A stretch of DNA of 64,000 nucleotides. It comes from Poseidonia sp. GTDB lineage: Archaea > Thermoplasmatota > Poseidoniia > Poseidoniales > Poseidoniaceae. The position numbers and the translations under genes are program-made. The stretch lies in NCBI GenBank assembly GCA_965661285.1, contig CBFIDD010000001.1, positions 1-64,000 on the forward strand, written 5' to 3'. The notes under the pieces were generated by a model. It had not been told where the DNA came from and searched no databases. It was given only the letters and a program-made list of their open reading frames with translations. Shown piece after piece: positions 1 through 64,000 of this stretch (position 1 is the stretch's first letter; each line of letters starts with the position of its first letter).

Positions 1-154
1 TCAAGCTGTTGCCGTCTCAACAATCGTGCCAACGGCTGAAACAGCAGCTCAGCGCTCGGATGAGAACGGCTACGAGTGGTTCACCACGGATGACGGGACC
101 AACTTCTACCGAACCGAGGGCAGCGGTGCTGAATGGGTCAAGTTTGAGAATTGA
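1..154 (+). CDS. 3' end of a protein (partial) with a Trp/Tyr-rich C-terminal motif
   Basis: Manual translation of the frame starting at nt 2: QAVAVSTIVPTAETAAQRSDENGYEWFTTDDGTNFYRTEGSGAEWVKFEN*, TGA at 152-154. Not in the ORF track. Confidence 0.75.
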   Translation, partial: QAVAVSTIVPTAETAAQRSDENGYEWFTTDDGTNFYRTEGSGAEWVKFEN

Positions 155-290
155 GTTCTTGCTCAATGAGGACCATCGCCAAATCGGGCCGCCGCGCCTC
201 GATCAGCATGGCAATCGCATGCAGAATGGAGCCACAGTTGCACGCATGTGCGACTCCCAGCGTATGAACCTCGTAAGGTTCGGACGACAT
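138..290 (-). CDS. Small hypothetical protein (50 aa, His/Cys-containing)
   Basis: MSSEPYEVHTLGVAHACNCGSILHAIAMLIEARRPDLAMVLIEQELNSQT. It fills the gap below the MFS gene and has a TTGAG promoter-like box about 30 nt upstream. Confidence 0.5.
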   Translation of the reverse strand: MSSEPYEVHTLGVAHACNCGSILHAIAMLIEARRPDLAMVLIEQELNSQT

Positions 291-321
291 GGGATTTGGA
301 AACAAGTGACTGAGACCATCC

Positions 322-2433
322 TCAAGCAACAGTGTTGAGGGTTCGGTCGGTCTCTTCAGGGTCAATGAACAACGCAGCGAGCACCACGAAGGTCTCGAGC
401 ACGGCAGCGATGTAGAAGAGCGTCTGGTAGTTGTAGCGCTCGGCAAAGATGGGCGCCAACTGATAGCCGATGATGGCGGAGAGGTTCATCATCGCCATGT
501 AGCCGGTAAACTGGGTTCCGCCCACCTCGGCCCAGGTGACCCGCATCATGAGCGAGTAAGCGCAGATGGAGACGATGGCCCAAAGGAAGGTGTGGATGAC
601 CCACACGAGCATCATGAACCAAACCTCGCTCCACATCGAATCAACCATGCCCCACACCAACGTGGTCAAGGATGCGCCAAGTGCAGCAAACATCAGCATG
701 GATTTGCCTCCGAAACGACGCCCGAGTTCCCCACCTGCCATGGCCCCCAGCATGGTGACAACGAGGATGATGCCACCCTTGGTCGCGTTGAATTCTTCCT
801 GGCTCCACCCGAGTTCTTGAAGGAACAGCAGCGGCAGTATCGGAATGAGGATGAAGGCCAGGGAGATCGTGAGGCTGACCACAACACCGAGTTGAGCCGA
901 GCGCACGGAGAACGCGGTGCGAATGTTCGCGAGAATGGTCTTGAAATCGCGAACCTCATCTTGCGGCCCTTCCTCTTGCTCGACCACCTCTCCCTCATCC
1001 CACGGAAAGCGCTTCTCACCGGGACGCTCACGCATGAACAAGGGCACCATCATGATGACGACGAGAATGGGGATTTGGATAAGGAAGGCACCACGGATAC
1101 CGACGATACCGATGATGGTCCCAAGACCGGCACCGCCAATGGCACCGCCCAAGGACTTGGCCGTGAACATGTAGCTGTTGACCCGTTCGAATTCATGGGG
1201 CTGAAGGACGTCAACGGCGAGGGCGTCGGTTGACACGTCTTGCAGGGCCGTGAACACATTGTAGACGAAAAAGAGGGCCCCGAGCAAGGTGATGTTAGTG
1301 GTCAAATCGGGCACCAACAGCATCGTGACAAGAAGCGCCACCATGCCGGTTTGGGCGATGAGAATCCAAGGCCGGCGACGTCCCAATTCGGGCATTTGGA
1401 AGCGGTCGATGATGGGGCCCCAGAGGAACTTGAACGACCACGGAAGGGTGCCGAGCGTGAGCAAGTAGGCGAGGTCGCCAGCATCCGCTCCTTCGGCGGC
1501 GAGGAAGGTCACCATCGTGACGGTGATGAAGCCCCAGGGAACACCTTGGGCGACATAGAGGGCTGAGAGGGTGATGACACGAGCCCGATAACTGTCCACC
1601 AGCGTCTCGCCGTCAGAAGTTGACTCGCCTTCAACGGCCTCAACCGCCTCGGTTTCCGGCTCATTCAAATCAAGGTCGAGGTGGAAACGGTCTCGCTGCT
1701 TGACCGAGACATAACCGATGAGAAAAACCACCGGGAAAATCCAGCCTGCAAAGAGAACCACCGGCAAGGACCCGCTCCCGACCGCCAGCGTTGCTGCTTC
1801 CTCGCCGTCCTCGTTGAGAATGGTGAAATCCAACACCAGCAGACTGACCACACTGGCGACCTCTTCGCCGTCGTCGTTGTTCGAACAAAGGGCACCGTTG
1901 AAGGCTTCTGCATCAACGGTCAGCGCAAGGTTGTACGTGCCCCGAGCCGCTTCACCAAAAGCCAGTTGAGCCTCGATGTCGCTCTTGGTCATCCCTTCGA
2001 TAACCCCTGAAAGCAGGGACTGGTTGTGCCATGTGAGGTTCACATCGTGCGAACCGGGATTCTGGCCCGAAGCCGTGAGCGTCCATTCGCCTTTGGTCGT
2101 CGTGGCCTCAATCGTGTCGGGCTCGTTGGCTTCCCCACCCGTACAAAGCGGGCCACCCGAGGTTTCGTCTTCACCATAGGTGAGTGAGAACAGAACGCCG
2201 ACGACGTTACCACCTGCGGCCTCGATGGCGTCATCGAATGAGGAGGAATCAACGCTCCATTCAACCGTTGCTTCATCTTGATAGTAGGCCGATTTGGCCT
2301 CCAATTCAACGGCACTCATGGTGGATTCAACGATGTAGGCGCCCGTGACTTCAGCCCCGTCGCCGCCGCTTCCAAGACATCCGGTGAGTGGAGCCAAAAG
2401 GACCAGCATCAACAAAAGATGAACCGGTCGCAT
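322..2433 (-). CDS. AmpG-like MFS transporter with N-terminal lipoprotein-type extracellular domain
   Basis: AmpG-family motifs LYVAQGVPWG, LPWSFKFLWGPIID, GRRRPWI, QDVSTDALAVD and GTQF. Start re-assigned to MRPVHLLL...LTGC (lipobox-like). Confidence 0.85.
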   Translation of the reverse strand: MRPVHLLLMLVLLAPLTGCLGSGGDGAEVTGAYIVESTMSAVELEAKSAYYQDEATVEWSVDSSSFDDAIEAAGGNVVGVLFSLTYGEDETSGGPLCTGGEANEPDTIEATTTKGEWTLTASGQNPGSHDVNLTWHNQSLLSGVIEGMTKSDIEAQLAFGEAARGTYNLALTVDAEAFNGALCSNNDDGEEVASVVSLLVLDFTILNEDGEEAATLAVGSGSLPVVLFAGWIFPVVFLIGYVSVKQRDRFHLDLDLNEPETEAVEAVEGESTSDGETLVDSYRARVITLSALYVAQGVPWGFITVTMVTFLAAEGADAGDLAYLLTLGTLPWSFKFLWGPIIDRFQMPELGRRRPWILIAQTGMVALLVTMLLVPDLTTNITLLGALFFVYNVFTALQDVSTDALAVDVLQPHEFERVNSYMFTAKSLGGAIGGAGLGTIIGIVGIRGAFLIQIPILVVIMMVPLFMRERPGEKRFPWDEGEVVEQEEGPQDEVRDFKTILANIRTAFSVRSAQLGVVVSLTISLAFILIPILPLLFLQELGWSQEEFNATKGGIILVVTMLGAMAGGELGRRFGGKSMLMFAALGASLTTLVWGMVDSMWSEVWFMMLVWVIHTFLWAIVSICAYSLMMRVTWAEVGGTQFTGYMAMMNLSAIIGYQLAPIFAERYNYQTLFYIAAVLETFVVLAALFIDPEETDRTLNTVA

Positions 2434-2497
2434 GGGTTGAGGGCCCCTCGGCTTCCCTTCAAGATTGTTCAAGGATGATTCAGCCGATAACCAGCGG

Positions 2498-2824
2498 TCA
2501 ATCCCAGATGCCCATGTCCATGCGAGCGTCTTCGCTGGCGTGGATTTTCGGGTCCCAGCGAGGCGTCCAGACGAGGTTGATGTGAACCGAGGCAAGACCG
2601 TCGGTCTGAAGCGCAGCGCGGTGAGCCGCCGCCATGATCTCCGGGGCGGCAGGACAACCGGGCGAGGTCAGTGTCAAGTCCACCTCAGCGTGGAGGCCCT
2701 CGTCTTTGTCCTCAAAGCGAACGTCGTACACCAGGCCCAACTCCACAATGGAGAGTTCCAGCTCTGGGTCCTCCACGTCGTCGAGGTTGTCCATCACCGC
2801 TTCCTTGGTCGTCATGTGGCTCAC
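2498..2824 (-). CDS. sufT: Fe-S cluster assembly factor SufT (DUF59)
   Basis: DPELELSIVELGLVY, TLTSPGCP and WTPRW motifs; last gene of the suf operon. Confidence 0.9.
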   Translation of the reverse strand: MSHMTTKEAVMDNLDDVEDPELELSIVELGLVYDVRFEDKDEGLHAEVDLTLTSPGCPAAPEIMAAAHRAALQTDGLASVHINLVWTPRWDPKIHASEDARMDMGIWD

Positions 2825-3237
2825 TCCACGCTCGCACGAATCTCGTTCATGACCTTGTCGTACATGTTTCGAAAGCCGTTGGAGCGGCTTGGGGTCAAGG
2901 TGTTGGTCAAGCCCATGTCTTGGGCGAAATCAACCGGAATGAGCACGGCTTGGGCAGGCGTCAAACCCTCGATGGCGATGCTTAACACGCCCATGAGGCC
3001 TTGGACCAATTTTGCATCCGCCGCTCCCAGTACGTGCACGAGACCGTCGTTAATCGCCACGCGAACGTGGGCTTCGGATTGGCATCCACGGACCCGCGTC
3101 TCGTCTGACCATTGTGAGGTGGGCAATTCGACGACCTCTTCGGCCAACTCAAACAGCATCTCCAAGCGTTCTCGCTTGTCGTCCACTTCTTGAAATTCTT
3201 CGACCAGTTCTTGCAGGGCCTCAGGGTAGAACGTCAT
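2821..3237 (-). CDS. sufE: SufE sulfur acceptor protein
   Basis: VRGCQS motif, ADAKLVQGL, LTPSRSNGF. Confidence 0.92.
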   Translation of the reverse strand: MTFYPEALQELVEEFQEVDDKRERLEMLFELAEEVVELPTSQWSDETRVRGCQSEAHVRVAINDGLVHVLGAADAKLVQGLMGVLSIAIEGLTPAQAVLIPVDFAQDMGLTNTLTPSRSNGFRNMYDKVMNEIRASVE

Positions 3238-4427
3238 GCAAACTTCTCCGTGATTTCTTTGAGTTCGCTCACCAATCCTTCGGCTTCTTCACGGGTGTTG
3301 TAGACATAGAACGAGGCCCGGACCGTTCCGGTGATACCGAGGCGGTGAAGCAGCGGTTGAGCGCAGTGGTGGCCGGTTCGTACGGCGAAGCCGCGTGAAT
3401 CAAGCAGATGGGCCATGTCCTCGCTGTTGATGGTGGGATGCAGGAACGAGACAACGGCGGCGTCGTGTTCATCGTGGCGACCGTAAACGCTCATGCCCAT
3501 CCCTCGAAGTTCTTCGGCAACCCAGGAGGCGATCTCGATCAGGCGTGCATGTTCGGCGTCCAAATCAAAGGTGTCCATCCAGTCAAGGGCCGCCGACCAG
3601 CCGATGGCCTCGGCGATGCGCGGGGTTCCGGCCTCGAATTTGTGCTCATTGGTCTGGTAGGTTGAGCCCTCGGTGGTGACGGTTTCAATCATATCGCCCC
3701 CACCCATGAAGGGCTCCATCTGTTCAAACGCGTCGGGTTGGACCAGAAGGGCACCGATGCCGGTTGGGCCGCACATCTTGTGCGCGGAAAAGGCCATGAA
3801 GTCCGCTCCAAACTCAGCGAAGTCAACCGTTGAGTGCGGCACACCCTGAGCAGCGTCGATGAGCACCTTGGCACCGACATCGTGTGAAGCAGTGATGATG
3901 TCTTCAAGCGGGTTGCGAACACCCAACACGTTTGAGGTGTGGACGACGCAAACGAGTTTCGCCCCGTCGAGGGCGTGGTGAAACGCGTCCATGTCAAGAG
4001 TGAAGTGTTGGGTCACTGGAACGTAGCGCAGTTCGACCCCCCGTTCCTCGGCCAGCATCTGCCACGGGACGATATCGGAATGGTGTTCCATCTCCGTCAG
4101 GACGATGGCGTCGCCTTTGGTGAGGTTCGCACGCCCCCACGCGTGGGCGACGAGGTTGATGGCTTCGGTGGTGCCGCTGGTGATGATGACTTTGTCCGCA
4201 TTGAAGCGAGCCTTCAGCTTGCGACGACACGATTCGTAGCCTTCGGTGGCCTCACCGGCGAGGGTGTGGACCGAGCGGTGGACGTTGGCATTGGACTTGG
4301 AGTAGTAATCGTTCATGGCGTCGAGGACCACTTGCGGTTTTTGCGTGGTGGCGGCGTTGTCCAGATAGACGAGCGGATGGCCGTTGACCTTACGCTGAAG
4401 GATGGGGAACTGGTCTCGCAACGCCAC
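3234..4427 (-). CDS. sufS: Cysteine desulfurase SufS
   Basis: YLDNAATTQKP, FSAHKMCGPTG (PLP lysine), RTGHHCAQP (group II catalytic Cys). Confidence 0.96.
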   Translation of the reverse strand: MALRDQFPILQRKVNGHPLVYLDNAATTQKPQVVLDAMNDYYSKSNANVHRSVHTLAGEATEGYESCRRKLKARFNADKVIITSGTTEAINLVAHAWGRANLTKGDAIVLTEMEHHSDIVPWQMLAEERGVELRYVPVTQHFTLDMDAFHHALDGAKLVCVVHTSNVLGVRNPLEDIITASHDVGAKVLIDAAQGVPHSTVDFAEFGADFMAFSAHKMCGPTGIGALLVQPDAFEQMEPFMGGGDMIETVTTEGSTYQTNEHKFEAGTPRIAEAIGWSAALDWMDTFDLDAEHARLIEIASWVAEELRGMGMSVYGRHDEHDAAVVSFLHPTINSEDMAHLLDSRGFAVRTGHHCAQPLLHRLGITGTVRASFYVYNTREEAEGLVSELKEITEKFA

Positions 4428-4431
4428 ATGT

Positions 4432-5472
4432 TCACCTCTTCAATTCGCATTCCAAGTGCACGGTCAATCGGGTGCGCATTTCGTCAACCAAAGCAGCGTG
4501 TTGAAGCGAAGAAAAACCGTCGTGCATGAAACCCTCGATGAGCAAAGCCACGGCCGTCTCTTCGTCCAAGCCTCTGCTCATGAGGTAGTGAAGTTGGTCG
4601 CGGTCAACCGGAGCACTGGCGGCGCCGTGGGCGGCTGCAACTTCGTCGGCGAGCACTTCCAATTCGGGTATGGATTCCGCCCGTGCTTTTTCTGAGAGCA
4701 GGAGATTCTTGAACACTTGACCGGCATCGCAGTGGTTGGCGTTGTTGGCGATGGTCAGGAGGCCGGTCCCGATGGCGTGGCTCTGGTCGTCGCAGGCGGC
4801 GTGAATGTTGAGAGAGGAATCGGTGTGGGGCACATCGTGATGAATCTCGACGTGGTGGTCAACGTGCCGCTGCTGGGTGCCATGGGCCGAAATGGCTTGG
4901 GTCAACGCTGCCCCGCTTCCTGTAAACCGGCTACGAATATCGCTCTTGCATCGGAATCCGCCGATGGAGAGTCCGGCCAGTTCAAGGGTAGCGTCACGAG
5001 CGATGCTCCAATCTTCGCAACGAAGCAGTTTTCCATTGGCCGACAATTCGTTCACGAAACCAAAACCGGCTCGGACGTTTGCAGCGATTTCACCCGTGAT
5101 GTGCAGCCCTGTCCAATCGGCTTCACCCGAAAGGTGGAGGATCACGGCGACATCGTGGTTCAACGAGAGATGGAGGTGACCAACGGCCACGTGGCCCGAG
5201 GCGACGGCCTGAAGGTGGACGACGTCGTGCTGACCCGTGCTTTCGAAGGTCATGGCCGTGCCGCCAAGTTCGCTCAGGAAGACGCGACCGATCTCCTCGG
5301 CATTCACGATGCGAGGGGCGCCGTCGACGAGTTCACCGCCCTCGACGACCTTGAAACGAACACCGTTGGCGTCGGGAACTTCGTCAACTTTGGACGGATG
5401 AATGCGCGCCCAAGGAGTGTATCGCCACAGATGAAGAGCACGGGAGGGAACGGCCATGTCGGCATACTTCAT
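4432..5472 (-). CDS. sufD: Fe-S cluster assembly protein SufD
   Basis: [16 protein letters not shown] and YLMSRGL motifs; follows sufB. Confidence 0.9.
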
Positions 5473-6881
5473 CCGATGGAACCCTCCATTTCCAACTCGA
5501 GCAACTTGTTGAGTTCCACGGCGTATTCCATCGGGAGTTCACGTGTGAACGGTTCAAAGAACCCGTTCACGATGAGTCCCATGGCTTCTTCTTCCGAAAA
5601 GCCACGACTCATGAGGTAGAAGAGTTGGTCGCCGGACACCTTGGAAACACTGGCTTCGTGCTCGAGGTCGGCGGTGGAATTTCCAATCTCCATCGTGGGA
5701 TAGGTGTCCGATCGAGAGTCGCTGTCGAGCATCAGCGCATCGCAGACGATCTTTGAGCGGCAGCCGTGGGATTTTGGCGTGACCTGCAACATGCCTCGAT
5801 AGGACGAGCGCCCACCGTTCTTGGAAATGGATTTCGACAGGATGTTGGAGGTGGTGTTGGGCGCAAGGTGGTGGACCTTGGCGCCGGCGTCCTGGTGTTG
5901 TCCAGCACCAGCATAGGCCACGGAAATGACCTCGGCGTGGGCGCCTTCGCCCTTGAGCAGAACAGCTGGATACTTCATCGTCAATTTGGACCCGATGTTG
6001 CCATCAACCCATTCGACGGTGGCGTTTTCGTGAGCCACACCTCGCTTGGTGACGAGGTTGTACACGTTGGCCGACCAGTTCTGAATGGTGGAGTATCGAA
6101 TCTTGGCGTCCTTCATCGCGATGAGTTCAACCACGGCGGAGTGAAGTGAATCGGTGGAGTAGGTTGGAGCGGTGCAGCCTTCGACATAGTGGATGCTGCT
6201 GCCCTCGTCGGCGATGATGAGGGTGCGCTCAAACTGACCCATGTTCTTGGCGTTGATTCGGAAGTAGGCTTGGACGGGCATCTCAACATGGACGCCCTTG
6301 GGCACATAGATGAACGACCCACCCGACCAAACGGCCGTGTTCAGCGCCGAGAATTTGTTATCGCTGTAGGGAATGACCGTCCCAAAGAACTTCTTGACGA
6401 TGTCCGGGTGCTCTTTGAGGCCGCTGTCCATGTCGAGGAACAGGACGCCCTGCTCTTCGAGGTCCTCGCGGATGGAGTGATACACGGCCTCCGATTCGTA
6501 CTGGGCGGTCACGCCGCCAAGCCATTTTTGCTCGGCTTCGGGAATACCTAACCGGTCGAAGGTGTTCTTGATGTCATCGGGCACGTCGTCCCAGTCCTTC
6601 TCGGTGGCATCCGAAGAGCGGAGGAAGTAAGTTACGTTGTCAAAGTCGATGTTGTTGAGTTCACCGCAGTTGCCCCAATCAGGCATCTCGCGTTCCATGA
6701 AGTGGTGGTAGGCTTTGACACGGATCTCGGTCATCCACTCCGGCTCGTCTTTGAGGGCGGAGATGTCCCGAACCACCTGTTCTGACAGACCCTTGTCAAA
6801 CCGAATGGTGGCGTTTTCCGGGTCGTGGAAACCAAACTGGTACTCGCCCACCGCCTCTCGTGCTTCGTCGCTCATGCTCAA
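5469..6881 (-). CDS. sufB: Fe-S cluster assembly protein SufB
   Basis: [33 protein letters not shown]. Confidence 0.97.
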
Positions 6882-7633
6882 GCCTCCTTTAGTGCTTCCA
6901 GCCAGTCATAGCCTTGCGCCTCAAGCTTCATGGCCAACTCAGGGCCGCCGGATTCAACGATAGCACCGTCGATCATCACGTGGACAAAGTGCGGCTGAAC
7001 ATGGTCAAGCAGACGCTGGTAGTGGGTGATGATGAGACAGCCGGCTTCGGAAGCCACGCTGTTGATGCCTTTGGCGACGATGCGCAAAGCATCGATGTCG
7101 AGACCCGAATCGGTTTCATCAAGCAGGGCCAGGGTGGGCTTGAGGAGCAACATTTGGAGAATCTCAAGGCGCTTCTTCTCGCCGCCACTGAAGCCGTCGT
7201 TTACGTAGCGAGAAAGGACCGTTTTCTCCATTTCCAGCGTTTGCATGGCTGCGTTGAGTTCCTTTCGGAACGCACGGCCCTTCATCGGGTCGTCTCGAAC
7301 CGATTGGACGGATTTTTTGAGGAACGTTCCGACCTGCACGCCGGGGATCACAGCAGGGTATTGGAACGAGAGGAACATTCCCGCCCGTGCTCGCTCGAAC
7401 ACGCTCATCTCATCGATGTTCGTGCCCATGTAGTGGATGCTTCCTTGGGTGATTTCGTAGGCAGGATGGCCCATGATGACACTGGCGAGCGTGGATTTAC
7501 CGGCCCCGTTTCGGCCCATGACGACGTGAATTTCGCCACGATTGATGGTTAAACTCATGCCGTTGAGGATGGGCGTATCGTCTACGCTCACATGAAGGTC
7601 CTCAACCCGCAAGATTTCATCGCCCATGGTCAT
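6878..7633 (-). CDS. sufC: Fe-S cluster assembly ATPase SufC
   Basis: [41 protein letters not shown]. Confidence 0.97.
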
Positions 7634-7769
7634 CCCTGCATCGGGGTCTCATCTGTCCTATATCAAGGGATGTAGTGGCCAAAGGGGCACCAGTTTCCGG
7701 CAGAAGACCCCGCCAACAACAACCGCTGGCCATACGAGGGTTGAAGTTTGCCAGCCCAAGGGGGGAGGC

Positions 7770-8243
7770 ATGGATGACGATTTGGTGGCGAAGTATGCCG
7801 CTGAGGCCAGGGCGGCCATGGAGGCCGAGGCCGCTCGTCGAGTGGCGGAAACCACGGACCCCGAAGAGGAGGAACGATTGCGAAACACATCGCTGTTTGA
7901 TGTCCTCAATACCGACCACTTCATCGCCGCTCTTCTGGCCCGCCTCGGCACGGTCAGGGCTGCTTTGGACGGACACGGAGGAGGCATCGCCGCCTCTCAA
8001 GTTGACCATGCCAACGATGCATTCGACCTCGTTCTGGATTTGACGGGCGCTTGTTTGTCGTGCGGTGCTGCCCCCGGAACACTCGAAGGGGTGAAAACCG
8101 ACCTCGAAGCGGACAAGGAAATTCAGCGGGTGCGATTTTCCTCCGCCCTTCTCGACACCTTTGATGACCTTGGCCGCGAGTTTATCCTGGCGCACGGTGC
8201 CGTGGAATTCGTTGACCCGCCGTCTGCCGGAGACGACGAGTAA
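7770..8243 (+). CDS. NifU-domain (Nfu-type) Fe-S carrier protein
   Basis: VRAALDGHGGGI...LTGACLSC (NifU CxxC). The ATG at 7770 follows GGGGGAGG. Confidence 0.85.
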   Translation: MDDDLVAKYAAEARAAMEAEAARRVAETTDPEEEERLRNTSLFDVLNTDHFIAALLARLGTVRAALDGHGGGIAASQVDHANDAFDLVLDLTGACLSCGAAPGTLEGVKTDLEADKEIQRVRFSSALLDTFDDLGREFILAHGAVEFVDPPSAGDDE

Positions 8244-8284
8244 ACAGCCGAGCCTTTGAAAAAAGGCGCACATGAGGCGTCGTC

Positions 8285-10513
8285 ATGACCGCTTGGCGTG
8301 ATGACAGGCGGGACGACCCTCAACCGTGCCGAGACCAAGACCACGGGAAATTCGAAATCACGCAGCGGGACGGCCGTGCTCGATTGGGTCGCCTCCACAC
8401 CCGTCACGGTATCCTCGAGACGCCGGCGCTCCTCCCGGTGGTCAATCCGAACATCCGCACCGTTGAACCAAGGGTGATGTGGGACAAGTACGGCATTCAG
8501 GCGCTGATTACGAATTCCTACATCATGTGGAAGCACGATGATCTTCGCACCGTTGCCCAAAACGACGGCGTGCACAAACTGCTCGATTTTCCCGGCGTGA
8601 TCATGACCGACTCTGGAACCTTCCAGTCCTATGTCTACGGGGATGTTGAGGTCGGCGTGGATGAAATCGTTGCCTTTCAACGCTCCATCGGTGTCGACAT
8701 CGCCACGATGTTGGATGTTTTCTCCCGACCCGACATGAAGGTGAGTGAGGTCGAGCACGCCGTTCGTGAGACCGAAGCACGGGCGGCGCAAAGCCTTGAG
8801 GCAGCAGAAACCACCATGCTCAACGGCCCGATTCAAGGCGGAATTTACCGTGAATTGCGCCAAATTTCAGCCCAACTGATGGGGGAGCACGACTTCGCTG
8901 TTCACCCCATTGGCGGCATCGTTCCCGTGATGGAGCAACAGCGCTACAAGGACTACGCGAAAATCATGTTGTCCAGCTTGCCCCTGCTCCCACCTAATCG
9001 CCCCGTTCACATGTTCGGGTGCGGCCACCCGATGCTCTTCCCGATGTCCATTGCACTGGGTGCCGACCTCTTCGATTCCGCTGCTTATGCGTTGTTTGCA
9101 AGGGACGGACGTCTGCTCACACCGTGGGGCACTGAACGCATCGACGACCTCGTCGATTGGCCGCTGTTGATGCCCTGTGTGGCGCAAACGACGCCAGAGG
9201 ACGTGCGAACATTGAGCCCGAAGAAGCAGGAGGAACTGTTGGCCCACTACAATCTCGAAGTGACCCTGGCCGAACTGGCCCGATGCAAGCAAGCGGTGCG
9301 TGAGGGCAAAATTTGGCAACTCGCAGAACAACGAAGCCACCAACACCCCGCCCTCAGAGAAGCCTTCCTTTGGCTGACCACCCCGCCGAACATGGACCGC
9401 CACGCGCGCCCCGACCGGTTCTACACGGACCGAGATGCTGCTCGAGACCGAGACCGAGACCAAGGCATGTGGGAGGACGCCTGGGACTGGGTGGTGTGGA
9501 GTCAATTAACGCCGCGAACAGGTGGCGTGATGTGGGGCGGCGACGACACCTTTGGACGGCCCCATGTCGCCAAGGCACGACGCACCCTTCACCTCCGATG
9601 GCAGTGCCGTCAAGATACCGAACATGTCGTGGTCTTCCACGGCATTCGAGGACCGTTTCGTGAGCGCATCAACGAGGTGTTGGAATGGCTCAAAGCGAAC
9701 CACCCCCGCCTCCAACCCGTCATCTTGACCCCGCTCGGACTGGTGCCAGCCTCGCTTGAAGACCTCAATCCCTTTGCCCACCTCGACGCACCGCCCTGGG
9801 TGCTTCGCCATCAACCGGAAGAGGATTGGATTCGCAGGGAGCTCGACCGCTTGGGTCTCCACGACCGTCCGTTCGCCACGGTGGACGTCCACGGCGACGG
9901 AATGAAACAGCGTATGGCGGAAGCCCTCGAGACGCTGAGCCTCGGAAATGATGTTCACAAGCCACTGAGCGAGGATGACCGGAACAACGCACGAGCATCC
10001 CTTCGGTTTGACCAAGGCGTGGACAAACAATCCGTGCTTCTCAACATGAACCGCGGCGATGCAGAGCAGGTGATGAACGGTGCGACCTACGTCGTGAATC
10101 GAGAAGGGCGTATGAAGAACATCAACGACGCCAACGGCGCCCATCTGTTCAGCCCACGTTTGCGGGACGGCGGGCTTTCCCTTGCAACGGCCGGTGCGCT
10201 CGCGCTCCTGGAGACTCGCCGTGAATCGCTACCAACAACGCTTCCTCACACCGAATGGTGGGGGCACGGCTCCAAGGGACCGGCCATCGTCGTGGTCAAC
10301 GAAGACGCCGAGCCCTTTGTTCGAAAAGGACGCAATGTCTTCCACGGCTTCGTGCTCGCTTGCGACCCATGGTTGGCGCCTGGAGAGGCGTGCATCATCA
10401 CCGACCAAAGCGGCGCCCTGTTGGGTCATGGCCTGGCGCAGTGCACCTCCACCGAGATGGCCGTGTTCGCCAAAGGCATCGCTGTGAAAACCCGAGGCGG
10501 CTACAAAGGTTGA
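8285..10513 (+). CDS. tgtA: Archaeosine tRNA-guanine(15) transglycosylase with C-terminal PUA domain
   Basis: ETPALLPV, MTDSGTFQ, IGGIVP, HMFGCGHP, DLFDSAAY; C-terminal PUA (PFVRKGRNVF...GIAVKTR). Confidence 0.95.
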   Translation: MTAWRDDRRDDPQPCRDQDHGKFEITQRDGRARLGRLHTRHGILETPALLPVVNPNIRTVEPRVMWDKYGIQALITNSYIMWKHDDLRTVAQNDGVHKLLDFPGVIMTDSGTFQSYVYGDVEVGVDEIVAFQRSIGVDIATMLDVFSRPDMKVSEVEHAVRETEARAAQSLEAAETTMLNGPIQGGIYRELRQISAQLMGEHDFAVHPIGGIVPVMEQQRYKDYAKIMLSSLPLLPPNRPVHMFGCGHPMLFPMSIALGADLFDSAAYALFARDGRLLTPWGTERIDDLVDWPLLMPCVAQTTPEDVRTLSPKKQEELLAHYNLEVTLAELARCKQAVREGKIWQLAEQRSHQHPALREAFLWLTTPPNMDRHARPDRFYTDRDAARDRDRDQGMWEDAWDWVVWSQLTPRTGGVMWGGDDTFGRPHVAKARRTLHLRWQCRQDTEHVVVFHGIRGPFRERINEVLEWLKANHPRLQPVILTPLGLVPASLEDLNPFAHLDAPPWVLRHQPEEDWIRRELDRLGLHDRPFATVDVHGDGMKQRMAEALETLSLGNDVHKPLSEDDRNNARASLRFDQGVDKQSVLLNMNRGDAEQVMNGATYVVNREGRMKNINDANGAHLFSPRLRDGGLSLATAGALALLETRRESLPTTLPHTEWWGHGSKGPAIVVVNEDAEPFVRKGRNVFHGFVLACDPWLAPGEACIITDQSGALLGHGLAQCTSTEMAVFAKGIAVKTRGGYKG

Positions 10514-10580
10514 ACTTTCACAGTACATCAAACGAAAGCCTTCATGGGTCGTCGTCCATCACAGTGAGCCGGAGAGACCC

Positions 10581-11591
10581 ATGGCGGATGAACCGATCAT
10601 CCAAACCACGTCGCTCACCAAGGCTTACGGCCCGCATGTGGCCCTTGACAACCTCAACATCAACATCCCACGAGGCGCTACCGGTCTGCTGGGCCAAAAC
10701 GGGGCAGGGAAATCGACGTTCCTGAAAACCATCCTTGGCCTCATTCAAGCGACGTCCGGAGAAGGCACGGTACTTGGCTACGACATCCGCAACCAAGGCG
10801 TTGAGATTCGGCAGCGAATCGGCTACATGCCCGAATACGACGCCCTCAATCCCGACATGGACGCCATCCATCAGGTCCGATACTCTGGCGAACTGCTGGG
10901 AATGAACCCGGTCGTTGCGATGAACCGAGCCCATGAAGCCCTGCAATTCGTCGGCATGGGCGAACAGCGCTACCGTGAAATCGGCAGTTTCTCCACGGGG
11001 ATGAAGCAAGCGACGAAACTGGCCTGCGCCATCATCCACGACCCCGACCTGCTCATCGCCGATGAGCCGTCAAACGGGTTGGACACCAAAGCCAGAGAAT
11101 TCATGATTTCAACCCTCAACACCATGGTCAACGATGCCAACCGCTCCATCCTCATGGCGAGCCACCTGATGGACGATGTCGAGCGCGTGTGCGAGAACAT
11201 CATCCTGCTGCACAAAGGCACGCTCGCAGCCCAAGGGAAAATCGAGGATTTGAAAGCCATTGACCGAGAAATCGAAATCCACGTGTGGGGCGGTGCTACG
11301 CCGCTTGAGGAGCGCTTGACCAGCCAAGGCTTCCGGGTACGACGAGAAGGTCGCGTCATGCGCATCGCCCATACCGAAGACGACACGACGACGCACATTC
11401 TGCAAGCCGCCGCCGACGTGGGCGCACAAATTCGTCGCATGCACGAATACCAGGCCTCGCTTGAAGACCTCTTTTTGGCCATCATGGACAACCTCGGCTA
11501 CAACGTCAAATCCAGCGATGATCTGCTCAAATCACCTGTCGAGGCACGAAGAGTGGACGCGCCGGAATCGCTCGGAGGTGGCGGGGCGTGA
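10581..11591 (+). CDS. ABC transporter ATP-binding protein
   Basis: Walker A GQNGAGKST, signature FSTGMKQ, Walker B LIADEP, SH switch. Confidence 0.93.
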   Translation: MADEPIIQTTSLTKAYGPHVALDNLNINIPRGATGLLGQNGAGKSTFLKTILGLIQATSGEGTVLGYDIRNQGVEIRQRIGYMPEYDALNPDMDAIHQVRYSGELLGMNPVVAMNRAHEALQFVGMGEQRYREIGSFSTGMKQATKLACAIIHDPDLLIADEPSNGLDTKAREFMISTLNTMVNDANRSILMASHLMDDVERVCENIILLHKGTLAAQGKIEDLKAIDREIEIHVWGGATPLEERLTSQGFRVRREGRVMRIAHTEDDTTTHILQAAADVGAQIRRMHEYQASLEDLFLAIMDNLGYNVKSSDDLLKSPVEARRVDAPESLGGGGA

Positions 11592-12601
11592 GCGAAGAAG
11601 ACCTCAACCCGGAGGCCCCGGTGACCGGCCAAGGCCGCATGGACGTGGCGTGGGGAGCCAACACCGGCGATGAACATCCCGAACAGGTTGCTCAAGCGTC
11701 GACGGCCAAGAGTGGCGAAATTTTCGAGCAGTTGTACACGCCCTGGACCGGGCAATTGAACCCTCGTTGGATGCGAAACTGGTCCATTCTTCGTCATCAT
11801 CTTTTGGGGATTTTCAAGAAGGGCCACCGGCCGTGGACCATGCCGACGCGAATCTTCATTCTCATTGCATTTCTCGCCTCGCTCTCGGATGCCGGCATGA
11901 CCCTGCTTTCGGGACTTGTGGGCAGTTCGGAATTCCATTCCTTGTTTGGCGTGAGCCGGGATAATCTCTACGGACACGTCTTGGGCTTCTTTCCACGAAA
12001 CGTGCTCTACTACCCCATCGTCGCTGCTCTGCTGGTGGGAGGGGTCATTTCCGAAGACCGCCAACACGGCACCTCTGCGCTCTACTTCTCACGCCCCATC
12101 TCCCGATTTGACTACGTGGGCATGAAATTCATCTCGGTAGCGATGATCCAAGCCTTGGTCATTCTCGTAACCTACATTCTCTATTTCCTCGCTGAAGTGG
12201 TCGCCTACGGACGAGGATGGGCGTGGATGGTCGATGTCTTCCCCATGTTCCTCGCCGGGATGATCGCCGGTCTTCTCCTGATTTTCACCTACACCAGCAT
12301 CGGCCTCAGTCTCTCGAGCGTCTCAACGGGGCGGTTTTTCCCGGGCATTGGCCTCCTCGCCATCGTGTTTGGGACGAAAACCCTTGCAAGCATCGTGAAG
12401 AACCTGTTTGAGCGAGAAATTCTCTACCTGATTTCGCCCTACGATTGCGCAGCACATGTTGGCCAGGCCCTCATCGGCACCCAGACCACCTATGACCAGT
12501 ACTCCTGGACCTATTCTTTGGTGGCCCTGGTGGCCATGAACGCCCTGGCCCTCTACGTCCTCGCCTCTCGCGTGGCCTCCATGGAGGTGACCCGTGAATG
12601 A
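11588..12601 (+). CDS. ABC-2 type permease
   Basis: About 6 TM segments; ISEDRQHGTSALYFSRPISRFDY motif; overlaps the ATPase stop. Confidence 0.87.
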   Translation: MSEEDLNPEAPVTGQGRMDVAWGANTGDEHPEQVAQASTAKSGEIFEQLYTPWTGQLNPRWMRNWSILRHHLLGIFKKGHRPWTMPTRIFILIAFLASLSDAGMTLLSGLVGSSEFHSLFGVSRDNLYGHVLGFFPRNVLYYPIVAALLVGGVISEDRQHGTSALYFSRPISRFDYVGMKFISVAMIQALVILVTYILYFLAEVVAYGRGWAWMVDVFPMFLAGMIAGLLLIFTYTSIGLSLSSVSTGRFFPGIGLLAIVFGTKTLASIVKNLFEREILYLISPYDCAAHVGQALIGTQTTYDQYSWTYSLVALVAMNALALYVLASRVASMEVTRE

Positions 12602-13581
12602 TGCCCGACATGAACCAACAGGGCCACGGCGGGCCTTCACCGGCGGCGCCCAACGTCCCGGTCGTTCTGTTCAACGGTGTTTCGAAATCCTACGGTCGCA
12701 TTCACGCCCTGAGCAACATCACCCTCGGTTTGAGCGGCGGTGTCACTGGAATCCTCGGCATGAACGGAGCCGGGAAATCAACGTTGTTCAAACTCCTCAT
12801 GGGGAAACTTCGACCCAGTGCGGGTGAGGTCAAACTCTTCGGCATGAACCCGTGGAAGAACCCCGCCCCGTATGCAAAGGTGGGGTTCGTTCCCGAGCAT
12901 GAAAAGATGCACGATTGGATGACGGCGCTGGAGTTTGTCAGCACCTTTGCCAGATTGCACGGCATGACTCGGAAAGAAGCAGAACGAGAGGCCATTCGGG
13001 TGTTGGATTTCGTGGGCTTGAGCGACGTGGTCAACAAAGAGATCGGGCGCTTCTCAAAGGGGATGCGCCAGCGAACGAAAATCGCTCACGCCCTGGTCAA
13101 CGACCCTGAACTCATCATCCTCGACGAGCCCCTCCAAGGGTGCGACCCGCTGGCTCGGACCACCATCATGAACGTGATTCGTGAACTCGGAAAACTCGGT
13201 CGCACGGTGCTCGTCAGCAGCCATATCCTCAGCGAGATTGAACGCATCACGGAACAAATCGTCATCCTTCATCAAGGAAAGTTGGTCGCCCTTGGAAACC
13301 TCCACGCCATCAGGGAACGGCTGGATCAAATCCCCCATACCATCCGTATCGTTGGCGAGGGCGCAAGAGCGCTCGGCAGGGATTTGCTGGGCCACCCGGC
13401 GTTGTTTGGCGTCAGTTTCCCAAGCGATGAGGAGCTGTTGGTTCAAACCTACCACTTTGGTCAACTGCACGCAGAACTGCCGAGAATCATCGTTGAAAAC
13501 AACCACAAAGTCAGCGTGATCGACAACCCGGACGACGATCTTGAATCATTGCTCAATTATCTCGCAGGAGGGGGCGTATGA
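12598..13581 (+). CDS. ABC transporter ATP-binding protein
   Basis: GMNGAGKST, FSKGMRQR, ILDEP, SSH. Confidence 0.93.
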   Translation: MMPDMNQQGHGGPSPAAPNVPVVLFNGVSKSYGRIHALSNITLGLSGGVTGILGMNGAGKSTLFKLLMGKLRPSAGEVKLFGMNPWKNPAPYAKVGFVPEHEKMHDWMTALEFVSTFARLHGMTRKEAEREAIRVLDFVGLSDVVNKEIGRFSKGMRQRTKIAHALVNDPELIILDEPLQGCDPLARTTIMNVIRELGKLGRTVLVSSHILSEIERITEQIVILHQGKLVALGNLHAIRERLDQIPHTIRIVGEGARALGRDLLGHPALFGVSFPSDEELLVQTYHFGQLHAELPRIIVENNHKVSVIDNPDDDLESLLNYLAGGGV

Positions 13582-14876
13582 AACAAGGCGAACTCCCGAG
13601 CTTGTGGAGCGGGATGGACCGGAAGGCGCTCGCCATCGGTGAATTTACGCTCAGGCAGCAGCGAAAGCGCCTCTCGACCTGGGTCGTGCTGCTGGTTGGC
13701 ATTGCAGCCATGGGCGTGCTGACGATGTTTTACATCGACGCCATGACGCGCGATTACGAAGCGATCGACAATGACGGTGATTCCTACGATTGGGACGGCG
13801 ATGGTTACCCCAACGGCCAGGAAAACCTGTACGGCACGGACATTTTCGATGACCAATCCCATCCCGGCATCCTCGACCCGACGGTGCTACCCGACGACCC
13901 GAGCGTGTGGATCAACGAGGACGATTTTGACTGGGACGCCCTTGCTGAAGGAAGCGTGGGATACGACGACAACGGCGACTGCAACGTTGAAGCCCGCACA
14001 GCCTCACAAAAAGACGCCAACAACAACGGCATTCCCTGCGACATCCAAATCTCCGAGGAACGCTGGAACCCCGGCGCCTATGTCATCCGCTCGGACGGGA
14101 ACGTCGACGAAGACCCTGACGACGAGGCCTACGCATTGGAATCCATTCACCGAAGTTTCGTACTGGCCATCGGCAAACTCGGTGTGGTTTTCCTCATCGG
14201 CATCTTCGTCCCCCTCTTCATGGCCACCGGCCTGATACGAAACGAAATGACATCGGGCACCATGCACTTCATGCTCGCCAAACCCATCGCCCGCGGTGAA
14301 GTCTTCCTCTACCGTTTGCTCGGATTCTATGCGCTGGCGTGGGTCTATCTGACCGTTTTAATCGCACTTTTGGCCATCATCACGGGACTGGCTGGCCCCA
14401 GTGAGGGCTTCTTCCGATTCAGTGACCTCGGCGTGTGGATGTCGATTTGGTTGGCTGCTGTGTTGGCCATCATGGTCTACGGGATGCTGTTTTGCACCCT
14501 CGGTGTGATGTGGAAACACGGCATGGTGCTGGCCTTGCCGTTTGCCGCTTGGGAGTTGGGCATGATTCTGACCACCCTCGGAGCACCGGACGCCTCCATC
14601 CTTCGGTTTTCGGTCATCGGTTGGGCCATGAACATCGTCGATGCCGGTGCAGCACTCGCATGGTCGGACACACCGCTGTTGATTCAGATGGGGCTATGGG
14701 GCGGTGGCTCCGGCTCCCTCGAGGGCGCCGAGGCCCTCAACGTGTTTTGGTCGACGCCCGGACTTGGCCTGGGAGCCCTCGGAACCATCGTCGTCTCCGT
14801 CCTCGTGCTCCTGTTCCAAACGTCGGCGTGTTGGCTCCTCGGGAGTGCGCTGTTCAAATCCAAAGAAATCGAATGA
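13578..14876 (+). CDS. ABC-2 type permease with Asp-rich extracellular insert
   Basis: EMTSGTMHFMLAKPIAR motif, multiple TMs, DxDxDG-type repeats after TM1. Confidence 0.87.
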   Translation: MKQGELPSLWSGMDRKALAIGEFTLRQQRKRLSTWVVLLVGIAAMGVLTMFYIDAMTRDYEAIDNDGDSYDWDGDGYPNGQENLYGTDIFDDQSHPGILDPTVLPDDPSVWINEDDFDWDALAEGSVGYDDNGDCNVEARTASQKDANNNGIPCDIQISEERWNPGAYVIRSDGNVDEDPDDEAYALESIHRSFVLAIGKLGVVFLIGIFVPLFMATGLIRNEMTSGTMHFMLAKPIARGEVFLYRLLGFYALAWVYLTVLIALLAIITGLAGPSEGFFRFSDLGVWMSIWLAAVLAIMVYGMLFCTLGVMWKHGMVLALPFAAWELGMILTTLGAPDASILRFSVIGWAMNIVDAGAALAWSDTPLLIQMGLWGGGSGSLEGAEALNVFWSTPGLGLGALGTIVVSVLVLLFQTSACWLLGSALFKSKEIE

Positions 14877-14885
14877 GGTGCGACC

Positions 14886-16091
14886 ATGGTAGAATCCAGC
14901 GCGCTTAACACGTTCCAAGGTGACTTCTCCACCATGTGGAAACTTGGGATTCGAGAGCCGCTCTGGCACATGACCTGGGATTGGTGGTGGTGGCTGGTCA
15001 TGATCGACGACCCCGACGGCGAACGTTGGGGAAAACAGTTGATGGTGTTGTGGTCGACCAAAGACAACGACCGCGTGGAGGTGAACAACACGCCGTGGAT
15101 GCCCAAAGGCCGTCCGGGCGTTGATGCCGACGGTGGCATGGTCCTCGACGGCATGGTATGTGCGTGGTGGTTTGACGGTCAACGCATGTACGAACCGTAC
15201 ATCAAGCGGACCTGCAACATGGTCGCGATGGCAGATGACCACCCTGCATGGCCCGGTTCGGGTTTGGGCGAGGGTGGTGGCGCCGTCGTACCGCTGCTTC
15301 CCGACGACCTTTCCATGGGTCTCCACAGCGAGAAGCAGGCGTTTTGGTTGAACCTCAGAGGCGACAAAGAAGCCGTTGAAAACGGTGCACCTGCGTCCAT
15401 GCAGTTGTCCCTCACACCGTGGAACCCCGCGATGTCGGTGGCTCGCCCTTCCACGGCGACATACGCTGCTTCCATGGGGTATGATATTCTTCGAGTGCAT
15501 GGATCACGGGTCAAGGGAGCGATTGACGGTGAGGAGGTCACGGGCACCGCATATTTCCAGAAGGTGTGCGTCCAAGCTCCATCACCACCGTGGTATTGGG
15601 GCGTACTTCATTTCGAAGACGGCTCCTACATGGACTGGTTCCTTCCCCACCTTTCACCAACCATGACCGCCCGAACACCTCGCCCGTGGAAAAAACGGGA
15701 CATCAAGCACATCGCACTCTCGCAAGGTGGTCTCTTTCACGACGCAAAGCACCAACGAACCGAGCGTTTCGCTCGCGTCAAGGTGGAAAAACTCGTATCC
15801 GACCGTCTTGAAGGCGGCCACGGCCATCATCCCGGCGCACCTCTTCCAAAATTCAACGTCCACATGTGGAACGGGCGGACGAGTATCAAACTGACCGTGG
15901 AAGCGGTCGACAGAGCGCACTGGCACTTTGACCAACCAACACGAGGAGGGTTGTGGTCTCACCTGACCTACAACGAATACCCGCTTGACGTGACGAGGTT
16001 GGAAATCACCGACGAATTTGGACGAAGAACACGGCAAGACTACGGATGGGCCCGTGGCAACGCCGAGCATGCATGGGGCGTTTTACACTGA
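14886..16091 (+). CDS. Conserved hypothetical Trp-rich beta protein (possibly AttH/CrtC/tocopherol-cyclase-like fold)
   Basis: 401 aa ORF with WDWWWWL, GEEVTGTAYFQK, PWYWG and terminal GNAEHAWG. The fold is an inference. Confidence 0.6.
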   Translation: MVESSALNTFQGDFSTMWKLGIREPLWHMTWDWWWWLVMIDDPDGERWGKQLMVLWSTKDNDRVEVNNTPWMPKGRPGVDADGGMVLDGMVCAWWFDGQRMYEPYIKRTCNMVAMADDHPAWPGSGLGEGGGAVVPLLPDDLSMGLHSEKQAFWLNLRGDKEAVENGAPASMQLSLTPWNPAMSVARPSTATYAASMGYDILRVHGSRVKGAIDGEEVTGTAYFQKVCVQAPSPPWYWGVLHFEDGSYMDWFLPHLSPTMTARTPRPWKKRDIKHIALSQGGLFHDAKHQRTERFARVKVEKLVSDRLEGGHGHHPGAPLPKFNVHMWNGRTSIKLTVEAVDRAHWHFDQPTRGGLWSHLTYNEYPLDVTRLEITDEFGRRTRQDYGWARGNAEHAWGVLH

Positions 16092-16157
16092 AAATAGCAC
16101 GCCTCACAGGGGAAGTTATTTGATTCACCTTGTAACATCATAGAACGAGGACACGGT

Positions 16158-17207
16158 ATGAGCGAAGAGCAGGTGACCGAAGAAACGGCCGAGGAGCCGG
16201 CAGAAGAGGTCAAGGAATCCTCCGGAGCAGATGCGTCCGCCCGGGATAAGTTTCGCCTCATCGCCGGTGAAGAAATTCTCGAGAATGGATTGGCACGACC
16301 AAGCACCCTCGCTTTCCTCGGCATGTACGTGCTCGGAGCCCTCGTCTTTGGTGTCCACTTGCTGTTCGCAAGAGGCATCAACCCCGCAGACGATGCATCC
16401 TTTTTGCTGAAGTTCACTGCAAAGCTCATCGAAGTCACCAGTTGGGAAAGCCTCCCCATCGGCTTCGTGCTGACCATGGGATTCCTGACCTGGGCCAACC
16501 GTATGCTCAACGTTTCAACATCAGGCAGATGGGTCACGACGGCCCTTTTGGTGGTGACCTTCTTGCCGCTCGTCATCACGGCAGACAACCTCATCGGCGC
16601 CATTGCAGGGTTGTTTGGGGCTGAGGAAGGTGCGTTCGATTTCATACCCATCAACTCCTACAACTACATCATCGCTGGAACGACCTTCACGCTGCTCTTC
16701 TGGGCATTGACCTACAAATATCAACGCAGCTTTTCCTATGTGGTCACCTCAAACGCCATCATCTACCACCACGCCTTTTTGCTCTCAAGGTCGCACCGAC
16801 GCATCCTCTTTGACCGCATCTCCGAAGTGATGGTTGAACGAACACCCATGGGTACGATGCTGGGCTACGCTACCGTGACCATCATGACCGATTCTGGCGT
16901 CGGCCTGATGGAAGAAACCGTCGGCGTCAACGCAGGTGCAGGCGCTCTACCAGGGACAGGAGCAAGTGCAGACGATTCCACAGCGGAAAAGGTCCGCAAA
17001 GGCTTCATGCGCTCCTTCTTTGCTTTCTTGACGTACCAGCGAACCACGCGTCGTGTTGACCACGACCCACGACATTGTTTCTACAAAATCCGCAAGTGGG
17101 AAGGCATCAAGATGATGCTCAACGAGATGCACCGAAAACATTCACAATCCAACATGTTGGAAGACATCAAGAGCGCCCTGACCACAGAAGAAGAAACCGA
17201 GGCTTGA
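16158..17207 (+). CDS. Membrane protein with bacterial PH (bPH_2-like) domain
   Basis: 4-5 TMs followed by YVVTSNAIIY...RILFDRISEVMVERTPMGTMLGYATVTI. Confidence 0.75.
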   Translation: MSEEQVTEETAEEPAEEVKESSGADASARDKFRLIAGEEILENGLARPSTLAFLGMYVLGALVFGVHLLFARGINPADDASFLLKFTAKLIEVTSWESLPIGFVLTMGFLTWANRMLNVSTSGRWVTTALLVVTFLPLVITADNLIGAIAGLFGAEEGAFDFIPINSYNYIIAGTTFTLLFWALTYKYQRSFSYVVTSNAIIYHHAFLLSRSHRRILFDRISEVMVERTPMGTMLGYATVTIMTDSGVGLMEETVGVNAGAGALPGTGASADDSTAEKVRKGFMRSFFAFLTYQRTTRRVDHDPRHCFYKIRKWEGIKMMLNEMHRKHSQSNMLEDIKSALTTEEETEA

Positions 17208-17271
17208 GGGCAACGGTCGCTGACCGAGCCTTGAAAAACCAATTCGGCTACGCCAAGCCGGAGAAGAGAAC

Positions 17272-17790
17272 ATGGTCGGTGAATTGTTGGAGAAGCCCAT
17301 TGAACTGTTCCGCAAAGGCGACATTGACGGAGCCCTCGCAGACTTGGAAGACAAGATCGGAAATCACGCCGATGTCCCTCAACTTCACCACATGTGGGCA
17401 GAGTTTGCGAACATGAAGAACATGGAAGCACAAGACGACGTCATCGCCGGTCGAAAAATCATGAACGCCTACAAGAAAGCCATGGAGCTTGACGAGGAGA
17501 ACATGGAATACATCGCAGACTTCGCTTCCTTTGCCCTTGAATGCCGACGAATTCCAGTCGCTGTGAAGGAATTCCAGCGCTATGCACGACGCCTCGAGTT
17601 GGAAGACATCCCCGTCGATGAAGTGCTCTTCACCGCCAGTCGAAACCTCGTGGATGCCATCGAGGTGATGGACCCGAGCCGGCAAGCACCGATGATTCAA
17701 CCGTGGCTGAAACAAGCCTTGGAATGGGCCGTTGGGGCGCTCGGATTTTCCACCGAGGACGCCATCGCCACCCTCAGTTCTGACGAATGA
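17272..17790 (+). CDS. Hypothetical alpha-helical (TPR-like) protein
   Basis: 172 aa; AYKKAMELDEEN is TPR-like; SD-like GGAGAAGAG upstream. Confidence 0.7.
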   Translation: MVGELLEKPIELFRKGDIDGALADLEDKIGNHADVPQLHHMWAEFANMKNMEAQDDVIAGRKIMNAYKKAMELDEENMEYIADFASFALECRRIPVAVKEFQRYARRLELEDIPVDEVLFTASRNLVDAIEVMDPSRQAPMIQPWLKQALEWAVGALGFSTEDAIATLSSDE

Positions 17791-17802
17791 GGAGAGGGTG
17801 TT

Positions 17803-18717
17803 CTGGCCGAGAACGTTCGGTTGTTTTTTCGAATCGGTTACCTCGGAGATGCCTATCATGGTAGCCAAATCCAACCCGATGTTCGCACGGTTCAAGGCGA
17901 ACTTATCCGAGTGTTCAGATCCCTCAAATGGCTCACAGGACCCAAAGAAGAACAACTCCTGGTTCTCTCGAGTCGGACCGATGCCGGCGTCCATGTCAGA
18001 ATCAACGGTGGTATTGTTGACTTGGACAAGACGTTGTGGGAAGCCCTTTCACCACGAAAGATGATTCGTGCCGTTGACGACCGCTTGGACAACAACATCG
18101 CCTTCCTCACCGTTGAAGAGGTCGACAACGCCTTCAACCCGCGCATGGCGCTCCACCGAACGTATCGATACAGACTCGAGGCGATGGAATTCTGGGTCGA
18201 ACCGAACGGCGAGGATTTTATGCGCTGGCTGAACCTTTTTGTGGGCACCTATGATGCGAGGAATTTTGCTCGACTTGAGGAAGGCAAAAACCCGATGCGA
18301 ACCGTGCTCGAAACCAAACCTTGGATGGACGGTGAGCGGTTGATTGGCTTCGAGGTCACCGGCGAAGCCTTTCTCTGGAACCAAGTGCGACGCATGGCCA
18401 ATGCATTGTTCCGCCTCGCCGTGGGCGAGATTGGAGAAGATGATGTTCGTCAAGCGATTGAGCAGCCCATGGATCCCGTAGATTTCGGCGTTGCACCTCC
18501 CGAATGGCTGGTGTTGTGGGGCGTGGCCTGGGAGCATGCCCCCCTTCCTGAGGAGAGCCACGGCACCCATTTCTCAGCACCACCAATCGGGAGGACAGCA
18601 GAGCGTACGCGCAACGGGCGATGGCGGCAGGCTGCCCAACACGAATTGAAGAGCATGCTGTACAACGAATGGGCCGAGATTGGCACCCTCCCGGTGGTCT
18701 ACCACCGCTCACAATGA
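17803..18717 (+). CDS. truA: tRNA pseudouridine(38-40) synthase
   Basis: IGYLGDAYHGSQIQP, SRTDAGVH, RTYRY, AFLWNQVRRM. The start is uncertain (CTG 17803 or TTG 17821). Confidence 0.92.
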   Translation: MAENVRLFFRIGYLGDAYHGSQIQPDVRTVQGELIRVFRSLKWLTGPKEEQLLVLSSRTDAGVHVRINGGIVDLDKTLWEALSPRKMIRAVDDRLDNNIAFLTVEEVDNAFNPRMALHRTYRYRLEAMEFWVEPNGEDFMRWLNLFVGTYDARNFARLEEGKNPMRTVLETKPWMDGERLIGFEVTGEAFLWNQVRRMANALFRLAVGEIGEDDVRQAIEQPMDPVDFGVAPPEWLVLWGVAWEHAPLPEESHGTHFSAPPIGRTAERTRNGRWRQAAQHELKSMLYNEWAEIGTLPVVYHRSQ

Positions 18718-19173
18718 GATGGTGATGCGGTCGCCGTCGTTGAGTTGAAGATGTTCGCGCAGGAATGCGGTGGAGATGACCTCAACGACATCAACATGGC
18801 GCGTCAAATCAGGAATCAACACCGCACAATCCACGGTTTGGTTGTCGTGATGAATCGTTCCTTTGAACGCCGTTGCACCGCCAAAGGAAACGCCGTCTCG
18901 AAGAAAGCCACGAATGCGAATGCCTTCGTAGGCGTCAACGTTGAGGTCTTTTGCGCGTTCCCGGTCAGCCTCAGGGGCATCGAGCGTGTCGATCCCTGCT
19001 TTTTGACGCAAAGCAATGTAGTGACTGAACATGGCATCGTCGATGTTCATGTTCAGGGTACCCGGCCAAGCCGTGTTCCCAAGAATCGCTCGAAACTGGT
19101 CCTGGTAGTGCGGTTGCGCCATGAACACATGGGCTCGCCCGAGCCCGCTGCTCACCGTACCCGAGAGGTCCAT
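18709..19173 (-). CDS. ribK: CTP-dependent riboflavin kinase (DUF120)
   Basis: GTVSSGLGRA, PGTLN, VEVISTAFLREHLQLNDGD. Confidence 0.9.
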   Translation of the reverse strand: MDLSGTVSSGLGRAHVFMAQPHYQDQFRAILGNTAWPGTLNMNIDDAMFSHYIALRQKAGIDTLDAPEADRERAKDLNVDAYEGIRIRGFLRDGVSFGGATAFKGTIHHDNQTVDCAVLIPDLTRHVDVVEVISTAFLREHLQLNDGDRITISL

Positions 19174-19257
19174 GACCCACGGTCAGGGCACTTCCCTTAT
19201 CATTATGCGTTCAAGCCTGATTGAACTCTTCATAAGGGCTCACACGATTTCCCTGAT

Positions 19258-19704
19258 ATGACCGAAGACAGACCAAATGACGAAAACGCAGGACAGGAAG
19301 ATAACCTCGCAAACGGGGAGAAATCAGTGGACGACGTTGAGGAATATGTCCTCGCTTTGAACCGCTTTGTCCATCTCGTTGAGCAGATGGAATGGCCCGA
19401 ACATTTCCGGCTCGTGGAAGACAAGAAGCAGTGCTTCGACGTGTTCCGCACGTATTGGCGACAACGCCATCGCCAGCGCAGAGAAAAGAACGAGCGTCGT
19501 GAACGGCACATGCACATGCGCTTCCAAGGCATGAGCAAAGAGGACGTACATCGATTCTTTCGCCAACGATTCAACCGTGAATACTTCGGCGAGGATGACC
19601 AGCCCGGTCTGAACATTGACCCGAATGGCCACGAGCCCGACGAAGAGCACACCGAAGCGTCAGCAAAGGAACGCCAACGGCGCTTTCGAGACGAATGGGC
19701 GTAG
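19258..19704 (+). CDS. Hypothetical highly charged protein
   Basis: 148 aa with an acidic N-terminus and Arg-rich core; fills the gap between genes. Confidence 0.65.
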   Translation: MTEDRPNDENAGQEDNLANGEKSVDDVEEYVLALNRFVHLVEQMEWPEHFRLVEDKKQCFDVFRTYWRQRHRQRREKNERRERHMHMRFQGMSKEDVHRFFRQRFNREYFGEDDQPGLNIDPNGHEPDEEHTEASAKERQRRFRDEWA

Positions 19705-19710
19705 CCGAAC

Positions 19711-20205
19711 TCACTGGTAAATTCCGGTGGCAAAGGCCAGGAACTCAACAGAGGCTTGCTTGCTCTTGTCGTTTTTTGCAAAGGAAATGACCGAGGTCTC
19801 AATGCGGATGTTCACAATGGAAGCGCAACCGAGTTGGTTGGCCTGTTGATGGAGACGCAGCAGGACTTCACGCCGTCCAAAATCCAAGACGGTGTCGTAG
19901 GATTGAAGTCGGCCGCCGAACAGACTCTTGAGCCACATGAAGAACATTTGACCCCACGAAGGACCAACGCAGATGCTCACGTGCAGAAGGGTTGAGGATG
20001 AAGCCCCCATGGTGGTCATCGAAGAAGACGTGGAGAGGTAGTTCTTGCTTTTGAGCAAGGAGCCATGCTGCTTCTCCTTACCGTCCAAGGCCCTGAGTAA
20101 GCGGCCCTGGTACCAACGGCCGAGCAACCACGAGGTGACCGGTATGAAGAGGGAGACGAGGATCGGAATGAGGATCCACGAAACGATGAGGAGAGCTTCA
20201 CGCAC
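19711..20205 (-). CDS. YbjQ-like (UPF0145) protein with N-terminal TM
   Basis: LKSLFGGRLQSY, GRREVLLRL, IVNIRIETS, EFLAFATG. Confidence 0.8.
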   Translation of the reverse strand: MREALLIVSWILIPILVSLFIPVTSWLLGRWYQGRLLRALDGKEKQHGSLLKSKNYLSTSSSMTTMGASSSTLLHVSICVGPSWGQMFFMWLKSLFGGRLQSYDTVLDFGRREVLLRLHQQANQLGCASIVNIRIETSVISFAKNDKSKQASVEFLAFATGIYQ

Positions 20206-20214
20206 GGTCTCGCC

Positions 20215-20553
20215 TCATTCAACGACAACAGCGGTCCCATAACTGAACAATTCTGAGGCTCCAGAAGCCACGTTCGACGTTGCGAAGCGAACGTTCACAA
20301 TGGCGTTTGCGCCCATGCTATGGGCCTCCATCATCATGCGCCGAAGGGCTTCGCCACGGGCCTCTTGGAGCAGTTGCGTGTAGGCTTTCAATTCACCACC
20401 AACGAGGTTCTTCAAGCCCGCACCGATGTCCTTGAAGACATTTTTTGACCGAACGGTTGAACCCGTAACCAAACCAAGCGAAGCGGTGATGGTTTTCCCG
20501 GGGATGGTTTCCACGTTCGACATGTGCAGCGCGATTTGGCTTCCTGCTTCCAT
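20215..20553 (-). CDS. YbjQ family (UPF0145) protein
   Basis: LGLVTGSTV, LKNLVGGELKAYT, GANAIVNVRF, YGTAV. Confidence 0.92.
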   Translation of the reverse strand: MEAGSQIALHMSNVETIPGKTITASLGLVTGSTVRSKNVFKDIGAGLKNLVGGELKAYTQLLQEARGEALRRMMMEAHSMGANAIVNVRFATSNVASGASELFSYGTAVVVE

Positions 20554-20678
20554 GGATGAATCACGCTCGACTCCCTTTAAAATTGATTCCTCTGGAAACT
20601 CATTGGTTTAAGAGAATTAAACCCAATCACGTCGCTCTATTGATAAAATTTCATATGCGCAATCGGCCTTGCTCGGTC
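20554..20678. promoter_or_regulatory. AT-rich divergent promoter region (YbjQ pair / membrane protein)
   Basis: TTTAAA on the minus strand about 25 nt above the YbjQ ATG; TTGATAAA about 30-40 nt above ATG 20679. Confidence 0.55.
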
Positions 20679-21542
20679 ATGGAACAATCTTCCGATGCAC
20701 TCGGCCCGACATGGCAGCAACCCCCAACAGAAATCAACGCTTTGACCTTGATGTTGTTTGCCCAATTTGGGGCGATTCTAACGATTGCGTCGTGGTTCTT
20801 GCCTGATGAACTCTCTGACTTTGAGGCACCGGTCATCGTGTTGCTTATCGGGATGACGGGCATCGGTTTGTTGCAACTCTTCAGAGTACGGCACGGCCGC
20901 TTGTTGACCTACCCCCTCATCGCGCTGCTCGCCGTTTCTTGGGTGCTTCTTGGTGAATTTGACCTGGAAGATGCCGTTTTCGTCACCGTCTTCATGAGCT
21001 TCACCTTTTCTTTCCTCCTGTATCTGCCCGCTCTCGGGTTCGATGAATTGGGTTTGAAGTTGAGCCGACCACGCCGCAAACTGCTCCTTTTGGTCATGCT
21101 CACCATCTTCGCCACGGTGTGGTTTGGCATGGACGCCCTCGGTTACGGTATATCCGGTGAAGCCGGTGTTTGGGACGAAGCCCTCGATGAAGACGTCATC
21201 GTCGCCCTATCAACCGCCGAGTTTGGTGCCGCGGCTGGAGCTGCCGTGCTCTTTGTAGCAGGCGTTCTCGGCGTGGTGCTCATCGGCGGGTTTGGAATCC
21301 AACTGGGACCGGTCAAGCCAGAACAAGCTGCGTTTGGCCTCGCTGTTGGCAACGGCCTCATGGTTCTGTTTTGGATACTGCTTGAAGAGGACCTCTCAAT
21401 TGAAGCCGTCCTTGATGCAACCGCCATCGGCGGGCTGATGTTTCTGCCAGTTCTGGGATTCTTCCGTCAACAGGCAGCGGTTGGGGGCACAGCCACGCCC
21501 GCCGGAGAATCCACCGCTCCGGCCGAGGAAGCCACGGTCTGA
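20679..21542 (+). CDS. Hypothetical polytopic membrane protein
   Basis: About 8 hydrophobic segments; start re-assigned to MEQSSD after an AT-rich promoter region. Confidence 0.7.
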   Translation: MEQSSDALGPTWQQPPTEINALTLMLFAQFGAILTIASWFLPDELSDFEAPVIVLLIGMTGIGLLQLFRVRHGRLLTYPLIALLAVSWVLLGEFDLEDAVFVTVFMSFTFSFLLYLPALGFDELGLKLSRPRRKLLLLVMLTIFATVWFGMDALGYGISGEAGVWDEALDEDVIVALSTAEFGAAAGAAVLFVAGVLGVVLIGGFGIQLGPVKPEQAAFGLAVGNGLMVLFWILLEEDLSIEAVLDATAIGGLMFLPVLGFFRQQAAVGGTATPAGESTAPAEEATV

Positions 21543-23039
21543 TCACAAAATGGGTTGGTTTCGTAGCCACTCAAGGTCCGAGATGTAGAGCTGACGAATA
21601 TCGTCAAGACCGAGCACCAACATGGCGAGGCGCTCAAGGCCCATGCCCCAGGCCAACACCGGAGAGGTGATGCCCAAGGGTTCGGTTACTTCCGGTCGGA
21701 AAATGCCAGCTCCACCAAGCTCGAGCCACTTTCCTCGCCACTTCACTTCAATTTCGAGGCTGGGTTCCGTATACGGGAAGTATGCTGGACGAACACGAAC
21801 CTCTGGATAGCCCATCTTTGCGTAGAACGTTTTGAGCGTGGTCACCAGCATTTGCAGATTGGCCCCTTCCTCCATGATGATGCCCTCGATTTGATGGAAC
21901 TCAGGAAGATGCGTTCGGTCAATGGCTTCTTTTCGAAACACACGGTCAACGGAGAAAACCCTGCAGGGTTCGGTTGGGTGCTCTGCGAGGTACTGGATGG
22001 TGTTCACCGTGGTGTGGGTGCGCAGCAACGGACGCTGTGAGACTTCGGTTGAGTACGAGCCTCCCCAGCCGGTGGAGCCGGTGTCGCCACCGTGTTCGTG
22101 AATGGCTTTCCAGGCTTGCATGACCTCTTCATCGAGGGCGATGGAGGAGGGATTGTCCAGGTAAAACGTGTCTTGCATTTCTCGGGCTGGATGGTCCTGA
22201 GGGATGAACAGCGCATCCATGTTCCATCCGGCAGATTGGACGTAATCATCCACGAGTTCGGAAAAGCCCATCTCAAGGAAGATGGCTCGTATGCGTTCGA
22301 TGAGAGCCTGCATGGGATGGCTGCGGCCCGTGCGAGGTGTTGCAGCCTCAAGCGAGACGTCAAAGGCTCGGAATTCAGCGGCCTTCCACGCCTCTCCTTG
22401 GAGCAGTTCAGGCGTCAGGTCGGTGATGACAACGGTTTCCTGAAGCTCGTCCGAGGACACGGCCTGACCCTCTGGGGTCAGACTCCAGTGGCGGACCGTC
22501 CGCTCAACGGTTTTGATCAAATTCTTCCGGGCACCAAAATGCTTCAACATCGCTTCATCAAGCGCGTCGTCTTGAGCAGGCAAGGAGGCCAAAAACGCTG
22601 TGCGTTGAGCGATAACATCGGTGATTTCATCGGGATTGTGTGCGACGAGCATGCCGCCTTCAATGGCAACACCGAGTTGCTTGAGGAGCCCGACGCCGGG
22701 TCCAGCCTCATGCCGCTCAAAGGCCGCTTGGAGCGCCTTCATCGAAGGGCCATCGCCCTCACTCTGCTGGTTCATCCACGACCAAATCCGATGTTCAAGC
22801 AGGCCCTGTTCGCTGGCTTCTTCTCCGGCAACATCCAAACTGATCTCGCGAAGCACCTGTTCATCCACGGCAACAAGCCCGTGATTTTGCAGGCCATGAC
22901 CTGCCCCTACAGCGACGGCTTGGTCGGTCCAATCGCAGGCTGCCAGGAGGCTCTCCAAATCCCAGAGACGCTCGGGTTCACTCAATTGCATAGCCCTGAG
23001 CATCCGTCGCTCAGGGTTCAGCAAATTTGGTGCACCCAT
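21543..23039 (-). CDS. pheS: Phenylalanine--tRNA ligase alpha subunit (archaeal type)
   Basis: HPAREMQDTF, LRTHTT, FRKEAIDRTHLPEFHQIEG, YFPYTEPS, WGMGLERL. Confidence 0.97.
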   Translation of the reverse strand: MGAPNLLNPERRMLRAMQLSEPERLWDLESLLAACDWTDQAVAVGAGHGLQNHGLVAVDEQVLREISLDVAGEEASEQGLLEHRIWSWMNQQSEGDGPSMKALQAAFERHEAGPGVGLLKQLGVAIEGGMLVAHNPDEITDVIAQRTAFLASLPAQDDALDEAMLKHFGARKNLIKTVERTVRHWSLTPEGQAVSSDELQETVVITDLTPELLQGEAWKAAEFRAFDVSLEAATPRTGRSHPMQALIERIRAIFLEMGFSELVDDYVQSAGWNMDALFIPQDHPAREMQDTFYLDNPSSIALDEEVMQAWKAIHEHGGDTGSTGWGGSYSTEVSQRPLLRTHTTVNTIQYLAEHPTEPCRVFSVDRVFRKEAIDRTHLPEFHQIEGIIMEEGANLQMLVTTLKTFYAKMGYPEVRVRPAYFPYTEPSLEIEVKWRGKWLELGGAGIFRPEVTEPLGITSPVLAWGMGLERLAMLVLGLDDIRQLYISDLEWLRNQPIL

Positions 23040-23100
23040 GATACCGCCAACGACGCCCTCGCTTTGAAATCACCGTTAACAATGCGAGGAAAGACGTGAA

Positions 23101-23478
23101 TCATTCTTCCTGTTCCCACAACTGAACGCCACAGTTCGGGCAGGTGAAAGCGTCGGGCTTCGGGCCGTCCTGAACGTGCACATGACCGCAAGGTCCGCAC
23201 AAGATGGAAGACCGAATCGGCTCGTCGAGCGTGACATCCACTCTGAACATGAAGCGACCGGCGTCGCGAAGTTGCTCACTGCCAGGCGCCCATTCCGCAA
23301 TCGCTTCGGGCGAAAGCCCGACCTGGCGGCTCATCGACATCCCGACCACAAAGAACACGATACCGAACAGGCCGACGGTCAGGGCCATCGGTCCGAGATT
23401 GGCCACACTCAACGAAGCGCCGAGGAAAATACAAACAAATCCGGTGATGAGAAAATTCTCTCGGTTCAACCGGCTCAT
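23101..23478 (-). CDS. Small membrane protein with C-terminal Zn ribbon
   Basis: Two TMs, then CGPC...CPNC. Confidence 0.75.
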   Translation of the reverse strand: MSRLNRENFLITGFVCIFLGASLSVANLGPMALTVGLFGIVFFVVGMSMSRQVGLSPEAIAEWAPGSEQLRDAGRFMFRVDVTLDEPIRSSILCGPCGHVHVQDGPKPDAFTCPNCGVQLWEQEE

Positions 23479-24770
23479 GCCTCAGCCCCCGTAGCCAATG
23501 CCAGGGCTTCAGCGACCCGCTCAACATCAGCCGTGGGAACAGCGCACAAACCGATGCGAACACCGCCGGTCAATGGCACCAAGTACACGTGTTGAGCAGC
23601 GCATGCTTCGGCGACCTCAACGGGATGTTCGCATTCATACCACGCAAAGAAGCCATCGTGGCTGGGATTGATGGCGACACCGTGCTCAGCGCAGGCTTGA
23701 ACAAATCGTTCTCGGCGTTGAGACAAGAGCGCTGCTAAACGGTCTCGCTCATTTGACCATGCCAAGCCGCCCTCGCTTGAGGCGTGCAATTCACTCAGGA
23801 CGTGTTGAGCGATGCGGGGGGCCGCCGACCATGTTTGCCGGCCGGTCACGCCCATCACGTCGTTGAGCCGTTGGACGCTGGACTTCTCGGGGTGAAGATA
23901 GACCAGCGCACCGGTGCGAAGACCGTAAATCGTGTGCGATTTTGAGAGTGAGAGCGCAAAACAAACGAGCAGGTTTTCTGGCCACGGCAATCCGTCGTTC
24001 AGGGCAACAGCAAGGGTCTCAGCCCAGCCGTGGGGCTCATCAGCGTACAGATGGTAGGCTGCATCCAGCAAGAGCGTATGACCGACGTGCTCGTTTCGTG
24101 TCGCACTTTCCATGAAAGCGTTGAAGAGGGCGTATCGACTCTCTGAGGTCAAGGACAACCCTGTCGGGTTGTGAGCGGGGTCGTTCAGCCACGCCATCAC
24201 GCTCGTTTGGGTTGAAGCGAGGTTGTTCAGCGAGGAGGAAAAGGCATCCAGATCGAGATGCGGCGTCGTCTCGTCATCCTCTGAAGGGAGCAGTGGATAG
24301 GTGACGGCGTTCAACCCGCACCCCCGCAAAAAACCTGCATATGGACCCCAATAGCGGTCCCTCAACAGCACGGCATCGCCCCGTTCAGCAAAATTCGATG
24401 CCGCAAGAAACAGAGCCCCGGAACCACCCGGCGTGGCCGTGGCGCCGGCGTGAACACCGAGGGATTCCAAATCGGGGCGGTGGTCGCCAAGCGCCAAGGA
24501 GACGGCCAAGTCGAGAAACGAAGGGAGTCCCTTGAGTGGAGCATAGGCAGCAAATTCAGGAGCCGGGGCCTTGCGAAGGGCCGAATCCACGACGTTGTTG
24601 ATGGCCAAGGAACCGTCGTCTTCCAGCAGCGCACCGACCGTACCGTTCACTGCGTGAGCACCGGCTGCGGCGGCGCTTTGATAGCGGGCGAGCCAACTGA
24701 AAATGACGTCGTTTCCAGTCTTTTCCTGCCCGTGTGTGGCGAGGTATTGCATGGCGCTCTCCTCGTCCAT
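23475..24770 (-). CDS. PLP-dependent aminotransferase class I/II
   Basis: TPGGSGAL, NDPAHNPTG, LDAAY, SLSKSHTIYGLRTG. Start re-assigned to MDEESA because the longer ORF crosses a tRNA. Confidence 0.9.
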   Translation of the reverse strand: MDEESAMQYLATHGQEKTGNDVIFSWLARYQSAAAAGAHAVNGTVGALLEDDGSLAINNVVDSALRKAPAPEFAAYAPLKGLPSFLDLAVSLALGDHRPDLESLGVHAGATATPGGSGALFLAASNFAERGDAVLLRDRYWGPYAGFLRGCGLNAVTYPLLPSEDDETTPHLDLDAFSSSLNNLASTQTSVMAWLNDPAHNPTGLSLTSESRYALFNAFMESATRNEHVGHTLLLDAAYHLYADEPHGWAETLAVALNDGLPWPENLLVCFALSLSKSHTIYGLRTGALVYLHPEKSSVQRLNDVMGVTGRQTWSAAPRIAQHVLSELHASSEGGLAWSNERDRLAALLSQRRERFVQACAEHGVAINPSHDGFFAWYECEHPVEVAEACAAQHVYLVPLTGGVRIGLCAVPTADVERVAEALALATGAEA

Positions 24771-24872
24771 GAGCCCCTCCAGTGGCTTCCTGCTTTTTGC
24801 TTTGACCATCTGTCCTGCATGCTGGAATGTTCCGCTTCCTTCATCAAGGGGTGGTGTCACCCGAAACACGAA

Positions 24873-24945
24873 GCCAACGTAGCACAGCTGGTAGTGCGTC
24901 TGATTTGTAATCAGACGGTCGGGGGTTCGAGTCCCTCCGTTGGCT
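24873..24945 (+). tRNA. tRNA-Thr(TGT)
   Basis: GCCAACG/CGTTGGC acceptor stem, TCTGA-TTTGTAA-TCAGA anticodon arm, GGTTCGAGTCC T-arm; CCA not encoded. Confidence 0.96.
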
Positions 24946-24999
24946 CTTTGCTCTTGATTCAAACAGTGTTTGAAATACTTGTGAATGGGGCTTTATCCC

Positions 25000-25230
25000 A
25001 TGCTAGAGTGCAACCTCGATGCGAAAGGAAAAGCAGCCCGACTTCTCGGCGGCATTGCCTCCGTCTTCGGAGCGCTCATTCTCGCTGCCCTGCTCGCTAC
25101 CGACACCATCGCTTTTGGATTGGGTTGGTATGCTGTAGCCGGTGCAGTTTTCGGCGGCGCCTTTGCCATCTTTGAAGCCCGAGCCGGATGGTGCATCGTG
25201 CGTGCCATAGGCATCAAGACCCCGCTATGA
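25000..25230 (+). CDS. Small membrane protein (DUF2892/YgaP-like)
   Basis: CNL...R, two TMs, C-terminal GWCIVRAIGIKT. Confidence 0.7.
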   Translation: MLECNLDAKGKAARLLGGIASVFGALILAALLATDTIAFGLGWYAVAGAVFGGAFAIFEARAGWCIVRAIGIKTPL

Positions 25231-25281
25231 AACGGGAAGGCCAAGGCGAACGCTCAAAGCGACCGCTCGGTTGGGCGACAT

Positions 25282-26172
25282 GTGCCAGCGCAACGATTGG
25301 ACGGGCGGGCGTGCGCCGACGAAGTTGAGCAAGAATTGCTCGGCCGAATTGAAGCGCTCCAAGCCCGAGGAATTGAGCCGCATCTTGCTGTTATCATCGT
25401 TGGCGACGACCCCGCTTCGCATGTTTACGTGAATTCCAAAGTCAAAACCTGCGCGAGACTGGGCATTCGGTCTACGCACATCGCGCTTGATGCAACCGAA
25501 GAGGAAGACACGCTCAGAGCCCACATCGAACGCCTGAACCACGCCGATGATGTGCACGGCATCTTGGTCCAATCACCGCTTCCCAGACACATGGACGAAG
25601 AGGGCATCACAGACCTGATTTCACCAGCAAAAGACGTCGACGGGTTTCATGTGAAAAACCTCGGGAGGTTGGTCCAAGGACGAACCGACGGCCTTCTCCC
25701 GTGCACCCCGAGCGGCGTCATGCGAATGCTGAAATGGGCCAACGTCAGACTTGAAGGAAAGCGAGCAGTTGTGCTTGGTCGCTCACGAATTGTGGGCATG
25801 CCTGCTGCGTTGCTTCTCGCCGCTCGCGGTGCGGATGCAACGGTCACCGTAGCCCATTCAAGAACGCAAGATGTCGAAGATGTTTGCAAAGAAGCCGACA
25901 TCTTGGTCGCTGCCGTTGGTCGGGCTGACATGGTGAAACCGTCGTGGGTGAAGCCCGGAGCCGTGGTGGTTGATGTTGGAATCAATCGCGTGGATGATGC
26001 AACCCGGGAGCGGGGCTGGCGCTTGGCAGGTGATGTTGACCCCGGCGTTTCCGAGGTTGCCAGTTGGCTTTCGCCCGTGCCGGGTGGTGTTGGACCCATG
26101 ACCATCGCCATGCTGATGGAAAACACCGTTCGTTCCGCTGAATTGACCGTGACCGGTGAAGAGAAGGGCTAA
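25282..26172 (+). CDS. folD: Bifunctional methylenetetrahydrofolate dehydrogenase/cyclohydrolase
   Basis: YVNSK, KDVDG, PCTP, GRSRIVG, DVGINR, PVPGGVGPMT. Confidence 0.96.
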   Translation: MPAQRLDGRACADEVEQELLGRIEALQARGIEPHLAVIIVGDDPASHVYVNSKVKTCARLGIRSTHIALDATEEEDTLRAHIERLNHADDVHGILVQSPLPRHMDEEGITDLISPAKDVDGFHVKNLGRLVQGRTDGLLPCTPSGVMRMLKWANVRLEGKRAVVLGRSRIVGMPAALLLAARGADATVTVAHSRTQDVEDVCKEADILVAAVGRADMVKPSWVKPGAVVVDVGINRVDDATRERGWRLAGDVDPGVSEVASWLSPVPGGVGPMTIAMLMENTVRSAELTVTGEEKG

Positions 26173-26196
26173 GACCAACACCGATGAACACGGCAT

Positions 26197-27180
26197 GTGG
26201 TCCACGACCCTCGAGCACCCCGTCTTGCAGCCGTAGCCACCCTAGGTGCCGCTGTCCTGGTTCTTCTCACGGCGTTGAATTTGGTCTTCAATCTCGTCGG
26301 CACCACCGGGTTGTCGATGGAGGATGGCGCCGCTGGTGCAGGTGTCGTCGTGCTGCTCGTGGTGGCCGCTTTGGCCAATAAAGAGCGAGAAATTCCCGAA
26401 CTCACAAGCAATATTCCTCAGCGGGATGTCGAAACCTTTGACGCCTTGACCATGTCCCGAACCGAGCCAGACCAAACGGAGGTGAATCCAACCACGGCGA
26501 CCATCCTTTCCAGTATCCTTGGCCAGCAGGTATCGGCCGACCAGCAGCAGGTGAATGCTGCCATTGATACACTTTCAGCCGGAACGTTCGGCGATTCGGT
26601 CCGCCAAACGATTGAGGCTGTGGAGATCGCCAATCAAAAACCCACCACGCCAAGGGAAGCCAGCCCTGCCGATGAAACGACGGGAGAAACGCTTGAACGA
26701 CTCGTTGTTCAATCGGTACCCCTCCCCGGGCAATCTCCGAGCACCGTGGTGGATCAGCGCTCCATCCCCGGTTTGGAGCCAAACAGGGTGTTCGTCACCG
26801 ACGGCGTCGAGCGTGTCCCGCTGCCCACCACCGAACTGTCCGCTCAAGAACCATCAACGCAAACAACGATCCCTCCGGAAGCGAGCCTTCCTGTGGCGAC
26901 ACCTCCAGAGACGGACCTTCGCTTGACACCGCCTCAGGAGACGAGCTTACCCCATGCCACGACGATTCCGGAATTGCCCGAATTGCCTGTCTTGCCCGAC
27001 ATGTTGGACTTGCCGGACCTTGACGAGGGGCAGAACGCTAGCGTGCAGGAGGCCTTCGTTCAACCCCCGACCATGGAACTTCCCGATTTGGACGATTTGT
27101 TTGCTGTAGATAACAACGCAACCCCCCCAACAGGCCATGACGAACTACCTGAACTGCCAGAATTGGATGATTTATTCTAA
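26197..27180 (+). CDS. Hypothetical membrane-anchored protein with Pro/acidic disordered tail
   Basis: Two N-terminal TMs; repeated LPELP / LDDLF motifs at the C-terminus. Confidence 0.7.
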   Translation: MVHDPRAPRLAAVATLGAAVLVLLTALNLVFNLVGTTGLSMEDGAAGAGVVVLLVVAALANKEREIPELTSNIPQRDVETFDALTMSRTEPDQTEVNPTTATILSSILGQQVSADQQQVNAAIDTLSAGTFGDSVRQTIEAVEIANQKPTTPREASPADETTGETLERLVVQSVPLPGQSPSTVVDQRSIPGLEPNRVFVTDGVERVPLPTTELSAQEPSTQTTIPPEASLPVATPPETDLRLTPPQETSLPHATTIPELPELPVLPDMLDLPDLDEGQNASVQEAFVQPPTMELPDLDDLFAVDNNATPPTGHDELPELPELDDLF

Positions 27181-27218
27181 ACACGAGGGTTCAAATCTTG
27201 CCCGCAACAGGGCAATAT

Positions 27219-28106
27219 GTGTGGACGCAGACCCACGATTTGCATTCCCATTCCGTCAACAGCGATGGTGAACACGCCGTTTCAAAGGTCGCCCGGTTGA
27301 TGCGACAAGAGGGCGTAAAGGCGTGGTCACTCACCGACCACGACACCACCTCAGGATGGATGGAAGGACAAAATGCGGCTGACGCCGAAGGCATGATGTT
27401 CATTCCGGGCGTCGAAATTACCTGCGAGCCGGCGCTCACCCCTGAGCCAAAGCAACTGGAGGCGACGGGGCGTGAACGAGCCTCGGCATCGTGGCATCTG
27501 CTCGCCTATTTCCCGAACCACCGACCGGGGTCGTTGCATCCCGGAATTGAGCGCTTCAAGGCGTGGCTACAACCCCGCCAAAGCGGGAGAGAACCTCGCA
27601 TGCGTGCCATGTGCCAACGCCTGGCCGACCTCGGCATGCCGGTTGATGTGGAGGATGTGCTTGGCCGGGCCAGCGGCTCTGTAGGCCGCCCCCATCTCGC
27701 ACAGGCCATGGTCGACCACGGTTATGTTGCGTCCAAACAGGAAGCGTTTGAGCGATGGATCGGTGATGGTCTCCCCGGTTTTGTCCCGCATCAAAAACCG
27801 ACCGTAGCAGAAGCGGTTGAAGCGGTGAAGGATGCCGGTGGTGTCACATCCCTGGCCCATCCGCTGTATTATGGCGTCTCAACGCCCACATTACTCGCCA
27901 CCCTTCGAGAACTCGGCGTTGACGGCGTTGAGGCTGTTCACCGGAGCCATAGCGATCGATATCGCCACGAGCTCACGGAGGAAGCGAGGAGGCTCGGACT
28001 TGGGATCTCCGTCGGCTCAGATTTCCACGGACTTTCCTACCAGGCCCGACCCGGCAACATGCCGCATCAGGTCGACCGTCTGCTTGCCGACCTCAACGTG
28101 TTGTGA
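27219..28106 (+). CDS. PHP domain protein (TrpH/YciV-like)
   Basis: DLHSHS..SDG, LTDHDT, PGVEI, GRPH, LAHP, GSDFHG. GTG start about 25 nt after a GGTTCAAA box. Confidence 0.92.
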   Translation: MWTQTHDLHSHSVNSDGEHAVSKVARLMRQEGVKAWSLTDHDTTSGWMEGQNAADAEGMMFIPGVEITCEPALTPEPKQLEATGRERASASWHLLAYFPNHRPGSLHPGIERFKAWLQPRQSGREPRMRAMCQRLADLGMPVDVEDVLGRASGSVGRPHLAQAMVDHGYVASKQEAFERWIGDGLPGFVPHQKPTVAEAVEAVKDAGGVTSLAHPLYYGVSTPTLLATLRELGVDGVEAVHRSHSDRYRHELTEEARRLGLGISVGSDFHGLSYQARPGNMPHQVDRLLADLNVL

Positions 28107-28881
28107 TTCGGTCCAGCACCAAGGCCACCTCGAACAGGATGATGATGGGCATCGCCACCAAAAACAGCGAGAGCGGGTCCGGGGGCGACATGAAGGCTCC
28201 AATCACAAAGGCGCCGAACCAAATGATTCGACGGGAAGCAGCCATCTGCGCTGCGGAAACGGCACCCGACCGAAGAAGCAAGGTGGTCACCAGCGGAGCC
28301 TGAAAACCGATGGCAGATGCTGAAAGCAGATTGACGATGAATCCGGCGTAATTCGAGAGACGCCACTCCGTGGTCAATCCTGCTTGCTGAGCATCCGTGG
28401 TCAAGTAATCCAGCAGGAGTGGAATAAGGCCGTACCAGGCATAGAGAACCCCGAGCGCCATCAACACCACGGAAGCGAGGACTGCAGCCAGCATTCGGGG
28501 CCCTGGTTTTGGCAACGAAACATCGAGTTCATCCAACCTCGCTTTGACCGCTTCGTGGCGAAGACCGTAGCGTGCGATTTGGACAACGACCATGAGCATA
28601 ACCAATACAAGGCCAACCGATCCAGCGATTCGGAGTTGCAGGAAGAGGAATTCAACCGGTGAGATCACAATGATTTGAACGCCCTCAGGCAGTCTGGCGT
28701 CGTCCACCAACCAAGCGATGAAGGCACTTGTCAGCGGGAAGGCTGCGACGAATCCAATCAGAAAAAGACCGACGTAGTACTTGAGCGAAGCTTGAACAGC
28801 ATCTCGAACGGAGGCAAGAATTTGACCACCCGAGGATTGAGCCAACTGCTCAACGGTGGCTTGAATCGATTGCTGAGCCAT
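28093..28881 (-). CDS. tatC: Twin-arginine translocase subunit TatC
   Basis: SPVEF, GL..hE, GFQAP, RR, SPPDPLS motifs; 6 TMs. Confidence 0.88.
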   Translation of the reverse strand: MAQQSIQATVEQLAQSSGGQILASVRDAVQASLKYYVGLFLIGFVAAFPLTSAFIAWLVDDARLPEGVQIIVISPVEFLFLQLRIAGSVGLVLVMLMVVVQIARYGLRHEAVKARLDELDVSLPKPGPRMLAAVLASVVLMALGVLYAWYGLIPLLLDYLTTDAQQAGLTTEWRLSNYAGFIVNLLSASAIGFQAPLVTTLLLRSGAVSAAQMAASRRIIWFGAFVIGAFMSPPDPLSLFLVAMPIIILFEVALVLDRITTR

Positions 28882-28885
28882 GCGT

Positions 28886-30340
28886 TCACGCCTCTTCGTC
28901 TGTTGACGATGAAGAGGCCCATACATATGAGGGTGTAGAATCAATCCAACGGCGTCCTTCTTTCTTGAGACGGTACAAACGGTAGACCACAAATCCGGTC
29001 ATCCACAGCGAGGGAAGGCTGAGGAACATGGCTTGTCCCATTTCATCGTCGCCGTAATCGTTCATGATGCGTACGTCCATGACCGGCTCCTCGTCTGAAG
29101 CATCAGCGTAATGCATCACGATAAAGTGGTATATTTTTGGTGAGGTGATGTTCAAACTCAGTGTTGTCTGAGGCGCCACCGTGTAGTGCTCGCCAAGGGT
29201 TTTCATCACGTCCCAATCAATCGCACCGGACGTCATCGCAGGGACGCTCGTCTCCACCATCACGACCACGAGTTCCAGTTCCCCTGCCGTGTTGAGGTTG
29301 CTGATGTTGGATTGGACCATATCGCCAGGGTCAAACTTCTGGATGATCTCAAAGGTGCTGTCGTCCTCTCCCAAACGGAACGAAACGCGCTCGTCAACGG
29401 TCTCTTCCTGATAGTTCACGGCCATCATCATCCCGGCGAGGAGAATCAACATCACGACGCCCTCCACCAGGATGTGCCGTCGTACTTTTTCTCGGGTGAT
29501 GCCCTTGAACACCGGCCCGTAATCGTTGCGAAGTCGAGGTTGGAAGTGGTGGATGAACAACGCCCCAATGCTACCGATGAGGATGCCAAGCGGAATATCG
29601 ACCACCCAGTGAATGCCCAAATAGAGAATGGTGAAAATAAACAACACCGTGTTGATGAGCACAAAGAGATGGTAGGGCCAGTGGCGCCAAGCCCTGAGCG
29701 TTCCCCCGTTCTCCTTAACGTGGAGGTAGTTCAGCATCAAGATTCCAAAGGGAATGGCGACATGCAAACTCGGAACGGCGTTGTCAAGCGGGTCGTGCAG
29801 CGCATAGAACACGGTGTACCATCCATCATGATAGAGCAGAGCGTCCATGTTTGGAATCCATGACGAGGTCACCTCGACATTGAAAAACAGGTAGTAGGGA
29901 ACGGCAAGCGCATAGATGAGCAGGTAGTTGAGCGTGACCTTATCGGTCATGTCCCGGTCACCGGAGAACGCGAAATAGACGGTGGTAACGTAAATCAAAA
30001 ACAGATAGACGAAGAGGTAGTGGAAGTTGAGAAACTCCGTGAGGGCATCGTTGCGAAATACATCTTGAACCCATTTGGTAAACTCGCCCTCAAGGCCGTA
30101 CACCCAATCGGTCCAGTGACCTGTGCGGCCTTTCATCGGCTCGTTTAATCGGTCACTGATGGCCTTCCAACGAATGATGACGATGTAGCCGATGGCGTGA
30201 AGATAATACCGCTTTTCGTGGAATTCGGTGGCCCACGATCGCCAAGGAATTCGGTATTCCTTCTGTGAGCGGGTAAAGAACCAACAAATGATGGGGGTAA
30301 GGAACACGATCATCCCCATCATGATGTCATAGGGTTCCAT
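28886..30340 (-). CDS. PAP2-superfamily membrane enzyme (Aur1/IPC synthase-like) with extra C-terminal domain
   Basis: NAVPSLHVA and YLGIHWVVD catalytic motifs; many TMs; a soluble domain of about 120 aa before the last TM. Confidence 0.82.
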   Translation of the reverse strand: MEPYDIMMGMIVFLTPIICWFFTRSQKEYRIPWRSWATEFHEKRYYLHAIGYIVIIRWKAISDRLNEPMKGRTGHWTDWVYGLEGEFTKWVQDVFRNDALTEFLNFHYLFVYLFLIYVTTVYFAFSGDRDMTDKVTLNYLLIYALAVPYYLFFNVEVTSSWIPNMDALLYHDGWYTVFYALHDPLDNAVPSLHVAIPFGILMLNYLHVKENGGTLRAWRHWPYHLFVLINTVLFIFTILYLGIHWVVDIPLGILIGSIGALFIHHFQPRLRNDYGPVFKGITREKVRRHILVEGVVMLILLAGMMMAVNYQEETVDERVSFRLGEDDSTFEIIQKFDPGDMVQSNISNLNTAGELELVVVMVETSVPAMTSGAIDWDVMKTLGEHYTVAPQTTLSLNITSPKIYHFIVMHYADASDEEPVMDVRIMNDYGDDEMGQAMFLSLPSLWMTGFVVYRLYRLKKEGRRWIDSTPSYVWASSSSTDEEA

Positions 30341-30452
30341 AGTTTGCGGGCAGAGATTCCGGTTTTATGCCTTGGGACGATTCTGAGAAAACATTCGCAA
30401 AATCACCACCCGCTGCGGGAACCTTTGAGGGGGGCGACATGGAGCATCGCCC

Positions 30453-31628
30453 ATGGCAGCGGAGGGTGCGTGGAATCCTGCGCCTGAAAACACCCTGGCG
30501 AGTCTCCAACATGCGTTGAACATGTTTGACGGGATTGAGTTTGACATTCGCCTCACAGCAGACGACCAGTTGGTGCTTCACCACGACAGAACGGTCTCCG
30601 TACCCACCGAGTATCTGGAAGGAAAACCGAAATGGATGGAGGAATGGACGCTGGATGAATTGGTGGACTTGGGCTTTCTCGGTTTTGAAGATTTTCTCGA
30701 CGATTCGACCGTGCAACGCTTGTGGGCCGAGCAAGGACGTATGGGGTGCATCGAAATCAAACGGCCCCATCCAAAAGCAGCGACAGGAGGCGGCTTTTTT
30801 GGACGAAACCACCACAACCGGCACATAGCTCGGGCGATGGAACTGGCTGAAGAAGCCCTTGACCGGCGAGGTATCCCCGCCCTCAACACCGTGTTCTATG
30901 CGTTTCACAAAGGCATGCCGGCCTCCGCTCGTCTCTCCAAGACGCAACGACCTTGGGCAGCCTTGATCCCCTACATTCCTCCCTACGGCAACAGCACCAC
31001 ACAACGCCTCCAAGTCTTGCCTCAATACGTGGCGACGCCGTTCAAACGGTTGGTGAAAAAACATCGGGCGCAGGGAAGCTCGATGTTGCCTTGCGCCGTG
31101 GAATATTTCCAAACCTCAACGCAGCACCTCCCTATCGGACGCCACGTTGGGTTAACGGGAACGGCTCTGAACAGATTGACCCGGGCGCGTGGTGGTATGC
31201 CGACCTATGTCTGGCCCACCAGGCTCCCCCTCGAGCATGATTTGCTCCGTGCGGGCTTATCGGGACTCACCGATCATGCAGACCCAACCTTACGTTGGTT
31301 GCCATCCGGACACGCCCGGTGGTTACAACCGGGCTTGCGTCCGCTCCTGGATGGCGAATGGGCCGAACTTGAGCGTGCGACCGAATCCAACCACCGTGAT
31401 GTGCTGAAGCGTTTGGAAGAGGCAACACCCACCTGGGCAGAAGCGGACGGCGAACGTCGTCGTGAACTCGTCACCGAGATGCACAAACGCTGGCATTGGA
31501 GGATGGATGTTGAGGACATTCTGTCAAAACACGACGAAGCAACACCGCCGTCGTTCGCACCGCGGTTGATAGGGCACCGTGGTTCTGGAAAGACGCCTCG
31601 ACCGGTGTTGAAGCCTCAGTCGATGTGA
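30453..31628 (+). CDS. Glycerophosphodiester phosphodiesterase family protein (apparently circularly permuted)
   Basis: PENT, GIEFDIRLTAD..LVLHHD, CIEIK, GLTD; the LIGHRG motif lies at the C-terminus. Confidence 0.87.
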   Translation: MAAEGAWNPAPENTLASLQHALNMFDGIEFDIRLTADDQLVLHHDRTVSVPTEYLEGKPKWMEEWTLDELVDLGFLGFEDFLDDSTVQRLWAEQGRMGCIEIKRPHPKAATGGGFFGRNHHNRHIARAMELAEEALDRRGIPALNTVFYAFHKGMPASARLSKTQRPWAALIPYIPPYGNSTTQRLQVLPQYVATPFKRLVKKHRAQGSSMLPCAVEYFQTSTQHLPIGRHVGLTGTALNRLTRARGGMPTYVWPTRLPLEHDLLRAGLSGLTDHADPTLRWLPSGHARWLQPGLRPLLDGEWAELERATESNHRDVLKRLEEATPTWAEADGERRRELVTEMHKRWHWRMDVEDILSKHDEATPPSFAPRLIGHRGSGKTPRPVLKPQSM

Positions 31629-32782
31629 CGGAGTTCTTGTTCTTCTGCGATGTACTTCGGCCGATAGATTGGAGCGCCTTTTCCACCGCGCATAACGGTA
31701 CGCTCGTCAATGATTTGTGCACCGATGCCCGACACTCGAGCCCACCCGAAGAACGTCGTGTAGTAGGTTGGGTCTTTGAAACCGACATGGTGAAGCAGCG
31801 CACCGCTGGCAATGTCCACGTTCGCATTCGGGTTTGAGATTTTCTTGTTCTCGGAGAGCACGCGAGGGGCGACTTCGCGAAGGGTTCGAATGATTTTGAA
31901 ATTCTCATCGTCTGGACAGACCTCTTCTCCGAGAGCGAACTGAACGGTCGCCCGTGGGTCCTCTGCTCGCAACACGGCGTGGCCAAAACCAAACACAGGT
32001 CGCTTCGCAGCAAGTTCGCCACGAACGAAGGCTTCCACCTCATCGGGGTCGCTGGTTCCAATTCGAAGAACGAATTCAAGGCAGGATTGGTTGGCTCGCC
32101 CGTGGAGCGGTCCCGACAACGCGTTCATGGCGCCTGCGATTGAAGCGTAAACGGTGGCGTGACCTGAGGCGATCGCTTTTCCGGTGAAGGTGGACAGGTT
32201 GCCGCCACCGTGATCCATGTGGAGAACAAGATATGTGGAGAGAATTTGCTCCATCAGGTCGTCGTCCACGTCCTCGAGACCGAGCGTTCTTACGAAACGC
32301 TGAACCATGTTCAAGGAGAGGTCGTCCTCAGGAATGCCCTCGCTTCGGCCTTCTCGGATTCTGAAGAGAAGCCCCATCAAGCGTGGCATGCGGGCAATCA
32401 AATTGAGGGCGTCTTCCTTCCAATCTCCGGTGGTGTCCAGCATGCCCAAGGTGTGGATACCAACGCTCAACCAATCCATCGGGTGGCCGTCTTTAGGTAG
32501 GGTGGAGAAGACGGCACGAACACTCTCGGGGACACGGCCGCGAGCGGCCATTTCCGACTTGAATTTTGAGGATTGTTCGGCTGTGGGCAATTCCTTATGA
32601 AACAATAGATAGACGATGTCTTCCGGAGGATAATGAGCAAGTTCCGCAATCGGATAGCCGCAGTAATGCACGCCCTCGGTGGGTGTCACGAAGGATGTCC
32701 GACAGGTGCCGACGGGCACACCCCGAAGACCTGTGTTGAGGTGGGACCTGTGGACGGTGAACAACGGCTCGTCGTTTGTCAT
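31616..32782 (-). CDS. gltA: Citrate synthase
   Basis: DHGGGNLST, GPLHGRAN, GFGHAVLR.EDPR, NVD. Confidence 0.93.
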   Translation of the reverse strand: MTNDEPLFTVHRSHLNTGLRGVPVGTCRTSFVTPTEGVHYCGYPIAELAHYPPEDIVYLLFHKELPTAEQSSKFKSEMAARGRVPESVRAVFSTLPKDGHPMDWLSVGIHTLGMLDTTGDWKEDALNLIARMPRLMGLLFRIREGRSEGIPEDDLSLNMVQRFVRTLGLEDVDDDLMEQILSTYLVLHMDHGGGNLSTFTGKAIASGHATVYASIAGAMNALSGPLHGRANQSCLEFVLRIGTSDPDEVEAFVRGELAAKRPVFGFGHAVLRAEDPRATVQFALGEEVCPDDENFKIIRTLREVAPRVLSENKKISNPNANVDIASGALLHHVGFKDPTYYTTFFGWARVSGIGAQIIDERTVMRGGKGAPIYRPKYIAEEQELRHID

Positions 32783-32882
32783 CTGTCTTCCCTCGTGAAC
32801 GCCGACATCCACGTTCGGTATAAATACGGCTCCTGCTCAACGTGAAGGAAGAAAACGGTGTGGCCAGCAACACTGGCGCGGC

Positions 32883-33359
32883 CTAGCGTTTTCTGAGAGG
32901 TTTTTCGGGAGGCCACGTTCTGAACCCTTTGGTCGAGGTTCGGTCAGCAAAGATGTTGATGCGTATGGTTTGCCCGTCGATGAGGATGGCATCTTCCGCA
33001 TCAATACCAGGACACGTTCGTTTGACGTTTTCCCATGCACCGGGTGTAGCGAGGTTCTCTCCCCACCAAGGAAAGGCTCTGCACTGCTGAGGTCGAACCT
33101 CGTAAATGTTGCACTGTTGTTGTTCGTTGAGATGGATGCAAACGCCGTCTTCCTCGCGACTTTTCAAGACATGTCGGCCATCAAACGTTGTCCGTGTATC
33201 TCGCTCCAACCACGCCGGGACATCCAAGTTTGCATGCGCTGCCAATCGCGACGCATCATCGGGAGAGAGATAGACGATACCGCCGGGTTCGTCGCAGCAT
33301 TTCCCACAATTTGGTTGGCATGAGAAATTGACGCCGTTCATCCACCACGGCGCCCTCAT
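32883..33359 (-). CDS. YkgJ family cysteine-cluster protein
   Basis: CQPNCGKCC, CIHL, CNIYEVRPQQCRAFPWW, CPG. Confidence 0.9.
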   Translation of the reverse strand: MRAPWWMNGVNFSCQPNCGKCCDEPGGIVYLSPDDASRLAAHANLDVPAWLERDTRTTFDGRHVLKSREEDGVCIHLNEQQQCNIYEVRPQQCRAFPWWGENLATPGAWENVKRTCPGIDAEDAILIDGQTIRINIFADRTSTKGFRTWPPEKPLRKR

Positions 33360-35389
33360 TCTTCCTCACCCACCAACACCGTGCGGGGGCGAAGGCGTGC
33401 AAGGCGAATCACCTTCTTGTCTGGCGTTTCGTCGAGAAGGTCGTCCGCTGAGACACCGGTGCCGTCGATGTTCCACTCGCCCTCTGGCTCAAAGGAATCC
33501 AAATGGCCTTCTGTTTCAGGAATCGGTGCCCGCTTTCGGCGGCGAGGTGCTCGTCGTCCTCGTTTTTCCGGGCCGTCTTCTTCGAAGGGCGGCAGGGGTT
33601 TCCTGTCAGGGTCAAGTTCGACCAAGCGCTCTTCCAGAGACCGGAGCGCATCGGCAATGGAGATGAGTTCCTCAATGTCGGCGTCAACGGCACGCTGAGC
33701 AAGCACCACCATCTGCTCCTCCAGCCGCTGAAGTTCCAATGATGCTGCGACACTTTGTGAGGTGGAGGCGTTCATGCGTTGGTCAATGGCCTCGTCAATG
33801 TCCACGAGTACCTCAACCGCTCGCCCGACATCGGTCTCAGGAAGCGGGTCGTTGGCTCGAACGATGTACTTCTCCCGCTCATGGACGTCAAGCACCGAAG
33901 GCCGACCCGGCTCGATGGATTCAACACGTTCACGCAGGCGCTGTTCGAGATCGTGGGTTGATGCTTCCAAAACCTGACTTTCCAGCGTTGGGGGCTCGTA
34001 ATCATCCTCCGGCCACGGCTCGAGGGGGCTGTGCAAATCAATGCCACCGGTGTCAAGCGACGAGTACACGCTGTCCAACGCTTCCCCGACGAGTTGAGAG
34101 GCAAGGTCCTCAACACGTTGTTGCTCTTCAACAGGGGCAGAACTTGACCGGCCCTCGAGAAGGTGTTCGACATCGTCGTGGTCGAGAAGAACCGCTCCCT
34201 GCTCAAAAGCCAACGAGACCTGTTCCAATCTGGCCTCCATCATTCGCCAACTGTGGGGCGGCATCCGACTCAACTGGGCGAGATGTTGGTCGGACAGGAG
34301 CAGGTTACGCTGAGAACACCTCCAGCGTCCGAAAGCCATGAGCGTTGGCGCTTGCGGCGTGGCCAGCGGAGTTACGAGGGCTGAACGGAACACTTCCTTC
34401 AGTCGAGACGGGGGGAATTCCTCAACGGCCAATCGTCCCCCTGCAACGACTTGCACCCCATGGTTGAGGGCTTGGTCAACCAGTACGCCGAGTTGGTGGC
34501 TCCATGTCGTATCGAGAGCAAATTCGTGAAGGTCATCCACCACCAAGGCGGTGGCACCCGGGAGCGCGTGCTGCCACGACGCAGCCAGCCCGTCGGTACC
34601 GGTGGCATCGGCGGCGCTCATGAAGAGAACATGACCCTCTTGGCGTCGGAGCATGGCCTGTCCGGTGGCATGGAGCAAGTGCGAACATCCGGCTTGGGCT
34701 TGGGCGACGATGAGGAGGGGATTGAAATGGTGAGACGGACGGTCGATGACCTGCTCACAATATTGTGTGGCTTGGAGGTTCTCCTCGGCAACAAACCACT
34801 GCTTGAACGTCAACTTGCTGGACCACGACAAACGCCGAGGCCAGTTCGAGGTGATGTCGAGCACACGCGTGGCGTGGAACGCCTCATCCGGTTGCGGGGG
34901 GGCCAACTCCTCACCAAGTTCGTTTCGTACTTCCCCACGTTGTTGGCTCAAGACCTGACTCCAAACCGGAGTCCCATCGTCCCCAACGCCGACGAAAAAG
35001 TCCGATGCATCCGTAGAGGCGGGGGGCGGTTGGGCCGCCTCAAGTCGCTCCTGCAATCGAATCAAGCGCGCAGCCACGTGAGCGGAATAGCCCGTTTCAC
35101 GGTCAAGAAATGAATTCGGCACACCGACGTCAGCACCCAGCACACGGTCAGCGATCAAATCATAGGTCGGGCGCTGCGGTACGCCCACGGATTGAAACAG
35201 CGAGAGAGGGCGCTCAGGGACGGTGTTTTTTCCGAGCAATGTGTTCAGTTTGGACCGAGCTGGTCGTTGGGTTGCCTCCTGTTTGGGAACCGATTCGGAA
35301 CCGGCGCTCTGCCGGGCGTGGATGGACCCTTGCAAACGGCGCTTTGCGTCTTCAAGTTCCGAGCGTAATTTCGTCGGCGGCGACGTCAT
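33356..35389 (-). CDS. DnaA/Hda-like AAA+ domain protein with degenerate Walker A and C-terminal coiled coil
   Basis: TFKQWFVAEENLQA...FNPLLIVAQAQAGCSHLLHATG...LVVDDLH aligns by eye with DnaA domain III. Confidence 0.72.
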   Translation of the reverse strand: MTSPPTKLRSELEDAKRRLQGSIHARQSAGSESVPKQEATQRPARSKLNTLLGKNTVPERPLSLFQSVGVPQRPTYDLIADRVLGADVGVPNSFLDRETGYSAHVAARLIRLQERLEAAQPPPASTDASDFFVGVGDDGTPVWSQVLSQQRGEVRNELGEELAPPQPDEAFHATRVLDITSNWPRRLSWSSKLTFKQWFVAEENLQATQYCEQVIDRPSHHFNPLLIVAQAQAGCSHLLHATGQAMLRRQEGHVLFMSAADATGTDGLAASWQHALPGATALVVDDLHEFALDTTWSHQLGVLVDQALNHGVQVVAGGRLAVEEFPPSRLKEVFRSALVTPLATPQAPTLMAFGRWRCSQRNLLLSDQHLAQLSRMPPHSWRMMEARLEQVSLAFEQGAVLLDHDDVEHLLEGRSSSAPVEEQQRVEDLASQLVGEALDSVYSSLDTGGIDLHSPLEPWPEDDYEPPTLESQVLEASTHDLEQRLRERVESIEPGRPSVLDVHEREKYIVRANDPLPETDVGRAVEVLVDIDEAIDQRMNASTSQSVAASLELQRLEEQMVVLAQRAVDADIEELISIADALRSLEERLVELDPDRKPLPPFEEDGPEKRGRRAPRRRKRAPIPETEGHLDSFEPEGEWNIDGTGVSADDLLDETPDKKVIRLARLRPRTVLVGEEE

Positions 35390-37335
35390 GGCTCTTCACC
35401 GCCATAACGCTTCAACGCCTCCCCTCGTTCGTTGTACAACGCCGTGGCGTCCGCCCCATCGGGCTCATCAAAGGTCGACCATTCGAGGTAGGCTTTCTCA
35501 ACATCAACCTCGGCTTGGGATTTGGCAGCCGCCTCCCTCGAGGGCTTTTCAGCCGTTTCAACAGGACGGAGGCTGCTGGTCAATGGAGCGCTGTCGCCAC
35601 GTGAGGGAAGTTTGACGGTTTTCTTGACCCTCGGCACGGGCAAGGTCGCATCCGAAAGGTCGGGAGAACCCGCCACGCTGTCCTTCAACGCCTTCGCTTC
35701 CACCGGGTAGGCGACCTTCTGATGACGCTCAACAGCCGCCTCTTGCTTCTTGGCAAACCCATCCATGTTTTCTTTGCGAAACGCATGCTTCGCCCGTGGC
35801 TTGACCGGCCAATCCGGCAGTGGAGAGGCGCTCTTGACGACGGCTGAACTTCGGTTGGTGGACAATCCCCGATCAATTTCAGGCATCCTTGGCCGCTGTT
35901 TTCTCGCGGGAAGCCGTTGTGCGGTGCGAAGTTGTGGAGGAGCGGATTTCACCGGCTTCTTTTGTTTGGATTGAAGTGAACGGCGACGAGGAGCGGGTCC
36001 TTCCTCGGCCACCGCTTGTTCGGCTTTCGGAGAATCACTGACATAGCGACCGTAGACAACTTCGGTGTCGATTTCAGGTCGCCAAGCCGTCGAACCGATG
36101 GACACCTCTGTGGCGGACGAGGGTGGTTCGATGGGATGGTACGGGGAGGATTGTTCAGGCCACGCCTCTACCACCTCGCTCAAAGCCTTGGTCGCTTCAT
36201 TTCGCTCCTCGTCATCGGGTACGAAGGCGCCGCCTTCGACCACCTCTCCGTGCAATACAGGGCCGCCGACCTGCGCGCCCTGGTGATGAATTTGTGCCTC
36301 GAGCCACTGCTCTTCTTCCTCGTCTGGAGCGAGGAGCGCGGGATGGTCCCACAGCACATCCGGGTCGTTGACCCAACGATCGATGGTGGACCCTCGCAGC
36401 GAAGTGGATTCGGAAAGAACGGTGTGCTGAACGGTGGTATCAAACAATTCAAGATCGGTGGTTACCAAGGCGATGTGGTCGTTAAATCGAACACCATCAC
36501 AGATGGATCGAAACACATCAACCATGCCTGCCTCACCAAAGGCATTGGCCAAGCGGTCAAGGCCGTCGATGAGGATAACCGAGCGTTCGTTCCCCCACTG
36601 GAATGCATTGACCACGGCTTGAACGGCTTCACGGTCGCTCAACACGTCATATCCGCCATGGGGCGAGAGAAGTGCATAGGATTGAGGGCCTGGCAGACGC
36701 TGCGTCGCTTCAGTCGTTGCGTGTGGCAAGCCAAACAGACCGAGCAGCGGCATGCCGCGCTCAGCCAGTTCAACACCAAGGGAAATCATGGGGTGCGGGT
36801 CGGGAGCGTCGAGCAGGTACACGCCTCCAGGTTCAAGTTGAAGGGCACTCGCTTCGTTGGGGCGTCGGCGACGGTGCTCGGTCTCCAACGCTAAGGCTTC
36901 AATTTCCTCAATTCGAGTCGCACGCCGCCAAGAGGTGGAAGGTAAGCGAACGCTTGACCACCACGACGCAGCGTTGTCGTTGTGCTCTTGATGTTCGAGG
37001 TGAAGGACACTGCCGGGATGGGTGGCCATCGTTGCGCGCAAGGCGTTCATGGACAATTCGTACAACCGCAACTCGTTGTTGACGTCCAAGGCGTCTTCCT
37101 CCATGCAGAGCAGGGCTTCCAAACCTTGTTGCTCAACCTCTCCTCGATGAAAGGCCATGACGGGTTGACCGAGTCGGAACAACAGCCAACCTTCTCTGCT
37201 ATGCTCATGGGAGGCCGAGCGAATGGAGACCGCCCCAGACTGTTCGTGAACGGCAAGGTTTCGAACCAAGACCCGAAGAACATCGACGCCTCCACGCCGC
37301 TGTTCGACCATGTCGCCGTGTTCGATTATGACCAT
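35386..37335 (-). CDS. DUF2226-like N-terminal domain + DUF835 (inactive KaiC/RecA-like) domain + disordered tail
   Basis: GAVSI...EGWLLFRLGQPVMAF at the N-terminus; LEPGGVYLL and SVILIDGLDRL...FRSICD in the middle. Confidence 0.7.
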   Translation of the reverse strand: MVIIEHGDMVEQRRGGVDVLRVLVRNLAVHEQSGAVSIRSASHEHSREGWLLFRLGQPVMAFHRGEVEQQGLEALLCMEEDALDVNNELRLYELSMNALRATMATHPGSVLHLEHQEHNDNAASWWSSVRLPSTSWRRATRIEEIEALALETEHRRRRPNEASALQLEPGGVYLLDAPDPHPMISLGVELAERGMPLLGLFGLPHATTEATQRLPGPQSYALLSPHGGYDVLSDREAVQAVVNAFQWGNERSVILIDGLDRLANAFGEAGMVDVFRSICDGVRFNDHIALVTTDLELFDTTVQHTVLSESTSLRGSTIDRWVNDPDVLWDHPALLAPDEEEEQWLEAQIHHQGAQVGGPVLHGEVVEGGAFVPDDEERNEATKALSEVVEAWPEQSSPYHPIEPPSSATEVSIGSTAWRPEIDTEVVYGRYVSDSPKAEQAVAEEGPAPRRRSLQSKQKKPVKSAPPQLRTAQRLPARKQRPRMPEIDRGLSTNRSSAVVKSASPLPDWPVKPRAKHAFRKENMDGFAKKQEAAVERHQKVAYPVEAKALKDSVAGSPDLSDATLPVPRVKKTVKLPSRGDSAPLTSSLRPVETAEKPSREAAAKSQAEVDVEKAYLEWSTFDEPDGADATALYNERGEALKRYGGEEP

Positions 37336-37438
37336 GCGGACCCACCCTACAGCAACACGTTCACCAAACCCCCTCTTGAAGAGTGCGGCGGTTCTGCAGG
37401 GAGGCGAACCGTTTCAAGCCATGATTCCTCGGACGGAC

Positions 37439-37825
37439 ATGAGCCTGCTGTCGGCCGGACCGTTGAACCTCGACGAGACGCAGTTGCTCGATGAGGGACG
37501 CCAACGGTTTGACTCGGGTCAGTTCTGGCACGCCCACGAGTCGTGGGAGGATTTGTGGAACATGCTCAAAGGGCGACAGGCCCCGCTTGAAGAGATCCTT
37601 CTGGTCCAAGGCCTGATACAAACAGCGGCCATGTTGCTGCACCATGAACGCAAAAACGCGGTCGGTGTCCGAAAACAATGGGAGAAATTGCAGCCAAAAT
37701 TACGCGGTTGGAGGACGGCGTGGGGCCTCGATATTGAGGCGCACCTCAACGTGATTGAAACCTATGCACTGGACGGCGACCTGTGGCGGCTCACAGCCAG
37801 CGACCACCAACTCCCGCAGGCGTGA
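37439..37825 (+). CDS. DUF309 domain protein
   Basis: FDSGQFWHAHESWEDLW, VQGLIQ. Alternative start at 37421. Confidence 0.88.
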   Translation: MSLLSAGPLNLDETQLLDEGRQRFDSGQFWHAHESWEDLWNMLKGRQAPLEEILLVQGLIQTAAMLLHHERKNAVGVRKQWEKLQPKLRGWRTAWGLDIEAHLNVIETYALDGDLWRLTASDHQLPQA

Positions 37826-37856
37826 GGTTCAAAGTCGGCGGCGATTGGTTACCCAC

Positions 37857-38513
37857 ATGGTCGATGACGCCTCGGTGCTTCCCGCCGACATGCTCCGGTT
37901 CATCGACACCCCTGTTGCGCAACCGCTCGTCAGGGGACGGAACATCGCCTTCGGGGGCAGCATCGTGCTGGCCATCGTGCTCTTCCTTTTGATGCGTCAA
38001 TTTGCCTTCTCTTCACTCCTCTCGGCCAGCCTTGCCGCCCTGACCCTCCTCATGAATGCGGTCGTCGTTTGGCTCCGATTCCAAAGCCACGCCTCTACCC
38101 CGCTTGCGGTGAACCTGAACCATCCGTTCATGGACACGGAGCCGATGGGCGATGCTCGCCTGCTCGTCCAATTGACCGACGGACGCTGGATTGCACCCGG
38201 TGAGCACCGGGTTCGTGCAGTACCCGACGACCTTCTTGGAGGCTTCACACTCGTCCTGGACACCGAGGATTACCCCGCTTTGGGTCATTTTTCAAACGCA
38301 AAAGAACTCGGGGGCACCCTTACCCGTCATTTGGCGCTCATCAACCAAGCGATTGCGCTGAGGGACGCTGTGAACGAAGTGCATGACCCCATTGAGGATG
38401 CACGGAGTCGAGAGAAGATGGATACGGGCTTGCTGGAACGGTCGTGGCTTGAGGACGAAGAAGCCGTTGAGGTCGAAAGTCCCCTCGTGTCGTTTTTTAG
38501 GGGCAAGGAATGA
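37857..38513 (+). CDS. Hypothetical membrane protein
   Basis: Two TMs and a soluble C-terminal region; GGTTCAAA box about 25 nt upstream. Confidence 0.7.
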   Translation: MVDDASVLPADMLRFIDTPVAQPLVRGRNIAFGGSIVLAIVLFLLMRQFAFSSLLSASLAALTLLMNAVVVWLRFQSHASTPLAVNLNHPFMDTEPMGDARLLVQLTDGRWIAPGEHRVRAVPDDLLGGFTLVLDTEDYPALGHFSNAKELGGTLTRHLALINQAIALRDAVNEVHDPIEDARSREKMDTGLLERSWLEDEEAVEVESPLVSFFRGKE

Positions 38514-38592
38514 GGCGGTTCGCCCAAAAAACAACCCGCATATTCAAAACCGTTTCACGCAAGCGAACCACGTGCCTACCAACGAAACATGG

Positions 38593-39180
38593 ATGTCCAA
38601 GGTTGACGCCTTGGCCCCTCAGGAGCAGGAAACCCTGCTGGGCACATCCCTTTCGCGTCGGTTTGCCCGCCTCCCGTTGTGGCTGAATCATCCGGCCAAC
38701 ATCGGGGGATTCTACGGATTCTTGGTGGCCTTGGCGTTACTCTTGCCCTATGCTTTTGGGGATGACAGCGAGGTGTGGGGCGTTCAGTGGCTCTATCACG
38801 CATCGCTGCTGATCATCGCGTCAGCAGCCAGCGGCTTTGTCTCGGTGGTTCTCATCGCCTTTTCAAAACGCCATCCGGTGGCGCCTCCACGCCAGTTCCT
38901 CTACCCCATGCCCTTCGTGGGCTTGGCGCTCTTGACCATTGACCGAGTGGACTTGGTGGCAATTCCATCCGTGTTGGTTTGGGCGCTCTTGTTGCTGCCC
39001 GGCCCCATTTATGTCCACCTGTCGTGGGCTCCACGGTGGCGTCTGTTGTGCATGATTGAGGACGGCAAAGACCCCTTCATTGGCCTGGAAACCAAGCAGG
39101 AAGAAACGGTCGAAGCCGAAGAAATGGTGGACGGCGACACGGAAATGCTTGAAGTCGTGGACGCCTTTGAGTCCGAATGA
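38593..39180 (+). CDS. Hypothetical membrane protein
   Basis: Four TMs and an acidic tail; start re-assigned to MSKVD. Confidence 0.7.
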   Translation: MSKVDALAPQEQETLLGTSLSRRFARLPLWLNHPANIGGFYGFLVALALLLPYAFGDDSEVWGVQWLYHASLLIIASAASGFVSVVLIAFSKRHPVAPPRQFLYPMPFVGLALLTIDRVDLVAIPSVLVWALLLLPGPIYVHLSWAPRWRLLCMIEDGKDPFIGLETKQEETVEAEEMVDGDTEMLEVVDAFESE

Positions 39181-39182
39181 GC

Positions 39183-40364
39183 TCAAATTACACCAACTTG
39201 GGGGCCAACCTTTTCGAAACAGGCCAGCACGTCATCGAGGTCTTGACGGCTCAATCCGGCGGACATTTGTGTTCGGATTCGGGCCTTGTCCCTGGCCACC
39301 ATTGGGAAGACGATGGCACCGGCCATCACACCCACCTCACCAAGCGCTTGCGTCATGGCTTTCGCTGTGGATGATTCACCGCACATGACAGGAATGATGG
39401 GTGTTACCGAATCGCCCGTATCAAAGCCCATGGATTGGAGTTCTTTTCGGAAATAGTTCGTGTTCTCCCAAAGTTTTGCATGGTGTTCGGGTTCGGTCAT
39501 CAACACCTCAATGGCTGCTTTTTGCGCAGCCGCCACGCCCGGCGGTTGCGACCCAGAGAGCAGCCACGACCTCGAGTGGTTCAGGGCGTGGGTTCGTGTC
39601 ATCTCCGTGCCGGCCAGAATGCCACCTTGGACCCCCAGGGCCTTGGAGAAGGAACCCGTTTCGAAGTCAACCTTGCCCTGGAGTTTGAAATGGTCAACTA
39701 TGCCGGCCCCGCCTTCTCCCAGAACACCTTCACCGTGGCAGTCGTCGACGTACACCATGGCACCGTATTCCTCGGCTAGGGAGGTGACCTCATCGAGCGG
39801 CGCAATGTCGCCGTCCATCGAAAACACACCGTCGGTGATGATGAGTTTTCGTTCCGAGGATTCATGCGTTTTCAACACCGCTTCCAATTCACCCATATCA
39901 TTGTGGGCGTAGACGGCGCGAGATGCTTTGGTGAGGCGGACGCCGTCAATGATGGAGCCGTGGTTCAACTCGTCGGAAATGATGACGTCCTGCGGGCCGG
40001 TGACCAACGTCGGGATGAGGCCAACATTGACCGTGTAGCCTGCAGAGTAAATGAGCGAGGCTTCAACGCCCTTGAACTCGGCTACTTTTTTCTCGGCTTC
40101 CAAATGGATGTCCATCGTTCCTGCAATCGCTCGGACCGAACCGCTTCCAGCACCGTACGTGGTGGTGGCTTGTTGCATGGCCGAGACAACTTTGGGATGC
40201 GTGGTGAGGTTGAGGTAGTTGTTTGCTGAAAGCATGATCGTTGGCTTTCCGTCCATTTGACAGCGCGGCTGATTGGGGCCCTCAAGCGTGGGCGGCTCCC
40301 ACAACAGCGACTTCTCGTTGAGCTCGTCATAGCGCGCTTTCATCCAAGACATATCACCGGGCAT
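39183..40364 (-). CDS. kbl: Glycine C-acetyltransferase / 8-amino-7-oxononanoate synthase family
   Basis: ANNYL, SDELNHGSIIDG, TDGVFSMDGD, DDCHG, SFSKALG, ARIRTQMSA. Confidence 0.85.
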   Translation of the reverse strand: MPGDMSWMKARYDELNEKSLLWEPPTLEGPNQPRCQMDGKPTIMLSANNYLNLTTHPKVVSAMQQATTTYGAGSGSVRAIAGTMDIHLEAEKKVAEFKGVEASLIYSAGYTVNVGLIPTLVTGPQDVIISDELNHGSIIDGVRLTKASRAVYAHNDMGELEAVLKTHESSERKLIITDGVFSMDGDIAPLDEVTSLAEEYGAMVYVDDCHGEGVLGEGGAGIVDHFKLQGKVDFETGSFSKALGVQGGILAGTEMTRTHALNHSRSWLLSGSQPPGVAAAQKAAIEVLMTEPEHHAKLWENTNYFRKELQSMGFDTGDSVTPIIPVMCGESSTAKAMTQALGEVGVMAGAIVFPMVARDKARIRTQMSAGLSRQDLDDVLACFEKVGPQVGVI

Positions 40365-40397
40365 GATGCTTCCTCACCCGACCTAAGTCGGGGTGCT

Positions 40398-41189
40398 TCA
40401 AGGTCTTTTGTCTTCAATATCTTCGAACACCGATTGGGTCAGAAGACGCTCATCCATCTTCACAAACCCACCCTCTTGCAGATCGAGCAGGTCGAGATGC
40501 AAGCCCCCAATCGAGGTGCGGTGCAGGTTCACCACCTCAAGACCCACGGCAGCAAACATTCGCCGCACCTGACGTTTTTTTCCTTCTGAAATCGTCGCAA
40601 TGACGGTGCCGTCCTCCATGGTTTCAATACGTGCAGGCCGGGTGGCGTAGGTGGAACGGATGCCGTTTTCCTCCAATTCAATATCCACGCCATCACGCAA
40701 TTGTTGAAGTTGGTCTGATGCGGGGGCGTGGTCGGTCGCTACGGCGTAGGTTTTCGCAACCTTCTGGTCGGGTGAGGCGATGCGGTGCACGAGATGACCG
40801 TCCGTCGTGAGGATGAGCATGCCCGTGGTCGCTTCATCGAGACGGCCGACCGTGAGCAGTCGGTCGTACGTTGATTCGTTCACATGGTCCTGCAACAAGG
40901 AAAATACCGAACGCTTGCCCAACGCTCGCTCTTGTCGGTTCAATCGCGAACAGATCACGCCCCTCGGCTTGTTGAGGACAAACGTATGATGGAGGCCGGG
41001 GAGGCGTATCACGTCACCCTGCCAGCAGACTTCTTTGGTGTTCGCATTAAACTGGAAGGCGATGTCTTTGACCACTGAACCTGCCACGGTCACGTCACCG
41101 GACCAAATGGCGTCCTTGACCTCGCGTTTTGAGGAAAACTGACCCGTGCGTGAAAGAAATTGGTGCAGTCTTACTTTCACAGGCCTCAT
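40398..41189 (-). CDS. RsuA/RluB-family rRNA pseudouridine synthase
   Basis: S4-like N-terminus, LNKPRG, VGRLDEATTGMLILTTDG, EGKKRQVRRM, LHRTSIG. Confidence 0.92.
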   Translation of the reverse strand: MRPVKVRLHQFLSRTGQFSSKREVKDAIWSGDVTVAGSVVKDIAFQFNANTKEVCWQGDVIRLPGLHHTFVLNKPRGVICSRLNRQERALGKRSVFSLLQDHVNESTYDRLLTVGRLDEATTGMLILTTDGHLVHRIASPDQKVAKTYAVATDHAPASDQLQQLRDGVDIELEENGIRSTYATRPARIETMEDGTVIATISEGKKRQVRRMFAAVGLEVVNLHRTSIGGLHLDLLDLQEGGFVKMDERLLTQSVFEDIEDKRP

Positions 41190-41248
41190 CTATGCTTCGT
41201 GGAGGTACCTCTAATCCTTTCGCCCCCAGAAGATAGAGGAAGCCATCC

Positions 41249-41575
41249 TCAGACCGGATCGTCCTCACCGGGAGAGCTGAGTCGAGCACGCTTGTTGGCC
41301 TGCACGGCAGCGTACATCTCCATCACGGGCTGGAGACGTTCTCGTCGGGCTTCAGCCCGGACTTGGCCGACGATACGTTCGGTCTCCGCTCGAACTTCGG
41401 CAAGTTCTCGAACGGTCTGGGCACGGGCAAGTGCCAATTCACGTTCCTCTTCAACTGCTTTCATCCGTGCTTCATGCTCGGATGCATCCGGCTCATCCTC
41501 GCTTTTGCGCCACCAACCCCACAAAGCCCGAAGACCCTGAAAGGCAGAAATGTACCCTGATGTCGTCATCTGCAT
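41249..41575 (-). CDS. Small hypothetical coiled-coil protein
   Basis: Amphipathic N-terminus then an E/R-rich helix; fills the gap between genes. Confidence 0.55.
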   Translation of the reverse strand: MQMTTSGYISAFQGLRALWGWWRKSEDEPDASEHEARMKAVEEERELALARAQTVRELAEVRAETERIVGQVRAEARRERLQPVMEMYAAVQANKRARLSSPGEDDPV

Positions 41576-41669
41576 GCCATTACCTGTGAATGGATTGGTT
41601 CCGCTCCTCTATATCGCTATTGCCCGCAGGACCATCAGCATTATATCACGGCGGCCGCGGATTTTGACC

Positions 41670-44240
41670 ATGGCAACCACACGCCGTGCGATGGTTCTCT
41701 CTGCGTTTCTTCTGCAATTGCTCATGGTGGGTGCTACGGCTTCACCGCTCGCAGACGCAACCAACCCGCTGGGCGACGATACGAAGATGAACGCTGACCT
41801 CATCGAAAAACTCGACCAGGTGGAGGACTCCACGGTGCTTCCCGTCATTTTTCAACTTCATTCCCCTTTGACACCGCACGATGAAGCCTACATGGCCGAC
41901 CTCGGCCTTGTGCTCAAAGGCGAGGCACCCCTCTTGGACGCAGGACTGGTCGAAGGCCAAGCCATCGACCTCCGCCGAATGTCAACATGGGACCGCGTGG
42001 AATACCTCGAACTTGACCGAGCGTTGGAATTCTTCTACCTGCCCTCCGAGTGGGGAGGCCAGCCCGAACCCGGCATCATGATGCACGAAACGACCCACGT
42101 GGTGCGCGCCACCGACACATGGGACCGAGTCATCATCACACCATCGGGTGAAATCCAGCGAGAGATTGACCTCTCGTTCAGCGAGTGGGACGGCGACGGC
42201 ACCGCCATCGTCGACCTCGATACCGGCGTGGATGCCGGCCACCCCGATTACGACTATCTTGAACCCTGGACCGGTGAGAAAACGCTCTACTCCGCCAAGT
42301 GGACTCCCGCTGACAACGACTGGGTGGAGACCAGAAATTCCGACACCTCCTCCGGCCATGGCACCCACGTCGGCGGCACCATTGCCGGCAACGGGGACGC
42401 TTCTGCTGGCCGCCGAGCAGGTGTGGCCAAGGGCGGCCAACTCGTCGCTCTCGGCGCAGGTGACGGCGCCTCAATCTTTGCTGGCGTTCAAGGCCTCGAG
42501 TGGACCTATGCCCACTCCATCCCGGGCCAAAACCCCCACCACATCCGTGTCGTTTCCAACTCGTGGGGCAGCGACGGTGATTACGACCCACAAGGCACCA
42601 TCACCCAACTGACCGACCGGCTCACCTACGAGAACGACGTTGCCGTCATCTTCGCAGCCTCGAACTCCGGGGGCTCGGGCGCAGAGTGCTCGGGCGACCT
42701 GCGCACCAACGTCTACGCCAACACGCCATCGGCGATTTCCGTCGCCGCACTGACCCATGACGGTACCGCCGTCACCTCCTTCTCCTCGCGTGGTTGCATG
42801 AACCAGCAACACACCTGGCCCGATGTTGGCGCACCTGGCCGAGATATTTGGGCTACGGCACCTCGTGGCACGGCGATTGACGCATCCACTCGCACCCAAG
42901 GTGACCTCTACTACATGGCCATCTCCGGGACCTCCATGGCCACCCCCCACGTCGGTGGTATGGCCGGTGTCCTGCTGGATGTCGCTCCATCGCTGGGCGC
43001 TGCCGATTACCATCGGGACGACCACGACTTTGGCGACAGCCTGGTGGGAGGCGAGGGAACGGCTGCCTACGGCCAGTTCGAAGACTGGAACGAGCGCAAC
43101 AACAGCCGGGTTCACGAGGTTGAGCTCATTCTTGAATTGACGGCTCGCTACGAAGGCATGGCCAATTCCTGCGAAGCCGGGAACGACGAAGATTCCTGCA
43201 ACGACATTCCAGAGGAATGCTACCGTAGCGCAACCGGTGCGTGCCACGACTGGCGCATCGGTCACGGACTGACGGACCTTGACGCAGCCGTCGCTTTGGC
43301 CCGCACCCTGCAGTTGATGCGAGACCAAGACGGCGATGGCCTCGTTGACCACCCCGAATACACGGTATGGGACGCCTACGACATTTACGAGAACATGATG
43401 ACAACCACCACCATTCCCGCCAACACCGACCGGGTGCGCCACGCTTGGAAAGGCGATTGGAACCATTTCAACAACGGCCAGACGGGCGCCGTGTACTATA
43501 CCGAGGATTCCCACTACGTTTGGATTCCAAACGGCACCACACGTCTCGAGGCGACGTTCACCGCCGTTGAAGCAAGTTTGGACACCGGCCAGGCGGGTCT
43601 CCTCCAGCTCGATATCGACCTTGGTGATGACGGAAGCAACGAGGCACAAGGCGAAGGCAACCGACTGGCCGATTCGTGGTACTATGACCTCCCCGTTGAC
43701 GAATCTGCATGGGGCCAGTGGGCGCATTTCGATGTATCCGGAACGGCCGTCACGCTCTGGGGCTTCCTCGGCGACATTGAGTTCTTTGAATCCCGAGTCC
43801 CTTACACCGTGGACGTCATGTTGACCTTGGACCTCTCTCAACCGGTCGACATCCAATTTGAGCAGCGACCCGATTTCTACACCGACCTCAACCCGACCAC
43901 GCCCTCGGATGAATACGAAAACGACATGGACGGCATGTTGACCTTCACGCGTTCAGCCTACGACCAAGCCACCGTCGTCTCGCTGATCACGCCCAAAGTG
44001 ACCGTCGAAGAAACCGCGGACTCTGGCTTCTTCTCGAGCCTCGGAGGCGTCATTGCCGACCATCCTTTTGCCATCATCATCGTGTTGTTGATGCTGATTG
44101 GAGCGGCTGGAACGATAGGCTACTCCGTCCGTCTCCAAACCGAGGGAGATGCAGAAGAGGCCGTGTTGTTGTGGGATGAGGAAGACTCATTGTTGGAAAA
44201 CGAAGGCAAGTCCGTTCCCGGGCTCGAAAACGAAACCTGA
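41670..44240 (+). CDS. Secreted, C-terminally anchored S8 (subtilisin-like) serine peptidase
   Basis: Signal peptide; catalytic triad DLDTG / HGTHVGG / GTSMATPHV; C-terminal TM. Confidence 0.93.
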   Translation: MATTRRAMVLSAFLLQLLMVGATASPLADATNPLGDDTKMNADLIEKLDQVEDSTVLPVIFQLHSPLTPHDEAYMADLGLVLKGEAPLLDAGLVEGQAIDLRRMSTWDRVEYLELDRALEFFYLPSEWGGQPEPGIMMHETTHVVRATDTWDRVIITPSGEIQREIDLSFSEWDGDGTAIVDLDTGVDAGHPDYDYLEPWTGEKTLYSAKWTPADNDWVETRNSDTSSGHGTHVGGTIAGNGDASAGRRAGVAKGGQLVALGAGDGASIFAGVQGLEWTYAHSIPGQNPHHIRVVSNSWGSDGDYDPQGTITQLTDRLTYENDVAVIFAASNSGGSGAECSGDLRTNVYANTPSAISVAALTHDGTAVTSFSSRGCMNQQHTWPDVGAPGRDIWATAPRGTAIDASTRTQGDLYYMAISGTSMATPHVGGMAGVLLDVAPSLGAADYHRDDHDFGDSLVGGEGTAAYGQFEDWNERNNSRVHEVELILELTARYEGMANSCEAGNDEDSCNDIPEECYRSATGACHDWRIGHGLTDLDAAVALARTLQLMRDQDGDGLVDHPEYTVWDAYDIYENMMTTTTIPANTDRVRHAWKGDWNHFNNGQTGAVYYTEDSHYVWIPNGTTRLEATFTAVEASLDTGQAGLLQLDIDLGDDGSNEAQGEGNRLADSWYYDLPVDESAWGQWAHFDVSGTAVTLWGFLGDIEFFESRVPYTVDVMLTLDLSQPVDIQFEQRPDFYTDLNPTTPSDEYENDMDGMLTFTRSAYDQATVVSLITPKVTVEETADSGFFSSLGGVIADHPFAIIIVLLMLIGAAGTIGYSVRLQTEGDAEEAVLLWDEEDSLLENEGKSVPGLENET

Positions 44241-44241
44241 T

Positions 44242-44787
44242 TCATGGCACCCAATCTATCTGATTGATGTGCGGTTTGAATTCGTTCGGTTTGTCGTGCT
44301 CCTCTAATCGGTCGAGCAACCAAATTACCCAATGGAAGGTTCCCATGCCCTCCTCTTCAGTCACACTGCTCTGCTCGTGTATGATGTAGCCTTGTTCGGT
44401 CAGGGACATCATGTGGCGCATGTTCACACCGATGAGCGAAAGATACGGTTTGTAGAAGGAATAGACGATGTCAAACGAGAGGTTGCGGTGAAAAGTCATC
44501 ACGGCATGGTTGGCCATGAGCACGACAAGGGCATTGGTGGCGTCTTTTTGTTCACGGGTTAATTCCATCAGTTCTTTCAGACCTGTGTGTTTGGTAATGA
44601 CGCCCCCAAACGTAGCAAACCCGCGCTGGACAAGAGGATTTTCAAGCGAGTGCGCGATGGTTTGAGAAATTTCATACCGACGGTTCCGGTTGACTTCCAT
44701 GACTTGACGTAAACCAAACACCAGCGTCGCCATGATGGCGAGGCCACTGAGAGCCTCACCCAAATTTGCTGCAGTTTCAAGATCCAT
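44242..44787 (-). CDS. Hypothetical protein with N-terminal TM (DUF4760-like); paralog of 46731-47240
   Basis: Clear by-eye similarity to the 46731-47240 product. Confidence 0.75.
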   Translation of the reverse strand: MDLETAANLGEALSGLAIMATLVFGLRQVMEVNRNRRYEISQTIAHSLENPLVQRGFATFGGVITKHTGLKELMELTREQKDATNALVVLMANHAVMTFHRNLSFDIVYSFYKPYLSLIGVNMRHMMSLTEQGYIIHEQSSVTEEEGMGTFHWVIWLLDRLEEHDKPNEFKPHINQIDWVP

Positions 44788-44824
44788 TTAAAAGCCTCAT
44801 GAAGTGATGATTTGCACGGTCAGT

Positions 44825-46159
44825 CTACTCGCTTTCGTGAACGACGGTGGTGGCAGAAGGTCCAACATCATCCTCTTTGATTTGCAGCAGGACAATGAAC
44901 ACCAGCGCTTGGAACGCCGCCCCGAACAAGAACAGATTGGGGAAACTTCCCCCAACAACATCGAGGAGTTGTGGTGAAAGCGCATTACCGGTAAACGCAC
45001 CGACGTTGATGAGCGTCATGTAAATCGAGAACTGTGTGCCTGCCACCTCTTTGCTGGTGACCGACATCAAGAACGCCAGAAGGTTGGCGCCAACGATGGC
45101 CCAAACCAGTGTCCAGGCCAGCCAAATCTGCAACATCATGTCGCTGTCGGTCCACTGGCCTCGCAGCATGGACCACACCACCGTCATGACGGTTCCAACG
45201 GCGACCGCCGCCGTCAGTGTCTTTTTCGAACCGAACTTCGAACCCAGGAGGCCACCAACAAGGAAGCCCAGCATCGTCATGAGGAAGACAGGTAGACCTT
45301 TGGCGTCAAGGAAATCTTGCGCCTCCCAGTTCAATTCGTCAACGAAGAGGAATTCCCACTGGAAGTCGATGATGCCCATACCGGTGCCCATGCCACCACC
45401 AATCCACATGATGGTGCACAGCAGCAACGCCATCTTGGCAGCGCTGCCCGAAACTGCCGATTGGAAGGCGGTCTTGATTTCACCAAAGGTCATGATGTCG
45501 CCGTCATCTGCCGAAGTTGCATCAGTGGATGCTTCACTCCAAGGGAACAATTGGTCGCCGGGTCGCTCTCGCACGAACAGCGGGATCATCATGATGGCTG
45601 CCAAGACCACGATCTGGACCTGAAGGGCTGCGTGGAAGCCGGAATCCGTGAGGACGCGACTGAGACCAAGCACAGCAAACATGGCACCGAAGCCCTTGGC
45701 CACGAACATCAGCCCGTTGGCGAGGGGCAATTCCTCATCGCTCAACGTGTCAACCGCCAGCGCGTCCGAACTGACGTCTTGAAGGGCGGCGAAGATGTTG
45801 TGAATCAGGAAGAATAAGCCGAGTGTTTCCAAATCAGAAGCAGGGTCGTCAACCAAAAGGAAGGCTGCCATCGTGAGCATCATTCCCAGTTGCGAGATGA
45901 GCACCCAAGGACGGCGCTGCCCCATGCGAGGGAAACGATAGCGGTCGATGACGGGGCCGAGAACGAGTTTACCAATGATCCATGGAATCATACCTGCGGA
46001 GATGAGTGCGAGTTTCTGGTCATCGTTCATTGAACCATTGTCAACAAGGTACGTGACAAGGACGGTGGCAACAAAAAACCAAGGAACACCCTGGGCGAAG
46101 TACAGCGCACACACCGTACCAAACCGCGTCACCTTGCTCTCTTGCATATTCACTGCCAT
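44825..46159 (-). CDS. AmpG-like MFS transporter
   Basis: LYFAQGVPW, GPVIDRY, GQRRPWV, QDVSSDALAVD, GTQFS. Confidence 0.88.
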   Translation of the reverse strand: MAVNMQESKVTRFGTVCALYFAQGVPWFFVATVLVTYLVDNGSMNDDQKLALISAGMIPWIIGKLVLGPVIDRYRFPRMGQRRPWVLISQLGMMLTMAAFLLVDDPASDLETLGLFFLIHNIFAALQDVSSDALAVDTLSDEELPLANGLMFVAKGFGAMFAVLGLSRVLTDSGFHAALQVQIVVLAAIMMIPLFVRERPGDQLFPWSEASTDATSADDGDIMTFGEIKTAFQSAVSGSAAKMALLLCTIMWIGGGMGTGMGIIDFQWEFLFVDELNWEAQDFLDAKGLPVFLMTMLGFLVGGLLGSKFGSKKTLTAAVAVGTVMTVVWSMLRGQWTDSDMMLQIWLAWTLVWAIVGANLLAFLMSVTSKEVAGTQFSIYMTLINVGAFTGNALSPQLLDVVGGSFPNLFLFGAAFQALVFIVLLQIKEDDVGPSATTVVHESE

Positions 46160-46291
46160 ATTGTCTGGTTTTGGCACCTAAATCTAATACTTATCCCAAT
46201 ATATTGTTTGTTTTTATCCAAAACAGGGAGATTCTCTCGGTCAGCCGTGAACATGGAAAGGTTGAGAGGATGAACCTCTGTCTGCGGTTTG

Positions 46292-46405
46292 ATGCTGACT
46301 CAAGAAGCGCTTCAAGCGTGGTACGGGTCGCATGAAGTCGACCTTGACTGGCTGGATAAACCATCACGGCACCAGTTTCGTTGGCGCTTACCCAACGACC
46401 GGTGG
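46292..46405 (+). pseudogene. Truncated N-terminal gene fragment, possibly primase small subunit (PriS)-like
   Basis: MLTQEALQAWYGSHEVDLDWLDKPSRHQFRWRLPNDRW is protein-like and has an upstream TTGAG box, then runs into off-frame-looking sequence. Confidence 0.4.
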
Positions 46406-46439
46406 GCCGGGCAGCCCCGCAGTCATCGAGATGATCAAC

Positions 46440-46709
46440 ATGGGTTTCTTGCAAAACCTCCTCGCCCGCCTCTTCGGCCAAGCCTCAGCACCTTCGCAAT
46501 CCTACAGTTTTGGACAACCCAACGCAGGCTACAGCGGCGCTCGATTTTCCGGTGGCGGCAGCGACAACCGAGTCATCAACATGGTCGGTGCAACGGGAAA
46601 GAGCGAGGATGAAGTCTGCTCTGCCCTTGCTGCCGAGTATTTTTCTCCTGACGACGTCAACAAACTTTGTGCGTCGCCAACCTTCCGTCAACTGATGGGT
46701 TGGGGCTGA
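46440..46709 (+). CDS. Small hypothetical protein
   Basis: MGFLQNLLARLFG amphipathic start, G/S linker, helical C-terminus. Confidence 0.6.
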   Translation: MGFLQNLLARLFGQASAPSQSYSFGQPNAGYSGARFSGGGSDNRVINMVGATGKSEDEVCSALAAEYFSPDDVNKLCASPTFRQLMGWG

Positions 46710-46730
46710 CGCCTCAGCACAAAGGCTTGA

Positions 46731-47240
46731 TCAATTGGACTTGAGGGCGTAATCGCCGTCCCGCTTGGATTCGAGATGGTCCAGCAGCCAGAACAAGCCT
46801 GCCCAAATCGAATCCTCACCATCTTCGGTTTTCTCAACGTTCATCATCATGAAAATCATGATCACTCGCCGCCATCGGCTGGCGAACATCCGCACGTAAA
46901 CGCCACAGAAATCTTCGACCAAATCAAGGGAGAGATGACCGTTTTTTGCGAGCACACCGATGTTGTTCATGCCGATCATCAAGGCGTTCATCGCATCCTT
47001 TTCTTCTCGCGTGAGCGCTGCGAGTTCTTGTGGCGTCAGGTCGTCATGAAGTTTGACGGTGCTGATGGAAAACCCACGATGAACCAACGGGTTGTTCATG
47101 TGAGCCGCAAGGTCTCGCCCAATTTCATAACGACGGTTTTCGTTCCAGTGCTTCATTTGCCTGAGACTGAACAGAAGGGTGAACAAAATCGCGATACCGC
47201 TGACGGCCTCGCCAACATTCGCCGCAGTCTCAATGTCCAT
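46731..47240 (-). CDS. Hypothetical protein with N-terminal TM (DUF4760-like); paralog of 44242-44787
   Basis: MDIETAANVGEAVSG...NRRYEI...NPLVHRGF...LTREEKDA. Confidence 0.75.
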   Translation of the reverse strand: MDIETAANVGEAVSGIAILFTLLFSLRQMKHWNENRRYEIGRDLAAHMNNPLVHRGFSISTVKLHDDLTPQELAALTREEKDAMNALMIGMNNIGVLAKNGHLSLDLVEDFCGVYVRMFASRWRRVIMIFMMMNVEKTEDGEDSIWAGLFWLLDHLESKRDGDYALKSN

Positions 47241-47334
47241 TGGTCAACGCCACCGTTTCCGTCCTCATGTAGATTATGGCGTCGTCCCGGCGCATCAAAT
47301 CCGGTCAAACCGGAAACACGACCCGAGTTCGGGC

Positions 47335-49092
47335 TCAATCACAACAGGACTTGGCCAGCGCATCTTGAGCGCAGAAGCACGTCTTGGCAGGGATGATGTC
47401 AGCGCGAGCGCTGCGCTCGTTGAACAAGGCGGTGACCTCCGCCAATTCCTCGGGTGCGTCGCCGCGAGCCTCGAGGCAGAGTTTCAGACCGAGCAGTCCC
47501 CACATGTTGTCCTTCCAGAGCTTGATGTCGGCGCGGTAAACTTCCTCAGCTTCCTCGATGTGACCCTGCTCGAACAACAGGGCGCCCAGAATGTGGCGAA
47601 CCGGTTGCATCTGGCCCCACGGTTCGTTGTAGGCGAGGTTGAGCGAGAGGTCAACACCTCGGCGCAATTCGTCAAAGGCTGCGGTGAAGTCGTGATCTTC
47701 GCCGGCTTCCTTGGCGAGGAACTGGCGGCGGTATTCGATTTCAGCCTCCAAAATGGAGGCGTTCACGTTCAAAATCGATGGGCCTTCAGCGGGGTCTTGG
47801 TACATCAGATTGTTGTGAAGCACGCGACCGGCGAGCGCTGGGTTTTGGAGGGCTTCCTTGAACAGCACCTGCTCGGCTTCGGCCTCTGGCACCATGCCCT
47901 TGGAGGCGTAAGCGACACCACGAGCGTAGTGCTGCGTGGCGATGGTTGCGGGGAACACATCCTTATCGGTGTACAACGGTTCGGCAAGGATTTCGTCCCA
48001 CTTTCCAAAGCGGATCATGACGTGCCAGGGCATGGTCACATAGGATTCGAGGAAAATCGCGCCCATCGGGATGATGCCGGCCAGCATAAACTGGACACCG
48101 TGGTCGGCATCCCCTGCTGGCAAGGTGGCAACGGCCTTTCGGGCGTACTTGAGCGCCGTTTGGTATTGACCGTCAAACATCGCACACCACACGACGAAGT
48201 GGTGGTTGTGCATGCGGTAGAACTTGTAGAACTGGGACTCATTTCCGGTCAATTCCACGTAGCGATCGTCAGCCTCAACGGCGGCGATGTTGCACTCGAT
48301 GGCTTCCTTCCACTGACCAACCCATGCGTCAATGTGAGAAGGCATGTGGACAAGGTGGCCCAGTCCCGGCATGCGGGTTCGCAAGACGTCGGCGGCGGGA
48401 AGCGCCTTTTCGGGGAACGGTGACAATTCCAAAGCGTGGCAGTACAGGTGGCAGAGCGCAGGGTGGACCTTGGCTTCTTCACTGCTCTCAAATGCATCCT
48501 CCATGACCTTCACGAGCAAGAGCGTGTTGTCATCGGCAGGCGTGATTTCGCCCGTGGCGGTGTTCTTGTCCCAAAGCTGCCAGGCCTTGAGGTTCATCAG
48601 CGCCTCGACATAAATGGCGGTGACGTCCAAGTTTCCGGCGTACTTTTCGTACAGCGGCGCCATGGCTTCGGCGAAAGCGACGTTCAGTTCGGGGTCGTTG
48701 CCCATGTTGAGGACAGTGGGGTCAGCAGCGTCTCGGGCTTCAGCGGAGTGTCGCTTGGAAAGCGCACGGATGAGGTCCTGCTCAAGTTCAGTGCAGTGGT
48801 CCATCACCTTCAGGGCTTGCTGAATGGGGTCGTGTCCGGACCCAAGTCCGGGAGACCAGTTGTAGTTTGAAGAAACACAGTAGGCAATGCCCCACCAGGC
48901 CATGGCGCAGTTGGGGTCGAGTTCTGTCGTGGCGGTGAAGCATGCGATGGCTTGCTCGTGGTTGTAATTCAACATGTGACCGTAGGCTTCGATGAACATT
49001 TTCCGTGCTTCATCGTTGGCGCATGTTACATTTTGTGCAAATTCGTAATTTGAGGTGTCTCCGTAATCGTAATCCGTTGGTGCAAGCGACAT
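47335..49092 (-). CDS. TPR-repeat protein with conserved His motifs
   Basis: YNHEQAI..F, DPNCAMAWWG, HLYCHALE, GHLVHMPSHI, YNEPWG. Confidence 0.85.
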   Translation of the reverse strand: MSLAPTDYDYGDTSNYEFAQNVTCANDEARKMFIEAYGHMLNYNHEQAIACFTATTELDPNCAMAWWGIAYCVSSNYNWSPGLGSGHDPIQQALKVMDHCTELEQDLIRALSKRHSAEARDAADPTVLNMGNDPELNVAFAEAMAPLYEKYAGNLDVTAIYVEALMNLKAWQLWDKNTATGEITPADDNTLLLVKVMEDAFESSEEAKVHPALCHLYCHALELSPFPEKALPAADVLRTRMPGLGHLVHMPSHIDAWVGQWKEAIECNIAAVEADDRYVELTGNESQFYKFYRMHNHHFVVWCAMFDGQYQTALKYARKAVATLPAGDADHGVQFMLAGIIPMGAIFLESYVTMPWHVMIRFGKWDEILAEPLYTDKDVFPATIATQHYARGVAYASKGMVPEAEAEQVLFKEALQNPALAGRVLHNNLMYQDPAEGPSILNVNASILEAEIEYRRQFLAKEAGEDHDFTAAFDELRRGVDLSLNLAYNEPWGQMQPVRHILGALLFEQGHIEEAEEVYRADIKLWKDNMWGLLGLKLCLEARGDAPEELAEVTALFNERSARADIIPAKTCFCAQDALAKSCCD

Positions 49093-49217
49093 GTTTTATT
49101 CCAAAGAATGATGATACTTAAACCTCAGTCCAATTATCTATTGAATCTACAGTTAGGACCTCAATAAACCGTCACGGTCGGGAGAATCATTAAATCTAAA
49201 GGGGAGGATGTGAGGTT

Positions 49218-49418
49218 ATGGCAAGCACAGGAATCATCGGAATTCTCTTGATGGGGCTGGTTGGTCTGGTTGGCGGTGAACTCACCAACCCGTGGCAAAT
49301 CTGGGAGATTGTTGCCAACATGATCGAAACCGCATTCGGCCTTCTTATTCTCGCCATCTTGGCCCTCATCTATCTGCTGGGACTGATTCCAAATCCGTTC
49401 CCTTGGATTGTGTTTTAA
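49218..49418 (+). CDS. Small hydrophobic membrane protein
   Basis: 66 aa with two TMs; TTAAAT box and GAGG upstream. Confidence 0.65.
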   Translation: MASTGIIGILLMGLVGLVGGELTNPWQIWEIVANMIETAFGLLILAILALIYLLGLIPNPFPWIVF

Positions 49419-49813
49419 CCACGATTGAATGTTGTCGTTGACCATGACGCACAGCGGGACTGCGGTCCACACCAAGGTATTCGTCTTGAGCGAATCCGAA
49501 CCGAACTGGACGACCGTCTTGAAACAGAACTCTTCAACGCCCAACAGACCACGGAGATCAACATCGACCAAACCCATCTCGTTGAGCGAGAACTCCATGA
49601 ACAGGGACAAAAAAAACGGTCCCGATTTGGCGCTCAGCGGCGAACAAGAATGACGAACTGGAGACGACGCATCACGTTGCTGTGAAGACGTGATTCGCAT
49701 TGTTCTGCCAAATCGCCTCCAAGGATAGCCAACCAGAGGCGACCAAGGGGTTCAAACTCCAATCGTGTTATGCGGAGCAGTCCAACGAACAAGGGGTTCG
49801 GACTCGACATGGG

Positions 49814-49889
49814 TGGTGGACGCTGGGGGATTTGAACCCCCGGCCTTCTGGTTGCAAACCAGACGCTCTTCCAACTGAGCTAAGCGCCC
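49814..49889 (-). tRNA. tRNA-Ala(TGC), CCA encoded
   Basis: GGGCGCT/AGCGTCC acceptor stem with G3:U70, anticodon loop TTTGCAA, GGTTCAAATCC T-arm, 3' ACCA. Confidence 0.97.
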
Positions 49890-49947
49890 TTGTAATCCGA
49901 GCGGTGGGCCTCTCCCTTTTGAGCCTTCACCTATGCAGGACAGCGAA

Positions 49948-51249
49948 TCAAACGCAGTCAATGGTGGCATCACGGTCGGGCCCAACGCCCACGCTGGTGC
50001 AGGGCACGCCCACCAAGGTTTCGAGTTTGGCAATGTACTGTTGAGCGGCCGCAGGCAGGACAGCGATGCCTTTGCCCGATTCGTTGGCATGAACCGCCAT
50101 CGCCAACCATTCCGAAAGCGAGAGTTCGGGGAAACCCGGCATGGTGATGTAGACCGGCTTGCAACGGGCCAAGGCAGAAGCGGTGGACGGCATTTCGGTG
50201 ATCTCCCTGCCGTCGAGTTCGTAGGCGACGCAAATTTTGAGTTCATCAAGGCCACCCAACACGTCAAGTTTGGTCAGAGCAAGACCGGTGAACCCGTTGA
50301 TGCGTTGTGCCTGGCGCATGACCACGGCGTCAAACCATCCACAGCGCCGCTTTCTGCCCGTGGTGGTCCCGAATTCCTTGCCGACCGTCCCCATGTGCTC
50401 ACCCGCCTCGTCGTCGAGTTCGGTGGGCATGGCGCCGTGGCCGACCCGGGTGATGTAGGCCTTGGTGATGCCGATGACATCCTCCACGTGTCCGGGATGA
50501 ATGCCGGCACCGTGCGTGGCGTTGCCACGGGAGGTGATGGAGGAGGTGACAAAGGGGAAGGTCCCCTGGTCGATGTCGAGCAGCGTGCCTTGTGCCCCTT
50601 CGAGGATGACGTGTTCGCCGAGTTTCAGGGCGTTATCGAGCATCAGTCCAGTATTCGCAACACTGGCCGCGTAGTTCTCGTGGATCCAAGCGATGTCGCC
50701 AGCCAAACCGTCCACCGACACACGCTCGGAGGAACCGGCTGCTTCCAGCGAAGCGTTCATGCGAGCCACCGTAGCGCTGGTCCAGTCGTCGTCACCCAGC
50801 ACCTCAGCCACATCACCAAAGCGAAGGCCAACGCGGTTGATCTTGTCAGCGTAGGTGGGACCAATGCCGCGACCGGTGGTACCAATTTTGGTGTCAAGGC
50901 TGTCCATGTAGCGGTGGTAGGGCAAAATGATGTGGGCTCGTTCACTGACGTAGAGACGGTCGCTGCGCGGGTCTTCACCGGCCGTGGCCTGCCAGTCGGT
51001 GAGTTCCTTGTGAAGCACCCAGGGGTCGATGACCATCCCGTCACCCAGCACAAGATGGCATTCCTTTCGGGTAATGCCGGAGGGCAAGAGATGGAATTTC
51101 AGAACTTGGTCACCCAAGACGACGGTATGACCAGCGTTGTTTCCGCCTTGGAAACGGGCGACCCATGTGGCCTGTTCGGCCAACCTGTCGACGAGTTTTC
51201 CCTTTCCTTCATCGCCCCACTGAGCGCCAAGAATCACGGTGGCTGGCAT
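49948..51249 (-). CDS. purA: Adenylosuccinate synthetase
   Basis: QWGDEGKGK, GGNNAGHT, EGAQG, GTTTGRKRRCGWFD, TKLD. Confidence 0.97.
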   Translation of the reverse strand: MPATVILGAQWGDEGKGKLVDRLAEQATWVARFQGGNNAGHTVVLGDQVLKFHLLPSGITRKECHLVLGDGMVIDPWVLHKELTDWQATAGEDPRSDRLYVSERAHIILPYHRYMDSLDTKIGTTGRGIGPTYADKINRVGLRFGDVAEVLGDDDWTSATVARMNASLEAAGSSERVSVDGLAGDIAWIHENYAASVANTGLMLDNALKLGEHVILEGAQGTLLDIDQGTFPFVTSSITSRGNATHGAGIHPGHVEDVIGITKAYITRVGHGAMPTELDDEAGEHMGTVGKEFGTTTGRKRRCGWFDAVVMRQAQRINGFTGLALTKLDVLGGLDELKICVAYELDGREITEMPSTASALARCKPVYITMPGFPELSLSEWLAMAVHANESGKGIAVLPAAAQQYIAKLETLVGVPCTSVGVGPDRDATIDCV

Positions 51250-51499
51250 GCTAATCCTCGTTAGGCTGGCACCGCGGGACGCCTTTGAACCCTGTGATGA
51301 CATTTGGTCAAATCCACTCACCAAACCGGAACCTTTTGCGCTGTGGCCGAACGACTGTTTATAACAACATACGTAAAGTTCTCACCGTAGCAGAGGAGAC
51401 ACTCACCGCCGTAAATAGTGTATAGAGAAGAACCTAGTATCTGCAATGAAACCTTTAATTTAAATAACACCACACGCCACTACTAAACAACGAGTTGAG
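51250..51499. promoter_or_regulatory. AT-rich divergent promoter region purA/tfb
   Basis: TTTAATTTAAATA about 35-45 nt upstream of tfb; GGTTCAAA on the minus strand upstream of purA; additional TTTATAA. Confidence 0.55.
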
Positions 51500-52513
51500 A
51501 TGATGGACCAAAAGAACACACCGCAAAAAACCAACACCAGCCCTCGACCGTCGCTCCCCGGGCTCACACCCCACGACCATTCCCGACGCACGCTTGAAGG
51601 CCACACCCGCCCGTGCGAGGATTGCGGCGCGGTGAACTGGGACTTCGACATCTCACGCGGCGAAATCACCTGCGGAGATTGCGGCCTTGTGGCCGAGGAA
51701 AACGTGCCGGACCCGGGAGCTGAATGGACCAACCGGGACAACGGCGAAGATCGTTCCCGTGTGGGCCGACCCATGACCTACACGCTTGCGGACAAGGGGC
51801 TCAACACCACCATTGACGTGCGCGACCTGAACACTGGCATCGCTTCTCGACACGGCATGAGTTCTCAGGCCCGCCGCGACTGGCGCCGCCGCCGGGTCAT
51901 CGATGAACGCTCAAAGACTCGGAAGAGCCGAGAGCGCAATCTGGTGAAAGCGAACCAATTCATCAGGGACCGCTCCGGTCTTCCTGCACCGCTTCAAGAG
52001 GAAGCAGCCCGCCTTTACCGACGATTGTCGGGCGAAGGGTTCGTGACCGGCCGCTCCATCGCCGGTGTCACGGCAGCGTGCACGTACCTCGTCGCTCGCC
52101 AAGAAGGGCTCCCACGACAAATACCGGATATCGCCAATGCGTTTGACATCACGGAGAAGGACCTCTCTCGTTTGATTCGTCAAGTTTCACGACGCCTCAA
52201 CATGCACAAAATCACCTCTCCCGACGAGTACTTTGACAAATTCATGTCCGACCTCGGCCTTGAGCCAGGCATCCGAACGCCGCTTGATGAGTTGTGGGGG
52301 ATGATTCAGCCACACGACGATGTGTGGCAGGGCAAGAAACCGATGGGCGTTGCTGCTGCACTGATCTACAAAGCGGCTGCGAGCGCAGGAACACCCCGCA
52401 CCCAATCCGAGGTCTGTTCGGTGGCGAATGTGTCGGAAGTCACTCTCCGGGGATTGCTGCGTGTTATCGACGGGCTGTTGGACAAAATTCGCCACTACCA
52501 AAGCCTTCAGTGA
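51500..52513 (+). CDS. tfb: Transcription initiation factor IIB
   Basis: Zn ribbon CEDC...CGDCG, GAEW, SRVG, two cyclin repeats, GKKP, VSEVTLR. Confidence 0.93.
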   Translation: MMDQKNTPQKTNTSPRPSLPGLTPHDHSRRTLEGHTRPCEDCGAVNWDFDISRGEITCGDCGLVAEENVPDPGAEWTNRDNGEDRSRVGRPMTYTLADKGLNTTIDVRDLNTGIASRHGMSSQARRDWRRRRVIDERSKTRKSRERNLVKANQFIRDRSGLPAPLQEEAARLYRRLSGEGFVTGRSIAGVTAACTYLVARQEGLPRQIPDIANAFDITEKDLSRLIRQVSRRLNMHKITSPDEYFDKFMSDLGLEPGIRTPLDELWGMIQPHDDVWQGKKPMGVAAALIYKAAASAGTPRTQSEVCSVANVSEVTLRGLLRVIDGLLDKIRHYQSLQ

Positions 52514-52552
52514 TACGGTAACCTTCATGAACGGGTGCTACAAGCGCAAATC

Positions 52553-52828
52553 ATGGGATTCAAAGCAAAGGCGCGCAAGCACAAAAAGGACGCCGGCGAG
52601 GATCAGAAGAAAAGCGCCTCCAAAAAGAAGGAGGGCGAACTGCCCTGCGGTGTTCGAGACTGTGAGAACTTCGCCGACAAGTCGATGGGAGGACGCTCCC
52701 TCTCGGTCGATGACGCCATTGACATGTGGGGTTCAAACGGCTATGAAATGCGCAAGGGTCGGGTCCGGATCTGCAAGTCCTGCTACCGAAAGTGGAAGAA
52801 GGAAAACAAAAACGACGACATGTACTGA
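52553..52828 (+). CDS. Small basic Zn-finger protein
   Basis: Lys-rich N-terminus; CGVRDC...CKSCY. Confidence 0.75.
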   Translation: MGFKAKARKHKKDAGEDQKKSASKKKEGELPCGVRDCENFADKSMGGRSLSVDDAIDMWGSNGYEMRKGRVRICKSCYRKWKKENKNDDMY

Positions 52829-52895
52829 TTTCACTTTCACTTTCCCTTCATGGGTGTGAAAAAGGAAGGTGTACCTCCAGCACGTCATCCGAACC

Positions 52896-53459
52896 ATGAA
52901 TCAACGAACAATTGTTCGAAGTCTTACCACAATCGACGGAACGCTGGTCGCCATGAGCGACGGGGCGGTGTCGTGGAAACCTCGGGGAGGACGTTCGACA
53001 CGGACCCAACTCGAGGGGCTCCCCACCGTCCTGTTGGCCCTGCGAGGACCGATGGGTCCCGTGGATGCTGCGGCCATCGGAACAGCGGATGGAAACGTCG
53101 TGGTCCTGACCCTCCCGCGACTCGAGACCGTGGCAAAATTCGGCCTCAATGCCGGAAGTATTCGCGCCTTAACCTTGGTTGATGAAGGCGACCTTCACTT
53201 CCTCGTCGGAACGCAACACGGTGCCGTGTGGTCGGCATGGGACGGGAGAGCGGAACGCTGCATCCATCAGTTCAGCATTGAAGGGCCGGTTTCAAGCCTC
53301 CACATCGAAGGCGACCGTGTTCATGTGCGAAGTGGCTGGATCCACCATGTTCGGGCGCTTGATGGAAGCATGCACGATGTGGAAAACACCGCTGCCTCCT
53401 ACCGTGTGAAACGCCAGAAGCGCCTCGGTCAAACTTACTTCATGCCCTATCCGGCCTAA
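52896..53459 (+). CDS. Hypothetical beta-propeller (WD40-like) fragment protein
   Basis: Repeated blade-like motifs: AMSDGAV, GTADGNV, GTQHGAV. Confidence 0.65.
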   Translation: MNQRTIVRSLTTIDGTLVAMSDGAVSWKPRGGRSTRTQLEGLPTVLLALRGPMGPVDAAAIGTADGNVVVLTLPRLETVAKFGLNAGSIRALTLVDEGDLHFLVGTQHGAVWSAWDGRAERCIHQFSIEGPVSSLHIEGDRVHVRSGWIHHVRALDGSMHDVENTAASYRVKRQKRLGQTYFMPYPA

Positions 53460-54217
53460 ACGGATTCCTGTTCCTCAAGGGGCCACGGCGTGCGTGGCGT
53501 GAGCCAGACGGCCGTGGGCGCCGGTCGGTCCCAGGACGCAGGCGGCTTGCCTTCGTTCTCGACCGCTTGCTCAAAGAATTCGAGATGTCGATTCAGGACA
53601 TCCTCCACATGTTCCTTCCCCCGAATGGCCGGACCTTGAAGCGGCACAATGGACGAGAGGTTCATCCGTTTGATTTTCGTCATGCTGGTGATGATGTCCT
53701 TCAGAGAACCGCCCGGCAAATCCCAACGAGTGGGCCGGTCGGCTCGTGGAAGCAATGCACCCACCACAAGGGTCGAGAGGTGCGGAAGATGGAACCCCAT
53801 CCCTTCACTCGTATGTCCCGGCAGGTGGACGGGGACCACCTTACCGTCGCCCATGGGAAAAACATCCTCCTCGCAGAGGGGTTCCGTGGAGGTGCGCGGC
53901 ATGTCGGAATCGTAGCGATTGGCCCATGTCGTGAAAAAATCCCCGGTTTCCAATGCGGCTTGACCGTCGCTGTGAATGTGGACGGGAATGTCTCCAAAGG
54001 CCTTCGAAAGATGTGCCGAACCTCCTGAAACAGGAAAACGGCGAGAGGTGAGCAGAATACGGTCCAAGCGAGCATCGTTCAGTTGACCGGTGATGCGTTC
54101 GACTTGGAGGGCTTGGTACCACGACGTCCCCGCATTGATGAGCAAATGGCCCAACGAACCGGAGATGAGCACGACGTTGCCGTCATGATGGATGCCGGGC
54201 AACCTCACGACCTTCAT
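53456..54217 (-). CDS. Metallo-beta-lactamase fold protein with degenerate metal site
   Basis: LINAG, ILLTSRRFPVSGG (HxHxDH position), PGHT, RWDLPGG, PLQG. Confidence 0.8.
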   Translation of the reverse strand: MKVVRLPGIHHDGNVVLISGSLGHLLINAGTSWYQALQVERITGQLNDARLDRILLTSRRFPVSGGSAHLSKAFGDIPVHIHSDGQAALETGDFFTTWANRYDSDMPRTSTEPLCEEDVFPMGDGKVVPVHLPGHTSEGMGFHLPHLSTLVVGALLPRADRPTRWDLPGGSLKDIITSMTKIKRMNLSSIVPLQGPAIRGKEHVEDVLNRHLEFFEQAVENEGKPPASWDRPAPTAVWLTPRTPWPLEEQESV

Positions 54218-54298
54218 GCCGTTGCCATCACTCGGCCCACCTTGAACATACCCAAACCGGGTGGTTGCGGTTAAATAGGGGGATTCGGTCGCCCCACC

Positions 54299-54448
54299 AT
54301 GGCACGATTCCCGGAAGCAGAAGCCCGTTTGCTTCACCGCAAAATTTGCATGCGTTGCAATGCACGCAACGCCGTTCGTGCCGTTCGCTGCCGAAAGTGC
54401 AGCTACAAGGGACTTCGTCCCAAGAACGTTGAGCGCAAGGGCAACTGA
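54299..54448 (+). CDS. rpl40e: 50S ribosomal protein L40e
   Basis: Manual translation: [49 protein letters not shown]. It is below the ORF-track cutoff; TTAAATA box upstream. Confidence 0.96.
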
Positions 54449-54453
54449 GCGCT

Positions 54454-55449
54454 TCACCCAATCCACTGCATCAAGAGGGTTGTTGGATCACCCAAGAGGA
54501 CGAGCGGAAGCACGGCCGGGAACAAGAACACCAGCAACGGCATTTTGTGGCTGACCCAAACCCTGTCAACTCCGAGGGCCTCCAACCGCTCGAGATGGTT
54601 GGCCAACTCCTCTGTCGAGGGCGTTTTCCGCGGTGCGCGGGTGGCGTGAACCACGCACTCCTCGCCACTGGGCATGACCATCGTATCGGTCAGCAACCAA
54701 ACATGGCGATGGGGGACGTCGGATACGGCGAGCATCGAGGCGTGCCACGCTAAACGAAGGTCGCCCAAACCTCGTATGTCGCCTCGCTTGAGGTTGAGAA
54801 CCAGCATGATGACGGGGATGAGCAAGAACGCTAAACCGCCCCAGATCAACAAGGCGACGCTGACCGGGAGGGCAACCACCGAGCCATCAGCCATGCTGCT
54901 GAATGGAAGTGGAACCGAGGCCCATGTCGGGAACACGAGGGTGACCCACATCAACGCCTTGGCATCGGCGCCACCGTGCAGGAGACGAAGACGCCAAGCC
55001 ATGTCAATGAACAATATCACCAACAGAAGTGCGGCGGTCCTCCACCACAGCATACCAAGGGCCTCGCCATCGTCCAAGAGCACCTCCATCGGTGTTGTCG
55101 CTTGGTATTGAACGGCTCCAGCCACCAGGCCGACCAAACTCGCAGCGTACCACAACAGAAACGCCCGATCCATCCACGAACCGTTGAGGGCATCGTTGAA
55201 GGTTGGTCGACCAAACACCGATGCGCTGGCGTAGGCAATCACCGCTGAAGCCGTTGCGTAAATCGTCCAGTCTGCACCTTGGACCATCAAGTCCAGTGCC
55301 CAAATGAAAATGGCGGGCTTGGCCCATACGACCCAGTGCTCGTTGACCACTCGGCGGGTTTTGTGGTCCATCCAAGCAGCCCAACCCATGCCGAGGAGAA
55401 GCACAGCAACCCGTGTCCATCCCAAGATGGCCTCGTTGGTCGCCTGCAT
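54454..55449 (-). CDS. A24 family prepilin/prearchaellin peptidase (FlaK/PibD-like)
   Basis: AAWMDHKTRRV, GGADAKAL, VWVSHKMPLLVF. Confidence 0.87.
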   Translation of the reverse strand: MQATNEAILGWTRVAVLLLGMGWAAWMDHKTRRVVNEHWVVWAKPAIFIWALDLMVQGADWTIYATASAVIAYASASVFGRPTFNDALNGSWMDRAFLLWYAASLVGLVAGAVQYQATTPMEVLLDDGEALGMLWWRTAALLLVILFIDMAWRLRLLHGGADAKALMWVTLVFPTWASVPLPFSSMADGSVVALPVSVALLIWGGLAFLLIPVIMLVLNLKRGDIRGLGDLRLAWHASMLAVSDVPHRHVWLLTDTMVMPSGEECVVHATRAPRKTPSTEELANHLERLEALGVDRVWVSHKMPLLVFLFPAVLPLVLLGDPTTLLMQWIG

Positions 55450-55514
55450 AGCCGAACCACGGCGGCCATCACCTTAAAGACGGCCACCAACGAGGAACCG
55501 ATGCGTGCAACAAG

Positions 55515-55790
55515 GTGAACGACATGAACATCGAAGAACGATTGGAACAAGTTGCCTCGGTCATCAACCAAATTGACGACCCGAAAGTCCCCCGGAACAT
55601 CCGTCGTCAGGCGAAGGAAGCCTGCGACAACTGGCTGCTCAACAAAGGCCGACAACTCGACGTGCGGATCGCCATGGCGCAATCAAAGCTCGAGGAGTTG
55701 TACGAAGACCCGAACATCCCACCCGAATTTGGAACGCTGATTTTGACCATCAACACCGAACTCGAGCGCATCCTCACCGAAGTGCTTTGA
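55515..55790 (+). CDS. UPF0147 family protein
   Basis: DPKVPRNIRR, EDPNIP. Confidence 0.88.
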   Translation: MNDMNIEERLEQVASVINQIDDPKVPRNIRRQAKEACDNWLLNKGRQLDVRIAMAQSKLEELYEDPNIPPEFGTLILTINTELERILTEVL

Positions 55791-55791
55791 A

Positions 55792-57225
55792 TCACTCTTC
55801 TTCGTCATCGCCGAGAGCAAAGACAAGGCGACCGAGCAATAAACGCTCTTTGACGCTCAATTTCCCTTCCGTGACGATCGCCTCAAATTGTGCATCCCAC
55901 CTCTTCGGGTCCTGCATGTGGTCAATACCGATGCGGATGAGGGCGATCTGGTCGAGGCTCAAGCGTCCTCTTCGCAGAGCGTATTCTGCGGCAATGCGTG
56001 CTGAGATCAACTTCACCTGGTCGTCGGTGTAGCCAAGGACGTTTTGCAGTTCATCCAACATTCGCTCCTCATAGGCCGTGATGCGTCCGTCCTTGATGGC
56101 CTCGCGCCACGCTTCTTCAAGCGTGGGCGCCCGTTCTGAGAGGATGATGGCCAGCGGCCGGGTGGCGTCAATGTTTTCGAGAACGATTTTCAAAATCACC
56201 ACCAGTGGGATGGACAAAATCATGCCAATGATGCCCCACACCCAGAAGGAAAAGGCCGTGACGACCAACAACAGGACGGGTGAGATGTCAAGCGCACGAC
56301 CTGCCCACCGTGTCTCAATGATATTCCCCCACAGTTGCTGATTGGTCAACAAGAGTGTTGTGAGCAGAAGCAAGAGCGCCGGGTCGAGAAGAATGAACCC
56401 AAGGACGATGGGAGGAATGGTGGCCAAGAGGGAACCGATGTAGGGCACGTAATTCAAGAGGAACGTGAGCAGGGCCCACGTGAACCAGAGGTCAATACCA
56501 AACACGAGCATGACCAAACCGGCACAAACGCCCGTACCAAATCCAACACCCGTTTTGACGACAACATAGGTATTCACACTGGCTTCGATTTGATCTCGAA
56601 TCATGCTGACGCGCTCGCTGGCTCCACCGGGAAAAGCACGTTCAATTCGTCCCGGAAGTAAACTGGCTTCGAAAATGATGAAGAGCAAGAAAAAGAGAAC
56701 CGTGATGCCGGTGATGAAAAACATCCCCACGCTTGACAGCAGGTTGTTCATCGCCGTCGAGACACCGGAGCCCTCCTCGAGAAGCCCCATGCTCGCCAGG
56801 TCTTCATCGAGGGTTCCATCAACCGTCGCCCCCGAATCAAGAATCGACTGACCGACCAGCGGCATCTCCTTGAGGTCCGACCATCGTTTGTTGAGAAGTT
56901 CCGTGTACTCGTCCATACGCTCCTCGTCCGAGAGGAAGGTGTCGGCTTGTTGATAGGCAAAGAATCCTGCACTCAACACAATCAAAATAGCCAGCAAGAG
57001 CATCGTGATGTACGAGAGCATGATGGGAAAGCCCTTGCGTGAGAGGGCGTCTGCACCGGGTTTGAGCACGAAGTAGATACCGAGCGCGATGAACAATGGC
57101 TGGAGGACGTCAACAAGTTGTATCAGCCAAACAGTGAGTAAGGTCATGATGACGGCAGCGTGGGAAAAAACAGCCAAACGATGTCGAAACTGGGGTCCCG
57201 ACCATGCTGACGTAGCCGTCTCCAT
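55792..57225 (-). CDS. AI-2E family transporter
   Basis: YVVVKT, FLLNYVPYIGS, GNIIE, WGIIGMILSIP; extra C-terminal helical domain. Confidence 0.9.
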   Translation of the reverse strand: METATSAWSGPQFRHRLAVFSHAAVIMTLLTVWLIQLVDVLQPLFIALGIYFVLKPGADALSRKGFPIMLSYITMLLLAILIVLSAGFFAYQQADTFLSDEERMDEYTELLNKRWSDLKEMPLVGQSILDSGATVDGTLDEDLASMGLLEEGSGVSTAMNNLLSSVGMFFITGITVLFFLLFIIFEASLLPGRIERAFPGGASERVSMIRDQIEASVNTYVVVKTGVGFGTGVCAGLVMLVFGIDLWFTWALLTFLLNYVPYIGSLLATIPPIVLGFILLDPALLLLLTTLLLTNQQLWGNIIETRWAGRALDISPVLLLVVTAFSFWVWGIIGMILSIPLVVILKIVLENIDATRPLAIILSERAPTLEEAWREAIKDGRITAYEERMLDELQNVLGYTDDQVKLISARIAAEYALRRGRLSLDQIALIRIGIDHMQDPKRWDAQFEAIVTEGKLSVKERLLLGRLVFALGDDEEE

Positions 57226-57278
57226 AAGGTCGTGCTGAAGTCTTCTGGTCTTCAAGACATCTCATCGGAAAAAAGGCG

Positions 57279-58610
57279 TTATTCTGCCTCGTCGAGAACG
57301 CCCAGATTTGGAATACGAAGGGTCAAGAAACCGCAGATAAGCATCAACACCCCGCACAAGTGGAACGCCGTGTGATAGTCAAACGGATAGGTCCCGTTGA
57401 CCGTCAGCTCCCATGCAAAGCCCCCCGAGAGCGGGCCTATGATGCGAGCGAACGCACCGAGGGACTCCTGCGCACCCATCACGGCTCCCAAATCAAAATC
57501 TTCTTTTCTGGCAAGTCGTGTCAAGTACGTGCTTGATGAGGGTTGAAAGACACCGTTGCCAATCGCAATGCAGGACAGGACCACCAACAATTGGAGCCAT
57601 ACCAGATTGGTCTGCGTGTACGGAATGAGCACCAAACCCGTTCCTGTAAGCCCAATGGACATCGGAATGAGACGACGGGTGCCAAACTTCCTGGTCAGCG
57701 GCCCGATGAGCACGCCTTGCGTAAGAATGCCCAGAAGGCCAATCATAGCGAACATCCGTCCGTTATCCTGTTCAGAAAAGCCCAGTCCACCCGATGCCGG
57801 GTCCATCTCCGTGTAGAGGATGAAGACCGCATGCATGACGGTGAACCCGAGCATGAACAGCATGGTGACCCAAATCATAGCACCAACCGTGGCCGTCCTG
57901 AGCATGGAGATCGAATCGCCAGCCATGCGTGCCATCCGGCCGCCCCAAGAAAGCGTGGGCGCCTCTCGAACAGCATCCAAATCAACGGATTCTGGGAGTT
58001 TGAAATATGCCAGCACCAACGAAGCGGCAGAAAGCAGGCTCGCAATCACGCATGGAAGAAGATAGGGATAGGTTTCAAACACGGTGCCTACAAACACATC
58101 CCAACGCTCTGCGGGACTGGAAAACTCTCCGCCGATAAACGGACCGATGGTGAAACCCAGGCCGAAAGCTGCACCGATGAGGCCCATGCGCGTCGCCAAT
58201 TGTTTCGGTGTGCTGACGTCCCCGATATAGGCTCGAGCGACGGCGATGTTGCCGTTGAAAATACCAGCGAAAAATCGCATGGAAAGCGCGAAGAGAAGGG
58301 TGGATGACAATCCAAACGCGGTGAAAAAGACGGTGTTGCCAACCAGCCCAATCATGAGGACTGGGCGTCGCCCGATGCGGTCAGAGAGCGAACCCCAAAA
58401 GGGAGAGGAGAGGAACTGTGCCGTCGAATAGGCCGTCATCAAAAGCCCGACCCAAAGGCCGATGCGGACGACGCCCTGCTCAGCAGCGAGGTCTTGAACG
58501 AGATAGGTGAGAAATGGAATGATAATTCCAAATCCGATCATATCAATCATCGTGACCAAAAAGAGGGCCAAAAGAGCCCCTTTTCCAGCATCTTGAGATG
58601 TTGATGACAT
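57279..58610 (-). CDS. MFS transporter (TetA/DHA1-like)
   Basis: DMIGFGIIIP, GSLSDRIGRRP, GAAFGLGFTIGP. Confidence 0.9.
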   Translation of the reverse strand: MSSTSQDAGKGALLALFLVTMIDMIGFGIIIPFLTYLVQDLAAEQGVVRIGLWVGLLMTAYSTAQFLSSPFWGSLSDRIGRRPVLMIGLVGNTVFFTAFGLSSTLLFALSMRFFAGIFNGNIAVARAYIGDVSTPKQLATRMGLIGAAFGLGFTIGPFIGGEFSSPAERWDVFVGTVFETYPYLLPCVIASLLSAASLVLAYFKLPESVDLDAVREAPTLSWGGRMARMAGDSISMLRTATVGAMIWVTMLFMLGFTVMHAVFILYTEMDPASGGLGFSEQDNGRMFAMIGLLGILTQGVLIGPLTRKFGTRRLIPMSIGLTGTGLVLIPYTQTNLVWLQLLVVLSCIAIGNGVFQPSSSTYLTRLARKEDFDLGAVMGAQESLGAFARIIGPLSGGFAWELTVNGTYPFDYHTAFHLCGVLMLICGFLTLRIPNLGVLDEAE

Positions 58611-58681
58611 GATGACTAACTCTACCCTATCGCTCTTCACTTTTCTATGCCACCCCAATATTCCCACGTTGGGAGGGATTT

Positions 58682-60754
58682 TCAGACCAAGGAGATCTTG
58701 CTCTGGACTTCTGGCGTGAGCCGGTCGATAACGGCCTCAAGGCGCTCAACGAGGCTGGCTTTTTGCTCGTGTTTGATCAAAGCAAACTGCATCACCTCGT
58801 CCAACGTGTCAACAGCAACGACCTCCACCATGTTCTCAAATCGGTCGTCAAGGAGAACATCCTGCATGTTGGCCCGTGGAACAACAATGGTTTTCACGCC
58901 CGAGCGTGCGGCGGCTTCAATTTTTGCTGTGACACCGCCGATAGGCAGCACTTCGCCTCGGACCGAGAGAGAACCCGTCATGGCCAAATCTTGGCGGATA
59001 GGGATGTTTTCGAGCGCCGAGATGATGGCTGTTGCAATGGTGATGGAAGCCGAATCGCCGTCGACACCGTGTGTATCGACGAATTGAATGTGGATGTCGT
59101 AGTCCGAGATGTCCTTCCCGGTGAGTTTCTTGATGACAGCACTGACGTTGGTCACGCTTTCTTTCGCAAGGTCGGACAAGCCGCCCGTAGCGTGAATCTT
59201 CCCGCCACCTCCTTGAGAGGGCGTCACGAGGGCCTCGACCGGCAACATGATGCCGCTAAAGTCCGAAAGACCGGAGTTGGCGCCCAAAACAGCCAGACCG
59301 TTCACCCGGCCGACGCGTTCACCGCTGTTGACGAGCATGGCGTAGTCTTGGCGGCGCTCAATCATTCGGTCGGCCACCTGTTGTTCAAGCGGTTTAGCGA
59401 TGTTGCGAGCACCGAGGACATGTTCGGCCGACGTGAAGGGTGCACCGGCCTCAACGGCCAGGTCACCCGCAATTCGAACCAATCCGCCAAGCTCTCGAAG
59501 GCGAAGCGAGAGTTTTCCTCGCCGCCCGGCTCGTCGTTGGGCTTCTCGCAGGATGATGGCGACAGCGCTTTTGTCGAAGTGCGGGATTTCACGAACGGTG
59601 TCTTGGTCGCGCAGAACTTCCTGAGCGATGAACCGGATGAGGCGGCGGCGGTTCCGGGAGGTGTCCGGCATCTCCGAGTTGACGTAAACTTCGTATCCAT
59701 AGCCGCGGATACGGCTGCGCAACGCCGGGTGCATCCCCTGAATAGCGTCAAGATTTCCTGCAGCGATGAGAATGAAGTCGCACGGAACGGCTTCGGTCTT
59801 GGTCAAGGCGCCGGAGGAACGCTCTGAGCGTCCTGAAATGGGGAAGGCACGGTCTTGCATGGCGGTGAGGAGGGCTTGTTGTTCCTCAAGCCGTAGAAGA
59901 TTGATTTCGTCAATGTAGAGAACACCCTTGTGGGCTCGGTGAATAGCGCCGGGTTCGACACGGTCGTGAGCCGGTGTTTCCATGCCACCGGACTGGAACG
60001 GGTCGTGCCGTACATCGCCCAAGAGCGACCCGGAAAGGGTCGCCGTGGCATCGACAAAGGGAGGCAGTTCGTTCAAATCATGTTTGACGAGCACCTTCGG
60101 AATTCGGCTTTCATCGGCGGCGCCGAGGCGACTGCGAATGAACATGTAGCCGAAGACGAGCAAAAAGCCGCCGAAGAGCAAGGTGAACAAATCGCCAGAC
60201 TGTAGGGCAGCGATGAGCAAGAGGAAGCCGATGGCTGCAAAGGCGATGAAAAGCATACGCTGCGATTTCTCACGTTGCTGGCGGATGGCTTCTTTCTGAA
60301 CCTTCACGATGCGTTCTGCCCGACCGGCAGGAACGGTTCGAACCCGAGGCACGTTTTCGTCGTCCTCGTTGGGATAGACCAACACGTCTTCAAGGGCATC
60401 CTTGGGAAGCAGGTCGCTCATCGACTTGGCCAACATCGATTTCCCGGTGCCCGGGTCGCCGATCATCAGCATGTGACGGCGCTGCTCAGCGGCTTTTTTG
60501 ATGACCACAGAACCGGCTTCCTGGCCAATAACTTGGTCGACCAATCGTTCTGGGATGGGGACATCGGCCGTGGATTCAAAATCAACGTCTGCAATCCATT
60601 CTTCCACCGATGCTGTGACGATTTCGTCAGCACCGGTCGGTTCGGGGGACCAAATGGTTGCCATTTCGTCGTGCTCGACCTCGGCGCCTTCTTGAGTGTC
60701 CAGAGGAACCTCCTCTGAATCCTCAACAGGAATCTCACCGCTGTCTTCGGCCAC
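58682..60754 (-). CDS. lonB: Membrane-anchored ATP-dependent protease LonB
   Basis: [15 protein letters not shown], two TMs, [18 protein letters not shown] (Ser), GGVTAK (Lys); probable GTG start. Confidence 0.96.
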
Positions 60755-60830
60755 GCCTCTTCCTCTCCTCACTCCCCTTTAGGGGTATGCTTTTGTCATA
60801 ACCCCCGGCAAGGGGGAATAAATCTTGCAT

Positions 60831-63800
60831 TCACAGTTGGTTCAATCGGTCGAGGTATTGCTGACCGTAGTAATTCCACTGCTCCATGGACCACCCTGCT
60901 GGCAAGCCACTTGCTGGCAACGGTGGGCCAACAGGGGCTGCCACGGGAGCCGCCACAGGGGCCGGGGTCGGAGCGACTGCCGCAACGGGTGCAACAGTGG
61001 CGACAGGCGCCATGGCTGAGGCAGGTTGCTGGAACAATTCCTGAGCCCCGCCGTACATCGAGTTGGCCACGGTGTCGTGAACGGGAAGCGTGGCTTCGTT
61101 CCACTTGAGTTCCTCGGTCTGACCGCTGCCACCTCGCATGAACATCAATCCAAGGAGGGCGGCCACGATGAGGACGCCAATGATGATGAGGATGAGGTTC
61201 ATGTTCAATCCGGGTCCTTCCTCTGCACTCGATCCTTGGACTTCATCCACCGGGCAATCAGCGCGTGTATCTTCACACGCACCATCAAACTTGGTGTTAA
61301 GTTCCATCAAACGGGCTTCAAGGCTCGCTTGGTCATCGGCGTTGGCTGGGTCCTCAAGTTGTGCTTCAATCTCTTCAATGTCGGTGATGAGGTCAGCTAC
61401 GTACCACTCGAGCAAGGCATCGTCCATCTCGGCAGGCTCAGGCAGCGCTTCGGTGGTCAACCACTTGGTGGTCTCACCGGTCTTGTATTCCTGACCAGCA
61501 TCGTCAACCGCTCGCACGGTCAAACCGATGTAGTCCATGTTGCGCATGCCGTTGACACGTGCATAGCCTCCATCACCGTAGGATGAGGGGATGTTCATCT
61601 CTTGTGTCCATCCGGTATTGGAGCGGGACATGTCGAGGTCGTATTCCCAGAATCCGTCGCAGGTACCGGACAACTCGTTGCACAGAGACCATGTGACCGA
61701 CACGACGGTGAAGGTGGGTGCTGATTCTGTCAGCGCAAACGAGGCGGTTGGGGTTTGGGTTTCGTATGTGTCAACCATGTCAACGTAGAGATGACCCGAG
61801 CCGTCGTCTGTCGTGGACACATAGAACGGCACGGAATCGAAGACGTTCACGATGATTTGGTAGCTGTTGGTTGCATATCCATCGGTCGTAGAGATGGTCA
61901 CTGTTTGGACACCAACCTCCTCGAAGTTGAGAATCAAGTCGCCGGTCACCAAACGGGCGGAACCGGTTTCGGTCGACTGAGGGTTGTTCACCCAGTAGGT
62001 TCCCTGGGGGCTGTCAACATCGGAAAGACGGCTGTTGAGGTTGATCACCTTCTGACGGTTGGTCTTCAGGGAGAATTCCTCGATGTCGGTCAGGTCAAGA
62101 CGGGGAGCATCGTTGATGGGGTTCACTCGGAGGGTGATGGTCTGGTCGGAGAATTGCTCGCCATCGCTTGCTCGCAATGTGACCACGGTTTCACCGTTCA
62201 CGTCGTCGTCGACCGTTTCGAAGCCAAGATTTTGGCCGCGTAGTTCAACATCGAAGACTTCGGGGTTTGAGTTGCTCATGATCTGGAGCGAGAGGGTACT
62301 GGTGTCAACTTCTGCCCCTACATCGTCGGTATCGGAGAGGTATTCAGAGAGCGAGAGCACACCGCTACCGCCTTCATCAACGACCTGAACGGGGAGGCCT
62401 TCCCATCGTGGCTGACCGTTTTCGATGATGTTGAACAGCAACGTACCGTAGGGAAGTTCCCCGTCATTGGTGTAATCGCCGCCGTCATCAACCTTGATTT
62501 CAATGCCTTTCTGACCCAGCGGGCATTTTTGCTGGAGGTCGTCGTAGGCGAAGAGGACCTCAATTTCCTCACTCGCAGGGTGCCACGCCACAAAGTTGGG
62601 GCTGTTTGAAGTGATGGTGAGGTCTCCCAACGGGGTTTCGGGGTCCGAAACGTGGCCGTCCATGCTCACCTTGGTGCTGATGTCGCACATCACGGTTGGA
62701 ACGGGATCAGCAACGATGAGCGGGCGTCCATTGGCGAGTTCAAACATGTCGCTGACAACCGACCAATCACTTGTTTGGCCTCGACTATCAACGGCTCGTG
62801 AACGAACATCGTAGTCGCCGGCCACCATGGTCATGCTGGGGTAGATGATGTGCTCTCGACCTTCCTGAGGCGAGTCGCGATAGAGCACGTTTTCACCACC
62901 GGAAACGATGCTACCGTCCCAGTTGTTTTGGCCTGCGGGGGACACCTCGACCTCAAACATCATGCTGTCAATGGTGTCAACATTGTCGTTGGCATCGCCC
63001 TTGGCAAGAACGGAGACATAGTCGCCCCGCTCCACCACGTCAGAACCGAGGACTTGAGGCGTTTTGACAAGCGGGGTGCGGTCGTGGTCAACGCCGATTT
63101 CTTGGACGTTATTGCTGGACGCCATATCGCCGGTGATGCCCACAAGGCGAGCCCCGAAGTTGGTGGACCAGACGTTGCTTGGCAGGTTTGAGGTGTCGAA
63201 GGTAGCCGTACCGGTCAAGAAAGAAGAGCCGGGAGCGACATTGAGTGTTGGGATGGACACGGTATCGATGGCCGTGGTTGTGGCGCCGTTCTTGTAGAAG
63301 AATTCGAGCGAACCGCCGCTGGTGTAGTCAAGGTCGCCGGTGTTTTTGACATCAACTTGGAGTGTCACCGTGTCGCCACGGACGTATGAATCGGTGCCCT
63401 GATCGTTGGTCACTGTGAGTCCAGAGACACCGATGTCCATCTTGGGGCCCATGGTTGAATCGATGGCGTGGTAAACGTGAGGGCTGCTACCGCCAACGGA
63501 AACTTGGTTGCCGCTCATGAGAGCAGCCACGACGACGGCTTTGTTGATGCCGCCGGGGACGACGGAGGTGGGGACCGAGGTCCAGGTCTCGGTGGCTTCC
63601 GCCGAGGAGACGGAGACGCTGTGGAAAGCGGAGCCGGTTCCTGCGCCCTTTGACTTGTAGGTGTCACCAGCGGTGAGCCAAGCCATCCAGCAGTTGTAGC
63701 CGTGAGGAATACCCGAGGAGTAGGAGTAGCCGGTGCAGTCCTTGTCAACAAGAGCAGCGTAGAGCTTCATGTTGGAAGCGGGGGAACCTGAACCCTTGTA

Positions 63801-64000
63801 CTTGTAGGAGATGCTGATGTCGTAGTTGCCACCGTTCTGGGAAACGGCTGCAGACATGCCGTAATCGTTCACGGTGCTGTGCATGCCGCCGCCGCTTGAG
63901 AACTGGCTGTCATAGGTGTCGTAATTGGCCGATGCACCACTTTGTCGCTTGTCAGTGCGGTCGCCGAAGTAGGCATCTGGAGCACCGCCAGTGGTCCAGG
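60831..64000 (-). CDS. Large surface protein (5'-partial): Omp28-like domain, CARDB/Ig/cadherin-like repeats, coiled coil, TM, WW-like tail
   Basis: The frame is open to the window end. Motifs include VKNTG, NGRP, ASDG, VNPINDAP, a TM (LILIIIGVLIVAALLGLMF) and a C-terminal PPLPASGLPAGWSMEQWNYYG. Confidence 0.85.
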   Translation of the reverse strand, partial: WTTGGAPDAYFGDRTDKRQSGASANYDTYDSQFSSGGGMHSTVNDYGMSAAVSQNGGNYDISISYKYKGSGSPASNMKLYAALVDKDCTGYSYSSGIPHGYNCWMAWLTAGDTYKSKGAGTGSAFHSVSVSSAEATETWTSVPTSVVPGGINKAVVVAALMSGNQVSVGGSSPHVYHAIDSTMGPKMDIGVSGLTVTNDQGTDSYVRGDTVTLQVDVKNTGDLDYTSGGSLEFFYKNGATTTAIDTVSIPTLNVAPGSSFLTGTATFDTSNLPSNVWSTNFGARLVGITGDMASSNNVQEIGVDHDRTPLVKTPQVLGSDVVERGDYVSVLAKGDANDNVDTIDSMMFEVEVSPAGQNNWDGSIVSGGENVLYRDSPQEGREHIIYPSMTMVAGDYDVRSRAVDSRGQTSDWSVVSDMFELANGRPLIVADPVPTVMCDISTKVSMDGHVSDPETPLGDLTITSNSPNFVAWHPASEEIEVLFAYDDLQQKCPLGQKGIEIKVDDGGDYTNDGELPYGTLLFNIIENGQPRWEGLPVQVVDEGGSGVLSLSEYLSDTDDVGAEVDTSTLSLQIMSNSNPEVFDVELRGQNLGFETVDDDVNGETVVTLRASDGEQFSDQTITLRVNPINDAPRLDLTDIEEFSLKTNRQKVINLNSRLSDVDSPQGTYWVNNPQSTETGSARLVTGDLILNFEEVGVQTVTISTTDGYATNSYQIIVNVFDSVPFYVSTTDDGSGHLYVDMVDTYETQTPTASFALTESAPTFTVVSVTWSLCNELSGTCDGFWEYDLDMSRSNTGWTQEMNIPSSYGDGGYARVNGMRNMDYIGLTVRAVDDAGQEYKTGETTKWLTTEALPEPAEMDDALLEWYVADLITDIEEIEAQLEDPANADDQASLEARLMELNTKFDGACEDTRADCPVDEVQGSSAEEGPGLNMNLILIIIGVLIVAALLGLMFMRGGSGQTEELKWNEATLPVHDTVANSMYGGAQELFQQPASAMAPVATVAPVAAVAPTPAPVAAPVAAPVGPPLPASGLPAGWSMEQWNYYGQQYLDRLNQL

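Follow-up and report, generated by a model that had tools for sequence, protein, structure and literature searches.

Two neighbouring genes of a marine archaeon, one encoding a protein with an inactive KaiC-like (DUF835-type) domain and the other a DnaA-type AAA+ protein, probably represent the two halves of one cytoplasmic, non-replicative regulatory or scaffold assembly. They are found, next to a third gene for a Cys-cluster protein, in a stretch of 64,000 nucleotides from Poseidonia sp. (contig CBFIDD010000001.1 of assembly GCA_965661285.1), referred to here as the window. In the surface ocean, Poseidoniales rank among the most abundant archaea, and to our knowledge none of them is in culture. 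The pair represents an archaeal reuse of the DnaA-type AAA+ module, normally a bacterial replication initiator, without its DNA-binding parts, and a dated series of lineages shows this module in the process of losing its nucleotide site. The pair thereby allows tests of how an AAA+ switch is converted into a pure scaffold and of what the “inactive KaiC” domains of the DUF835 type bind.

The three genes lie on the minus strand (Table 1), with ATGA overlaps at 35386-35389 (gene 1/gene 2) and at 33356-33359 (gene 2 stop/gene 3), so that the three open reading frames are joined by 4-nt overlaps exactly as an earlier note, made from the letters of the window alone, had described. The pairing which that note had pointed out, of a DUF835/KaiC-like protein lacking a P-loop with a DnaA-like AAA+ protein, was confirmed and is conserved and translationally coupled: genes 1 and 2 are located on the same contig and the same strand, gene 1 first, in 94/96 genomes having both (in the remaining two the pair is split over short contigs), and the 4-nt overlap between them recurs in 10 of 17 loci, at identities down to about 23-30%. 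Within the order this adjacency is partly uninformative, because synteny across the order extends over a whole 10-gene block from KBL to PAP2 (17 loci). An active KaiC gene next to the pair was found neither in the window nor in the 17 Poseidoniales loci. Complex prediction with gene 1 aa 1-345 and gene 2 aa 175-480 returned a score of 0.00, which means “no answer” and speaks neither for nor against binding.

Table 1. Features of the gene pair and its surroundings (positions in the window).
Feature	Position	Strand	Description or basis
Gene 1	35386-37335	minus	649 aa ORF; N-domain, DUF835-type inactive KaiC/RecA-like domain (predicted), long disordered tail
Gene 1 N-domain, aa 1-112	37000..37335	minus	beta-alpha-beta4-alpha-beta-alpha; weakly PATAN/DUF2226-like
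Gene 1 DUF835-type RecA/KaiC-like domain (predicted), aa 166-335	36331..36840	minus	relatives and fold
Gene 1 DAPDPHP	36790-36810	minus	conserved, occupies the place of the P-loop; alignment
Gene 1 Walker-B-like motif DGLDRL	36550-36567	minus	alignment
Gene 1 tail, aa 336-649	35389..36330	minus	acidic helical stretch, then basic Pro-rich low-confidence region
Gene 1 C-terminal motif TALYNERGEALKRY	35404-35445	minus	ends the tail; conserved in the window's genus alone
Gene 2	33356-35389	minus	677 aa ORF; conserved N-region, DnaA-type AAA+, acidic middle, short heptad-like helix, tail with C-terminal motif
Gene 2 AAA+ module (DnaA domain III with lid), aa 185-398	34196..34837	minus	PF00308, 8btg alignment
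Gene 2 degenerate Walker A AQAQAGCS	34682-34705	minus	aligned to GGVGLGKT of 8btg
Gene 2 Walker B VVDD	34532-34543	minus	motif table
Gene 2 Box VII SRLKEVF	34388-34408	minus	motif table
Gene 2 Sensor-2-like SWRMME	34235-34252	minus	motif table
Gene 2 heptad-like helical stretch, about aa 549-593	33611..33745	minus	possible short coiled coil; crude a/d-position script
Gene 2 C-terminal motif LARLRPRTVLVGEEE	33359..33403	minus	alignment
Gene 3	32883-33359	minus	158 aa ORF; CxxCxxCC/YkgJ-type Cys-cluster protein
DUF309 / 252-aa / 265-aa gene row	37310..39180	plus	context only; divergent, upstream of gene 1

Gene 2, for which 104 homologs were collected, carries the DnaA-like AAA+ domain that had been claimed for it: Bac_DnaA (PF00308) matches aa 192-316 with 35.9 bits (cut-off 23). 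Its flanks (~180 aa N-terminal and ~280 aa C-terminal) gave no Pfam match, an Atlas search with aa 400-677 gave no usable one, and neither DnaA domain I nor domain IV is present, Bac_DnaA_C (PF08299) having no match in the protein. The coiled coil that had been proposed is reduced to a short heptad-like helix picked up by a crude script, a stretch that is conserved in the alignment of gene 2 orthologs. Many of the 17 loci share, at the C-terminus of gene 2, a hydrophobic-Pro-hydrophobic pattern that ends in acidic residues. No PCNA PIP-box was seen in the tails on inspection by eye.

The nucleotide-binding site of gene 2 has decayed. The pattern [AG]x4GK[ST] occurs nowhere in the window protein, and the position of the Walker A Lys is a Cys in both this protein and its relative L001. 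Among 17 orthologs from other Poseidoniales genomes the Lys is kept in 10, with Arg in four and Gly in one, and all 10 non-Poseidoniales sequences of the motif table have GxxGxGKT; loss of the P-loop in gene 2 is thus specific to some genera. The column of the second Arg of box VII, which we take to be the “arginine finger” of DnaA, holds Arg or Lys in 0/18 Poseidoniales sequences, as against nine Arg and one Lys in the 10 others. The description of genes 1 and 2 as two pseudo-ATPases thus applies to the window's genus and fails for gene 2 beyond it, where 10/17 orthologs retain the Lys.

The closest solved or curated relatives of gene 2 are domain III of DnaA (B. subtilis DnaA 8btg, E 5.9e-6; TIGR00362, E 2.1e-15) and Hda (TIGR03420, E 3.3e-9), and like Hda it is devoid of domains I and IV. 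A role in regulating replication, like that of bacterial DnaA or Hda, could be read from this, although the scores remain far under the equivalog cut-offs (56.7 vs 343.9 bits for TIGR00362; 36.6 vs 194.8 bits for TIGR03420), the P-loop is lost in the window, and an entire clade of free-living relatives has lost the pair by deletion. Moreover, Bac_DnaA_C gave no match at E<=1 in the whole genome, with a control positive in 12/14 known genomes, and the genome has two Orc1/Cdc6 genes. On these last two grounds the pair is rejected as a replication initiator, and a regulatory role in replication of any such kind is extremely improbable.

Gene 1 has 81 homologs, whose named organisms are all Poseidoniales/Poseidonia, Euryarchaeota or “archaeon,” and the window copy stays below the Pfam cut-offs for every named domain. 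Its central part is nevertheless predicted, on the basis of relatives and of modelled fold, to be a RecA/KaiC-like domain of the DUF835 type without a P-loop, in agreement with the earlier note. The copy itself reaches 14.8-15.1 bits on PF05763, short of the gathering score of 33.1, and matches at E<=0.01 occur in 4/16 orthologs; among distant relatives found with the family profile, DUF835 stands above the cut-off at the aligned place in 25/26. The AF2 model of aa 165-330 (pLDDT 83-91) matched 1u94 RecA, 6x61 KaiC-CI, 2dr3 PH0284 and RadA in Foldseek at probability 0.99-1.0 (E 5e-4 to 3e-3; TM(target) 0.3-0.4), and a PDB sequence search with the gene 1 profile gave no match at E<=1. Walker A is lacking in the window copy, in all 16 aligned orthologs and in all 17 locus orthologs. 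The ortholog alignment does contain the invariant motifs DxPDPHP, LPHAxT, DGLDR and TTDL, and such a number of invariant Asp, His, Thr and Arg residues could point to binding of a ligand or metal, or to catalysis, instead of a passive scaffold. Behind this domain the long disordered basic and Pro-rich tail with a short end motif was confirmed: pLDDT is mostly <50 in the AF2 model, aa 396-620 have a pI of 9.9 with 26 Pro, and the end motif is kept in the gene 1 ortholog alignment and in L001, and is not found in other genera.

The N-terminal 112 residues of gene 1 form a confident domain (pLDDT 92.8 in the AF2 model), as had been claimed, whereas their proposed assignment to the DUF2226/PatA-N families is weak. 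DUF4388/PatA_N (PF14332) scores 13.3-13.6 bits and does not reach its cut-off of 25. In six-frame searches of the genome, PatA_N gave no match at E<=10 and DUF2226 (PF09987) gave none at all, and DUF2226 is above its cut-off in 0/301 Thermoplasmatota genomes; the N-domain of a single distant relative, L023, reaches it, with 23.6 bits (cut-off 22) over positions 1-79 of the 252-position profile. No convincing solved relative emerged (Foldseek best E 0.04; VIA best Z 5.2), and the Atlas leads score 0.83 and 0.80, below 0.9. A protein search with the N-domain profile, covering near-length matches only, yielded 23 proteins, all of 73-190 aa and many from contigs of ~1-3 kb; these are taken to be fragments, and no Pfam family was found on any of them. 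The same domain also heads proteins in which DnaA and DUF835 are fused.

Such fusion proteins link genes 1 and 2. In a search with the gene 1 profile, two proteins (P0265 and P0279) matched Bac_DnaA (3e-60 and 1.5e-51) and DUF835 (4e-28 and 1e-25) on a single chain, P0279 matching the gene 1 N-domain in addition. Bac_DnaA-DUF835 fusions make up 7/15 DnaA-like ORFs scanned in Thermoplasmatota outside the order, that is, 14 ORFs chosen among the matches outside the order plus L018. The set with the arrangement N-domain, DnaA AAA+, DUF835 consists of P0265, P0279, L018, L019, L022, L023, L025, L026, L030 and L031; a match of the gene 1 N-domain profile is listed for L018 (E 6e-7), L019 (3e-4) and L023 (1e-2), and none for L022, L025, L026, L030 or L031. 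Since other Thermoplasmatota have the N-domain, DnaA and DUF835 in one protein, the Poseidoniales gene pair is the split form, and because their domains are fused there, genes 1 and 2 are functionally linked, which bears out the functional pairing that had been suggested from the window. Among the neighbours of these relatives, a Rad51/KaiC-like ATPase gene comes directly after the fusion gene in L025 and L030, in L028 the gene order is DnaA-like, KaiC, 7TM-DUF835, and Ras/Roc GTPase genes follow in L022. These neighbours place the relatives in a KaiC-type signalling context, which speaks for the favoured explanation below.

Gene 1 and gene 2 occur in the identical 15/22 genera. Every sampled genome of one family has them, and so does part of a second family, always at the same place in the chromosome. 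A tree of RpoB from 35 chosen genomes unites the seven genera without the pair in one clade (SH-aLRT 100). At the collapsed locus of this clade, in the five genomes examined, genes 1, 2 and 3 are all absent between DUF309 or unk265 and citrate synthase, and the 252-aa ORF is missing there too. The pair dates back to the ancestor of the order and was lost, gene 3 included, by one deletion in a streamlined clade. This distribution contradicts the archaellum control offered in the earlier note. Pair and archaellin do coincide in all, or nearly all, sampled genomes of the window's family, and Ras/Roc small GTPases located after one fusion gene (L022) would fit a polarity-type module; archaellin (PF01917), however, was not found in three pair-bearing genera (g10, 0/2; g11, 0/3; g19, 0/6 genomes) and is present in two genera without the pair (g17, 8/9; g22, 3/3). 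Given this mismatch the archaellum link is rejected, the pair being no archaellum-specific factor, and a scaffold serving archaellum control, polarity or division is very unlikely.

A connection with type IV (Tad-like) pili is only a lead. The pair might regulate a type IV pilus-like machine, the N-domain or the AAA+ module docking on the assembly ATPase or platform and so setting when and where pili form, and, if true, this would open a route to how these archaea control surface attachment. In another Thermoplasmatota genome (L024) a DnaA-type AAA+ module is fused to the pilus ATPase T2SSE within a pilin/T2SSF operon, and the window genome has a Tad-like operon of its own (L035) with one T2SSE and two T2SSF genes. 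High-identity orthologs of the Tad ATPase (E<=1e-149) are distributed over 98/151 genomes in the same 15/22 genera as the pair. In cyanobacteria, PATAN domains are reported to bind PilB1 and PilC (10.1101/2021.06.11.447907). The co-distribution is nonetheless rejected as strong evidence: because the seven genera without both form one clade, it rests on a single loss in a streamlined lineage and could be common to hundreds of genes. Further, one genome (G061, 90% complete) has the ATPase ortholog while the pair was not found in it, the Tad-like operon and the pair are on different contigs, and the N-domain can be assigned to PATAN only weakly. Pilus control is, on balance, rather unlikely.

Gene 3 is the Cys-cluster YkgJ protein that it had been taken for, with 47.7 bits on CxxCxxCC (PF03692) against a cut-off of 23 and eight Cys (positions 14, 18, 21, 22, 74, 83, 93 and 116) arranged as Cx3Cx2CC plus four more. 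It adjoins the pair in 17/17 loci, on the same strand in nine and on the opposite strand in eight, and is therefore not a constant member of the operon; of the three-gene operon that had been proposed, the adjacency and the ATGA junction in the window genome hold, and the common strand does not extend to all loci. It has to be considered whether gene 3 is the sensor of a redox- or metal-sensing unit whose state genes 1 and 2 transmit, given that it is always adjacent, is coupled to gene 2 here and was not found in 5/5 genomes of the clade without the pair, where all three genes are gone. Against this stand the strand reversals, the fact that the co-deletion happened once, in a single clade, and the 14 scanned loci of other Thermoplasmatota, in none of which a CxxCxxCC gene (E<=1e-5) was found beside the DnaA-like gene. 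We regard such a sensing unit as quite improbable.

The favoured explanation remains a single regulatory or scaffold assembly made of genes 1 and 2, whose products would bind each other. The pair would have arisen by splitting a single-chain protein of the form N-domain, DnaA-type AAA+, DUF835 (inactive KaiC). In the ancestral form the AAA+ module would bind ATP and serve as a switch or oligomerisation engine, and the DUF835 and N-domains would act as protein-binding adaptors of the archaeal KaiC-type signalling repertoire. The counterpart of the second box VII Arg of DnaA is lost throughout Poseidoniales, and in the window's genus the P-loop has gone as well. Here the pair would most likely be a nucleotide-independent scaffold, the disordered tails and terminal motifs presumably recruiting partners. 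Going further, one may speculate that a DnaA ATPase engine of bacterial type was captured early in Thermoplasmatota and rebuilt, with a dead KaiC and a PATAN-like domain, as a switch of Tad-like pilus assembly, and that in Marine Group II this switch has been split in two and is losing its nucleotide dependence, acting as a tail-mediated scaffold, possibly tethered to the membrane via the co-lost 252-aa membrane protein and with YkgJ as read-out, that governs particle attachment; taken as a whole, this scenario is unlikely.

A description of the DnaA-like/DUF835 module was not found in full-text searches, and a mention in Makarova et al. (2017) is possible. New here are the split form, the genus-specific P-loop loss, the 94/96 adjacency, the single joint deletion, the archaellin mismatch and the strand variation of gene 3.

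Among known systems, domain III of bacterial DnaA and its paralog Hda, both initiator-clade AAA+ proteins, are the nearest counterparts of gene 2, of which aa 176-389 align to the AAA+ module of B. subtilis DnaA, lid included. Gene 2 and this DnaA have in common an NPL motif ahead of the P-loop, the helix HLLHA, the DD of Walker B and a sensor-2-like Arg. Gene 2 differs from DnaA in being archaeal, in the change of Walker A from GxxGxGKT to AQAQAGCS, of sensor-1 from SSD to GGR and of the second Arg of box VII to Val, and in its long flanking regions outside any Pfam family. Hda, with which it shares the missing domains, is an AAA+-only protein with a short N-terminus, whereas gene 2, at 677 aa, has long flanks at either end. 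The single-chain fusion proteins of other Thermoplasmatota contain the same three domain families as the pair, ordered N-domain, AAA+, DUF835; in the split pair, by contrast, gene 1 combines N-domain and DUF835. Unlike Poseidoniales gene 2, the six aligned fusions have an intact Walker A (GxxGxGKT) and most of them an intact box VII, and their neighbours differ from those of the pair, being KaiC/Rad51-like ATPases, Ras/Roc GTPases, GNAT, zinc-ribbon and TPR proteins.

DUF835 (PF05763) has been called an inactivated KaiC (“iKaiC”) and, in the REC-DUF835 architecture, a module of archaeal signalling (Galperin et al., 2018, PMC5847659, citing Makarova et al., 2017). Gene 1 resembles it in a predicted RecA/KaiC-like fold without a P-loop, and the 7TM-DUF835 protein of L028 shows DUF835 as a module of a further archaeal signalling protein. 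It is distinguished from known DUF835 proteins by divergence below the Pfam cut-off, its own set of invariant motifs, the PATAN-like N-domain, the 310-aa disordered tail and a DnaA-type AAA+ gene as partner, and no mention of a pairing with DnaA was found in the consulted passages of PMC5847659. With the PATAN/PatA_N domain of cyanobacterial PatA-type regulators the gene 1 N-domain has a similar length and, by eye only, a similar sequence pattern, and unlike those regulators gene 1 has no receiver domain; the cut-off of archaeal DUF2226 is reached by the N-domain of relative L023 and not by the window protein itself. Finally, as regards the KaiC-centred archaeal signalling modules cited in PMC5847659, KaiC/Rad51-like genes adjoin the relatives L025, L028 and L030, and none was found beside the pair in the window or in the 17 Poseidoniales loci.

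Gene 1 (N-domain, DUF835-type domain and tail), gene 2 (DnaA-type AAA+ protein) and gene 3 (CxxCxxCC/YkgJ protein) are joined at both junctions by an ATGA overlap of the stop with the next start, and the earlier observation of three ORFs with ATGA couplings is thus confirmed on the minus strand and was largely right. GC content is uniform over the region. Homologs numbered 81 for gene 1 and 104 for gene 2, and those named by organism were Poseidoniales or Poseidonia, with others named only as Euryarchaeota or "archaeon"; this places the window in a Marine Group II archaeon. When called from its first start, the plus-strand DUF309 ORF shares 26 nt (37310-37335) with the 5' end of gene 1; translation of DUF309 may really begin further downstream, and the divergent promoter region would then be very short.

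Coordinates of the three genes and of features discussed with them
Feature	Location	Strand	Description
Gene 1	window 35386-37335	-	ORF, 649 aa
Gene 2	window 33356-35389	-	ORF, 677 aa
Gene 3	window 32883-33359	-	ORF, 158 aa
252-aa ORF	window 37755-38513	+	in divergent DUF309/252-aa/265-aa row
Second DUF835-like ORF of the window's genome (G000)	contig C2, L036:5179-6045	+	288 aa, 26.1 bits, under cut-off
Tad-like pilus operon of G000	contig C3, L035:5327-7904	-	418-aa T2SSE ATPase, then two T2SSF platform genes and small ORFs without Pfam family
DnaA-type AAA+ fused N-terminally to T2SSE pilus ATPase	L024:5929-8370	+	other Thermoplasmatota genome
Ras/Roc-family genes	L022:2553-5174	-	two small GTPase genes and a 148-aa ORF without family, directly 3' of DnaA-DUF835 fusion gene
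Large TPR-repeat proteins	L026:7077-9104, L029:370-2736, L031:8989-11280		adjoining DnaA-like genes in three other Thermoplasmatota loci

Full-length gene 1 matched no Pfam family over its cut-off, and split scans gave only DUF4388 (E 0.089) and DUF835 (E 0.026). The DUF835 assignment is carried by relatives: it was matched in 4 of 16 orthologs (best E 2.1e-5), and the family profile retrieved only 111 proteins from 1.84 billion representatives, with DUF835 over cut-off at the gene 1-aligned place in 25 of the 26 matches scanned. The AF2 model is confident at aa 1-110 and aa 165-330 but has low confidence in the rest of the chain, and its second domain matches RecA, KaiC-CI, RadA and PH0284 in fold comparison. 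Walker A was found neither in the window copy nor in any of 16 aligned orthologs or 17 locus orthologs, and an invariant DxPDPHP occupies its place; relatives, fold and missing motif together bear out the proposed KaiC/RecA-like DUF835 domain without Walker A. The N-domain modelled alone is confident (pLDDT 92.8), and fold searches gave no convincing solved relative. Its likeness to PATAN/DUF2226 consists of sub-threshold matches, a single relative scoring 23.6 bits and Atlas leads that stay under 0.9; neither family was matched in a six-frame search of the genome, and none of 301 Thermoplasmatota genomes had DUF2226 over cut-off. The second DUF835-like ORF of G000 is divergent from a 619-aa protein with a double zinc ribbon and several EF-hands.

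Distant gene 1 profile matches suggest how the two genes are related. P0265 and P0279 each carry a strong Bac_DnaA and a C-terminal DUF835 in one chain, and P0279, whose relatives occur in MAGs labelled Thermoplasmata and Methanobacteriota, also matches the N-domain. Judged from such sequences, genes 1 and 2 are the split form of one protein. DnaA-type AAA+ matches occur in 91 of the 301 genomes of the phylum sample, those outside Poseidoniales being limited to the AAA+ core. Among 15 scanned DnaA-like ORFs from outside the order (14 loci picked from these matches, and L018 from the search for P0279 relatives), seven are Bac_DnaA+DUF835 fusions, four are short DnaA-only proteins, two have zinc ribbons, one carries a T2SSE pilus ATPase in the same chain, and the second gene downstream of the remaining one encodes 7TM-DUF835. 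Genes next to these ORFs encode, among others, Rad51/KaiC-like ATPases (L025, L028, L030), Ras/Roc GTPases (L022), and GNAT, zinc-ribbon and TPR proteins. A GNAT acetyltransferase gene precedes the L022 fusion gene, and GNAT also adjoins the DnaA-like gene in L029 and in L031. The TPR proteins additionally carry zinc ribbons and HhH in L026 and NB-ARC in L029. The TPR neighbours are of note in view of the acidic GEEE tail of gene 2, but that TPR domains might read such tails is speculation.

Across 151 Poseidoniales genomes, G000 included, the gene 1 profile matched 96 and the gene 2 profile 98, both confined to the same 15 of 22 genera; 53 to 55 of the 151 genomes thus lack the pair. Of the 96 genomes with both genes, 94 have them on a single contig and strand, gene 1 leading, a count omitting the 15 lowest gene 2 match rows, which are second fragments of genomes counted once already; in the other two they are split across short contigs. 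Adjacency alone says little, because the entire block (KBL-type aminotransferase, 265-aa, 252-aa, DUF309, genes 1-3, citrate synthase, GDPD, PAP2) is syntenic over 17 loci from 15 genera. The 4-nt overlap of genes 1 and 2 is retained in 10 of these loci at 23-33% identity. Gene 3 adjoins in all 17 but is on the opposite strand in eight, so the operon membership claimed for YkgJ holds as adjacency and not as a fixed arrangement. An RpoB tree was built from 35 genomes, hand-picked out of 146 with a match so that each genus was represented once or twice; in it the seven genera without the pair form one clade (SH-aLRT 100), and a single loss therefore accounts for the gap. In all five genomes examined from this clade citrate synthase now stands beside DUF309, the 265-aa gene or KBL. 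The collapsed locus lacks genes 1-3 as well as the 252-aa gene, and the query used gave no gene 3 at any other place in these genomes. The 252-aa gene, whose product looks by eye like a two-helix membrane protein, appears to have been deleted separately, since DUF309 and the 265-aa gene persist on either side in L072 and L073, two loci of this clade.

The control of the archaellum suggested earlier is contradicted by distribution: archaellin, found in 95 of the 151 genomes, departs from the distribution of the pair in five genera, g10, g11 and g19 having the pair without archaellin and g17 and g22 the reverse. Orthologs of the L035 Tad-like ATPase occur in 98 of the 151 genomes, spread over the 15 genera that have the pair, with one exception, G061, where the ortholog is present and the pair was not found; as the absences are confined to a single clade, this co-distribution counts as one event and is weak evidence. 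The L024 fusion gene lies inside a complete pilin/T2SSF operon (archaeal type IV pilin of 957 aa, DUF7289, two T2SSF genes), and a receiver-domain gene is nearby. PATAN domains of Synechocystis are described as binding PilB1 and PilC (10.1101/2021.06.11.447907). A pilus role may be considered for the pair as a lead only, and a coupled scaffold or signalling unit is a reasonable reading.

Gene 2 matches Bac_DnaA at 35.9 bits (cut-off 23), and the NCBIfam models DnaA (2.1e-15) and Hda (3.3e-9), both far under their equivalog cut-offs. A role as replication initiator was rejected, since Pfam gave no domain I or IV, with no family beyond aa 192-316, Bac_DnaA_C was not found in the genome, and two Orc1/Cdc6 genes are present. 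The flanks hold short conserved motifs and, by crude script only, a heptad-like helix at about aa 550-593. The motif at the gene 2 C-terminus reads LARLRPRTVLVGEEE, and many of the 17 loci show there a hydrophobic-Pro-hydrophobic pattern whose end is acidic. In one profile alignment of 18 Poseidoniales sequences (17 orthologs and the window) and 10 from outside the order, GxxGxGKT is present in 10/10 of the latter. The Walker A Lys is kept in 10 of the 17 orthologs (Arg in four, Gly in one), and Cys stands there in L001, a Poseidoniales locus, and in the window; the term pseudo-ATPase, applied by the earlier note, therefore holds for the window's genus and not for the family. The second box VII Arg column has Arg or Lys in none of the 18, whereas the 10 others have nine Arg and one Lys. 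By sequence, the only solved relatives are B. subtilis DnaA chains (8btg, E 5.9e-6). Compared with these, gene 2 has AQAQAGCS for GGVGLGKT, GGR for SSD, and Val for the second Arg of RLRSRF, which we take to be the arginine finger of DnaA, and it retains the Walker B DD.
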